Shown: piece by piece, positions 1 to 33,420 of the stretch
Layout: each line of letters starts with the position of its first letter
How positions within the stretch are numbered: the first letter of the stretch is position 1
DNA from: an uncultured bacterium
GTDB lineage: Bacteria; Bacillota_I; Bacilli_A; RF39; UBA660
Assembly (NCBI GenBank): GCA_900314225.1
Contig: OMUM01000080.1
Span: forward strand, 1-33,420
Length of the DNA stretch: 33,420 nucleotides
Direction of reading: 5' to 3'
Translations under genes and position numbers: made by a program
Notes under the pieces: generated by a model
The model's input: the letters and a program-made list of their open reading frames with translations, nothing else
Told to the model about the DNA's origin: nothing
Database searches by the model: none

Positions 1-64
1 CTTTTGTAAGCAAAATATCAATGATAAATCACTTACAAAAATTATTATACGAGGAGGAATAAAT

Positions 65-802
65 ATGAATGAAGATTCTAGAGAAAAAGAAAAATTAATT
101 ATAAATTATTTTTTTGAAAATCCTAATACTTATATTAGTGAAATGTCAAAAGATATTAATATACCAAAGTCTACTATTCAAAGATATTTAAGTAAAAATA
201 AAGATAAGATAATACCTGGTTTAGGGGTAACTATTGGTGTGCAACTTGAAAGAAATAAAAATAGTGGTCAAAGGAAAGGTGGTATTAATTCTTTTAAAAA
301 TAATTATGCTACAAAAGATAGCAGTGGAAGATTTACTGGTAGTATTAAAACTACTTCTTTAGTGGATAAAGAAGAAAAAAAGAAAAGTGATATTTATAAA
401 ATTTATATGTTGCTAATAAAAAATCCTACTAAAACTTTGAATGAATTAGTACAAGAATTAAGTGATGCAGAAATATATTCTAGAGATTATGTCTATGATT
501 GTTTAACTGATAAAAGGATAAATGAAATTATTGGATTTGAAGCTGCAACGAAAGTTAAAGAAATATTGAAAAAAAATAGACTATCATTTTTTAGGAAGAT
601 AGAAGGCTTTAACATTAATGATTTACTTCAAACTAGTGACTTGACTGAACAAGAAAGAAAAATTTTAGAGTTACGAATGAAAAATAAATCTTTAGATGAA
701 ATTGCTGATGAATTAAATTTATCTCGCAGTGCAGTCTTAAAACATGAGAATAGAGCAATAGAAAAAATTCAAAGCAAAATAATTACAGGTACTGAGAAGT
801 AA
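65..802 (+). CDS. Multi-HTH DNA-binding protein: two SpoIIID-like HTH units plus a C-terminal sigma-70 region-4/LuxR-type HTH
   Basis: GGAGG lies 7 nt upstream of the ATG. The N-terminus (IPKSTIQRYL...GQRKGGINSFK) resembles SpoIIID (VSKSTVHKDL...RHLRGGEATK). A second degenerate copy follows (TLNELVQEL...ATKVKEILKKNR). The C-terminus LTEQERKILELRMKNKSLDEIADELNLSRSAVLKHENRAIEKIQ is a region-4-type HTH. The stop overlaps the next start (TAATG). Confidence 0.55.
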   Translation: MNEDSREKEKLIINYFFENPNTYISEMSKDINIPKSTIQRYLSKNKDKIIPGLGVTIGVQLERNKNSGQRKGGINSFKNNYATKDSSGRFTGSIKTTSLVDKEEKKKSDIYKIYMLLIKNPTKTLNELVQELSDAEIYSRDYVYDCLTDKRINEIIGFEAATKVKEILKKNRLSFFRKIEGFNINDLLQTSDLTEQERKILELRMKNKSLDEIADELNLSRSAVLKHENRAIEKIQSKIITGTEK

Positions 803-1902
803 TGTTAAAATCTTGCTATATTCATATACCATTTTGTGATAATATTTGCTCTTATTGTGATTTTCCTAAAATATTTTATAAAAAAGATATTGTTGATAAG
901 TATTTAGATGCATTAGATAAAGAGATAACTAATTTTTATCAAGGTGATATATTAGATACTATTTATATTGGAGGAGGAACACCTAGTTCATTATCTTTAG
1001 AACAATTAAATAAATTATTTAGAATATTAGATAAATTAAATAAAAGTAAAAATATAGAGTATACTATTGAAGGAAATTTTGATAGTATAAATAAAGAAAA
1101 ATTGAATTTATACAAAAAATATGGTGTAAATAGATTATCTTTTGGATTAGAGTCTATTGATAGTAATAATTTAGAATTATTAGACAGAGTAGTAGATAAA
1201 AATAAAGTAATTAATATTATTAATTATTCTAAAAAAATAGGTCTAAATAATATTAATGTTGATTTAATATATGCAATTCCAGGTGAGACAATTAGTATTT
1301 TAGAAAATGATTTATCTTTTATATTAGAATTAGATGTTCCTCATATATCAACTTATTCTTTAATAATAGAAGATCATACTAAATTAAAAGTTAATAAAAT
1401 CTTGAATATTTCTGAAGATCTAGATTATAAAATGTATAAAATTATTTGTAATAAATTAAAAAATAATAATTATATTCATTATGAAATAAGTAATTTTGCT
1501 AAAGGAGGCTATGAGTCATATCATAATACTAATTATTGGAATAATAATGAATATTATGGGTTTGGTTTAGGAGCAAGCTCCTATTTAAATAATATTCGTA
1601 GTACTAATACTAGATCTATTAATAAATATTTAAATAATGATTATTCCAAAGATTTTGAATACCTTTCTAAAAAGGATATTATGGAATATGAAGTTATTTT
1701 AAATTTACGTAAGAAAGATGGTATTAATTTACTAATTTTTTATAATAAGTATAATATTGAATTAATTAATGTTTATGATTATAGTAGTTTATTATTAGAT
1801 AAATTACTTGTTCTTGATGAAAATAATCTTCACATATGTGAAGATAAATGGTATATTAGTAATGAAATAATTGTTAGATTATTAGGATGTGAAGTAAAAT
1901 GA
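802..1902 (+). CDS. hemW: Radical SAM HemN-like protein, HemW family (heme chaperone / oxygen-independent coproporphyrinogen oxidase-like)
   Basis: N-terminal YIHIPFCDNICSYCDF carries the CX3CX2C radical SAM motif, followed by GGGTPS. The length (366 aa) is typical of HemW. It is translationally coupled to both neighbours. Confidence 0.85.
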   Translation: MLKSCYIHIPFCDNICSYCDFPKIFYKKDIVDKYLDALDKEITNFYQGDILDTIYIGGGTPSSLSLEQLNKLFRILDKLNKSKNIEYTIEGNFDSINKEKLNLYKKYGVNRLSFGLESIDSNNLELLDRVVDKNKVINIINYSKKIGLNNINVDLIYAIPGETISILENDLSFILELDVPHISTYSLIIEDHTKLKVNKILNISEDLDYKMYKIICNKLKNNNYIHYEISNFAKGGYESYHNTNYWNNNEYYGFGLGASSYLNNIRSTNTRSINKYLNNDYSKDFEYLSKKDIMEYEVILNLRKKDGINLLIFYNKYNIELINVYDYSSLLLDKLLVLDENNLHICEDKWYISNEIIVRLLGCEVK

Positions 1903-2480
1903 ATATAGAAGAATTATTTAAAGATGAATTAAATTATATAAAGAGTGAAGATTTAAAAAAGTCATTAGTTGTAATATTAAAATCATTACCTGACTATTGG
2001 TATAGTGTACCAGCTTCTTCTACAGGAAAATATCATCCAGAATATGCTTTAGGAGAGGGTGGCTTACTCAGACATTCTAAGGCTGCTATGAGGATTGGCT
2101 ATGAGTTATTATCTGATCCAGTTATAGGTGAAAAATATAATGAACATGAGAAAGATTTATTACTTATATCTTTGCTTGTTCATGATGGATTAAAGAGTGG
2201 TAATCCTAAAGAAAAATATACTAGGTTTGATCATCCTATATTAATGGCTAATTATATATTAGAAAATAAAGATAGAATTGGTTTATGTGAGGAAGATGCC
2301 AAATTATGTGCTGATGTTATAAAGACTCATATGGGTTATTGGACTACGGATTATAATGGAGTTGAAGTTTTAGAAAAACCTAAGACTAAATATCAAAACT
2401 TTGTTCATATGTGTGACTATCTAGCCAGTCGTAAATGTATTTTAATCCCTTTTGATAGTAATAATAATATAAGTGCTTAA
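1899..2480 (+). CDS. HD-domain phosphohydrolase
   Basis: The H...HD metal-binding signature is present (LLRHSKAAM ... LLVHDGLK ... KTHMG). The ATGA start overlaps the hemW stop. Confidence 0.7.
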   Translation: MNIEELFKDELNYIKSEDLKKSLVVILKSLPDYWYSVPASSTGKYHPEYALGEGGLLRHSKAAMRIGYELLSDPVIGEKYNEHEKDLLLISLLVHDGLKSGNPKEKYTRFDHPILMANYILENKDRIGLCEEDAKLCADVIKTHMGYWTTDYNGVEVLEKPKTKYQNFVHMCDYLASRKCILIPFDSNNNISA

Positions 2481-2492
2481 GGCACTTTTTCT
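2471..2492 (+). terminator. Rho-independent terminator
   Basis: Stem AAGTGC / GCACTT (2471-2476 / 2482-2487) with a 5-nt loop, followed by TTTTTCT. It overlaps the stop codon of the HD gene. Confidence 0.55.
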
Positions 2493-2563
2493 ATTGTAAT
2501 TTATAGGCTCTTGTAATAAATTTAAAAATTTGTTAATATTATTATGATGGAGGAAAATAATTA

Positions 2564-3118
2564 ATGACTAAGAAAAGAAAGATATCAAAAAAAAGACAAT
2601 ATATATTAAAAAAACAAAAAAAATTATTATTTTTGTGTATTTTTTTATTAATAATAGTCATTATTTTAGCTTATATTATTTTTAAAACAAATTTGCTTGA
2701 ACAAAAAATAAATGATAAATTCGTTAGATATATTTCTTTTAATAATGCTAACACAACAGATATTTTAAAAATTTCTAATTTACAAAGGAAGAGTAATTAT
2801 CATGGTAAGGGAGTTTTAAATAATTCTTATGTTAAATTTAATGTTGATGGTGAGAAGAATTCTAAATTTGATATAGTCGTTTATCCAATTGGTATGAAAA
2901 TAGATGAAAGAAATATATATTATTATTTAACAGATTCTAATGATAAAAAAATTGAATTCGATAATTTGAGTAATAAAGCTGTTTCTTCGGATAGTGGAAG
3001 AATTATTTATACAAATAAAATAAGTAATGATAAATATAAATTAAAAATGTGGGTAAATAGTAAATATAAAGGTAGTATTAAAAATGTTTCATATGAAATA
3101 AAAATAAAACCATGCTAG
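2564..3118 (+). CDS. Hypothetical bitopic membrane protein (basic N-terminus, one TM helix, about 140-aa extracytoplasmic domain)
   Basis: GGAGG SD 9 nt upstream of the ATG. The K/R-rich N-terminus is followed by LLFLCIFLLIIVIILAYIIF. No family recognised. Confidence 0.5.
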   Translation: MTKKRKISKKRQYILKKQKKLLFLCIFLLIIVIILAYIIFKTNLLEQKINDKFVRYISFNNANTTDILKISNLQRKSNYHGKGVLNNSYVKFNVDGEKNSKFDIVVYPIGMKIDERNIYYYLTDSNDKKIEFDNLSNKAVSSDSGRIIYTNKISNDKYKLKMWVNSKYKGSIKNVSYEIKIKPC

Positions 3119-3128
3119 GAGGAATATT

Positions 3129-3797
3129 ATGGCAGGTAAAATTATTGTAATTGAAGGTACTGATTGTTCTGGAAAGGAAACGCAATCTAAATTGCTTGAA
3201 GAAAGACTAAATAAAGAGGGTAAGAAATGTATTAGATTTGGGTTTCCAATGTATGATACACCAACAGGAAAGATTGTTGGAGGTGCTTATCTTGGTAAAC
3301 CAGAAATTGGGCCTAGTTTATTTAGAGAGGGTGCTGTTAATGTTGATCCTCATGTAATTTCGTTATATTATGCCGCCGATAGAAAATATAATTTACCAAA
3401 AATACAAAAATATTTAGATAAAGATTATTATGTGATTTTAGATAGATATACTACTTCTAATTTAGCTCATCAAGGAAGCAAGATTCATGATAAGGAAGAA
3501 AGATTTAATATGTATCAGTGGATTGATAAATTAGAGTATTGGTTATTAGGCCTTCCAAAACCAAATAAAACTATATTTTTACATGTGCCATTAGATTATA
3601 CTTTAGAACTTAGAAAGAATAGAGAGTTTATTGATGAACACGAGGCATCACCTGAATATTTAAAAAGAGCTGAAGAATCTTATTTAGAATTATCAGAATT
3701 ATATAATTGGGATAAAATTGAATGTATAAGAGATAATAAATTACGAAGTGTTGAAGATATAAATAATGAAATTATTAAAAAAATAGAAGATATGTAA
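3129..3797 (+). CDS. tmk: Thymidylate (dTMP) kinase family
   Basis: P-loop IVIEGTDCSGKETQ, a YYAADR motif and DRYTTSNLAHQG (DRY-type motif). AGGAGG SD. Confidence 0.75.
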   Translation: MAGKIIVIEGTDCSGKETQSKLLEERLNKEGKKCIRFGFPMYDTPTGKIVGGAYLGKPEIGPSLFREGAVNVDPHVISLYYAADRKYNLPKIQKYLDKDYYVILDRYTTSNLAHQGSKIHDKEERFNMYQWIDKLEYWLLGLPKPNKTIFLHVPLDYTLELRKNREFIDEHEASPEYLKRAEESYLELSELYNWDKIECIRDNKLRSVEDINNEIIKKIEDM

Positions 3798-3815
3798 TTA
3801 TATCTTCTATTTTTA
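3785..3815. terminator. Shared hairpin between convergent tmk and the ATPase gene (possibly a bidirectional terminator)
   Basis: Perfect 9-bp stem AGAAGATAT / ATATCTTCT (3785-3793 / 3800-3808) with a 6-nt loop, flanked by A-rich and T-rich tracts. Confidence 0.5.
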
Positions 3816-5843
3816 TATATTTGGTTTCAATGGTGTGTTATTATTTGATGTATTTTTGGTTTCTATTGTAGTAGTAGGTGAGATTGGACTTGTTTGTCCA
3901 GTTGAATAGATATATCCTGTATTTGAATAATAATTTTGTAGAGAATTATTTGGTTTATATACTGGTATAGTTGAATTACTTTGAATGTTTTGATTATTAT
4001 TTAGATTTTGTTTTATTTCTTTTGCTTGCGCATAACTATTAATAGGTTTGTTCATTGTTGTATTTGTTATAACTGGTTCTATATTTTGCATTTGATTTTG
4101 TTGTGTTGTTGATGTTAAGTTATTAGTGCTTTTTGAATTTGTTGTGTTAATTATTGTAACATTTGACTTAACAGGATTTTGTTGAATATTTTGATTATTT
4201 GCTTTTTGTGTTGCAGGTATTTCTGTTGGCATTGTCGTTGGAGATTTTACTTTGCCTTCAATGATTGCAGTAGCTGTTTTAACGTTAGGCGTTACAACAC
4301 TATTTGTTTGTGTAGCTATTGTTTTATAATTTTTTTGATTATTGTCAATTATTGTTGAGTATCCTTTAACTGGAACTACATTTTCTGTTTTTTTATTATT
4401 TGTTTGAGTATCATTAAAGTCACTAGCACTAAAAGCTGGAGGTTTCATTAGATTAGAAATATTATTTTTGTCATTTTTTGGAATATTTGAATCTATTAAG
4501 CTATCACTTTCTTCATAATCATTATTACTAATTTCGGCATTTTTTGGAATGATTTTTTTCATGAAGTCACTAATTTCAGCTTCATAAGCATCATCATCTT
4601 CTTCTTCAGTTTCAATTTCAATATTTCTATATACTTCTTCGAATGATGTTTGGCCATTATAACATTTAATTAAAGCATCTTGTAGCATAGTTATAGTTTT
4701 ACCTGTATATACCATTTTAGCTAAGTCTTTTTTATCAAGATTTGGATTATTTAAGGCTGCTCTTATATCATCATCTAATTCAAGTACTTCGTGGAAAGCT
4801 ATACGACCATGATATCCCTTACGACAATGTTCACAGCCTTTTGGATTCGCATCCCAAATCATTGGCACATTCATATGCATAAATTTTTTAAAAACTTTTT
4901 TTTCATAAGGAGTAGTTTCTCTTTGAAAACGGCAGTCTGGACATAACATTTTAGCAAGTCTTTGAGAAATTATTCCAGTTAGTGCTGTTGATAATAAGTA
5001 TCTTTCAACATTCATATCTAGAAGTCTTTCAACTGTTGCTAATGCATTGTTAGTATGGATAGTTGATAATACTAAGTGTCCTGTGATGGAAGCACGAACA
5101 GCAATTTGGGCTGTTTCTGAATCACGAATTTCTCCTATTAGAATTATGTTAGGGTCTTGTCTTAAGATTGAACGTAGTGCTGCGGCAAATGTCATTCCAA
5201 TATCTGCGTTGACTTGAACTTGATTTATGCCTTCAATATTCATTTCAATTGGGTCTTCTACTGTTATAATATTTTTTTCCGGTTTATTAAGTTCTTGTAG
5301 AATAGAGTAAGTTGTTGTTGATTTACCTGAACCAGTAGCACCTGTTGTTAATATTATTCCGTTAGGTATTTCCATCATTCTTTTAACTTTTTTAAGATTA
5401 TCAGGATGGAAGCCTAGACTCTCAATACCTTGCATACTTCTTGTATAATCCAAAATACGAATAACGATTTTTTCTCCTTCATTTAATGGCAATGAAGATA
5501 CACGCATATCTAAGTATGTTCCACCAAATTCTCCTTTGATAGCTCCATCTTGTGGTAGACGAGATTCCGTTATATTCATGTTAGCAAGTAATTTTAGTCT
5601 TGTTGTTAAATTCTTTTCATAGGCTTTAGGAACAAATGTATAGTCTTGGCATTCACCATCAATTCTAAATCTAACCATCATTCCATTTTCACGTGGATCA
5701 AAATGAATATCTGAGGCTTTATGTTTTGAGGCTGCAATTATAATATAGTCTGCTACTTGAGTAACAGGTGTTTTTGTAAAATCAAAAGAAACCATGAAAC
5801 TTTCTGTTCCTTTTTGAACACGTTTAACATCAAATTGTATCAT
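3813..5843 (-). CDS. Type II secretion / type IV pilus assembly ATPase (GspE/PilB/ComGA family) with a long low-complexity C-terminal extension
   Basis: Walker A TGATGSGKSTT, Asp box VEDPIE, Walker B ILIGEIRD and His box TGHLVLSTIHTN. The tetracysteine CPDC...CEHC is typical of assembly ATPases. The core ends near aa 408. Residues 409-676 are first acidic and then N/T/Q/S/P-rich. Confidence 0.85.
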   Translation of the reverse strand: MIQFDVKRVQKGTESFMVSFDFTKTPVTQVADYIIIAASKHKASDIHFDPRENGMMVRFRIDGECQDYTFVPKAYEKNLTTRLKLLANMNITESRLPQDGAIKGEFGGTYLDMRVSSLPLNEGEKIVIRILDYTRSMQGIESLGFHPDNLKKVKRMMEIPNGIILTTGATGSGKSTTTYSILQELNKPEKNIITVEDPIEMNIEGINQVQVNADIGMTFAAALRSILRQDPNIILIGEIRDSETAQIAVRASITGHLVLSTIHTNNALATVERLLDMNVERYLLSTALTGIISQRLAKMLCPDCRFQRETTPYEKKVFKKFMHMNVPMIWDANPKGCEHCRKGYHGRIAFHEVLELDDDIRAALNNPNLDKKDLAKMVYTGKTITMLQDALIKCYNGQTSFEEVYRNIEIETEEEDDDAYEAEISDFMKKIIPKNAEISNNDYEESDSLIDSNIPKNDKNNISNLMKPPAFSASDFNDTQTNNKKTENVVPVKGYSTIIDNNQKNYKTIATQTNSVVTPNVKTATAIIEGKVKSPTTMPTEIPATQKANNQNIQQNPVKSNVTIINTTNSKSTNNLTSTTQQNQMQNIEPVITNTTMNKPINSYAQAKEIKQNLNNNQNIQSNSTIPVYKPNNSLQNYYSNTGYIYSTGQTSPISPTTTIETKNTSNNNTPLKPNI

Positions 5844-5968
5844 AATTTCAACCCCTTTTTGCTGAACTTTAATACATATTTAATAATTTTGAAAATTCTA
5901 ACTATGGTGTTTTACTAAAATATATTATATAATAATTTTAAGGTAATAGCAAGAAAAGAGGTTGTTAA

Positions 5969-6568
5969 ATGGTAAAAAAAAATTATAAGTTAAATAATCA
6001 TGGTTTTGTTCTTGCTGAAACTTTAGTTGTTAGTGTTTTTCTTACAATAATGTTTACCATGATTTATTCTAACTATTACCCAATAATTGGGGAATATGAA
6101 AAAAGAGAAAATTATGATGATGTTGATAGTGAGTATGCTGCATATTGGATTAAAGAATTAATTGAAGATCCATATTATGATTCTTCTAATGATAATTTTA
6201 AAAAATTAGATACTGATACTTATTTTCAATTTAAATGTAGTGACTTTACTGGGTCAAGTAAAAAAAATTTATGTATAAATTTAGTTAAAGCATTCCAAAT
6301 AAATTGTATATCTGATAATAATTGTCAAATATATGTTACAAAATATCAAATTGGTGATCCAACAGGTGGAACAAATAATTTTAAATATACGGTAAAAAAT
6401 GCTCCAAAAGGTACATTTTCAAGTGGCTTTAAAGATTATGTTGCTTATTTGCAAAATTTTAAAATTGAGTCTAGATTTGGTTCTAAATATAGGGTGTTTT
6501 TGGTTATTAAACATCAAGAAGATTATAACAATTATTTAACATATTCGAATATTGAGGTGAATAGGTAA
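5969..6568 (+). CDS. Prepilin-type N-terminal domain protein (minor pilin / pseudopilin-like)
   Basis: Class III signal peptide: a basic leader, then G|FVLAE with Glu at +5, then a hydrophobic helix TLVVSVFLTIMFTMIY. SD AAGAGG. Divergent from the ATPase gene. Confidence 0.6.
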   Translation: MVKKNYKLNNHGFVLAETLVVSVFLTIMFTMIYSNYYPIIGEYEKRENYDDVDSEYAAYWIKELIEDPYYDSSNDNFKKLDTDTYFQFKCSDFTGSSKKNLCINLVKAFQINCISDNNCQIYVTKYQIGDPTGGTNNFKYTVKNAPKGTFSSGFKDYVAYLQNFKIESRFGSKYRVFLVIKHQEDYNNYLTYSNIEVNR

Positions 6569-7230
6569 TGAAGATAGTCAAATTAAATAATAAAGGTATA
6601 ACTACTATAGAAGTTATTATTTCATTTGTTATAATTGTTATAATTGCTTCATCTCTTTTTAATACAATTTCGGCATATAATCAAAAAAGATTAATAGAAA
6701 ATTATAAATCTAAAATTTATACTTATAAAAATACTTTAACTAAGACAATAGAAGATGATTTTGTAAAGATTGGATTAACTTCTGTAAATTATACTAGGAA
6801 TTTGCAAGATAATATGATAGTTAATCAATTAGACTGTACATTGAAAGATGGTACAACACGAAGATTAATTATTAAGCAAAGATTTACTCGCTCTGATATG
6901 CATCCAGATGGAAGTGTAAATTCTGGTGATTATTTTATGATTGAATATGGAAAATCTGATTTAACTAAAAGTTCTAAACAAGACCAAAATGCCAATTTAA
7001 CTGAATATCCATTGCCTGATTTGGGACATTATACTGCTAAATACAAAGGTGTTGATGGACAATCTGCATTAGATTTAACTATTAATAAAGTTAGCGTTTC
7101 ATTAGAAAATGATAGTGCAACTAAAAATGCTAATGTTTTGGCTCTCCATATTGGTTTTTATCATCCTGAATTATTGACAAGATATGGTATTAATATTGTT
7201 ACTCCAATAAATTATGTTGCAAGTGATTGA
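6568..7230 (+). CDS. Prepilin-type N-terminal domain protein (minor pilin / pseudopilin-like)
   Basis: KLNNKG|ITTIE with Glu at +5, followed by VIISFVIIVIIASSLF. TAATG coupling to the preceding pilin-like gene. Confidence 0.6.
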   Translation: MKIVKLNNKGITTIEVIISFVIIVIIASSLFNTISAYNQKRLIENYKSKIYTYKNTLTKTIEDDFVKIGLTSVNYTRNLQDNMIVNQLDCTLKDGTTRRLIIKQRFTRSDMHPDGSVNSGDYFMIEYGKSDLTKSSKQDQNANLTEYPLPDLGHYTAKYKGVDGQSALDLTINKVSVSLENDSATKNANVLALHIGFYHPELLTRYGINIVTPINYVASD

Positions 7231-7236
7231 TTATAA

Positions 7237-8121
7237 TCATAAAGTACATAAAAATAGGTAAATTATTATTGCAAGTATTGTTCCTATGATTCTTCCATAA
7301 AAAAAGTATTTATATTTAATTTTAGTTTTCGTAAGAATACTTTTTGTTTGTAAATGTATACTTATTCCTCCAATTGATAAAAATATTAAGATTAATAGTC
7401 CTCTTAAAAAAATATTATTAATTATAATACTTGAGTATATTCCTTTAGTTAGATCAAATAGTCCACATACAATAACATAATTTATTCCTCTAAATTTAAA
7501 AATATTAAGTATCATTGAAGAAATTAAATCAAAGAATAGTGATGTACCATAAATTATAATTATTGTTTTAAATGAATTGTTAATTTCTTTTATTAAGTTA
7601 TTGGCAAAATCATTAATAATATTACTATTTAAAGTATAGTAATTTTTCTTACTATATATAATCATAATAATTAGATTACTTAATAGTAGGGATAATAAAA
7701 TATTTCTATTAATTGTTTTATTATTAATTATTATATTCAATGTACTTGTTATAAATAATGGATTTGGAAAATGAGAAAACATTAGTATTTTATTAGCGGT
7801 TTCTAAATTAATAATTTCTCTATCTAATAAATCTTTAGCATATTTAGCTCCACTTGGATAACCATTAATCATGCTTATAATATAAACAAATAAATTAATG
7901 TTTTTTATATGTAATGAATTATTTATATATTCAATTATTCCATAATCAATTAATAAACCAATAATTATATAAAAAGTAAAACTTACAGGAAATAATCTTG
8001 TTAGAAATAGTTTTGAATAATCTAAGACATTATCTATAATCAGATTATTATTAAGTAGATAATATACTAAAATAAATAATAAAATGATATTTATAAATCT
8101 ATTTTTATAGTTTTTTTTCAT
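7237..8121 (-). CDS. Polytopic integral membrane protein, possibly YlbJ / nucleoside-recognition (Gate) family
   Basis: About 8 hydrophobic segments. It is divergently adjacent to a ylbL-like gene, as ylbJ is in Bacillus. The family assignment rests on context and is tentative. Confidence 0.4.
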   Translation of the reverse strand: MKKNYKNRFINIILLFILVYYLLNNNLIIDNVLDYSKLFLTRLFPVSFTFYIIIGLLIDYGIIEYINNSLHIKNINLFVYIISMINGYPSGAKYAKDLLDREIINLETANKILMFSHFPNPLFITSTLNIIINNKTINRNILLSLLLSNLIIMIIYSKKNYYTLNSNIINDFANNLIKEINNSFKTIIIIYGTSLFFDLISSMILNIFKFRGINYVIVCGLFDLTKGIYSSIIINNIFLRGLLILIFLSIGGISIHLQTKSILTKTKIKYKYFFYGRIIGTILAIIIYLFLCTL

Positions 8122-8136
8122 ATTTTCTCTTTTCTT

Positions 8137-8145
8137 TGTTATAAT
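8137..8145 (+). promoter_or_regulatory. Putative extended -10 promoter element TGTTATAAT
   Basis: Exact TGnTATAAT 18 nt upstream of the ATG at 8163. Confidence 0.35.
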
Positions 8146-8162
8146 TATTTTAGGTGAAAATA

Positions 8163-9182
8163 ATGTTTAAGAAATATTTTAGTTATTTTATAGATTTTAT
8201 AAAGGAAGAATATAAGTTTATATTATTTCTTATTCTTCTATTAATTATATGTGAGTATCCAGTAAATTATTATATAACTACTGGTGGTGGTATTAGTGAC
8301 GTTTCATCGAGAATAAAAGTTACTGATAAATCAAAGGCTACTGGTAGTTTTAATATTAGTTATGTTGAAGAATTACAAGGAACTTTATTAACTTATGGGT
8401 TGAGTTATGTTATCCCTACTTGGGAGAGAGATTCTGCTGATAATTATAAATATACTACTGATGATAGTATTGATGATATTAATTTTAGAAATGATTTGGA
8501 TCTTAAAGTTGCTAATTCAACAGCAACATATTGGGCTTATACTTTAGCAAATAAAAATGTTAAAGAAATTTCTTCAAAAATGTATGTAATAATAACTGAT
8601 AATATGAAGTATAAAAATCCATTAAAAGTAAAAGATGAAGTACTTGCAATTGATGGTAATAATTATTCTGATTTAGAAAGTTTTAGAAATTATATTCAAA
8701 CTAAAAATAAAGATGATATTGTTAATATTAAGATTAAAAGAAATAATAAAGAAAAGACTCTTAAATGTAAGATTTATGAAGAAGATAATAAAAAAATTAT
8801 TGGTGTTGGAATTCAAATATTAAAGAAATATGAAGTATCTCCTAAAGTAAGAATTAAGTTTAAAAGTAGTGAGTCTGGACCTTCTGGTGGTTTAATAACA
8901 GCTCTTGAAATATATAATCAATTAACACAAAAAGATATTACTAAAGGTTATACAATTGCCGGAACTGGTACAATTGAACAAGATGGAACAATTGGTGAAA
9001 TAGGTGGAGTTAAATATAAAATATTAGGTGCTGAAAAAGGACATGCCGATTATTTCTTAGTTCCGGCTGGTAATAATTATAATGATGCTAAAAAATATAA
9101 GGAAAAGAAACATTTAAAAATAAAATTAATAAAAGTTAGTAATATAGAGAATGCTATTAATAAATTGGAGAAATTAAAATGA
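8163..9182 (+). CDS. ylbL: PDZ-domain Lon-like S16 peptidase (YlbL/SdrC family)
   Basis: N-terminal TM segment, a central PDZ-like region, and a C-terminal Lon proteolytic domain (SGPSGGLITALEIYN ... GTIGEIGGVKYKILGA with the Ser/Lys dyad). The ORF track begins at GTG 8154. I prefer ATG 8163, which lies 5 nt after AGGTGA. Confidence 0.8.
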   Translation: MFKKYFSYFIDFIKEEYKFILFLILLLIICEYPVNYYITTGGGISDVSSRIKVTDKSKATGSFNISYVEELQGTLLTYGLSYVIPTWERDSADNYKYTTDDSIDDINFRNDLDLKVANSTATYWAYTLANKNVKEISSKMYVIITDNMKYKNPLKVKDEVLAIDGNNYSDLESFRNYIQTKNKDDIVNIKIKRNNKEKTLKCKIYEEDNKKIIGVGIQILKKYEVSPKVRIKFKSSESGPSGGLITALEIYNQLTQKDITKGYTIAGTGTIEQDGTIGEIGGVKYKILGAEKGHADYFLVPAGNNYNDAKKYKEKKHLKIKLIKVSNIENAINKLEKLK

Positions 9183-9727
9183 ATATAGGAATTGATTTAG
9201 ATAATACTATTTGTAATACTAGTGAGATTATAAATTATTATTTGAAAGATTATTCTACCGAAACTGGTATGGATATAGATGAAATAGTTAATGATGGTGA
9301 TTTAAAACAATCTTTCTTTAATATTTATTTAGAAGATATTTATACTAATGTTAAAGCTAAAAAGGAAGCAATTGAATTTATTAATAAACTCAAAAGTAGA
9401 GGTAATAAGATATATATAATAACTGCTAGAAGTAGTGATATTACTTTTGCTATTAAAGATGTTAAGAAGATTACATTGGACTGGTTAAATAAAAATAATT
9501 TAAGTTTTGATCAAATAGTTTTTTCTGTATATGGTGATAGCAAAAAAGAGGCTTGCAATAATTTAAATATTGATATAATGATCGATGATGATATTTATAA
9601 TTTTGAAAGAATAAATTCTGGTAGGACAAGATGCTTTTTATATGATGAAGAAAATAAATATAAAGATAATAAAAATATATTTAGAAATTGGAAAGAAATA
9701 GAAAATTATTTTGAAAGAGGTTTATAG
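9179..9727 (+). CDS. HAD-superfamily hydrolase, 5'(3')-deoxyribonucleotidase-like
   Basis: Motif I IGIDLDNTICN (DxDxT), ITARS, and a C-terminal IDDD acidic motif. ATGA overlap with the ylbL-like gene. Confidence 0.6.
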   Translation: MNIGIDLDNTICNTSEIINYYLKDYSTETGMDIDEIVNDGDLKQSFFNIYLEDIYTNVKAKKEAIEFINKLKSRGNKIYIITARSSDITFAIKDVKKITLDWLNKNNLSFDQIVFSVYGDSKKEACNNLNIDIMIDDDIYNFERINSGRTRCFLYDEENKYKDNKNIFRNWKEIENYFERGL

Positions 9728-9728
9728 T

Positions 9729-10511
9729 ATGAAAAAAGTTTTATGTTTGTTAATTGTGTTTATGGGACTTATTACATTTAATGTTAATGCTGCTGAGTAT
9801 AAAGAATTAGAATTAATTCCAGTAAATTCAGGGGGAAATATTACTGTTACTACGAATTATTTTAAATATATAAATATTAAGTATAATAATAATAAAATTT
9901 CATTTGGAACAATTAGAAATATTTCTAGTGAAGATAAAGCAGTAACTGTATCAATTGGTTTTTTTAATGAAAATAAAATAAATATTGGTACTGTAAATTA
10001 TTGCTCTAAAGACAATAATTTAGCTCCTAAGCAAGGAATAGTATATGCAATAGACTTTGATAAAGATATTTTAGCACCTGGTAAAACAACTAAAGATATA
10101 AAATATATGGCTATAATAAGTGATAATATTAATTGTAATGTTGGTAATTCTCAAGAATATGTAGGAGATCGAATTGAAGAAATTGGGCAACCTAAGAATA
10201 ATACTTTAAGTGACAGTGAAAAAAGATTAATTAATCTTTTGCTAGTTATTGGTGGAGTTGGTTTATTTATATTTGTATATAATTATTTATTTTCAAATAA
10301 ATATAAAAATTTTGATGGAGAAGATGTAAGACAAAATTATAATTATATTAATAAAAAACTAGCTAGAAAAAGGGAATATGATGCGATTAATAATCCTCCA
10401 CAACCAAAACCTAGAAAACAAGAAAAATCAGATAAAGTTATAGCTGAAGAAAAATTAGAAAAATCAAAAGAAAATACTGATTCTTCTGATTTACATAATT
10501 TTTATAAATAA
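9729..10511 (+). CDS. Hypothetical exported protein with N-terminal signal peptide and C-terminal TM anchor
   Basis: MKKVLCLLIVFMGLITFNVNA|AEY is a signal peptide. A second TM segment (LINLLLVIGGVGLFIFVYNYLF) is followed by a K/E/P-rich tail. The ORF track starts at TTG 9711. ATG 9729 lies 7 nt after AAAGAGG. Confidence 0.5.
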   Translation: MKKVLCLLIVFMGLITFNVNAAEYKELELIPVNSGGNITVTTNYFKYINIKYNNNKISFGTIRNISSEDKAVTVSIGFFNENKINIGTVNYCSKDNNLAPKQGIVYAIDFDKDILAPGKTTKDIKYMAIISDNINCNVGNSQEYVGDRIEEIGQPKNNTLSDSEKRLINLLLVIGGVGLFIFVYNYLFSNKYKNFDGEDVRQNYNYINKKLARKREYDAINNPPQPKPRKQEKSDKVIAEEKLEKSKENTDSSDLHNFYK

Positions 10512-10524
10512 ATTACTTTTTTAT

Positions 10525-10552
10525 AAGGAACTATTTATAGTTCCTTTTTTTC
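10525..10552 (+). terminator. Rho-independent terminator
   Basis: 9-bp stem AAGGAACTA / TAGTTCCTT (10525-10533 / 10538-10546) with a 4-nt loop, then a T7 run. Confidence 0.65.
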
Positions 10553-10590
10553 ATAATTTCCCATAATTTTATAATAATTATTACATAATT
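10552..10590 (+). repeat. 39-nt box, copy 1 (CATAATTTCCCATAATTTTATAATAATTATTACATAATT)
   Basis: Repeated 136 nt downstream with one mismatch. It contains CATAATTT twice at 10-bp phasing and a TATAAT hexamer. Confidence 0.8.
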
Positions 10591-10687
10591 GAATGTTACT
10601 ATTAATACATGAAAAGGAGGAATGCTTATAAGATAAATAAAAAAAGAATAAAAATAATTAATCTTAATTAGATTTTAAATAAAATCA

Positions 10688-10726
10688 CATAATTTCCCAC
10701 AATTTTATAATAATTATTACATAATT
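10688..10726 (+). repeat. 39-nt box, copy 2
   Basis: 38/39 identical to 10552-10590 (T to C at position 13). Confidence 0.8.
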
Positions 10727-10864
10727 TAGAGATATGATTTATTTAGTAAAGGAGGATGATAGTATAAGGTTAGATTGAAACATTAAATAACAACAAAATT
10801 AATAAATTTTATTTAAATAGATTAAAAAAAGGAGGTATGTCCAATAACATATAAATATAAATAG

Positions 10865-10873
10865 TGTTATACT
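10865..10873 (+). promoter_or_regulatory. Putative extended -10 element TGTTATACT
   Basis: TGnTATACT 20 nt upstream of the response-regulator ATG, just before the AGGTGG SD. Confidence 0.35.
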
Positions 10874-10892
10874 ATTTAGTAGGTGGTAATTT

Positions 10893-11555
10893 ATGTATAC
10901 AGTGTGTTTAGTTGAAGACGAAGAAGCTTTATCTAATGTTGTTAAGGCATATTTAGAAAGAGCTGGTTATAAGGTAATTTGTTTTACTAAGGGAAGTGAA
11001 GCAATTAATTATATCGGAAATAAAGTGGATGTTTGGATCTTAGATATAATGTTAGGAGATGATGTAAATGGATATGATGTAATCAAAGCTATCCGTGAAA
11101 ATAATGAAAATGTTCCTGTAATATTTACATCCGCAAGAGATCAAGAACTTGATAAGATATTTGGATTGGAACTTGGTAGTGATGATTACATGACAAAGCC
11201 GTATTCTAGTAAAGAACTTGTTTTAAGAGTTAATAATATTATTAAAAGAGTTTATAAATCTGATAATAAAATAAATATAATTAATTATGAAGATTATATA
11301 ATTGATCTTGATAAAAGAAAAGTTGAACAAGATAAAAAAAATATAAAATTAACAACACTTGAATTTGATTTATTAGTTTTATTATTAAAAAATAAAGGTA
11401 AATGTTTTACTAGAGAAGAAATATTGAGTGAAGTATGGGGAAATGATTATTTTGGGACTGATAGAGTAGTCGATGATTTGATTAGACGTCTTAGAAAGAA
11501 ACTCCCTAAATTGAATATTGAAGCTGTTTATGGCTATGGATATAGATTATCATGA
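10893..11555 (+). CDS. OmpR/PhoB-family response regulator
   Basis: Receiver domain (VWILDIMLGD acceptor Asp, YMTKPY) plus a winged-helix trans_reg_C domain (LTTLEFDLLVLLL ... VDDLIRRLRKKL ... GYGYRL). Confidence 0.9.
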   Translation: MYTVCLVEDEEALSNVVKAYLERAGYKVICFTKGSEAINYIGNKVDVWILDIMLGDDVNGYDVIKAIRENNENVPVIFTSARDQELDKIFGLELGSDDYMTKPYSSKELVLRVNNIIKRVYKSDNKINIINYEDYIIDLDKRKVEQDKKNIKLTTLEFDLLVLLLKNKGKCFTREEILSEVWGNDYFGTDRVVDDLIRRLRKKLPKLNIEAVYGYGYRLS

Positions 11556-12838
11556 AAAATTTTTATAAAAAATATAGTCTATCTAAGCAACTAATAATAA
11601 TTGTTGGTATAACATTCTTCTTATTATTTCTTTCTTTAGGGATAATTCTACCTAGACTGTTAATTCCCTTAGCTGAGTCAAATATCTATAATTATTTAAG
11701 TGAACCACTAAAAGTTTATACTAATAATAGTCCTACTGAATTAAAGAATAGTGAAATTGCTTTTATTTATATTTCTAATGATAATGTCATTGCTAGTAGA
11801 AATATAAATGATGTTATCAAAACTAAAAATTTAAATAAAATAATAAATAAAATGAATGACTCATATGGAAAATTTACTTATAATTATAAAACATACTACT
11901 ACTATACTTTAAAAGATGATAATATAAAAAAAATAGCTATTGCTGATGATAGTTATATTAATAGAACGAAAGAAGATATTATAAAAGCAATATTTCCAAC
12001 TATACTTGCTACATTTCTTTTAATTAGTTTAACACTACTTTTTTGGTCTACTATTGTAATACATAAGATTGATAAATTAAAAGAAAAAATAGATAATATT
12101 GATAATCCAGATTATGATCATAAATTAAATTTTCAAGTTGATGACGAGATGAGATCTTTAGAGTTAGCCATTGAAGATATGCGTATTTCTCTTATCAATC
12201 AAGAGAAGTATCGTAATCAGATGTATCAAAATATTTCACATGATTTTAAAACGCCTCTCACTGTAATAAAATCATATATTGAAGCTGTAGAAGATGGAGT
12301 AGAAGATAATGCTACTGCACTTGCTACTATTAAAGAACAGACAAATAAATTAGAACAAAAAGTACACTCACTTCTTTATCTAAATAAACTTGATTATCTT
12401 AAAAATTCTAAGAATATTAATATGGATGAAATAGACATGGAAAAAGTCATACACTCGGAAGTAGAAAAGTTTAAATTTACTAGAAAAGAAATTAATTTTG
12501 AAGTAAACTTTGATAAGAAGTCTAAGTTCTATGGATCTATTGAAAATTGGGAAACGATTCTTGATAATTTACTTAGTAATTTTATGAGATATGCTAAAAA
12601 TAATATTAAAATTACGGTTAAACAGAATAAATTAATTTTATATAATGATGGAGAAAATATTGATAATGATTTCCTAGAAGCTATATTTACTCCCTTTAGG
12701 AAAGGAATAAAAGGTCAATTTGGATTAGGTTTATCTATTGTTAAAAAAACCCTTAACTTAATGGAATATGATATTACTATAAAAAATGAAAAAAAAGGTG
12801 TATCATTTATTATTACTCGTGAGAAAGGCCATAGTTAA
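11552..12838 (+). CDS. Sensor histidine kinase (HisKA + HATPase_c), two TM segments
   Basis: H-box SHDFKTPLT, N-box LDNLLSNFMRYA and G-box GQFGLGLSIV. ATGA overlap with the regulator gene. Confidence 0.9.
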   Translation: MKNFYKKYSLSKQLIIIVGITFFLLFLSLGIILPRLLIPLAESNIYNYLSEPLKVYTNNSPTELKNSEIAFIYISNDNVIASRNINDVIKTKNLNKIINKMNDSYGKFTYNYKTYYYYTLKDDNIKKIAIADDSYINRTKEDIIKAIFPTILATFLLISLTLLFWSTIVIHKIDKLKEKIDNIDNPDYDHKLNFQVDDEMRSLELAIEDMRISLINQEKYRNQMYQNISHDFKTPLTVIKSYIEAVEDGVEDNATALATIKEQTNKLEQKVHSLLYLNKLDYLKNSKNINMDEIDMEKVIHSEVEKFKFTRKEINFEVNFDKKSKFYGSIENWETILDNLLSNFMRYAKNNIKITVKQNKLILYNDGENIDNDFLEAIFTPFRKGIKGQFGLGLSIVKKTLNLMEYDITIKNEKKGVSFIITREKGHS

Positions 12839-12853
12839 TCTGTGGCTTTTTTT
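12824..12853 (+). terminator. Probable rho-independent terminator
   Basis: 8-bp stem AAAGGCCA / TGGCTTTT (one G-U pair) with an 11-nt loop, then a T run. It overlaps the kinase stop codon. Confidence 0.45.
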
Positions 12854-12883
12854 ATTATTAATCTTTAAATATTATTATTTGTT

Positions 12884-12892
12884 TGTTATAAT
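12884..12892 (+). promoter_or_regulatory. Putative extended -10 promoter element TGTTATAAT
   Basis: Exact TGnTATAAT 25 nt upstream of ATG 12917. TTTAAA lies at the -35 position with a 17-nt spacer. Confidence 0.4.
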
Positions 12893-12916
12893 TAAGCTAG
12901 ACTAGGAGTTGATTAT

Positions 12917-13795
12917 ATGAGTAGGATAAAGGATAGGACTACTAGAGATGCTGTATCTTTTGTTTTATTGATGATTGGTACTATAATTTCAGCTTTTGCT
13001 TTAGAGTGTTGTTTAATTCCAAATATTATATTAGACGGAGGAGTTACTGGTATATCTATTATTATTTATAAATTATTTAATTTACCAGTTTCATTACTTG
13101 TATTAATTTTAAATATTCCTTTTGTTTATATTGGATATAAGAATTTAGGTAAGAATTTTCTTTATAGAACAATATTTTCTATGATTTGTTTTTCTTTATT
13201 TTTGTCAGTATTTGAAGATTTTGCTCCATTGGTTGATGACAAATTATTAGCAACTGTGTTTGGTGGTGCTTTATATGGTCTTGGTGTAGGCATTGTTATA
13301 AAATTTGGTGGATGTGTTGATGGAACAGAAAGTGTTGCAATTGTAATTAGTAAAAAAACATCATTTTCTGTTGGACAAATAGTCTTAATTTTTAATCTTG
13401 TTATTTTTACTATAGCAGGCTTTATATTTGGAATAAATAGAGCATTATATTCTTTACTTACTTACTTTATTACTTCAAAAGTTGTTGATTTAGTATCTAC
13501 TGGTTTAGAGCAAGCAAAAGCTGCTTTAATAATTACTGATAAGAGTAATGATTTATCTCGTGAAATATATAAAAGACTTGGTAGAACTACTACAACAATT
13601 AAAGGAAAAGGTTTAATTAGCGGAGAAAAAGAAGTTTTATATTGTGTATTGACAAGAATTGAAGTATATGAATTAAAACATATAGTTGAAGAAATGGATG
13701 AAAGTGCTTTTGTTTCAATTACTGATGTTTCTGAAATAATTGGTAATCATATAAAAAGTACTAATAAAATAAAAAAATTAAGAAAAGTAAAATAA
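12917..13795 (+). CDS. YitT-family membrane protein (C-terminal DUF2179)
   Basis: Five or six TM segments with the LDGGVTGISII motif, and a soluble C-terminal domain (ALIITDKSNDLSREIYKRLGRTTTTIKGKG ... FVSITDV). Confidence 0.8.
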   Translation: MSRIKDRTTRDAVSFVLLMIGTIISAFALECCLIPNIILDGGVTGISIIIYKLFNLPVSLLVLILNIPFVYIGYKNLGKNFLYRTIFSMICFSLFLSVFEDFAPLVDDKLLATVFGGALYGLGVGIVIKFGGCVDGTESVAIVISKKTSFSVGQIVLIFNLVIFTIAGFIFGINRALYSLLTYFITSKVVDLVSTGLEQAKAALIITDKSNDLSREIYKRLGRTTTTIKGKGLISGEKEVLYCVLTRIEVYELKHIVEEMDESAFVSITDVSEIIGNHIKSTNKIKKLRKVK

Positions 13796-13821
13796 AGTTT
13801 CTTGAACTAAGAAACTTTTTA
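13794..13821 (+). terminator. Rho-independent terminator
   Basis: 10-bp stem AAAGTTTCTT / AAGAAACTTT with a 5-nt loop, followed by TTTTAT. Confidence 0.65.
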
Positions 13822-13881
13822 TATGCTAAAAAATGTGATATACTTCTATTTGAGGAGAAATTAATAAATGCAGGTGAAATA

Positions 13882-14496
13882 ATGTACGAAGATAAGACTT
13901 TTTATAGAATTGTAAAGCCAGTAGTTAGTTTTTTATTTAAAATTGTTTTCAGGCCTGAAATTAAGGGTGTTGAAAATATTCCTAAGCAAGGAAGGGTATT
14001 AGTAGCTGGTAATCATACTAGTTATTTAGATCCAGCACTTCTTGTTACGGCATCTCCTAGACAAATTCATTTTCTGGCTAAAAAAGAATTATGGAAGGGT
14101 ATAACTCATTTTATAGTTGTTGGTATGGGAGCTGTTCCAGTTAATAGAAAAATACATGATAAAGATGCTTTAGAAAGTGCTTATAAATATTTGGAAAATG
14201 ATAAATGTGTGGGAATATTTCCAGAAGGAACGATTAATAGAACAGACGATGTTATTATGCCTTTTAAAATGGGGGCTATTAAAGCTTGTAACAAGACTAA
14301 TTCTAAATTGGTACCTTTTATTATTACTGGTGAATATAAAATATTTAAAAAGAGTATAAAGATTGAATTTTTAAAACCAATAGAAGTTTCTGATAACTTA
14401 GAAAAAGAAAATAATAAATTTATGAAAATTGTAAGCAAAAAATTAATTGAAGGAGGAAAAATTCATGGAACAAAAAGAAAAAATGGGCGTATATAA
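13882..14496 (+). CDS. plsC: 1-acyl-sn-glycerol-3-phosphate acyltransferase (PlsC family)
   Basis: Motif I NHTSYLDP, motif II VNR, motif III FPEGT, motif IV PFKMGA...VPF. Confidence 0.8.
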   Translation: MYEDKTFYRIVKPVVSFLFKIVFRPEIKGVENIPKQGRVLVAGNHTSYLDPALLVTASPRQIHFLAKKELWKGITHFIVVGMGAVPVNRKIHDKDALESAYKYLENDKCVGIFPEGTINRTDDVIMPFKMGAIKACNKTNSKLVPFIITGEYKIFKKSIKIEFLKPIEVSDNLEKENNKFMKIVSKKLIEGGKIHGTKRKNGRI

Positions 14497-15286
14497 GTTT
14501 TTTAGATCTGTTTTAGGTTTTATTTATAGATTGTATTATAATCCTACTATTATAGGTCGTGAGAATATTCCTAAAGGTGGATCAATATTAGTAGTTGGTA
14601 ATCATGTTCATATTATGGATCAATGTAATGTGATTATTGTTACTAAAAGATGTCTTCATTATATGGCAAAGAAAGAATATTTTGATGGTAAATTTGAATG
14701 GTTTTTTAGATCAGTTGGATGTATACCAGTAGATAGAAGTAAAAAAGATGAACATGCTACAGGTGAAGCACTAGATGTACTAAAAAATGGTTGGGCACTT
14801 GGATTGTTTCCTGAAGGCACTAGAAATGCTTTAAAAGAAGAAAGAGCTAAAGAAATATATGATAAGTATTTTAATAAAAATTTAGATTTTTCAGAATTTT
14901 ATGAGAAAGTAAAAAATGAAAGAACTTCTCAAATTAATTATTTAGAAGAATTACTAAATAATAAAAAGATAACTAAAAATGATTTTATAAATAATTTTTA
15001 TGATGTAGATAGTTATTTGAAGAAATTAGTTAAAAAGAAACAAATTACTAAAAATGAGTATTATGATCATATTTTACTTCCATTTAAATTTGGAACAGTA
15101 TCTATGGCTAAAAAGACTAATAGTAAAATAGTTCCATTTATTGTTACAGGAGATTATAAATTTAGAAGTAAAAATTTGACTATTAGAATTGGTAAACCAA
15201 TTGATCCAATGGATGACTTGGATGAAGCTAATAAAAAATTACGAACAACTATGCTTGAATTATATAAGGAAAACGTTGGTAAATAA
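14465..15286 (+). CDS. PlsC-family acyltransferase paralog with an ~82-aa insertion between motifs III and IV
   Basis: NHVHIMDQ, VDR, FPEGTRN, then ~82 aa, then PFKFGT...VPF. The ORF track starts at TTG 14447. ATG 14465 lies 9 nt after GGAGG. Confidence 0.75.
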   Translation: MEQKEKMGVYKFFRSVLGFIYRLYYNPTIIGRENIPKGGSILVVGNHVHIMDQCNVIIVTKRCLHYMAKKEYFDGKFEWFFRSVGCIPVDRSKKDEHATGEALDVLKNGWALGLFPEGTRNALKEERAKEIYDKYFNKNLDFSEFYEKVKNERTSQINYLEELLNNKKITKNDFINNFYDVDSYLKKLVKKKQITKNEYYDHILLPFKFGTVSMAKKTNSKIVPFIVTGDYKFRSKNLTIRIGKPIDPMDDLDEANKKLRTTMLELYKENVGK

Positions 15287-15352
15287 TGTCAACAAGATAT
15301 TGTTAATTGTAAAAAATAATAAAAAATGTGTTAGAATTTAATTGGTGATAAT

Positions 15353-16156
15353 ATGAAACATAATGAATTTGATAATGAAGAAAAATATAAATTATATCGT
15401 CAAGTAAATGAATTGTTACATCCAACAATATCTAAGAAAAATATTAGTAATTATAGAATTATTATTGCTGAAGAATTATTACCATTAAGAGTATTTTACC
15501 CTTTAAAAGTTTCTAATATGAAAAATATTGTAATATACATACATGGTGAAGAGAAGGTTACTGGATGTGAAAAGAAATATTCTAATATTTCTAGTAATTT
15601 TTCTAAGAAATATAATAATTTAGTTATATCAATTGATTATGATAATTATACTAATTTGTCTTTAAAAGAACTTCATATAAAAATATATAATACTTTAAAA
15701 AAAATATATAAAGATTTGTTAAAAACAGGTATTTTAAAAGAAAATATTACATTGATAGGAGATTCAACAGCTGCGACAATGATTCTTTCTTTAACTAAAA
15801 AAATGTATAAAGATAGTATAATATTTGGTAAGTATATTTTATTTTATCCTCCAGTTTCTGGTAATTATAGTAAATTAAAAAATAGTTTAAATTTAGAATT
15901 TTTTTCTAATTTAAAAGAATATTATAGAGGTATTAGAAAGCCTTCTTTTCCAATTAATGATAAGTTGATATATCCTAAGACTTTAATTTTATGTGGAAAA
16001 GTTGATCCTCTTTTGGAAGAAATAAAAGAATTTTCTAATGTTCATGAAGAAATAAAATTAAAAGAAATTACTTTTGCTGATCATGGCTTTTTAGGATCAA
16101 ATGATAAAGAGATTAATAATGAATATACTATGGCTATTAGTAAATTTATGAAGTAA
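15353..16156 (+). CDS. Alpha/beta hydrolase fold-3 (esterase/lipase-like) protein with variant motifs
   Basis: IYIHGEEKVTG aligns with the HGGG oxyanion motif, LVISIDYD is present, and the nucleophile elbow is GDSTAA. The acid and His residues are DPLLEE and ADHGF. Confidence 0.6.
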   Translation: MKHNEFDNEEKYKLYRQVNELLHPTISKKNISNYRIIIAEELLPLRVFYPLKVSNMKNIVIYIHGEEKVTGCEKKYSNISSNFSKKYNNLVISIDYDNYTNLSLKELHIKIYNTLKKIYKDLLKTGILKENITLIGDSTAATMILSLTKKMYKDSIIFGKYILFYPPVSGNYSKLKNSLNLEFFSNLKEYYRGIRKPSFPINDKLIYPKTLILCGKVDPLLEEIKEFSNVHEEIKLKEITFADHGFLGSNDKEINNEYTMAISKFMK

Positions 16157-16189
16157 TTTTTATCGATGCTAGTCAGATAAATTTAAATA

Positions 16190-16198
16190 TGTTATAAT
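16190..16198 (+). promoter_or_regulatory. Putative extended -10 promoter element TGTTATAAT
   Basis: Exact TGnTATAAT 18 nt upstream of ATG 16216. Confidence 0.35.
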
Positions 16199-16215
16199 TT
16201 TTACGGTGATAATAA

Positions 16216-16749
16216 ATGGAAAAAAGGAGAACTAAAAAAGAAATTGTAAAGATGTTACTAAAAAATAACTCTCTTGATGAGAAAGATGAAGAAGAACTTA
16301 TTGATTTACTTGTAGATCAACCTATAAGTATTGATATTGATAAACAAGAAGAAGCTAAAATGACTTTTGGTGATAAAGTTGCTGATAAAGTTAGTGAAAT
16401 TGCTGGTTCTTGGGGCTTCATTTTAGGATTTAGTTTGTTTTTAATTTTTTGGATTATTTTAAATGGTGTAATTTTAACAGGAAATAATAAAATAGATAGT
16501 TATCCTTTTATATTATTAAATTTACTTCTATCTTGTATTGCTGCATTACAAGCACCAATTATTATGATGAGTCAGAATCGTCAAGCTGAAAAAGATAGTC
16601 TTCGCAATCAAAATGATTATCGTACAGATTTAAAGAGTGAATTAATTTTAGAGGAATTACATCATAAGATGGATCTATTACTAAAAAATCAAAAAAAGAT
16701 ATTAAGTTATATTGAACCTGAAGGGGATAATGAAAATGAAGAAAAGTAG
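16216..16749 (+). CDS. DUF1003-family membrane protein
   Basis: FGDKVADKVSEIAGSWGFI, two TM helices, and the conserved PIIMMSQNRQAEKDSLRNQNDY segment. Confidence 0.7.
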   Translation: MEKRRTKKEIVKMLLKNNSLDEKDEEELIDLLVDQPISIDIDKQEEAKMTFGDKVADKVSEIAGSWGFILGFSLFLIFWIILNGVILTGNNKIDSYPFILLNLLLSCIAALQAPIIMMSQNRQAEKDSLRNQNDYRTDLKSELILEELHHKMDLLLKNQKKILSYIEPEGDNENEEK

Positions 16750-17254
16750 TATTTTAATTCTTTCGATAATAGCATTATTTTTATTAACGGCTTGCTTTAA
16801 TTCTTCTAAGTCTGAAGAAAAGATTGTTAGTAATAACGAAGAAGTTAATACTTCTTCTATGAAACATAAAAAATGTACTAGAGAGGGTACTGCTGGATCA
16901 AATATAGATGTTTCCTTGAGTTATGATTTATATTATACGGGTGAAAATTTAGATATTTTACATTCTGTAGAAAAAGTAACTGCTACATCAAGTGCTGATT
17001 TAGATAAATATGAATCAGCTTATAAGAAAATTTATAAGAATTATGAAGGTTTAAAATATTATGATGCTAAAGTTATTAGAGGTGATACAACTGTTACTAG
17101 TGACGTTACAATAAATTATGATAAAATAGATACTCAAGAACTACTTAATATTGAGGGTTCAGAAGATAATATTATAGAAGATGGTAAAGCTAAAGTGGAT
17201 AAGTGGCTTACACTTGCTAAAAAGTTTGGAACTGAGTGTAAGGATGTTAAATAA
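16736..17254 (+). CDS. Lipoprotein (DUF1307/YehR-like, tentative)
   Basis: MKKSSILILSIIALFLLTAC carries the lipobox LTAC. The alternative ATG 16730 adds MK. The ORF track starts at TTG 16712, inside the upstream gene. Confidence 0.65.
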   Translation: MKKSSILILSIIALFLLTACFNSSKSEEKIVSNNEEVNTSSMKHKKCTREGTAGSNIDVSLSYDLYYTGENLDILHSVEKVTATSSADLDKYESAYKKIYKNYEGLKYYDAKVIRGDTTVTSDVTINYDKIDTQELLNIEGSEDNIIEDGKAKVDKWLTLAKKFGTECKDVK

Positions 17255-17268
17255 TTATATCTTCTAAT

Positions 17269-17344
17269 GTTCGGATAATTTAATTGGATAAAATATTTCC
17301 CTCCGACGGAAAAAATAAGGGTTCAAGTCCCTTTCTGAACACCA
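17269..17344 (+). tRNA. tRNA-Arg (anticodon CCG)
   Basis: Hand-folded 76-nt cloverleaf. Acceptor GTTCGGA/TCTGAAC, D stem ATTT/AAAT with a GG loop, anticodon stem TTTCC/GGAAA with loop CTCCGAC, T arm AAGGG-TTCAAGT-CCCTT. CCA is encoded. Confidence 0.85.
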
Positions 17345-17351
17345 AATAGAT

Positions 17352-17427
17352 GCCAACTTAGCACAGCTGGTAGTGCAACGCACTCGTAACGCGTAGGTCG
17401 TAGGTTCGAATCCTATAGTTGGCACCA
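17352..17427 (+). tRNA. tRNA-Thr (anticodon CGT)
   Basis: 76-nt cloverleaf. Acceptor GCCAACT/AGTTGGC, D stem GCAC/GTGC, anticodon loop CTCGTAA, T arm GTAGG-TTCGAAT-CCTAT. CCA is encoded. There is one A-C mismatch at the base of the anticodon stem. Confidence 0.85.
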
Positions 17428-17510
17428 TTATTTTATAAATATATTAAAACATAAAAATTTTTTTATGATATATAACTAGTCAATGTAGAAAAATATTGCT
17501 ATAATAATTT

Positions 17511-18169
17511 GTGGAAGATGAAATATTTATTATTTCTTTTTTTGTTTATTTTTTGGCGATTAATATGGATAATGATTATGTTGCTATATTATATAAAATA
17601 ATTACTTATGATAAATATAAAAAAATTTATTTGTTTATACCTTTTTATTTTATTGATATTTGTTCTATAGATATAGTTACGAATATTTTAAAATTATCAA
17701 GTGGTAAGGAATATATTCCCATGTAGAGCAAAAAAATAACTGGGGCAGATGTTGATGTTTGTTATGGTTTTCCTATGAAATATAAAGATTTAAAAGATAT
17801 TTTTTTAATACTTCAAATTATTATCATATTATTAATGAGTATTTTGAAAGTATAAAAGATAAAATTTATTTTGATTCTTTTAGTAAAGAGAATAAAGAGT
17901 TTAAAATAGTTTTTGTTGATAAAGAAGATATTGAAAAATATGATGATGCTTCTTGATTTTATAGCTTTTATTCTGAAGTTGATGAGGATTATTTTGATGA
18001 TGAATCTAATGAATCTAAATTAGTTTTGTCTAAAGAATTAATAGATAATATAATAAAGTCTTTAAAAGAAAATGATTCTGAAAAGCTTTCTACTATAACA
18101 TTAGATGATATTGCTGATAATTTACAAAATGAATTGATTTATAATAATCAAAAAAATAGTTTTTTTTAA
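17511..18169 (+). pseudogene. Decayed gene between the tRNAs (in-frame TAG, frameshift in a T7 run, in-frame TGA)
   Basis: The reading frame from 17511 continues through TAG 17724-17726 (...GKEYIPM*SKKITGADVDVCYGFPMKYKDLKDIF). It shifts frame at T7 (17800-17806) into NTSNYYHIINEYFESIKDKIYFDSFSKENKEFKIVFVDKEDIEKYDDAS. It is then broken by TGA 17954-17956 and continues FYSFYSEVDEDYFDDESNESKLVLSKELIDNIIKSLKEND... to TAA 18167-18169. Confidence 0.45.
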
Positions 18170-18218
18170 TTTAATTGCTAATTAATTTATTATTTAATAT
18201 AATTAATTAGCATGATAA

Positions 18219-18292
18219 GCCGATTTAGTATAGTGGTATTACAGAAGCATGGTAAGCTTCAAAGGAAAGTTCAATTCTTTCAATCGGCACCA
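18219..18292 (+). tRNA. tRNA-Thr (anticodon GGT)
   Basis: 74-nt cloverleaf. Acceptor GCCGATT/AATCGGC, anticodon stem GAAGC/GCTTC with loop ATGGTAA, T arm GAAAG-TTCAATT-CTTTC. CCA is encoded. Confidence 0.85.
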
Positions 18293-18316
18293 TAATTTGT
18301 GTTTTATTATATTATT

Positions 18317-18349
18317 AAGTATCAATTTATAAGTTTTGATACTTTTTTT
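18317..18349 (+). terminator. Rho-independent terminator after tRNA-Thr
   Basis: 9-bp stem AAGTATCAA / TTGATACTT (18317-18325 / 18336-18344), followed by a T7 run. Confidence 0.65.
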
Positions 18350-18377
18350 GTGAATAAATGACAAAATGTGTTAAAAT
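18348..18377 (+). promoter_or_regulatory. Putative promoter (TTGTGA, 18-nt spacer, TGtTAAAAT)
   Basis: A -35-like TTGTGA at 18348-18353 and an extended -10 TGTTAAAAT at 18369-18377, 41 nt upstream of ATG 18419. Confidence 0.35.
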
Positions 18378-18418
18378 AAATATTCGTGTGAGTTTTATTA
18401 GATAAAAGTGAGGTATTT

Positions 18419-19450
18419 ATGGATAATTTTAAAAATGAAGTGTATGATAAGCAAGGATATGATAAATTTGGTTATAACAAAGATGGTTATAATAGAAGAG
18501 GATTTAATGGATTAGGTGTTCATTTAAATGGTACTATGTATGATACTGAAGGTTATGATAAAGATGGGTATGATATAAATGGTTTTTCAATAAGTCATAT
18601 ACATAAAAATGGTTCTAGGTTTGATAATGATGGTTATAATTATTATGGATATGATTTTGAGGGCTTTAATAAAAAAGGTTATAATAAAAAAGGTTTTAAT
18701 AAGAAACATATTCATTTAAATGGTACTTTATATAATGATGATGGTTATGATTATAAAGGCTATAATAATAAAGGCTTTAATAGTAAAGGTTACGATAAAT
18801 GTGGTTATGATGAAGATGGTTATGATAAGGATGGTTATGATAAAAGAGGCTTTGATAAGAACGGTATTCATCGTAATGGAACGTTATTTGATGATAATGG
18901 ACTTGATATTAATCAAAAATATATTGATGGAGAATCTTTTGAAGAAAAGAAAAAAGCTAGATATAATACATTTTTAAGTATTATAAATGATATTTATAAT
19001 AATAATATAAGTATTGAAGAATATATAAAGAAATATAATTTAAATTATGTTGATTTAATAGCTTTTTCTAAAAAGGAACATTTAAATCCAAAAATTATAA
19101 GAAGTTTGTCTTCACATATAAAAGAATATAATTCATTAATAAAACCATTTGATATAGATTATTTTTTGGAACACATTCGTTTTCTTATAGATGGTAAATT
19201 AGTTATACCTAAAAGAGATGATGTAGAAAAAGTAACAAAATATTTAAGGTTGAATAATAGACTTGTTTGTGAAAAAATTGTAAGTAATACTGTAAAAGAA
19301 TATTATAAAGGAAATATTGACTTAAATAAAATCGATAATAAATCAGAATTAGGAAAACAAGAAGAAATATCAAAAATGTTAGATGTGCAATCAGCTAAAC
19401 TTGATGAATTAGAAAAATCTTCTAAAAAATTAAAAAAGAAAAATATATAA
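18419..19450 (+). CDS. Cytoplasmic repeat protein: about 29 G-[YF]-[DN]-x-x pentads (aa 13-165) plus a ~175-aa non-repetitive C-terminal domain ending in a K/E-rich coil
   Basis: SD GTGAGG 6 nt upstream of the ATG. No signal peptide or TM segment. The repeat architecture was read directly from the translation. No family recognised. Confidence 0.7.
   Translation: MDNFKNEVYDKQGYDKFGYNKDGYNRRGFNGLGVHLNGTMYDTEGYDKDGYDINGFSISHIHKNGSRFDNDGYNYYGYDFEGFNKKGYNKKGFNKKHIHLNGTLYNDDGYDYKGYNNKGFNSKGYDKCGYDEDGYDKDGYDKRGFDKNGIHRNGTLFDDNGLDINQKYIDGESFEEKKKARYNTFLSIINDIYNNNISIEEYIKKYNLNYVDLIAFSKKEHLNPKIIRSLSSHIKEYNSLIKPFDIDYFLEHIRFLIDGKLVIPKRDDVEKVTKYLRLNNRLVCEKIVSNTVKEYYKGNIDLNKIDNKSELGKQEEISKMLDVQSAKLDELEKSSKKLKKKNI
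18455..18913 (+). repeat. In-frame 15-nt-period coding repeat (GYDKD-type pentads) organised in four super-repeats
   Basis: Gly recurs every 5 residues from aa 13 to 161. A +2 register jump follows each [GH][VI]H[LKR]NG[TS]x[YF][DN]xx terminator motif. Module lengths are 32, 27, 37 and 52 aa, each 5n+2. Confidence 0.8.
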
Positions 19451-19452
19451 TT

Positions 19453-19641
19453 ATGAACAAAGATAGATTAAATTACTTGTTAGATCTTCAATATAAATAT
19501 AAATCTGGTATGATTGATGAAGATGAAATAAATGAAGAAGATAAGAAAGATCTGATAAATTTATATAAAATTCAGAATTTAGAAAAAAGTAAAGAAAACA
19601 AAAAAAGATTATTAGAAATTTTAAATAACAAAGATGAATAA
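19453..19641 (+). CDS. Small charged protein, SHOCT-like motif (tentative)
   Basis: It starts 2 nt after the upstream stop. LNYLLDLQYKYKSGMIDEDEINEEDKKDLINL fits the SHOCT pattern L..L..L...G.IT.EE....K..LL. There is no obvious SD of its own, so it is probably translationally coupled. Confidence 0.45.
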   Translation: MNKDRLNYLLDLQYKYKSGMIDEDEINEEDKKDLINLYKIQNLEKSKENKKRLLEILNNKDE

Positions 19642-19700
19642 CTTTCTGTTATTTATATTTTATTTATTATATGTTAAACTTATACTAGAAGGTGAGTAGT

Positions 19701-20116
19701 ATGAATAATAATGGGATAAATCAAAATATTAATAATTTACAGAGTAATCAAGGTTCACAAAATTTAAATAATAATAAAAAAGTAATAAAAATATTATTTT
19801 AATTGTAGTTATAGCTATTATTTTTGTTGTTGCTGCGATAGTAAGTTTTGCATTTTTAATTATTTCTTTATTTTCAAAAATGTCCGAATCATCAGATCGA
19901 TTAGAGTGTAAATCTAGTAATGGTAATATTACGATATTGTATGATGAAAAAGGAGTTATTGGATATTCTACTATTGGATCACTCAGTTATGATTTATATG
20001 ATGAACAAGAAATTGCTTCTAAAATGAGTGCTTCAAATTATATTAATCAATATAAAATTAATTTTGAAAATAGTTATGATGAAACTTGTATAATAAAAGA
20101 AAAATTTATTAGATAA
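19701..20116 (+). pseudogene. Frameshifted small membrane-anchored protein (1-nt deficit in a poly-A tract)
   Basis: AAGGTGAG SD plus ATG 19701 open a 33-codon frame (MNNNGINQNINNLQSNQGSQNLNNNKK...) that stops at 19800-19802. The adjacent frame opens at 19778 and encodes a TM helix (NIILIVVIAIIFVVAAIVSFAFLIISLF) with no ATG/GTG/TTG start or SD of its own. That frame runs into the 19880..20116 ORF. Adding one A to the A6 run (19776-19781) fuses all parts. Confidence 0.5.
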
Positions 20117-20122
20117 ATTTAT

Positions 20123-20152
20123 TGACACTTATTAAATATTAAATAAGTGTCA
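20123..20152 (+). terminator. Perfect 11-bp inverted repeat, probable terminator of the 19701-20116 unit
   Basis: TGACACTTATT / AATAAGTGTCA with an 8-nt loop. The downstream T tract is weak (TATTCTT). Confidence 0.4.
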
Positions 20153-20176
20153 TATTCTTATAATTGAGGAGTAAAT

Positions 20177-20875
20177 ATGGAACGAATAGATAAAATTATT
20201 AGTAATAATACTAATTTAAGTAGAAATGATGTTAAAAAATATATTAAAAATAAATTGATTATTGTAAATAATAAAATAATTGATAGTCCTAAGATTAAAA
20301 TTGATCCAAATGTTGATAAAATATTTATAAATGGAGAAATATTAAAATATCAAAAATATGTTTATCTAGTATTGAATAAACCTAAAGGTTATGTTAGTGC
20401 AACTGTCGATAATTTATCTAAAACAGTTATTGATTTATGCCCTGATAAATTTAAAAATAGGAATTTATTTCCTGCAGGAAGATTAGATAAAGATACTACT
20501 GGTTTAATGATAATTACGGATGATGGAGAATTTGCTCATAATATTTTATCTCCTAAAAAGCATATTAAAAAGCAATATTATGTTGTCTTGTCTGGTAATT
20601 TAGATAATATAATGATCGATGAATTTTATAGTGGTTTAGTAGTTGGAAATGAGAAATTTAAAAGTGCTAAATTAGAAATATTGAGTAATAATACTTGTTA
20701 TGTTACTTTAACTGAGGGAAAGTATCATGAAATTAAAAGAATGTTTAAGAAATATAATTTAGATGTGATAGAATTAAAAAGAATTATGATGGGTAATTTA
20801 TTTTTACCTGATGACTTAGATGAAGGAGAATGTCGAGAATTAACCTCTGAAGAATTGAAGAAAATTACTAGTTAG
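20177..20875 (+). CDS. rsuA: rRNA pseudouridine synthase, RsuA/RluB family (S4 domain plus catalytic domain)
   Basis: N-terminal S4-like RIDKIISNNTNLSRNDVKKYIKN, the catalytic motif GRLDKDTTGLMIITDDGE, and KYHEIKRMF. Confidence 0.8.
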   Translation: MERIDKIISNNTNLSRNDVKKYIKNKLIIVNNKIIDSPKIKIDPNVDKIFINGEILKYQKYVYLVLNKPKGYVSATVDNLSKTVIDLCPDKFKNRNLFPAGRLDKDTTGLMIITDDGEFAHNILSPKKHIKKQYYVVLSGNLDNIMIDEFYSGLVVGNEKFKSAKLEILSNNTCYVTLTEGKYHEIKRMFKKYNLDVIELKRIMMGNLFLPDDLDEGECRELTSEELKKITS

Positions 20876-20888
20876 TTTTAATTATACA

Positions 20889-20897
20889 TGTTATAAT
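20889..20897 (+). promoter_or_regulatory. Putative extended -10 promoter element TGTTATAAT
   Basis: Exact TGnTATAAT 22 nt upstream of ATG 20919. Confidence 0.35.
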
Positions 20898-20918
20898 TAA
20901 ATGTATATAGGTGATAGT

Positions 20919-21710
20919 ATGAATAATCAAAAGATTTTATTTATATATTACAACAATGAAATAAAATATTTAACTAATAGTAATATGGATCATAAAGAGT
21001 GGTTTCTATCACTTGGTGGAAAAGATGAATTATATGAAAATTTGGTTAGAGGTTTTATTCTTGATGGAAAAATAGTCTTTTTTAAAGGACAAGATTTTAG
21101 ATATGATAATGAAGTAATGGATGTTGCTAAAAAAAATGGTTTAAAAATGAGAAAAGACTTAAATAATAATTCTTTAGTTATATGTTGTGGAATATTACCC
21201 GGATTTCCTGGACAAAAATGGGAACCAATTATGGTTTTAAATGATAATGAATTAGTTGATGAAAATAAAAATACAAATATATCTACAAAGAAAAGTATGC
21301 CTGAAAATAATGTAAATATAGGTACAATTTTAGAATTAAAAAATGATTATACGAATGAGAAGTATCTTAAAATGGGAACTATTCTTACTTCAATTACACT
21401 TATTTTTTGTATATTAGCTAAAGTTATATTAATTAATACTAAGCATTTAGATACTTCAAATTTTTTAGAGATATTATTAATATGCATACAGATTGGATCT
21501 TTATTAGGAACTTTGTATGGTTATGTTAAAAAAAAGGAGTATACAAAACATTTAGCAATCTTTGCTTCTATTAGTGTAATTTTATCATTTGATTTATTAG
21601 ATATAATTATTGGTATTATTTATTTTGTCTTTTCTGTAGATGCAAATTATATAAAAAACATTTTAGATAAAGTAAATAAATTAGGAAAAAAAATTACTAA
21701 GAAAAGGTGA
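20919..21710 (+). CDS. Hypothetical membrane protein (about 150-aa soluble N-domain plus 3 TM helices)
   Basis: ATG 20919 lies 5 nt after AGGTGA. The ORF track starts at ATG 20901, which has no SD. TM segments occur near the C-terminus. No family recognised. Confidence 0.5.
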   Translation: MNNQKILFIYYNNEIKYLTNSNMDHKEWFLSLGGKDELYENLVRGFILDGKIVFFKGQDFRYDNEVMDVAKKNGLKMRKDLNNNSLVICCGILPGFPGQKWEPIMVLNDNELVDENKNTNISTKKSMPENNVNIGTILELKNDYTNEKYLKMGTILTSITLIFCILAKVILINTKHLDTSNFLEILLICIQIGSLLGTLYGYVKKKEYTKHLAIFASISVILSFDLLDIIIGIIYFVFSVDANYIKNILDKVNKLGKKITKKR

Positions 21711-21714
21711 ATAT

Positions 21715-22281
21715 ATGGATGAATTAGAAAAAGCTAGAAATGGTTTATTTTATAATCCTAATTATATAAAAGATATTGTTGATAGAAGAATAAAATCACA
21801 GGATAAGTGCTTTGAATATAATAATTTACTTCCTTCTAAAGTGGATATGAGAAAGAGGCTAATTAAAGATTTAATTAATACTGTCGATGACAATTTTGTA
21901 ATTGAGGCACCAATTCATTTTGATTATGGAGAAAATATCAGTATAGGTAAGAATTTTTATTCTAATTATAATTTAACTGTTTTGGATGGAACAAGTGTAT
22001 CTTTTGGAGATAATTGTTTTATTGGACCTAATTGTTCTTTTTATACGGCAGTTCATCCGGTTGATTATAAACTTAGAAATAAAGGACTTGAGAAAGCTTT
22101 ACCAATTAAAGTAGGTAATAATGTTTGGTTTGGTGGAGGAGTTACTGTTTTACCTGGAGTTACAATAGGTAATAATGTTGTTGTCGGAGCAGGTTCTGTT
22201 GTGAGGCATGATGTTACTGATAATGTAGTGGTTGCTGGAAATCCAGCTAAAATAATAAGAAGAATAGAAGAGGTAAATTAA
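21715..22281 (+). CDS. maa: Maltose/galactoside O-acetyltransferase family (left-handed beta-helix hexapeptide repeats)
   Basis: N-terminal Mac-type segment (KARNGLFYNPNY) and hexapeptide repeats (VGNNVWFGGGVTVLPGVTIGNNVVVGAGSVV ... AGNPAKIIR). Confidence 0.8.
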   Translation: MDELEKARNGLFYNPNYIKDIVDRRIKSQDKCFEYNNLLPSKVDMRKRLIKDLINTVDDNFVIEAPIHFDYGENISIGKNFYSNYNLTVLDGTSVSFGDNCFIGPNCSFYTAVHPVDYKLRNKGLEKALPIKVGNNVWFGGGVTVLPGVTIGNNVVVGAGSVVRHDVTDNVVVAGNPAKIIRRIEEVN

Positions 22282-24909
22282 ATGAAAAATAATAGATATT
22301 ATGCGATGGGGGAAGATGAATTATTTACTAAGTTTAGAAGTTCTTTAAGTGGTTTGTCTTTAAGAGAAGTTACCAAAAGGATTAATAAATATGGTTATAA
22401 TGAATTGCCAACGAATAAACGGAGATCTATTTTAGAAATATTTATTGGTGGATTAATAGATTCTATTGTTTTATTATTGATTGTTGCGATAATTGCTTCT
22501 TTTCTTGTTGGTGAGTACTTGGATGGTTTCGCTATAATGTTTATCGTATTGGTTGATCTAATATTAGGTACTATTCAAGAGAAAAAAGCTAGTAATACGG
22601 CTGAGTCATTATCAAACTTAATTAAAGAAAAAGTAAAAGTAATTAGAAATGGGAAAGAATCTTTAATTGATGCTACAGAAGTTACTTTAGGAGATATAGT
22701 TTTATTCACTTCTGGTGATAAGGTTTCTGCTGATACTAGAATACTATCTTCACATAATTTTACGATTGATGAATCTACTCTTACGGGAGAGAGTTTACCT
22801 GTTGAAAAGAATTCTAGTGTATTAAAAAATAAAAATATTTCAATTAATGAACAAACTAATATGCTTTTTGCAGGTACTACTGTAGTTACTGGACGAGCAA
22901 CTGGTATTGTTGTTAATATTGGCCTTTCTACTGAAATTGGTAAGATTGCTAATACTATAAATGAAACTAAAGAAGAGAAATCTCCTTTAACAATTAGAGT
23001 AGAAAAGTTTTCTAAACAAATGAGTATTTTAATAATAATTATTGCAATAATTATAGTAATCTTACTATTTATTAAAGGTTTTTCTTTAAATGAAATATTA
23101 TTATCTGTTATTGCTTTGTCTGTTTCTGCTATGCCTGAGGGATTACCACTTGCTTTAACTATGGCATTAACAATTGCGTCTAGAAATATGGCTAAAAATA
23201 AAGTCGTTGTTAAGAAATTACATTCTGTTGAATCCCTTGGAAGTTGTACTGTAATAGCAAGTGATAAGACTGGTACACTTACTGTTAATGAACAAACTGC
23301 TAAAAAGATATTATTGCCTAATAATAATGAGTATATAATTTCTGGTACTGGATATAATACTAGTGGTGAAATTATTGGTAGCAACTTAAAATTAGCAAAA
23401 GAAGTTGCAATTCTTGGTCAAATTAATAATGAAGCAGAATTTAGTGATGGTAAACTTTTAGGCGATTCAATTGATTTAGCTTTTCTGGTTTTAGGTAAAA
23501 AAGCTAAAATTAATATTAATGATATTGAAATAATAGATTCTATTCCTTATGAATCTGCAAGTAAATATTCAGCAGTCTTTTATAAAAAAAATAATGAAAC
23601 ATATTGTACTATTAAGGGTTCCCTTGAGGTAGTAGAAAGTTTTTGTAATTCAATTAATTTAGTTAAAACTTTTGATAAACAAAGACTAGAGAAGCAAAAT
23701 GAATATTTAGCAGGAGATGGGTACCGAGTAATTGCTCTTGCTAATGGAAGAATTGATGAGAAGAAAAGTTATTCTGAAAAAGATATTAAGGATTTGGCAT
23801 TCATGGGAATGGTTGGATTTATTGATCCAATTAGAAAAGAGGCTCCTGCTGCTATTAAAAAATGTCGAAGAGCTGGTATTAAAGTATTGATGATAACTGG
23901 AGATCATCCATTGACGGCTTATAAGATTGCTAAGGATTTAAAACTGGTAAGTGATTATTCTTCTGTTACGACTGGTGATGAAGTAGATAAATATTTAAAA
24001 AAATCTGAAAAAGATTTTGATAAGTTTGTTATGTCTAAAATTATTTATACAAGAGTTACTCCATTACAAAAATTAAAGATAATTGAATCGTTAAAAAGAC
24101 AGGGTGAGTTTGTGGCGGTTACTGGTGATGGAGTAAATGATGCTCCAGCTTTAAAAGCAGCTAATATTGGCATTGCTATGGGAAGTGGTACTGATATCGC
24201 CAAAGAAACGGCAAATATGATTGTTATGGATGATAATTTTACCTCTATTGTAGAAGGTGTTGAAGATGGAAGAGTTGCTTATGCAAATATTAGAAAAATT
24301 ATTTATTTTTTAATATCTTGTGGTTTAGCTGAAGTATTATTTTTCTTATTATCTGTTTTATTTAATATGCCAGTGCCTTTAGTGGCAATTCAATTACTTT
24401 GGTTAAATGTTGTTACTGATGGTCTACAAGACTTTGCTTTATCATTTGAAAAAGCAGAGAAAGGTATAATGAAAGAAAAACCTATAAGTCCACAAACTAG
24501 TTTATTTGATAAAGATTTAACGGAAGAAATATTAATATCTGGAATATCAATTGGATTAATTGTTTTTGGATTATGGTTCTATCTAATAAAAATAATTAAT
24601 ATGAATGTTAGTATTGCTAGAGGATATATTGTAGCTTTAATGATTATTATTCAAAATATTCATGCTATTAATTGTAGGAGTGAAAGAAATAGTGCTTTAA
24701 CTATACCAGTAGAGAGTAATACTACTTTTATTTTTAGTATAATTTTTTCTGTAATTATTGGAATTGCTATATTAGAGATTGATTTTTTAAATAGTTTTTT
24801 AAAGACTAGTTATATTCCATATAATCAGTTGTTATTGCTATTTTGTTTAGGTATGATAATATTTGTTATTATGGAATTGTATAAAGAAATTAAATTTCAT
24901 AATAAATAA
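22282..24909 (+). CDS. Cation-transporting P-type ATPase, type IIA (Ca2+-ATPase-like)
   Basis: TGES (LTGESLPV), PEGL (MPEGLPLALT), the phosphorylation site SDKTGTLT, the hinge TGDGVNDAPALK, and about 10 TM segments. Confidence 0.9.
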   Translation: MKNNRYYAMGEDELFTKFRSSLSGLSLREVTKRINKYGYNELPTNKRRSILEIFIGGLIDSIVLLLIVAIIASFLVGEYLDGFAIMFIVLVDLILGTIQEKKASNTAESLSNLIKEKVKVIRNGKESLIDATEVTLGDIVLFTSGDKVSADTRILSSHNFTIDESTLTGESLPVEKNSSVLKNKNISINEQTNMLFAGTTVVTGRATGIVVNIGLSTEIGKIANTINETKEEKSPLTIRVEKFSKQMSILIIIIAIIIVILLFIKGFSLNEILLSVIALSVSAMPEGLPLALTMALTIASRNMAKNKVVVKKLHSVESLGSCTVIASDKTGTLTVNEQTAKKILLPNNNEYIISGTGYNTSGEIIGSNLKLAKEVAILGQINNEAEFSDGKLLGDSIDLAFLVLGKKAKININDIEIIDSIPYESASKYSAVFYKKNNETYCTIKGSLEVVESFCNSINLVKTFDKQRLEKQNEYLAGDGYRVIALANGRIDEKKSYSEKDIKDLAFMGMVGFIDPIRKEAPAAIKKCRRAGIKVLMITGDHPLTAYKIAKDLKLVSDYSSVTTGDEVDKYLKKSEKDFDKFVMSKIIYTRVTPLQKLKIIESLKRQGEFVAVTGDGVNDAPALKAANIGIAMGSGTDIAKETANMIVMDDNFTSIVEGVEDGRVAYANIRKIIYFLISCGLAEVLFFLLSVLFNMPVPLVAIQLLWLNVVTDGLQDFALSFEKAEKGIMKEKPISPQTSLFDKDLTEEILISGISIGLIVFGLWFYLIKIINMNVSIARGYIVALMIIIQNIHAINCRSERNSALTIPVESNTTFIFSIIFSVIIGIAILEIDFLNSFLKTSYIPYNQLLLLFCLGMIIFVIMELYKEIKFHNK

Positions 24910-24915
24910 TCGTTA

Positions 24916-24924
24916 TGTTATAAT
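24916..24924 (+). promoter_or_regulatory. Putative extended -10 promoter element TGTTATAAT
   Basis: Exact TGnTATAAT 21 nt upstream of ATG 24945. Confidence 0.35.
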
Positions 24925-24944
24925 ATAAATAAGGAAGTGGTTAT

Positions 24945-26933
24945 ATGCAAATGCCTGCTATTAATTTAGAGGAAATTAATGAAAAGAAGATAATTGATCA
25001 GATTAGATGCTTGGGTATTGATATGATTGATAATGCTCATAGTGGACATCCAGGTATAGTTTTAGGGGCTGCTCCTATTATTTATACATTATATGCACAT
25101 CATATGAATATAGATGTTCAAAATCCAGATTACTTTAATCGTGATAGGTTTATTATGTCTGCAGGACATGGTTCAGCATTACTTTATGCAACACTTTATA
25201 TGTCTGGTTTTCCTATAAGTTTGGATGATTTAAAGAATTTTCGAAAATTGTCCTCAATTACTCCTGGACATCCAGAGTATAAGATAACTCCTGGAGTTGA
25301 TGCAACAACTGGTCCCCTTGGAGAGGGTATTGCTATGGGTGTTGGCATGGCTATGGCGGAGGCTAATTTAAGAAATAGATTTAAGAGTAAAAAGGATCTT
25401 ATTAATTATTATACTTATGTATTAGTAAGTGATGGCGATTTAATGGAAGGTGTTTCGTATGAAGCAGCATCTCTTGCTGGAATATTAAAATTAAATAAGT
25501 TGATTGTTTTATATGATTCAAATAATGTTTGTCTTGATGGTAAAACTAATAAAACTTTTAATGATAATATTTCTATGCGTTTTATTTCTCTTGGTTGGAA
25601 TGTTATAACTGTTCAAGATGGAGAAAATTTTTCTGAGATTGATAAAGCAATAACAGAAGCTAAAAATAGTAGTGATAAACCTACTTTAATTGAAATTAAA
25701 ACAGTAATTGGAAAATATTCTAAATTAGAAGGAACTAATTTAGTACATGGTAAACCATTAACTAAGGAAGATCTTTCAAGTATTAAAGCAAAGCTAGAAG
25801 TTAGAGATATTCCATTTCAGGTTTCACAAAGAGCAGTTGATGAAATGCAAGCTTTAATTAATAGTCGTTGTAAGAAGTTAAATGAAAAGTTTTTAAAGAA
25901 TGTTGATTCTCTTTCATCTGAAGAAAAAAATGAATTAGAAATGTTTATGAGTAATGATAAAACAATTGATTTAAAAGATTTTGTATATGATATTCCTGAA
26001 TCTTTAGAGGAGTCTCCACGAGATACTTCTTCTAAAATATTAAATTATATTGTTAATAAGAATAGTTTATTAATAGGTGGTTCTGCTGATTTGTTTTCAG
26101 CTAATAAAACTTATATTAATGATGGAGGAGATTTTTCTTCTGAGAATTATTTAGGAAAAAATATTTTCTTTGGCGTAAGAGAACATGCTATGGGAGCAAT
26201 TGCTAATGGACTTGCTTTATCTGGCTTTAGGCCATATATTTCAACTTTTTTATCATTTTCTGATTTTTTAAAACCAGCAATTAGATTAGGTTGTATGATG
26301 AAATTGCCTATAGTTTATATATTCACTCATGATTCAATTAGTGTTGGAGAAGATGGACCAACTCATCAGCCAGTTGAACAATTATTAGGTCTTAGATCTA
26401 TTCCTAATATGGAGGTTTTTAGACCTGCAGATGCTAATGAAGTAATTGGTTCATATAAAACTATTTTAGAGAAAATAAATACTCCAGCTACTATTTCTCT
26501 TTCAAGAAATAAATTACCTATTCTTGAAAATACTAAAGCAAATTTAGTTGAGAAAGGTGGATATGTAGTCCTTGATACAATGAAGGCCCCATCAGCAATT
26601 GTAATATCTTGTGGTGAAGAATTACATGAAGTTTTGAAAGCAGCTAAAGATTTACTTTCTAAAGGTATTTTTATTAGAGTAGTATCAATGCCTAACTTAG
26701 AAAGGTTCTTAAGACAAGATGCAGAATATATAGATTCAGTGCTTCCAGTAGAAATTAGAAAAATTGCTGTTGAAGCTGAACCAGATTATTTATGGAACAA
26801 AATAATATTTAATAGTAAAAATATAATTTCATTAAATAGTTTTGGTATGAGTGCATCTAAAGATGATATATATAAACATTTTGGATTTGATTATAAAAGT
26901 TTAGAAGAAAAAATTGAAAATCTACTAAAATAA
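24945..26933 (+). CDS. tkt: Transketolase
   Basis: AHSGHPG, the TPP-binding SDGDLMEGVSYEA, GEDGPTHQP, and a typical length of 662 aa. Confidence 0.95.
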   Translation: MQMPAINLEEINEKKIIDQIRCLGIDMIDNAHSGHPGIVLGAAPIIYTLYAHHMNIDVQNPDYFNRDRFIMSAGHGSALLYATLYMSGFPISLDDLKNFRKLSSITPGHPEYKITPGVDATTGPLGEGIAMGVGMAMAEANLRNRFKSKKDLINYYTYVLVSDGDLMEGVSYEAASLAGILKLNKLIVLYDSNNVCLDGKTNKTFNDNISMRFISLGWNVITVQDGENFSEIDKAITEAKNSSDKPTLIEIKTVIGKYSKLEGTNLVHGKPLTKEDLSSIKAKLEVRDIPFQVSQRAVDEMQALINSRCKKLNEKFLKNVDSLSSEEKNELEMFMSNDKTIDLKDFVYDIPESLEESPRDTSSKILNYIVNKNSLLIGGSADLFSANKTYINDGGDFSSENYLGKNIFFGVREHAMGAIANGLALSGFRPYISTFLSFSDFLKPAIRLGCMMKLPIVYIFTHDSISVGEDGPTHQPVEQLLGLRSIPNMEVFRPADANEVIGSYKTILEKINTPATISLSRNKLPILENTKANLVEKGGYVVLDTMKAPSAIVISCGEELHEVLKAAKDLLSKGIFIRVVSMPNLERFLRQDAEYIDSVLPVEIRKIAVEAEPDYLWNKIIFNSKNIISLNSFGMSASKDDIYKHFGFDYKSLEEKIENLLK

Positions 26934-26979
26934 TACAAAAATAGACTTATCATTTAGTTATTATATATTTGGTGATTAA

Positions 26980-27408
26980 ATGAAAGTCTATTATATTTTT
27001 AAAATTAAAGAAGAGTTTATTAAATTATATAATGATACTCCTAGTGTATTATATAATATTTTAAAAACTATATTTTATTTAGATAAGCAAGAAGTTGAGT
27101 ATGGTTATAATTTGTTTACTCAATTGATAATTCCTTTTAAAAAAGATGATTTTGATAGAAAACTATTTATTGATTTACATCAAGATATTCCTTATTCTAA
27201 AAGAAAAAATGTTCATTATATAAATAATTTATATTTAAATGAAGTTAGTAGGTTGGTTGTATGTAATTATTATTTAAAATTAGAAGTAGAACAAAACTTT
27301 TCTAGTTTCTTTAAAATACTAAATAGAGAAAATAAGAATTTATTTGTATGTTGTTTTAAAAAAACTGATTTTTTCTTTTTGGATGATTATTTATTAGAGA
27401 GAATTTAG
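26980..27408 (+). CDS. SirA/YneE-like protein (DUF2522), tentative
   Basis: It sits between tkt and yneF, as sirA does in Bacillus subtilis. The N-terminus YYIFKIKEEF resembles SirA YYTYLIKEEF, and the size is similar (142 aa). Confidence 0.45.
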   Translation: MKVYYIFKIKEEFIKLYNDTPSVLYNILKTIFYLDKQEVEYGYNLFTQLIIPFKKDDFDRKLFIDLHQDIPYSKRKNVHYINNLYLNEVSRLVVCNYYLKLEVEQNFSSFFKILNRENKNLFVCCFKKTDFFFLDDYLLERI

Positions 27409-27437
27409 TTGTTATTTGGGTAATATTCTAGTAAAAT
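27409..27437 (+). promoter_or_regulatory. Putative sigma-A promoter (TTGTTA, 17-nt spacer, TAAAAT)
   Basis: A -35 at 27409-27414 and a -10 at 27432-27437, 21 nt upstream of the yneF ATG. Confidence 0.4.
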
Positions 27438-27458
27438 AGTATTTAAGGAGATGAAGTT

Positions 27459-27668
27459 ATGCTACATGATATATTATTATTAATATTAGGAATAGTTATT
27501 GGAGGTATTATTGGTTTCTTTTTAGCTAGATTTTTTATGAAAAAATATTTAAAGAAAAATCCTCCTATTAATGAGGAAATGATTAAAACTTTAATGTCTC
27601 AAATGGGAAGGACACCTAATAAGAAACAAATAAATCAAATGATGAAGGCTATGGAAAAATACCAGTAA
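27459..27668 (+). CDS. yneF: UPF0154 small membrane protein YneF
   Basis: One N-terminal TM helix and the hallmark [14 protein letters not shown]...[11 protein letters not shown]. Close to B. subtilis YneF. Confidence 0.85.
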
Positions 27669-27679
27669 TGGTATTTTAT

Positions 27680-27708
27680 TTGATTTTACTTATAAAATAT
27701 GATATAAT
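27680..27708 (+). promoter_or_regulatory. Putative sigma-A promoter (TTGATT, 17-nt spacer, TATAAT)
   Basis: A -35 at 27680-27685 and a consensus -10 at 27703-27708. It lies inside the 5' part of the tracked ORF, which argues for the downstream start. Confidence 0.5.
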
Positions 27709-27739
27709 ACAGTCGTTTAGTTGGAGGGATATGTATAAA

Positions 27740-29206
27740 ATGGATACAAGAAAGTATATTGAAAATTTATATAATTATGTAAATAAAAATGATATTACTA
27801 TTGAAGAATATTATAGAGAACTTGCTGATAATTATAGAAAAAGTAGGTTTTCTTTAATTGAAGATTTTGAAAAAGACAATCCTTTTATTACAAGTGAAGA
27901 TTTTTTAAAATTAACTAGTAGTAATGATGAAAATATGAATAAATATTTTTCTAATAAAATGACTAAAGTAATTCAAGCAAATGTATTAGATTTATTGAAT
28001 AAATCTAAAAATGAAAATTTAGATTCTGATAGTAAAAGTGATACTGATGATGAAGAATATGAAATTTCTGATAATAAGAAAGATAAGTTTACATTATTTT
28101 TGAATGAGGATTCACAAGAGTTATTTGCTAGAGGTTATTTGTTTGAAAGATTTAATATAAGCCCTGGTAGAAAAGTTAAAGTTAGTGGAGTAATTTGCTA
28201 TAGTTTATCAAAGGATGATTATCAAACTATTATGAATAATAGAAATAATGAAGTTTCTCCATATGTCGTTGAAATAAAGACAATTGTTCCTGTTAGAAAA
28301 GAAAAGACTGATGAAGAAGCAAAAAAGGGTAATTCTAATGGAATTGATTTAACTAATTTATCAGATGATGAGTTAGAATCAAGAATTCAGAATTTATGGA
28401 ATTTTGGTGCACATCAAGAAAATGGATTAAATGAGAATAGTGATTTATCAAATGAATGGGATGCTTTAGTGGCAGAAAAAAATAGACGTCAAGCTGCAAA
28501 AAGCAAAACTAATAATAATACACAAAATAATTCTGATTTAGATAAATTATTATCTGAACTTGAAAATGAATTAAATGAAATAAATAAATTAATTAAAGAG
28601 TTAGAAAGATTAATTCAAGTACTTGAAAATAATTTAAATAATTTGAATGATAAGAAAGTTTCTAAACCAGTAGATTTGGAAAATGAAGATAGTAAAACTG
28701 ACCAAGAAAAAGATAAAGATAGTATAGATCAAGAAAAAAATGAATCAATTCAAAATTTTATGAATGAGATAAATAATAAAATAGCAAAAGATAAAGAGAC
28801 TTCTAATGATGGTTCAATTAACATACCTATTGATTCAGAAGAAACAAAAAAATGTCTTGTATATCATTATGAAGAAAAAGATAAATATTATGTTCAAGAT
28901 GAATTATTTGATGATGAATTATTTAAAAAATTAAATATTAAACCTAAAGAAGGAAGTATTAAGTTTGATGGAAAAAGTTGTCATGAAATAAGCAAAGATG
29001 ATCTTAATAAATTAAAAGATAAAATTGATAATAACTTTATTATTGATTTTGTTAATATTAATGATAGTATGAAAAATGAACAAAAAAATGAAAAGACTGC
29101 TGATGATAATATTTCTTCTAGTGATGATATTGAGTCAATTATTGATAGATTATTTGATGAAGATAATGAAAAAAGTGAAGAAGAAGTTAGTGGTTTATCT
29201 TTGTGA
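27740..29206 (+). CDS. Acidic coiled-coil protein with an internally duplicated ~30-aa motif; function unknown
   Basis: ATG 27740 lies 11 nt after GGAGGG; ATG 27731 is an alternative. The 27668 start would place a consensus promoter inside the gene. D/E/N/K-rich with a central heptad-like LDKLLSELENELNEINKLIKELERLIQVLENNLNNL. Confidence 0.6.
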   Translation: MDTRKYIENLYNYVNKNDITIEEYYRELADNYRKSRFSLIEDFEKDNPFITSEDFLKLTSSNDENMNKYFSNKMTKVIQANVLDLLNKSKNENLDSDSKSDTDDEEYEISDNKKDKFTLFLNEDSQELFARGYLFERFNISPGRKVKVSGVICYSLSKDDYQTIMNNRNNEVSPYVVEIKTIVPVRKEKTDEEAKKGNSNGIDLTNLSDDELESRIQNLWNFGAHQENGLNENSDLSNEWDALVAEKNRRQAAKSKTNNNTQNNSDLDKLLSELENELNEINKLIKELERLIQVLENNLNNLNDKKVSKPVDLENEDSKTDQEKDKDSIDQEKNESIQNFMNEINNKIAKDKETSNDGSINIPIDSEETKKCLVYHYEEKDKYYVQDELFDDELFKKLNIKPKEGSIKFDGKSCHEISKDDLNKLKDKIDNNFIIDFVNINDSMKNEQKNEKTADDNISSSDDIESIIDRLFDEDNEKSEEEVSGLSL

Positions 29207-29216
29207 TTTTAAAATT

Positions 29217-29242
29217 AAAGACTTTTAAACAAGTCTTTTTTT
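29217..29242 (+). terminator. Rho-independent terminator
   Basis: 8-bp stem AAAGACTT / AAGTCTTT with a 6-nt loop, then a T run. Confidence 0.65.
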
Positions 29243-29301
29243 GTACTTAAAATTTACTAGATATTTCTTATTATAAATTATATAATTAAGTAGGTGATCA
29301 A

Positions 29302-31062
29302 ATGAAAGACTTTAAAGAAAAACTTAGTTTAGTGCCTAAAAAACCAGGTAGTTATCAAATGAAAAATAAAGATGGAGTAATTATCTATGTTGGTAAAGCT
29401 AAAAATTTACAAAGAAGGCTGAGAAGTTATTTTACAAGAACTGTTACAGGTAAAACTAGAATGTTAGTAGAAGATATAGATGACTTTGAATATATTGTTA
29501 CATCTTCAGAATTAGAGAGTTTAATACTGGAAATTACTTTAATTAAAAAATATGATCCTAAATATAATATTTTACTTAGAGATGATAAATCTTATCCATA
29601 TATAGAATTAACTAATGATAAATATCCAGTTGTAAAAATAATTAGAAATGCTAAAAGGAAAAAAATAAAAGATCATTTATATGGACCGTATCCTAATGCT
29701 TCGGCAGCTAGAAAAACAGTAAATATTATTAATAGAATGTACCCACTTAGAAAGTGTGATAAATTAAAGAAAGATTTATGTTTATATTATCATATTAATG
29801 AATGTCTAGGATATTGTAAGATAGATGTTCCTAAAGAAAAAATAGATGAGATGAAAAAAGAGATTATTACTTTTTTAAAGGGAGATAGTTCAATTATTTC
29901 AAAAAAAATAGAAGATGAAATGTTAAAAGCAAGTGAAGCAATGAATTATGAACGTGCTCAAGAATTAAAAAGTATGTTAGATGATATCAATACAACATTA
30001 AAGAAGCAAAAGATTGATCTTAATCATAATTATAATTTTGATTTAGTTAATTATTATTATGAAAATAATTATTTAGCAATTGAAATATTTTTTATAAGAG
30101 ATGGATTATTATTTGGAAGACATAATGAGATAATTGCTTCTATTGGAGATATTTCTGAAGAAATAACAGAATATTTAGTTAAATTTTATGATAAAGGAGT
30201 ATTACCTCGTGAATTACTAATACCAGAAGAATTAGATGAAAATTTATTAAAAGATTATTTTAAAATTAAAGTTATTAAACCTAAAAAAGGTAAATTGAAG
30301 AATTTAGTAGATTTAGCAAAAGAAAATGCTAAAGAGCAAATGGATTTAGAAGGAGAAACATTAAAAAGAGATGATGAAGAAAGATTAAAAGCTGAAGAGG
30401 AATTAAAAAATTTACTTGGACTTAAAGAGTTAAGAAGAATAGAATCTTTTGATAATTCTCATTTATTTGGAACTTTTTATGTAGGTGGTATGGTTGTTTT
30501 TGATGATTTCCTTCCTAATAAAGATTTATATCGAAAATATAAGATTTCTACAGATGTTAAAGATGATATTGGTGCTATGAAAGAAGTTATTTATAGAAGA
30601 TATTTTAAAACTATAATGAATGAATCATATAAACCTGATTTAATTGTAATGGACGGAGGTAAAGCTCAAATAGATGCTTGTAAAGAGGTATTAGATTCCT
30701 TAAATTTATATATTCCAATTATTGGTTTAGTAAAGGATGATAAGCATAGAACTAATCATATAATGAATGAGAATTTAGAAATATTAGATGTTCCAAAAGA
30801 TTCAAAATTATTTTTATTTTTAACTAGGATTCAAGATGAGGTACATAGATATGCTATTACATATCACAGAAATATTAAGGCTAAAGGTGCTTTATCTAGT
30901 ATTTTAGATGTTGTACCTGGAATTGGTGAGGTAAGAAAAAAAGAATTATTAAAAAAATTTGGATCTTTAAAGAAGATGAAAGAAGCAAGTGTTGATGAAT
31001 TGTCTGAAGTAGTTAATAGGGAAGTTGCTGAAAAACTTTTTGAATATTTAAAAGAGATATAG
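29302..31062 (+). CDS. uvrC: Excinuclease ABC subunit C
   Basis: GIY-YIG N-terminus (PGSYQMKNKDGVIIYVGKAKNLQRRLRSYF), a UVR domain (NYERAQELKSMLDDI), an endonuclease V-like domain, and a C-terminal (HhH)2 (VPGIGEVRKKELLKKFGSLKKMKEASVDEL). Confidence 0.95.
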   Translation: MKDFKEKLSLVPKKPGSYQMKNKDGVIIYVGKAKNLQRRLRSYFTRTVTGKTRMLVEDIDDFEYIVTSSELESLILEITLIKKYDPKYNILLRDDKSYPYIELTNDKYPVVKIIRNAKRKKIKDHLYGPYPNASAARKTVNIINRMYPLRKCDKLKKDLCLYYHINECLGYCKIDVPKEKIDEMKKEIITFLKGDSSIISKKIEDEMLKASEAMNYERAQELKSMLDDINTTLKKQKIDLNHNYNFDLVNYYYENNYLAIEIFFIRDGLLFGRHNEIIASIGDISEEITEYLVKFYDKGVLPRELLIPEELDENLLKDYFKIKVIKPKKGKLKNLVDLAKENAKEQMDLEGETLKRDDEERLKAEEELKNLLGLKELRRIESFDNSHLFGTFYVGGMVVFDDFLPNKDLYRKYKISTDVKDDIGAMKEVIYRRYFKTIMNESYKPDLIVMDGGKAQIDACKEVLDSLNLYIPIIGLVKDDKHRTNHIMNENLEILDVPKDSKLFLFLTRIQDEVHRYAITYHRNIKAKGALSSILDVVPGIGEVRKKELLKKFGSLKKMKEASVDELSEVVNREVAEKLFEYLKEI

Positions 31063-31100
31063 TATAATTTAGATATAGAATATGTACTGGAGATGTAGTT

Positions 31101-31280
31101 ATGAATAACAAGGGTTTTACATTGGTTGAGATTTTAGCTACGATTGCAATTTTAGGAATACTTTCTGGGATTGTTATTGGAGGAGTACAGAAATATATTG
31201 AGAAATCAAGACAACAGGCATATGATACTTTAGCAAGTAGTTCGATTGATGCAACAAAAGAGTATGTAATGGATCATCCA
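31101..31280 (+). repeat. Conserved 180-nt pilin 5' cassette, copy 1
   Basis: Differs from copy 2 at 3 positions (aac/aat, aag/aaa, gag/gaa), all synonymous. Identity starts at the ATG and decays after codon 60. Confidence 0.9.
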
Positions 31281-32090
31281 GGTGTTACAAATATAAGTTT
31301 TTCTTCTTTAAAAGATGGTGATTATATCAATAATATTAAAGATCCTAAAGATAAGTCGAAAGACTGTGCTGGAAGAGTTGAGATAATAAAATCCTATTAT
31401 GGTGATGGAACATCATTAGATGATTATAAATATAAAGTTATTATGTGTTGTGGTGTTAGTAATTTTTCTTATGATTTTCCTGATTACAACAAAAAGCCAA
31501 ATTCTAAATGTGGTATATATGTTAATGTGTTTTTTGAAGGAAATGGAGGTACTTTGTCTCAAACATCAAAAATTGTTACTTATAATTCCACTTATGGTAG
31601 TTTACCATCTGCATATAAAACTGGGGCTGTATTTGCAGGTTGGTATAGTAATTCTAGTTTGACTAATAAAATTGGTACGGCTTCTATAGTATCTACAACT
31701 CAAGATCATACACTATATGCAAAATGGAAAAATAATTTATATGGTTTTGATTATAACCCTGATTCAAATAAATATGGTACAGGTTATCCGTCAGGTGCTC
31801 ATGTAAAGTCTCTTGATCTTAAAATTGTGAGTCCAAGTGGTAAGGTATTGTACAATTATAAAGGAATAAGTGATATTTGTAATACTTGGGGATGTGCTTC
31901 TGAATCATTTATTGAGTATGGTTCTACATATTATTTTACAAATGTAAAATATAGAGATAGCTATACATATAGCCATTATAGTATTACAAATAATATACCA
32001 GTTTCTGTTAAAAATGGTGGAACGGAATTTACGTTTAAGCATTCTTATCCCGGTGATATTAGTTTTAATATTTTTACTAAAGTTAAATAA
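31101..32090 (+). CDS. Modular type IV pilin: prepilin N-terminus and pilin head, one Listeria-Bacteroides (Flg_new) repeat, and an unknown beta-rich C-module
   Basis: MNNKG|FTLVEILATIAILGILSGIVIGG is a class III signal peptide with Glu+5. aa 139-209 (VNVFFEGNGGTL...GAVFAGWYSN...DHTLYAKW) match the Flg_new/PF09479 pattern. SD GGAG. Confidence 0.8.
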   Translation: MNNKGFTLVEILATIAILGILSGIVIGGVQKYIEKSRQQAYDTLASSSIDATKEYVMDHPGVTNISFSSLKDGDYINNIKDPKDKSKDCAGRVEIIKSYYGDGTSLDDYKYKVIMCCGVSNFSYDFPDYNKKPNSKCGIYVNVFFEGNGGTLSQTSKIVTYNSTYGSLPSAYKTGAVFAGWYSNSSLTNKIGTASIVSTTQDHTLYAKWKNNLYGFDYNPDSNKYGTGYPSGAHVKSLDLKIVSPSGKVLYNYKGISDICNTWGCASESFIEYGSTYYFTNVKYRDSYTYSHYSITNNIPVSVKNGGTEFTFKHSYPGDISFNIFTKVK

Positions 32091-32120
32091 CTATTAATAA
32101 TTATATTTAGGAGAAGGTTT

Positions 32121-32300
32121 ATGAATAATAAAGGTTTTACATTGGTTGAAATTTTAGCTACGATTGCAATTTTAGGAATACTTTCTGGGATTGTTATTGG
32201 AGGAGTACAGAAATATATTGAGAAATCAAGACAACAGGCATATGATACTTTAGCAAGTAGTTCGATTGATGCAACAAAAGAGTATGTAATGGATCATCCT
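32121..32300 (+). repeat. Conserved 180-nt pilin 5' cassette, copy 2
   Basis: See copy 1. Confidence 0.9.
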
Positions 32301-33251
32301 GGAGTTGAACAAGTATATTTTGATGATTTACTAGAAGGGAATTATATAGATAATATTTCTAATCCTAAAGATAATTCTAGTAATTGTTCTGGTAGAGTTA
32401 AAGTCAATACTAAAAAGGGCTCCAACGGAGTTTTAGATGATTACACATATAATGTATTTATGTGTTGCGGATCTGATAATTATGCTTATGAATTTCCTAA
32501 AAAAAAGCATTACAAAACAAATAATTGTAAAGCTCATGCTTATGATATAAGTGAAATAAAAGAGATAAAAGTGCTTCATGTATATCCATATAATGCTGTG
32601 GCAAATCAGCTTAAGAATTGGATGGCTGATAAAAAACACGGCGATGAGAGAATTAAAGTTAGTTCTGTTTATATTGATGAATTTAATAAAAATCCAATTA
32701 ATTATTTAGGTTCAATAGGCAATTGGAAAGCCGACGTTATTGTCTTTGGCTTTTGGGATTGTAATGCAAGTAAAGATTTATCTAAGAATTCAGCACAATT
32801 AGTTGATAAATTTTTAAGTACCGGTGGCTCAGCTATATTTGGACATGATACTATAACTAAAGGATGTGGTAATCATACTAATTTTATTTCATTACAGCAA
32901 TATGTTAATGTTGAGGCAACTAGTGATTTAAGTTGGAATGGAAGTAATAAAGTTACAATTGTTAAGTCAGGAATTTTTACAGAATATCCTTATAGAATTG
33001 GTAATCAAGAAACTGTATTAACAATACCAACTAGTCATTGCTATGGACAAGTAGCTCATGGAGATGTTTGGTTAACGTATAATGGAATTACTTCTTCAGC
33101 AAATAAAAATGTTTATTTATCAACATATGGAAATAATGCTTTGATTCAAACTGGACATTCTAGTGGTCAAGCAACAGAAGATGAACAAAAGATAATTGCT
33201 AATATAATTTTTTATATGAAAGCAAACCAGGATGGATTGGTATCTGATTAA
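32121..33251 (+). CDS. Modular type IV pilin: same N-terminus and pilin head, plus a ~230-aa alpha/beta C-module (GATase1/ThuA-like fold suspected)
   Basis: The first 62 aa are identical to the 31101 gene. The head region is homologous (PKD..S..C.GRV...LDDY.Y.V.MCCG). The C-module shows alternating beta-alpha signatures (KVLHVYPY, ADVIVFGFWD, GGSAIFGHDT, LIQTGHSSG). Confidence 0.8.
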   Translation: MNNKGFTLVEILATIAILGILSGIVIGGVQKYIEKSRQQAYDTLASSSIDATKEYVMDHPGVEQVYFDDLLEGNYIDNISNPKDNSSNCSGRVKVNTKKGSNGVLDDYTYNVFMCCGSDNYAYEFPKKKHYKTNNCKAHAYDISEIKEIKVLHVYPYNAVANQLKNWMADKKHGDERIKVSSVYIDEFNKNPINYLGSIGNWKADVIVFGFWDCNASKDLSKNSAQLVDKFLSTGGSAIFGHDTITKGCGNHTNFISLQQYVNVEATSDLSWNGSNKVTIVKSGIFTEYPYRIGNQETVLTIPTSHCYGQVAHGDVWLTYNGITSSANKNVYLSTYGNNALIQTGHSSGQATEDEQKIIANIIFYMKANQDGLVSD

Positions 33252-33278
33252 AAATTATGATTGTTAGGAGAAAAATTA

Positions 33279-33420
33279 TGAATAATAAAGGTTTTACATT
33301 GGTTGAGATTTTAGCTACGATTGCAATTTTAGGAATACTTTCTGGGATTGTTATTGGAGGAGTACAGAAATATATTGAGAAATCAAGACAACAGGCATAT
33401 GATACTTTAGCAAGTAGTTC
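33279..33420 (+). CDS. Third pilin paralog, 5' partial (runs off the window)
   Basis: 142 nt differ from the same segment of the 32121 gene at one position. It has its own AGGAG SD. Confidence 0.8.
33279..33420 (+). repeat. Conserved pilin 5' cassette, copy 3 (truncated by the window edge)
   Basis: See copy 1. Confidence 0.9.

Follow-up and report, generated by a model that had tools for sequence, protein, structure and literature searches.

The window analysed here is a stretch of 33,420 nucleotides, the 3' end of which is occupied by three tandem pilin genes on the + strand (31101-32090, 32121-33251 and 33278 to the window end), in the following called P1, P2 and P3. All sequences are from metagenome assemblies, and the locus is known from DNA alone. 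To extend the array we took advantage of contig L001, which matches the window at 99.6% identity over 11.3 kb and contains exactly three pilin genes between uvrC and mutL. The genes and signals of the array are as follows.

29302..31062, + strand: uvrC, upstream boundary of the pilin slot (GIY-YIG/UvrC Pfam domains on the identical gene in L001)
~31040..31068, + strand: promoter-like site TTGAAT-17-TATAAT, overlapping the uvrC stop, 32 nt 5' of the P1 start (mapped from L001 8920-8948; weak, 10/12 consensus match)
31101..32090, + strand: P1, modular type IV pilin with leader MNNKG, stem, B-repeat and beta-sandwich (329 aa ORF with Shine-Dalgarno)
32121..33251, + strand: P2, modular type IV pilin with the same stem as P1 and a DUF5057-family alpha/beta module (376 aa ORF)
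33278..33420, + strand: P3, 5' part, 47 codons of a third modular pilin (complete gene of 377 aa on L001 at 11158-12291)

Each start codon is preceded at 7-8 nt by its own Shine-Dalgarno sequence (P1, GGAG at 31089-31092; P2, AGGAG at 32109-32113; P3, AGGAG at 33266-33270). Promoter-like matches such as the one at the end of uvrC are frequent in this AT-rich DNA (35 observed versus 25 expected), and no terminator-like sites were found within the array. Rfam detected three tRNAs only in the window. The ORFs are intact and identical or nearly identical in four independent assemblies. The GC content of the array (28-32%) differs mildly from that of the flanks (19-27%); with so mild a difference, and with synteny conserved across lineages, a horizontal-transfer island is not supported. 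Antigenic-variation cassettes were rejected, since every copy is a full-length ORF that has its own start codon and Shine-Dalgarno sequence.

A complete pilin module in each gene

All three genes begin with the same prepilin N-terminus, MNNKG/FTLVEIL (the slash marks the predicted cleavage site), as read directly from the sequence. P1 and P2 scored above the cut-offs of both PF07963 (30.1 and 29.9 bits, cut-off 21.2) and TIGR02532 (29.8 and 29.6 bits, cut-off 16.3), and both display the sequence properties of type IV pilins, i.e. a short basic leader ending in Gly followed by about 20 hydrophobic residues with Phe1 and Glu5. The preliminary description of this stretch, which had proposed a tandem array of genes with individual Shine-Dalgarno sites and one prepilin N-terminus, is therefore confirmed by both the sequence and the profile scores. 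The pilin modules were delimited as follows.

31101..31511, + strand: P1 pilin module, aa 1-137, with class III signal peptide (G5/F6), alpha1 at aa 8-58 and a small beta-sheet head (profile matches and AF2)
32121..32531, + strand: P2 pilin module, aa 1-137 (AF2 and alignment)

In the AF2 models (pLDDT 87.9 for P1 and 89.6 for P2) a long alpha1 and a beta-sheet head are set apart from the C-terminal domains; the predicted pilin fold consists of a helix (aa 8-58) and strands (aa 90-133) with a regional pLDDT of ~85-94. The heads (aa 63-137) are homologous among the copies, as had been recognised earlier for P1 and P2, with 42-55% amino acid identity and four conserved cysteines in common (residues 89, 116, 117 and 137 in P1). 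Directly after the last of these, C137, a surface-protein module begins via a linker of ~10-20 residues. When P1, P2 and the family profile were compared with PDB sequences, they matched only the N-terminal helix of pilins, including S. sanguinis PilE1 (8pfb) and Neisseria PilE, and the modules found no match. Membership of the ComGC competence pilins was rejected on score (20.4 and 18.4 bits with model NF040999, cut-off 75).

With regard to assembly machinery, the window contains a single T2SSE/PilB-type ATPase. It lies ~25 kb from the array, which agrees with the original reading of the stretch, as does the adjoining position of uvrC. The candidate components are:

3813..5843, - strand: PilB/GspE-type assembly ATPase, candidate motor (PF00437 T2SSE, E 1.6e-115)
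5969..6568, + strand: minor-pilin-like ORF of 199 aa, ...NNHG/FVLAETLVV (read directly; weak N-terminal ComGD match, E 0.003)
6568..7230, + strand: minor-pilin-like ORF of 220 aa, ...NNKG/ITTIEVIIS (read directly; ComGE N-terminal match, E 9e-7, below cut-off)

The ATPase matches the GspE and PilB models over their C-terminal ~380 positions, is devoid of the PilB N-terminal domain and carries a ~270-aa tail rich in N, Q and T; its ComGA score was 268.6 bits against a cut-off of 300. The 33-kb window and the 10 kb on either side of both loci revealed neither a platform protein (T2SSF) nor a prepilin peptidase (Peptidase_A24), and a search for PilC and PilD in the window, L001 and L011 gave nothing.

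Two unrelated surface-protein modules

The C-terminal modules of P1 and P2 have structurally unrelated folds as judged by Foldseek, consistent with the initial impression that they share no ancestry. That impression also included a Listeria-Bacteroides repeat plus a beta-rich domain in P1 and an alpha/beta domain in P2, an assignment borne out by PF09479 and the AF2 models. The domains and the principal motif are:

31527..31724, + strand: P1 Listeria-Bacteroides (InlB-type) B-repeat, aa 143-208 (Flg_new PF09479, E 1.8e-14)
31734..32087, + strand: P1 C-terminal beta-sandwich, aa ~212-329, like Gram-positive adhesin stalk domains (all-beta in AF2)
32565..33230, + strand: P2 module, aa ~149-370, class I glutamine-amidotransferase-like/ThuA-like fold, DUF5057-related (Foldseek, BLASTP, profile)
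32841..32852, + strand: GHDT motif, G241-T244, after the fourth beta-strand of the P2 module (invariant in 53 aligned members; placed by AF2)

The first P1 domain belongs to the B-repeats, as judged by its scores (54 bits with PF09479, cut-off 27; 28.8 bits with TIGR02543, cut-off 20.95) and by its superposition on the InlB B-repeat 2y5p (TM(target) 0.86, rmsd 2.0). The terminal domain, which has no Pfam match, appears to be a beta-sandwich resembling CnaB/SdrD domains at the level of fold. Foldseek matches of this kind had E values from 3e-5 to 2e-2, among them SdrD B domains, the Mobiluncus adhesin 5u6f and the B. anthracis TIE protein at 3e-5 to 2e-4; since these alignments cover most of the two-domain model at high rmsd, the sandwich was assigned by elimination. 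A word-indexed homology search with the P1 module recovered itself and one close relative only. An exhaustive representative search gave 22 relatives of the beta-domain, which sit in giant modular pilins, a GH5 cellulase and ricin-lectin proteins; one weak match to MucBP, below threshold, was seen as well.

The P2 module has the class I glutamine amidotransferase fold. Among PDB structures, Foldseek matched it to PurQ (3d54_D, E 6.3e-6), HisH (7ac8_D) and the glutaminase domain of CTP synthase (2vkt), and further to the ThuA-like proteins 4jqs and 4e5v, the GH42 beta-galactosidase 5e9a and the N-terminal domain of IFT52 (5fms). E values ranged from 6e-6 to 5e-4, and TM(target) was 0.5-0.6 for single-domain targets; the Foldseek comparison with viral structures was uninformative. 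The catalytic Cys-His-Glu triad with its nucleophile-elbow Cys is absent from this module. Across 53 homologs, pilin as well as non-pilin family members, no cysteine of the module is invariant or nearly so, C214 of P2 being replaced by Ser or Val elsewhere, and the Pfam models for GATase and ThuA did not match P2. Since no nucleophile Cys is conserved, we rejected an amidotransferase or peptidase enzyme; enzyme modules, once envisaged as one kind of cargo, are thus unsupported as a reading of the alpha/beta module. In the predicted structure the GHDT motif would take the nucleophile-elbow position of true amidotransferases.

P2 itself did not match PF16480 (DUF5057) even at E <= 1 and so stays below the gathering score. 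However, 38 of the 53 aligned family members matched the model at E <= 0.01, and BLASTP showed P2 to be homologous to the RefSeq DUF5057 protein WP_256499738.1 (35% identity, E 3e-47). PF16480 spans only the first half of the structural domain. The combination of pilin and DUF5057-type module occurs in more than 80 sequence clusters from rumen and gut Erysipelotrichaceae-like bacteria, and outside pilins the module is found in signal-peptide proteins that also bear Flg_new and in other surface proteins (WxL surface-protein cluster, Bacillus plasmid). One non-pilin homolog (P0089) lies in a Rep3 plasmid-like element, which gave no clue to function. DUF5057 was not mentioned in the literature searched.

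Judged from their sequences, P1 and P2 conform to the definition of modular pilins by Raynaud et al. 2021, namely a full pilin module, a short linker and a domain that is not specific to type IV pili, since stem-only homologs end where the modules start and both modules occur in non-pilin proteins. The designation of the array as modular type IV pilins was thus sound.

A conserved slot and homogenised stems

The arrangement uvrC, one to three pilin genes, mutL recurs in at least nine independent contigs, with uvrC immediately 5' of the pilin gene or genes in L007, L009, L012, L013, L015, L017, L020, L021 and L025. The slot thus proved to be conserved when synteny was compared among relatives, as the preliminary description had advised. 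Its contents range from a stem-only pilin over a Cys-rich module, a small 300-aa variant and a B-repeat/beta-sandwich to a DUF5057 module. The stem-only pilins measure 137-138 aa, are 43-50% identical to the stem in the window and stop 2-3 residues past the fourth Cys, precisely where the modules begin here; in L012 such a pilin abuts uvrC and mutL with gaps of 1 and 9 nt. No stem-only gene is left in the modular slots (the window/L001, L007, L009 and L017). A metagenome scan with a stem profile returned mostly distant pilins and added L019, L020, L021 and L025 as the only further slot examples. The stem search, in a database that included the contigs of this organism, found no short stem-only pilin that was more than 50% identical and covered the stem; the more identical short matches P0136 and P0137 (82-85 aa) cover less than half of it. 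P0136 is a frameshifted P1-like gene of L006.

Extension of the contig, also advised at the outset, yielded three paralogs followed by mutL. P3, complete on L001, is a paralog of P2 with the same type of module, and the genome accordingly carries two module types rather than three. Hence the idea of paralogs that swap modules on a constant stem was overstated for this genome, where not every copy bears a module of its own; module variety is found across genomes in the same slot.

The stems are strikingly similar at the DNA level. A direct repeat of 168 nt occurs three times at 88-95% identity, far beyond chance, and two homogenised tracts could be delimited.

31101..31286, + strand: homogenised tract, nt 1-186 of P1, with counterparts at 32121-32306 (P2) and from 33278 onward (P3); 97% and then ~62% identity
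32121..32587, + strand: longer homogenised tract common to P2 and P3, nt 1-467; 7/467 differ (98.5%), then 55-85% identity

The first 62 codons of P1 and P2 encode an identical protein and differ at 5 of 186 nt, all synonymous, whereas the next 20 nt contain 12 differences. The corresponding stems in a related metagenome-assembled genome are only 75% identical. Such sharp identity breakpoints indicate that gene conversion has probably taken place between the stems. The modules, compared with those of the related metagenome-assembled genome, gave a dN/dS of 0.27-0.28, which demonstrates purifying selection. In the related genome RUG12194 both copies are broken by a frameshift, stop or deletion; this could be repeat collapse in the assembly, or real decay.

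Proposed filament display and comparison with known systems

The explanation that we favour, and consider reasonably probable together with the mechanism and history given below, is that the three tandem genes encode modular type IV pilins for filament display and occupy a conserved uvrC-mutL slot of rumen Erysipelotrichaceae. It starts from what the sequences show, namely the structure of the genes, their motifs and predicted folds, modules homologous to non-pilin surface proteins, synteny, mosaic identity and purifying selection; from these we infer processing, polymerisation, position in the filament and ligand. A prepilin peptidase would cleave between G5 and F6, and the ATPase at 3813-5843 and the two adjacent minor-pilin-like proteins would polymerise the stems into a type IV filament. 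The modules would be exposed beyond the cell wall; if S. sanguinis PilB and PilC are taken as a guide, a place at the tip or a low density is most likely, and the domain context suggests that they mediate adhesion, probably to glycans or other rumen surfaces. With regard to its history, a stem-only slot pilin of ~137 aa may have been duplicated and fused to domains taken from ordinary surface proteins of Firmicutes, and gene conversion among the tandem copies would preserve one and the same assembly interface as heads and modules drift apart.

It is conceivable, although we think it unlikely, that the modular pilins are instead the main building blocks, having wholly replaced the ancestral major pilin of the slot to form a polyvalent, bottle-brush filament with B-repeat and DUF5057 domains along its length. 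Relatives with a single stem-only pilin in the slot, the loss of that gene from every modular slot seen, the failure of the stem search to find a substitute and the strong Shine-Dalgarno sites on all three genes fit such a filament, in which subunits with different modules would co-polymerise through an alpha1 interface kept identical by gene conversion. However, a major pilin of different sequence could lie elsewhere in the genome, and modelling of S. sanguinis PilB suggests that bulky modules are best placed at the tip (PMC8179133).

Alternatively, the class III signal peptide could serve for export and membrane anchoring only, or the proteins could form a short pseudopilus or bindosome-like surface layer; in either case they would be surface-anchored binding proteins instead of long-pilus subunits. 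A precedent is provided by sugar-binding proteins of archaea, which have class III signal peptides. This alternative, to which we assign a small probability, is in keeping with a solitary ATPase devoid of the PilB N-terminal domain, with the lack of PilC, PilD, PilM/N/O and PilT in the window and the flanks examined, and with the presence of the same modules on ordinary secreted surface proteins. On the other hand, the stem makes up a full pilin that has Glu5 and a conserved, disulfide-bonded head and matches the stem-only slot pilins, and selection for co-assembly would fit with the strict homogenisation of alpha1.

A competence (Com-type) DNA-uptake pilus, in which the slot pilin would be a ComGC-like major subunit co-transcribed with DNA-repair genes, appears improbable. 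The tight packing against uvrC and mutL in stem-only genomes such as L012, the ComGA-like length of the ATPase at its N-terminus with its score of 268.6 bits (cut-off 300) and the weak ComGD/ComGE N-terminal matches of the two ORFs beside it point in that direction, but ComGC scores of 18-20 bits fall far short of 75, there is no comGB beside the ATPase and no com-operon organisation, and the adhesin-type modules bear no DNA-binding signature. Finally, that the array consists of decaying or non-functional duplicates, as the interrupted copies in RUG12194 might suggest, is very hard to reconcile with intact ORFs in four independent assemblies, a full-length architecture common to more than 80 clusters, the low dN/dS of the modules and motifs that are invariant across 53 homologs.

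Returning to the array of modular pilins for filament display, it is clearly a new example of an established class and not a new kind of system or mechanism. Raynaud et al. 2021 (PMC8179133) catalogued ~1,200 modular pilins in 264 architectures, and Dataset S1 of that paper already lists a pilin (IPR012902) with an InlB-like B-repeat (IPR013378). The locus itself is, as first stated, not a described one, but its design had thus been catalogued before. A screen based on domain signatures would miss the beta-domain of P1 and the module of P2 and P3, because neither has a Pfam match, and the present locus adds to the catalogue a widespread, unannotated architecture of pilin plus DUF5057/amidotransferase-like domain. 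It also keeps, in one syntenic slot, an evolutionary series from a stem-only pilin over a single extended one to two or three tandem modular pilins, a series that places the graft point right after the last disulfide Cys and in which recombination may keep the assembly helix constant while heads and modules diverge. The uncharacterised DUF5057 domain gains a probable context of extracellular display that could guide ligand screens, and type IV filaments may turn out to serve adhesion in this uncultured and little-studied lineage of the rumen.

The closest known proteins are PilB (pilin and vWA) and PilC (pilin and lectin) of S. sanguinis (PMC8179133; Shahin et al. 2023, PMC9934059). As in that species, the host is a monoderm, a short linker connects a small complete pilin with a bulky domain that is also found outside type IV pili, and adhesion by filament display is presumed. 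The array differs from PilB and PilC in its modules, which are a B-repeat with beta-sandwich and a DUF5057/amidotransferase-like domain, and in the tandem order of its genes, whose stems have the same DNA sequence; it stands between housekeeping genes and away from the ATPase rather than in a pil operon, and has no separate major pilin in view.

The domain of P2 is homologous to that of DUF5057 (PF16480) surface proteins of Bacillus and Clostridium (e.g. WP_256499738.1; B. pumilus plasmid, WxL/DUF3324 cluster). WP_256499738.1 and P2 are both extracellular and conserve the motifs GHDT, SH and IQTGHSxGxATxDEQK, yet in the former the domain is part of a large secreted multidomain protein, whereas here it is fused to a pilin stem. 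The likeness of P2 to the group of class I glutamine amidotransferases, ThuA-like proteins, GH42 beta-galactosidases and the IFT52 N-terminal domain is one of fold only (~10-13% sequence identity). Neisseria pilE/pilS and the tandem S. sanguinis pilE1/pilE2 (see also PMC6497953) resemble the array in that recombination keeps the N-terminus constant while the C-terminal parts vary. Programmed variation was not in evidence at the array, and its members, unlike silent cassettes, are full-length genes with their own ribosome-binding sites; what varies here is a whole grafted domain, and not surface loops.

The pilin genes downstream of uvrC

The feature at the 3' end of the window (24.8% G+C) is real and was correctly described in the preliminary description, and its genes are arranged as follows:

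29302-31062, same strand as the pilin genes: uvrC, directly 5' of P1
31101-32090, same strand as P2 and P3: P1, 329 aa
32121-33251, same strand as P1 and P3: P2, 376 aa
33278 to beyond the window edge, same strand as P1 and P2: P3

The sequence bears out that tandem same-strand genes, each with its own Shine-Dalgarno site, share a prepilin start: GGAG or AGGAG lies 7-8 nt 5' of the ATG in all three, the encoded proteins begin with MNNKGFTLVEILATIAILGILSGIVIGGVQKYIEKSRQQAYDTLASS..., and P1 and P2 are identical over residues 1-62. A direct repeat of 168 nt occurs three times in the window with 88-95% identity, and the prepilin motif of P1 and P2 exceeds the curated PF07963 and TIGR02532 cut-offs. 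The exact P2 protein was found on four rumen metagenome contigs, and the nearest genome bins, RUG13444 (CADANC01) and RUG12194, are both from uncultured rumen Erysipelotrichaceae. Contig L001 (58.5 kb), which is 99.6% identical to the window across 11.3 kb, carries three pilin genes followed by mutL, miaA, rpsT, gpr and spoIIP; the at least three copies noted earlier are thereby exactly three. Full-length P3 on L001 has 377 aa; it is paralogous to P2 and shares its C-terminal module, so the genome holds two module types, not three. The idea of modules swapped on a constant stem (the N-terminal pilin part) thus holds for P1 versus P2, but not for P3.

Elsewhere in the window, a 343-aa ORF lies between tRNA genes (18419-19450, plus strand). 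Its N-terminal approximately 170 residues consist of degenerate GYDKDGY/GFNKKG repeats, with DNA units of 15 and 30 nt repeated in tandem at 18667-18859, and it matched no Pfam family.

The modules of P1, P2 and P3

The AlphaFold2 models of P2 and P1 (pLDDT 89.6 and 87.9, respectively) contain an alpha1 helix (aa 8-58), a small beta-sheet head reaching to about aa 133 and separate C-terminal domains. Both cargo assignments made earlier agree with these models. The Listeria-Bacteroides repeat expected in P1 was located at aa 143-208 as an InlB B-repeat (PF09479, E 1.8e-14; TM 0.86 to 2y5p by Foldseek), and the beta-rich domain C-terminal to it is a predicted beta-sandwich. Its closest folds are Gram-positive adhesin stalk domains, with the Mobiluncus adhesin 5u6f, SdrD B domains and the TIE protein of B. 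anthracis as structural neighbours. An exhaustive search recovered only 22 relatives of this terminal domain, located in a GH5 cellulase, in ricin-lectin proteins of actinobacteria and in other pilins of giant size (717-965 aa); one more relative had a weak, sub-threshold MucBP match.

With regard to P2 and P3, the alpha/beta domain claimed for the second copy was placed at aa ~149-370 and has a predicted class I glutamine-amidotransferase-like fold. Its Foldseek matches included PurQ (3d54_D, 6e-6), the IFT52 N-terminal domain, ThuA-like proteins (4jqs, 4e5v) and a GH42 beta-galactosidase. Alignment of 53 homologs showed no conserved Cys in the module; GHDT (G241-T244 of P2) is invariant at the position that topology assigns to the nucleophile elbow, H306 and E355 are also conserved, and H346 is nearly invariant. 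The module is therefore read as a non-canonical surface domain that probably binds a ligand or metal, rather than as an amidotransferase.

The window's own P2 module sequence matched zero Pfam families; DUF5057 (PF16480) was matched by 38 of the 53 aligned relatives. A RefSeq entry named 'DUF5057 domain-containing protein', encoded on a Bacillus pumilus plasmid beside WxL and DUF3324 surface-protein genes, is also 35% identical to P2 (E 3e-47). On this plasmid (NZ_CP101834.1; L102, 5006-9154) the DUF5057 gene lies immediately 3' of the WxL-domain and DUF3324 genes, and the domain therefore belongs to WxL-type cell-surface clusters. Modules of the P2 type also occur on signal-peptide proteins devoid of a pilin stem, some of them with Flg_new repeats (PF09479). 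One non-pilin DUF5057-type surface protein (P0089/P0090; 8001-10162 on L099-L101, contigs from three separate ENA metagenome assemblies) is encoded on a plasmid-like element, next to a Rep3 initiator, a type I restriction-modification system, a PemK toxin and a resolvase. The protein has index entries in 250 assembly-collection blocks, and its gene is either a single 636-aa ORF or split (494 + 224 aa).

Stem evolution in the uvrC-mutL slot

Proteins of 365-400 aa combining the stem with a P2-type module form more than 80 clusters (90% identity), nearly all unnamed; the homologs P0010, P0027 and P0049 come from NCBI genomes. The order uvrC-pilin(s)-mutL recurs across many independent contigs.

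Pilin content of the uvrC-mutL slot in related loci
L007 (GCA_002369415.1, DFEZ01): 345-aa pilin bearing a Cys-rich module, and 382-aa DUF5057-type pilin
L009: two DUF5057-type pilins
L017: three DUF5057-type pilins
L019: single pilin of 300 aa whose small module is of a different kind
L020: single 178-aa pilin
L012, L013, L015, L021: single stem-only pilin each, 137-138 aa

The stem-only pilins P0132-P0135 (from L012, L013 and L015) match 93% of the window stem at 43-50% identity, carry the same four Cys and end 2-3 residues past the fourth. That they end precisely where the modules of P1 and P2 start is direct evidence that modules were added at the C-terminal end of an already complete pilin, in a slot of the chromosome that is conserved.

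The Cys-rich domain of about 200 aa represents a third module type, with motifs such as CRRYKYxxxxCxCTYSKxxNKxCSSS and no Pfam match. It is carried by P0104, P0072 and P0111: in GCA_002369415.1 on the first slot pilin (L007, 8913-9950), and elsewhere C-terminally on a 477-aa pilin that already has a DUF5057 module and on a 965-aa pilin. In L012 the stem-only gene (9999-10424) is separated from uvrC by 1 nt and from mutL by 9 nt, and these gaps suggest that it may be co-transcribed with the DNA-repair genes. The gene just 5' of uvrC encodes a low-complexity acidic or coiled-coil protein of 512 aa in the window (27668-29206, plus strand), and its counterparts encode 740 aa in L007 (4835-7057) and, with a DUF285 domain, 1201 aa in L017 (2145-5750); the flank of the slot is therefore variable as well.

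In the window, P1 and P2 differ at five positions in nt 1-186, all synonymous, then at 12 of the next 20 nt, and the rest of the head (the four-Cys part) is about 62% identical. P2 and P3 show seven differences in nt 1-467, after which identity falls to 55-85%. Because stems within a genome are much less identical elsewhere (70-87% at the DNA level in L007 and L009, ~75% in RUG12194), the near-identity of the stems here goes beyond constraint and reflects nested tracts of recent gene conversion. Module dN/dS against RUG12194 was 0.27 for P3 and 0.28 for P1, indicating purifying selection on both. The RUG12194 copies (L006, 747-2782) are both interrupted in their stems: a frameshift splits the P1-like gene into 85 aa + 224 aa, and the P3-like gene has an in-frame stop and a deletion of 87 nt. 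Assembly collapse of the repeated stems is as likely a cause of these interruptions as real decay.

Assembly genes and relation to known modular pilins

Three window genes bear on pilus assembly:

3813-5843, minus strand: the one PilB/GspE-type ATPase (T2SSE, E 1.6e-115)
5969-6568, plus strand: pilin-like ORF, 199 aa, prepilin-like N-terminus NNHG/FVLAE (slash, cleavage site)
6568-7230, plus strand: pilin-like ORF, 220 aa, prepilin-like N-terminus NNKG/ITTIE

The ATPase lacks the PilB N-terminal domain, retains the CPDC...CEHC Cys motif and ends in a low-complexity tail of ~270 residues rich in N/Q/T/S, which is uncommon in this family. The two ORFs adjoin its gene in divergent orientation, matched no Pfam family and are probably minor pilins. 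Neither a T2SSF platform protein nor a Peptidase_A24 prepilin peptidase was found in the window, in the 10 kb before its 5' end (L011) or in the 10 kb downstream of the array, and no pilC or pilD lies beside the ATPase gene; the pilus assembly genes are evidently scattered.

By analogy, we infer that P1-P3 may serve in filament display and adhesion. These large subunits are most likely tip or minor components; replacement of the major pilin is less likely and would, if true, be more novel.

The definition of modular pilins comes from Streptococcus sanguinis, whose PilB has a vWA module and whose PilC has a lectin module, and an InterPro survey counted ~1,200 such proteins in 264 architectures, with pilin + InlB-like B-repeat architectures already in Dataset S1 (PMC8179133). 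Our literature search found no paper mentioning DUF5057 and none on a type IV pilin in Erysipelotrichaceae. That the preliminary description did not recognise a described locus holds for this locus itself, but not for the modular-pilin class, whose definition P1, P2 and P3 match. Since the P1 beta-domain and the window's DUF5057-like module have no Pfam match, a survey based on domain signatures would miss them. We interpret P1-P3 as additional members of this known class with a clear evolutionary context. They differ from the catalogued modular pilins in carrying other modules, in being encoded in tandem with DNA-identical stems, in being flanked by housekeeping genes at a long distance from the ATPase gene, and in occupying a slot that has no stem-only pilin.
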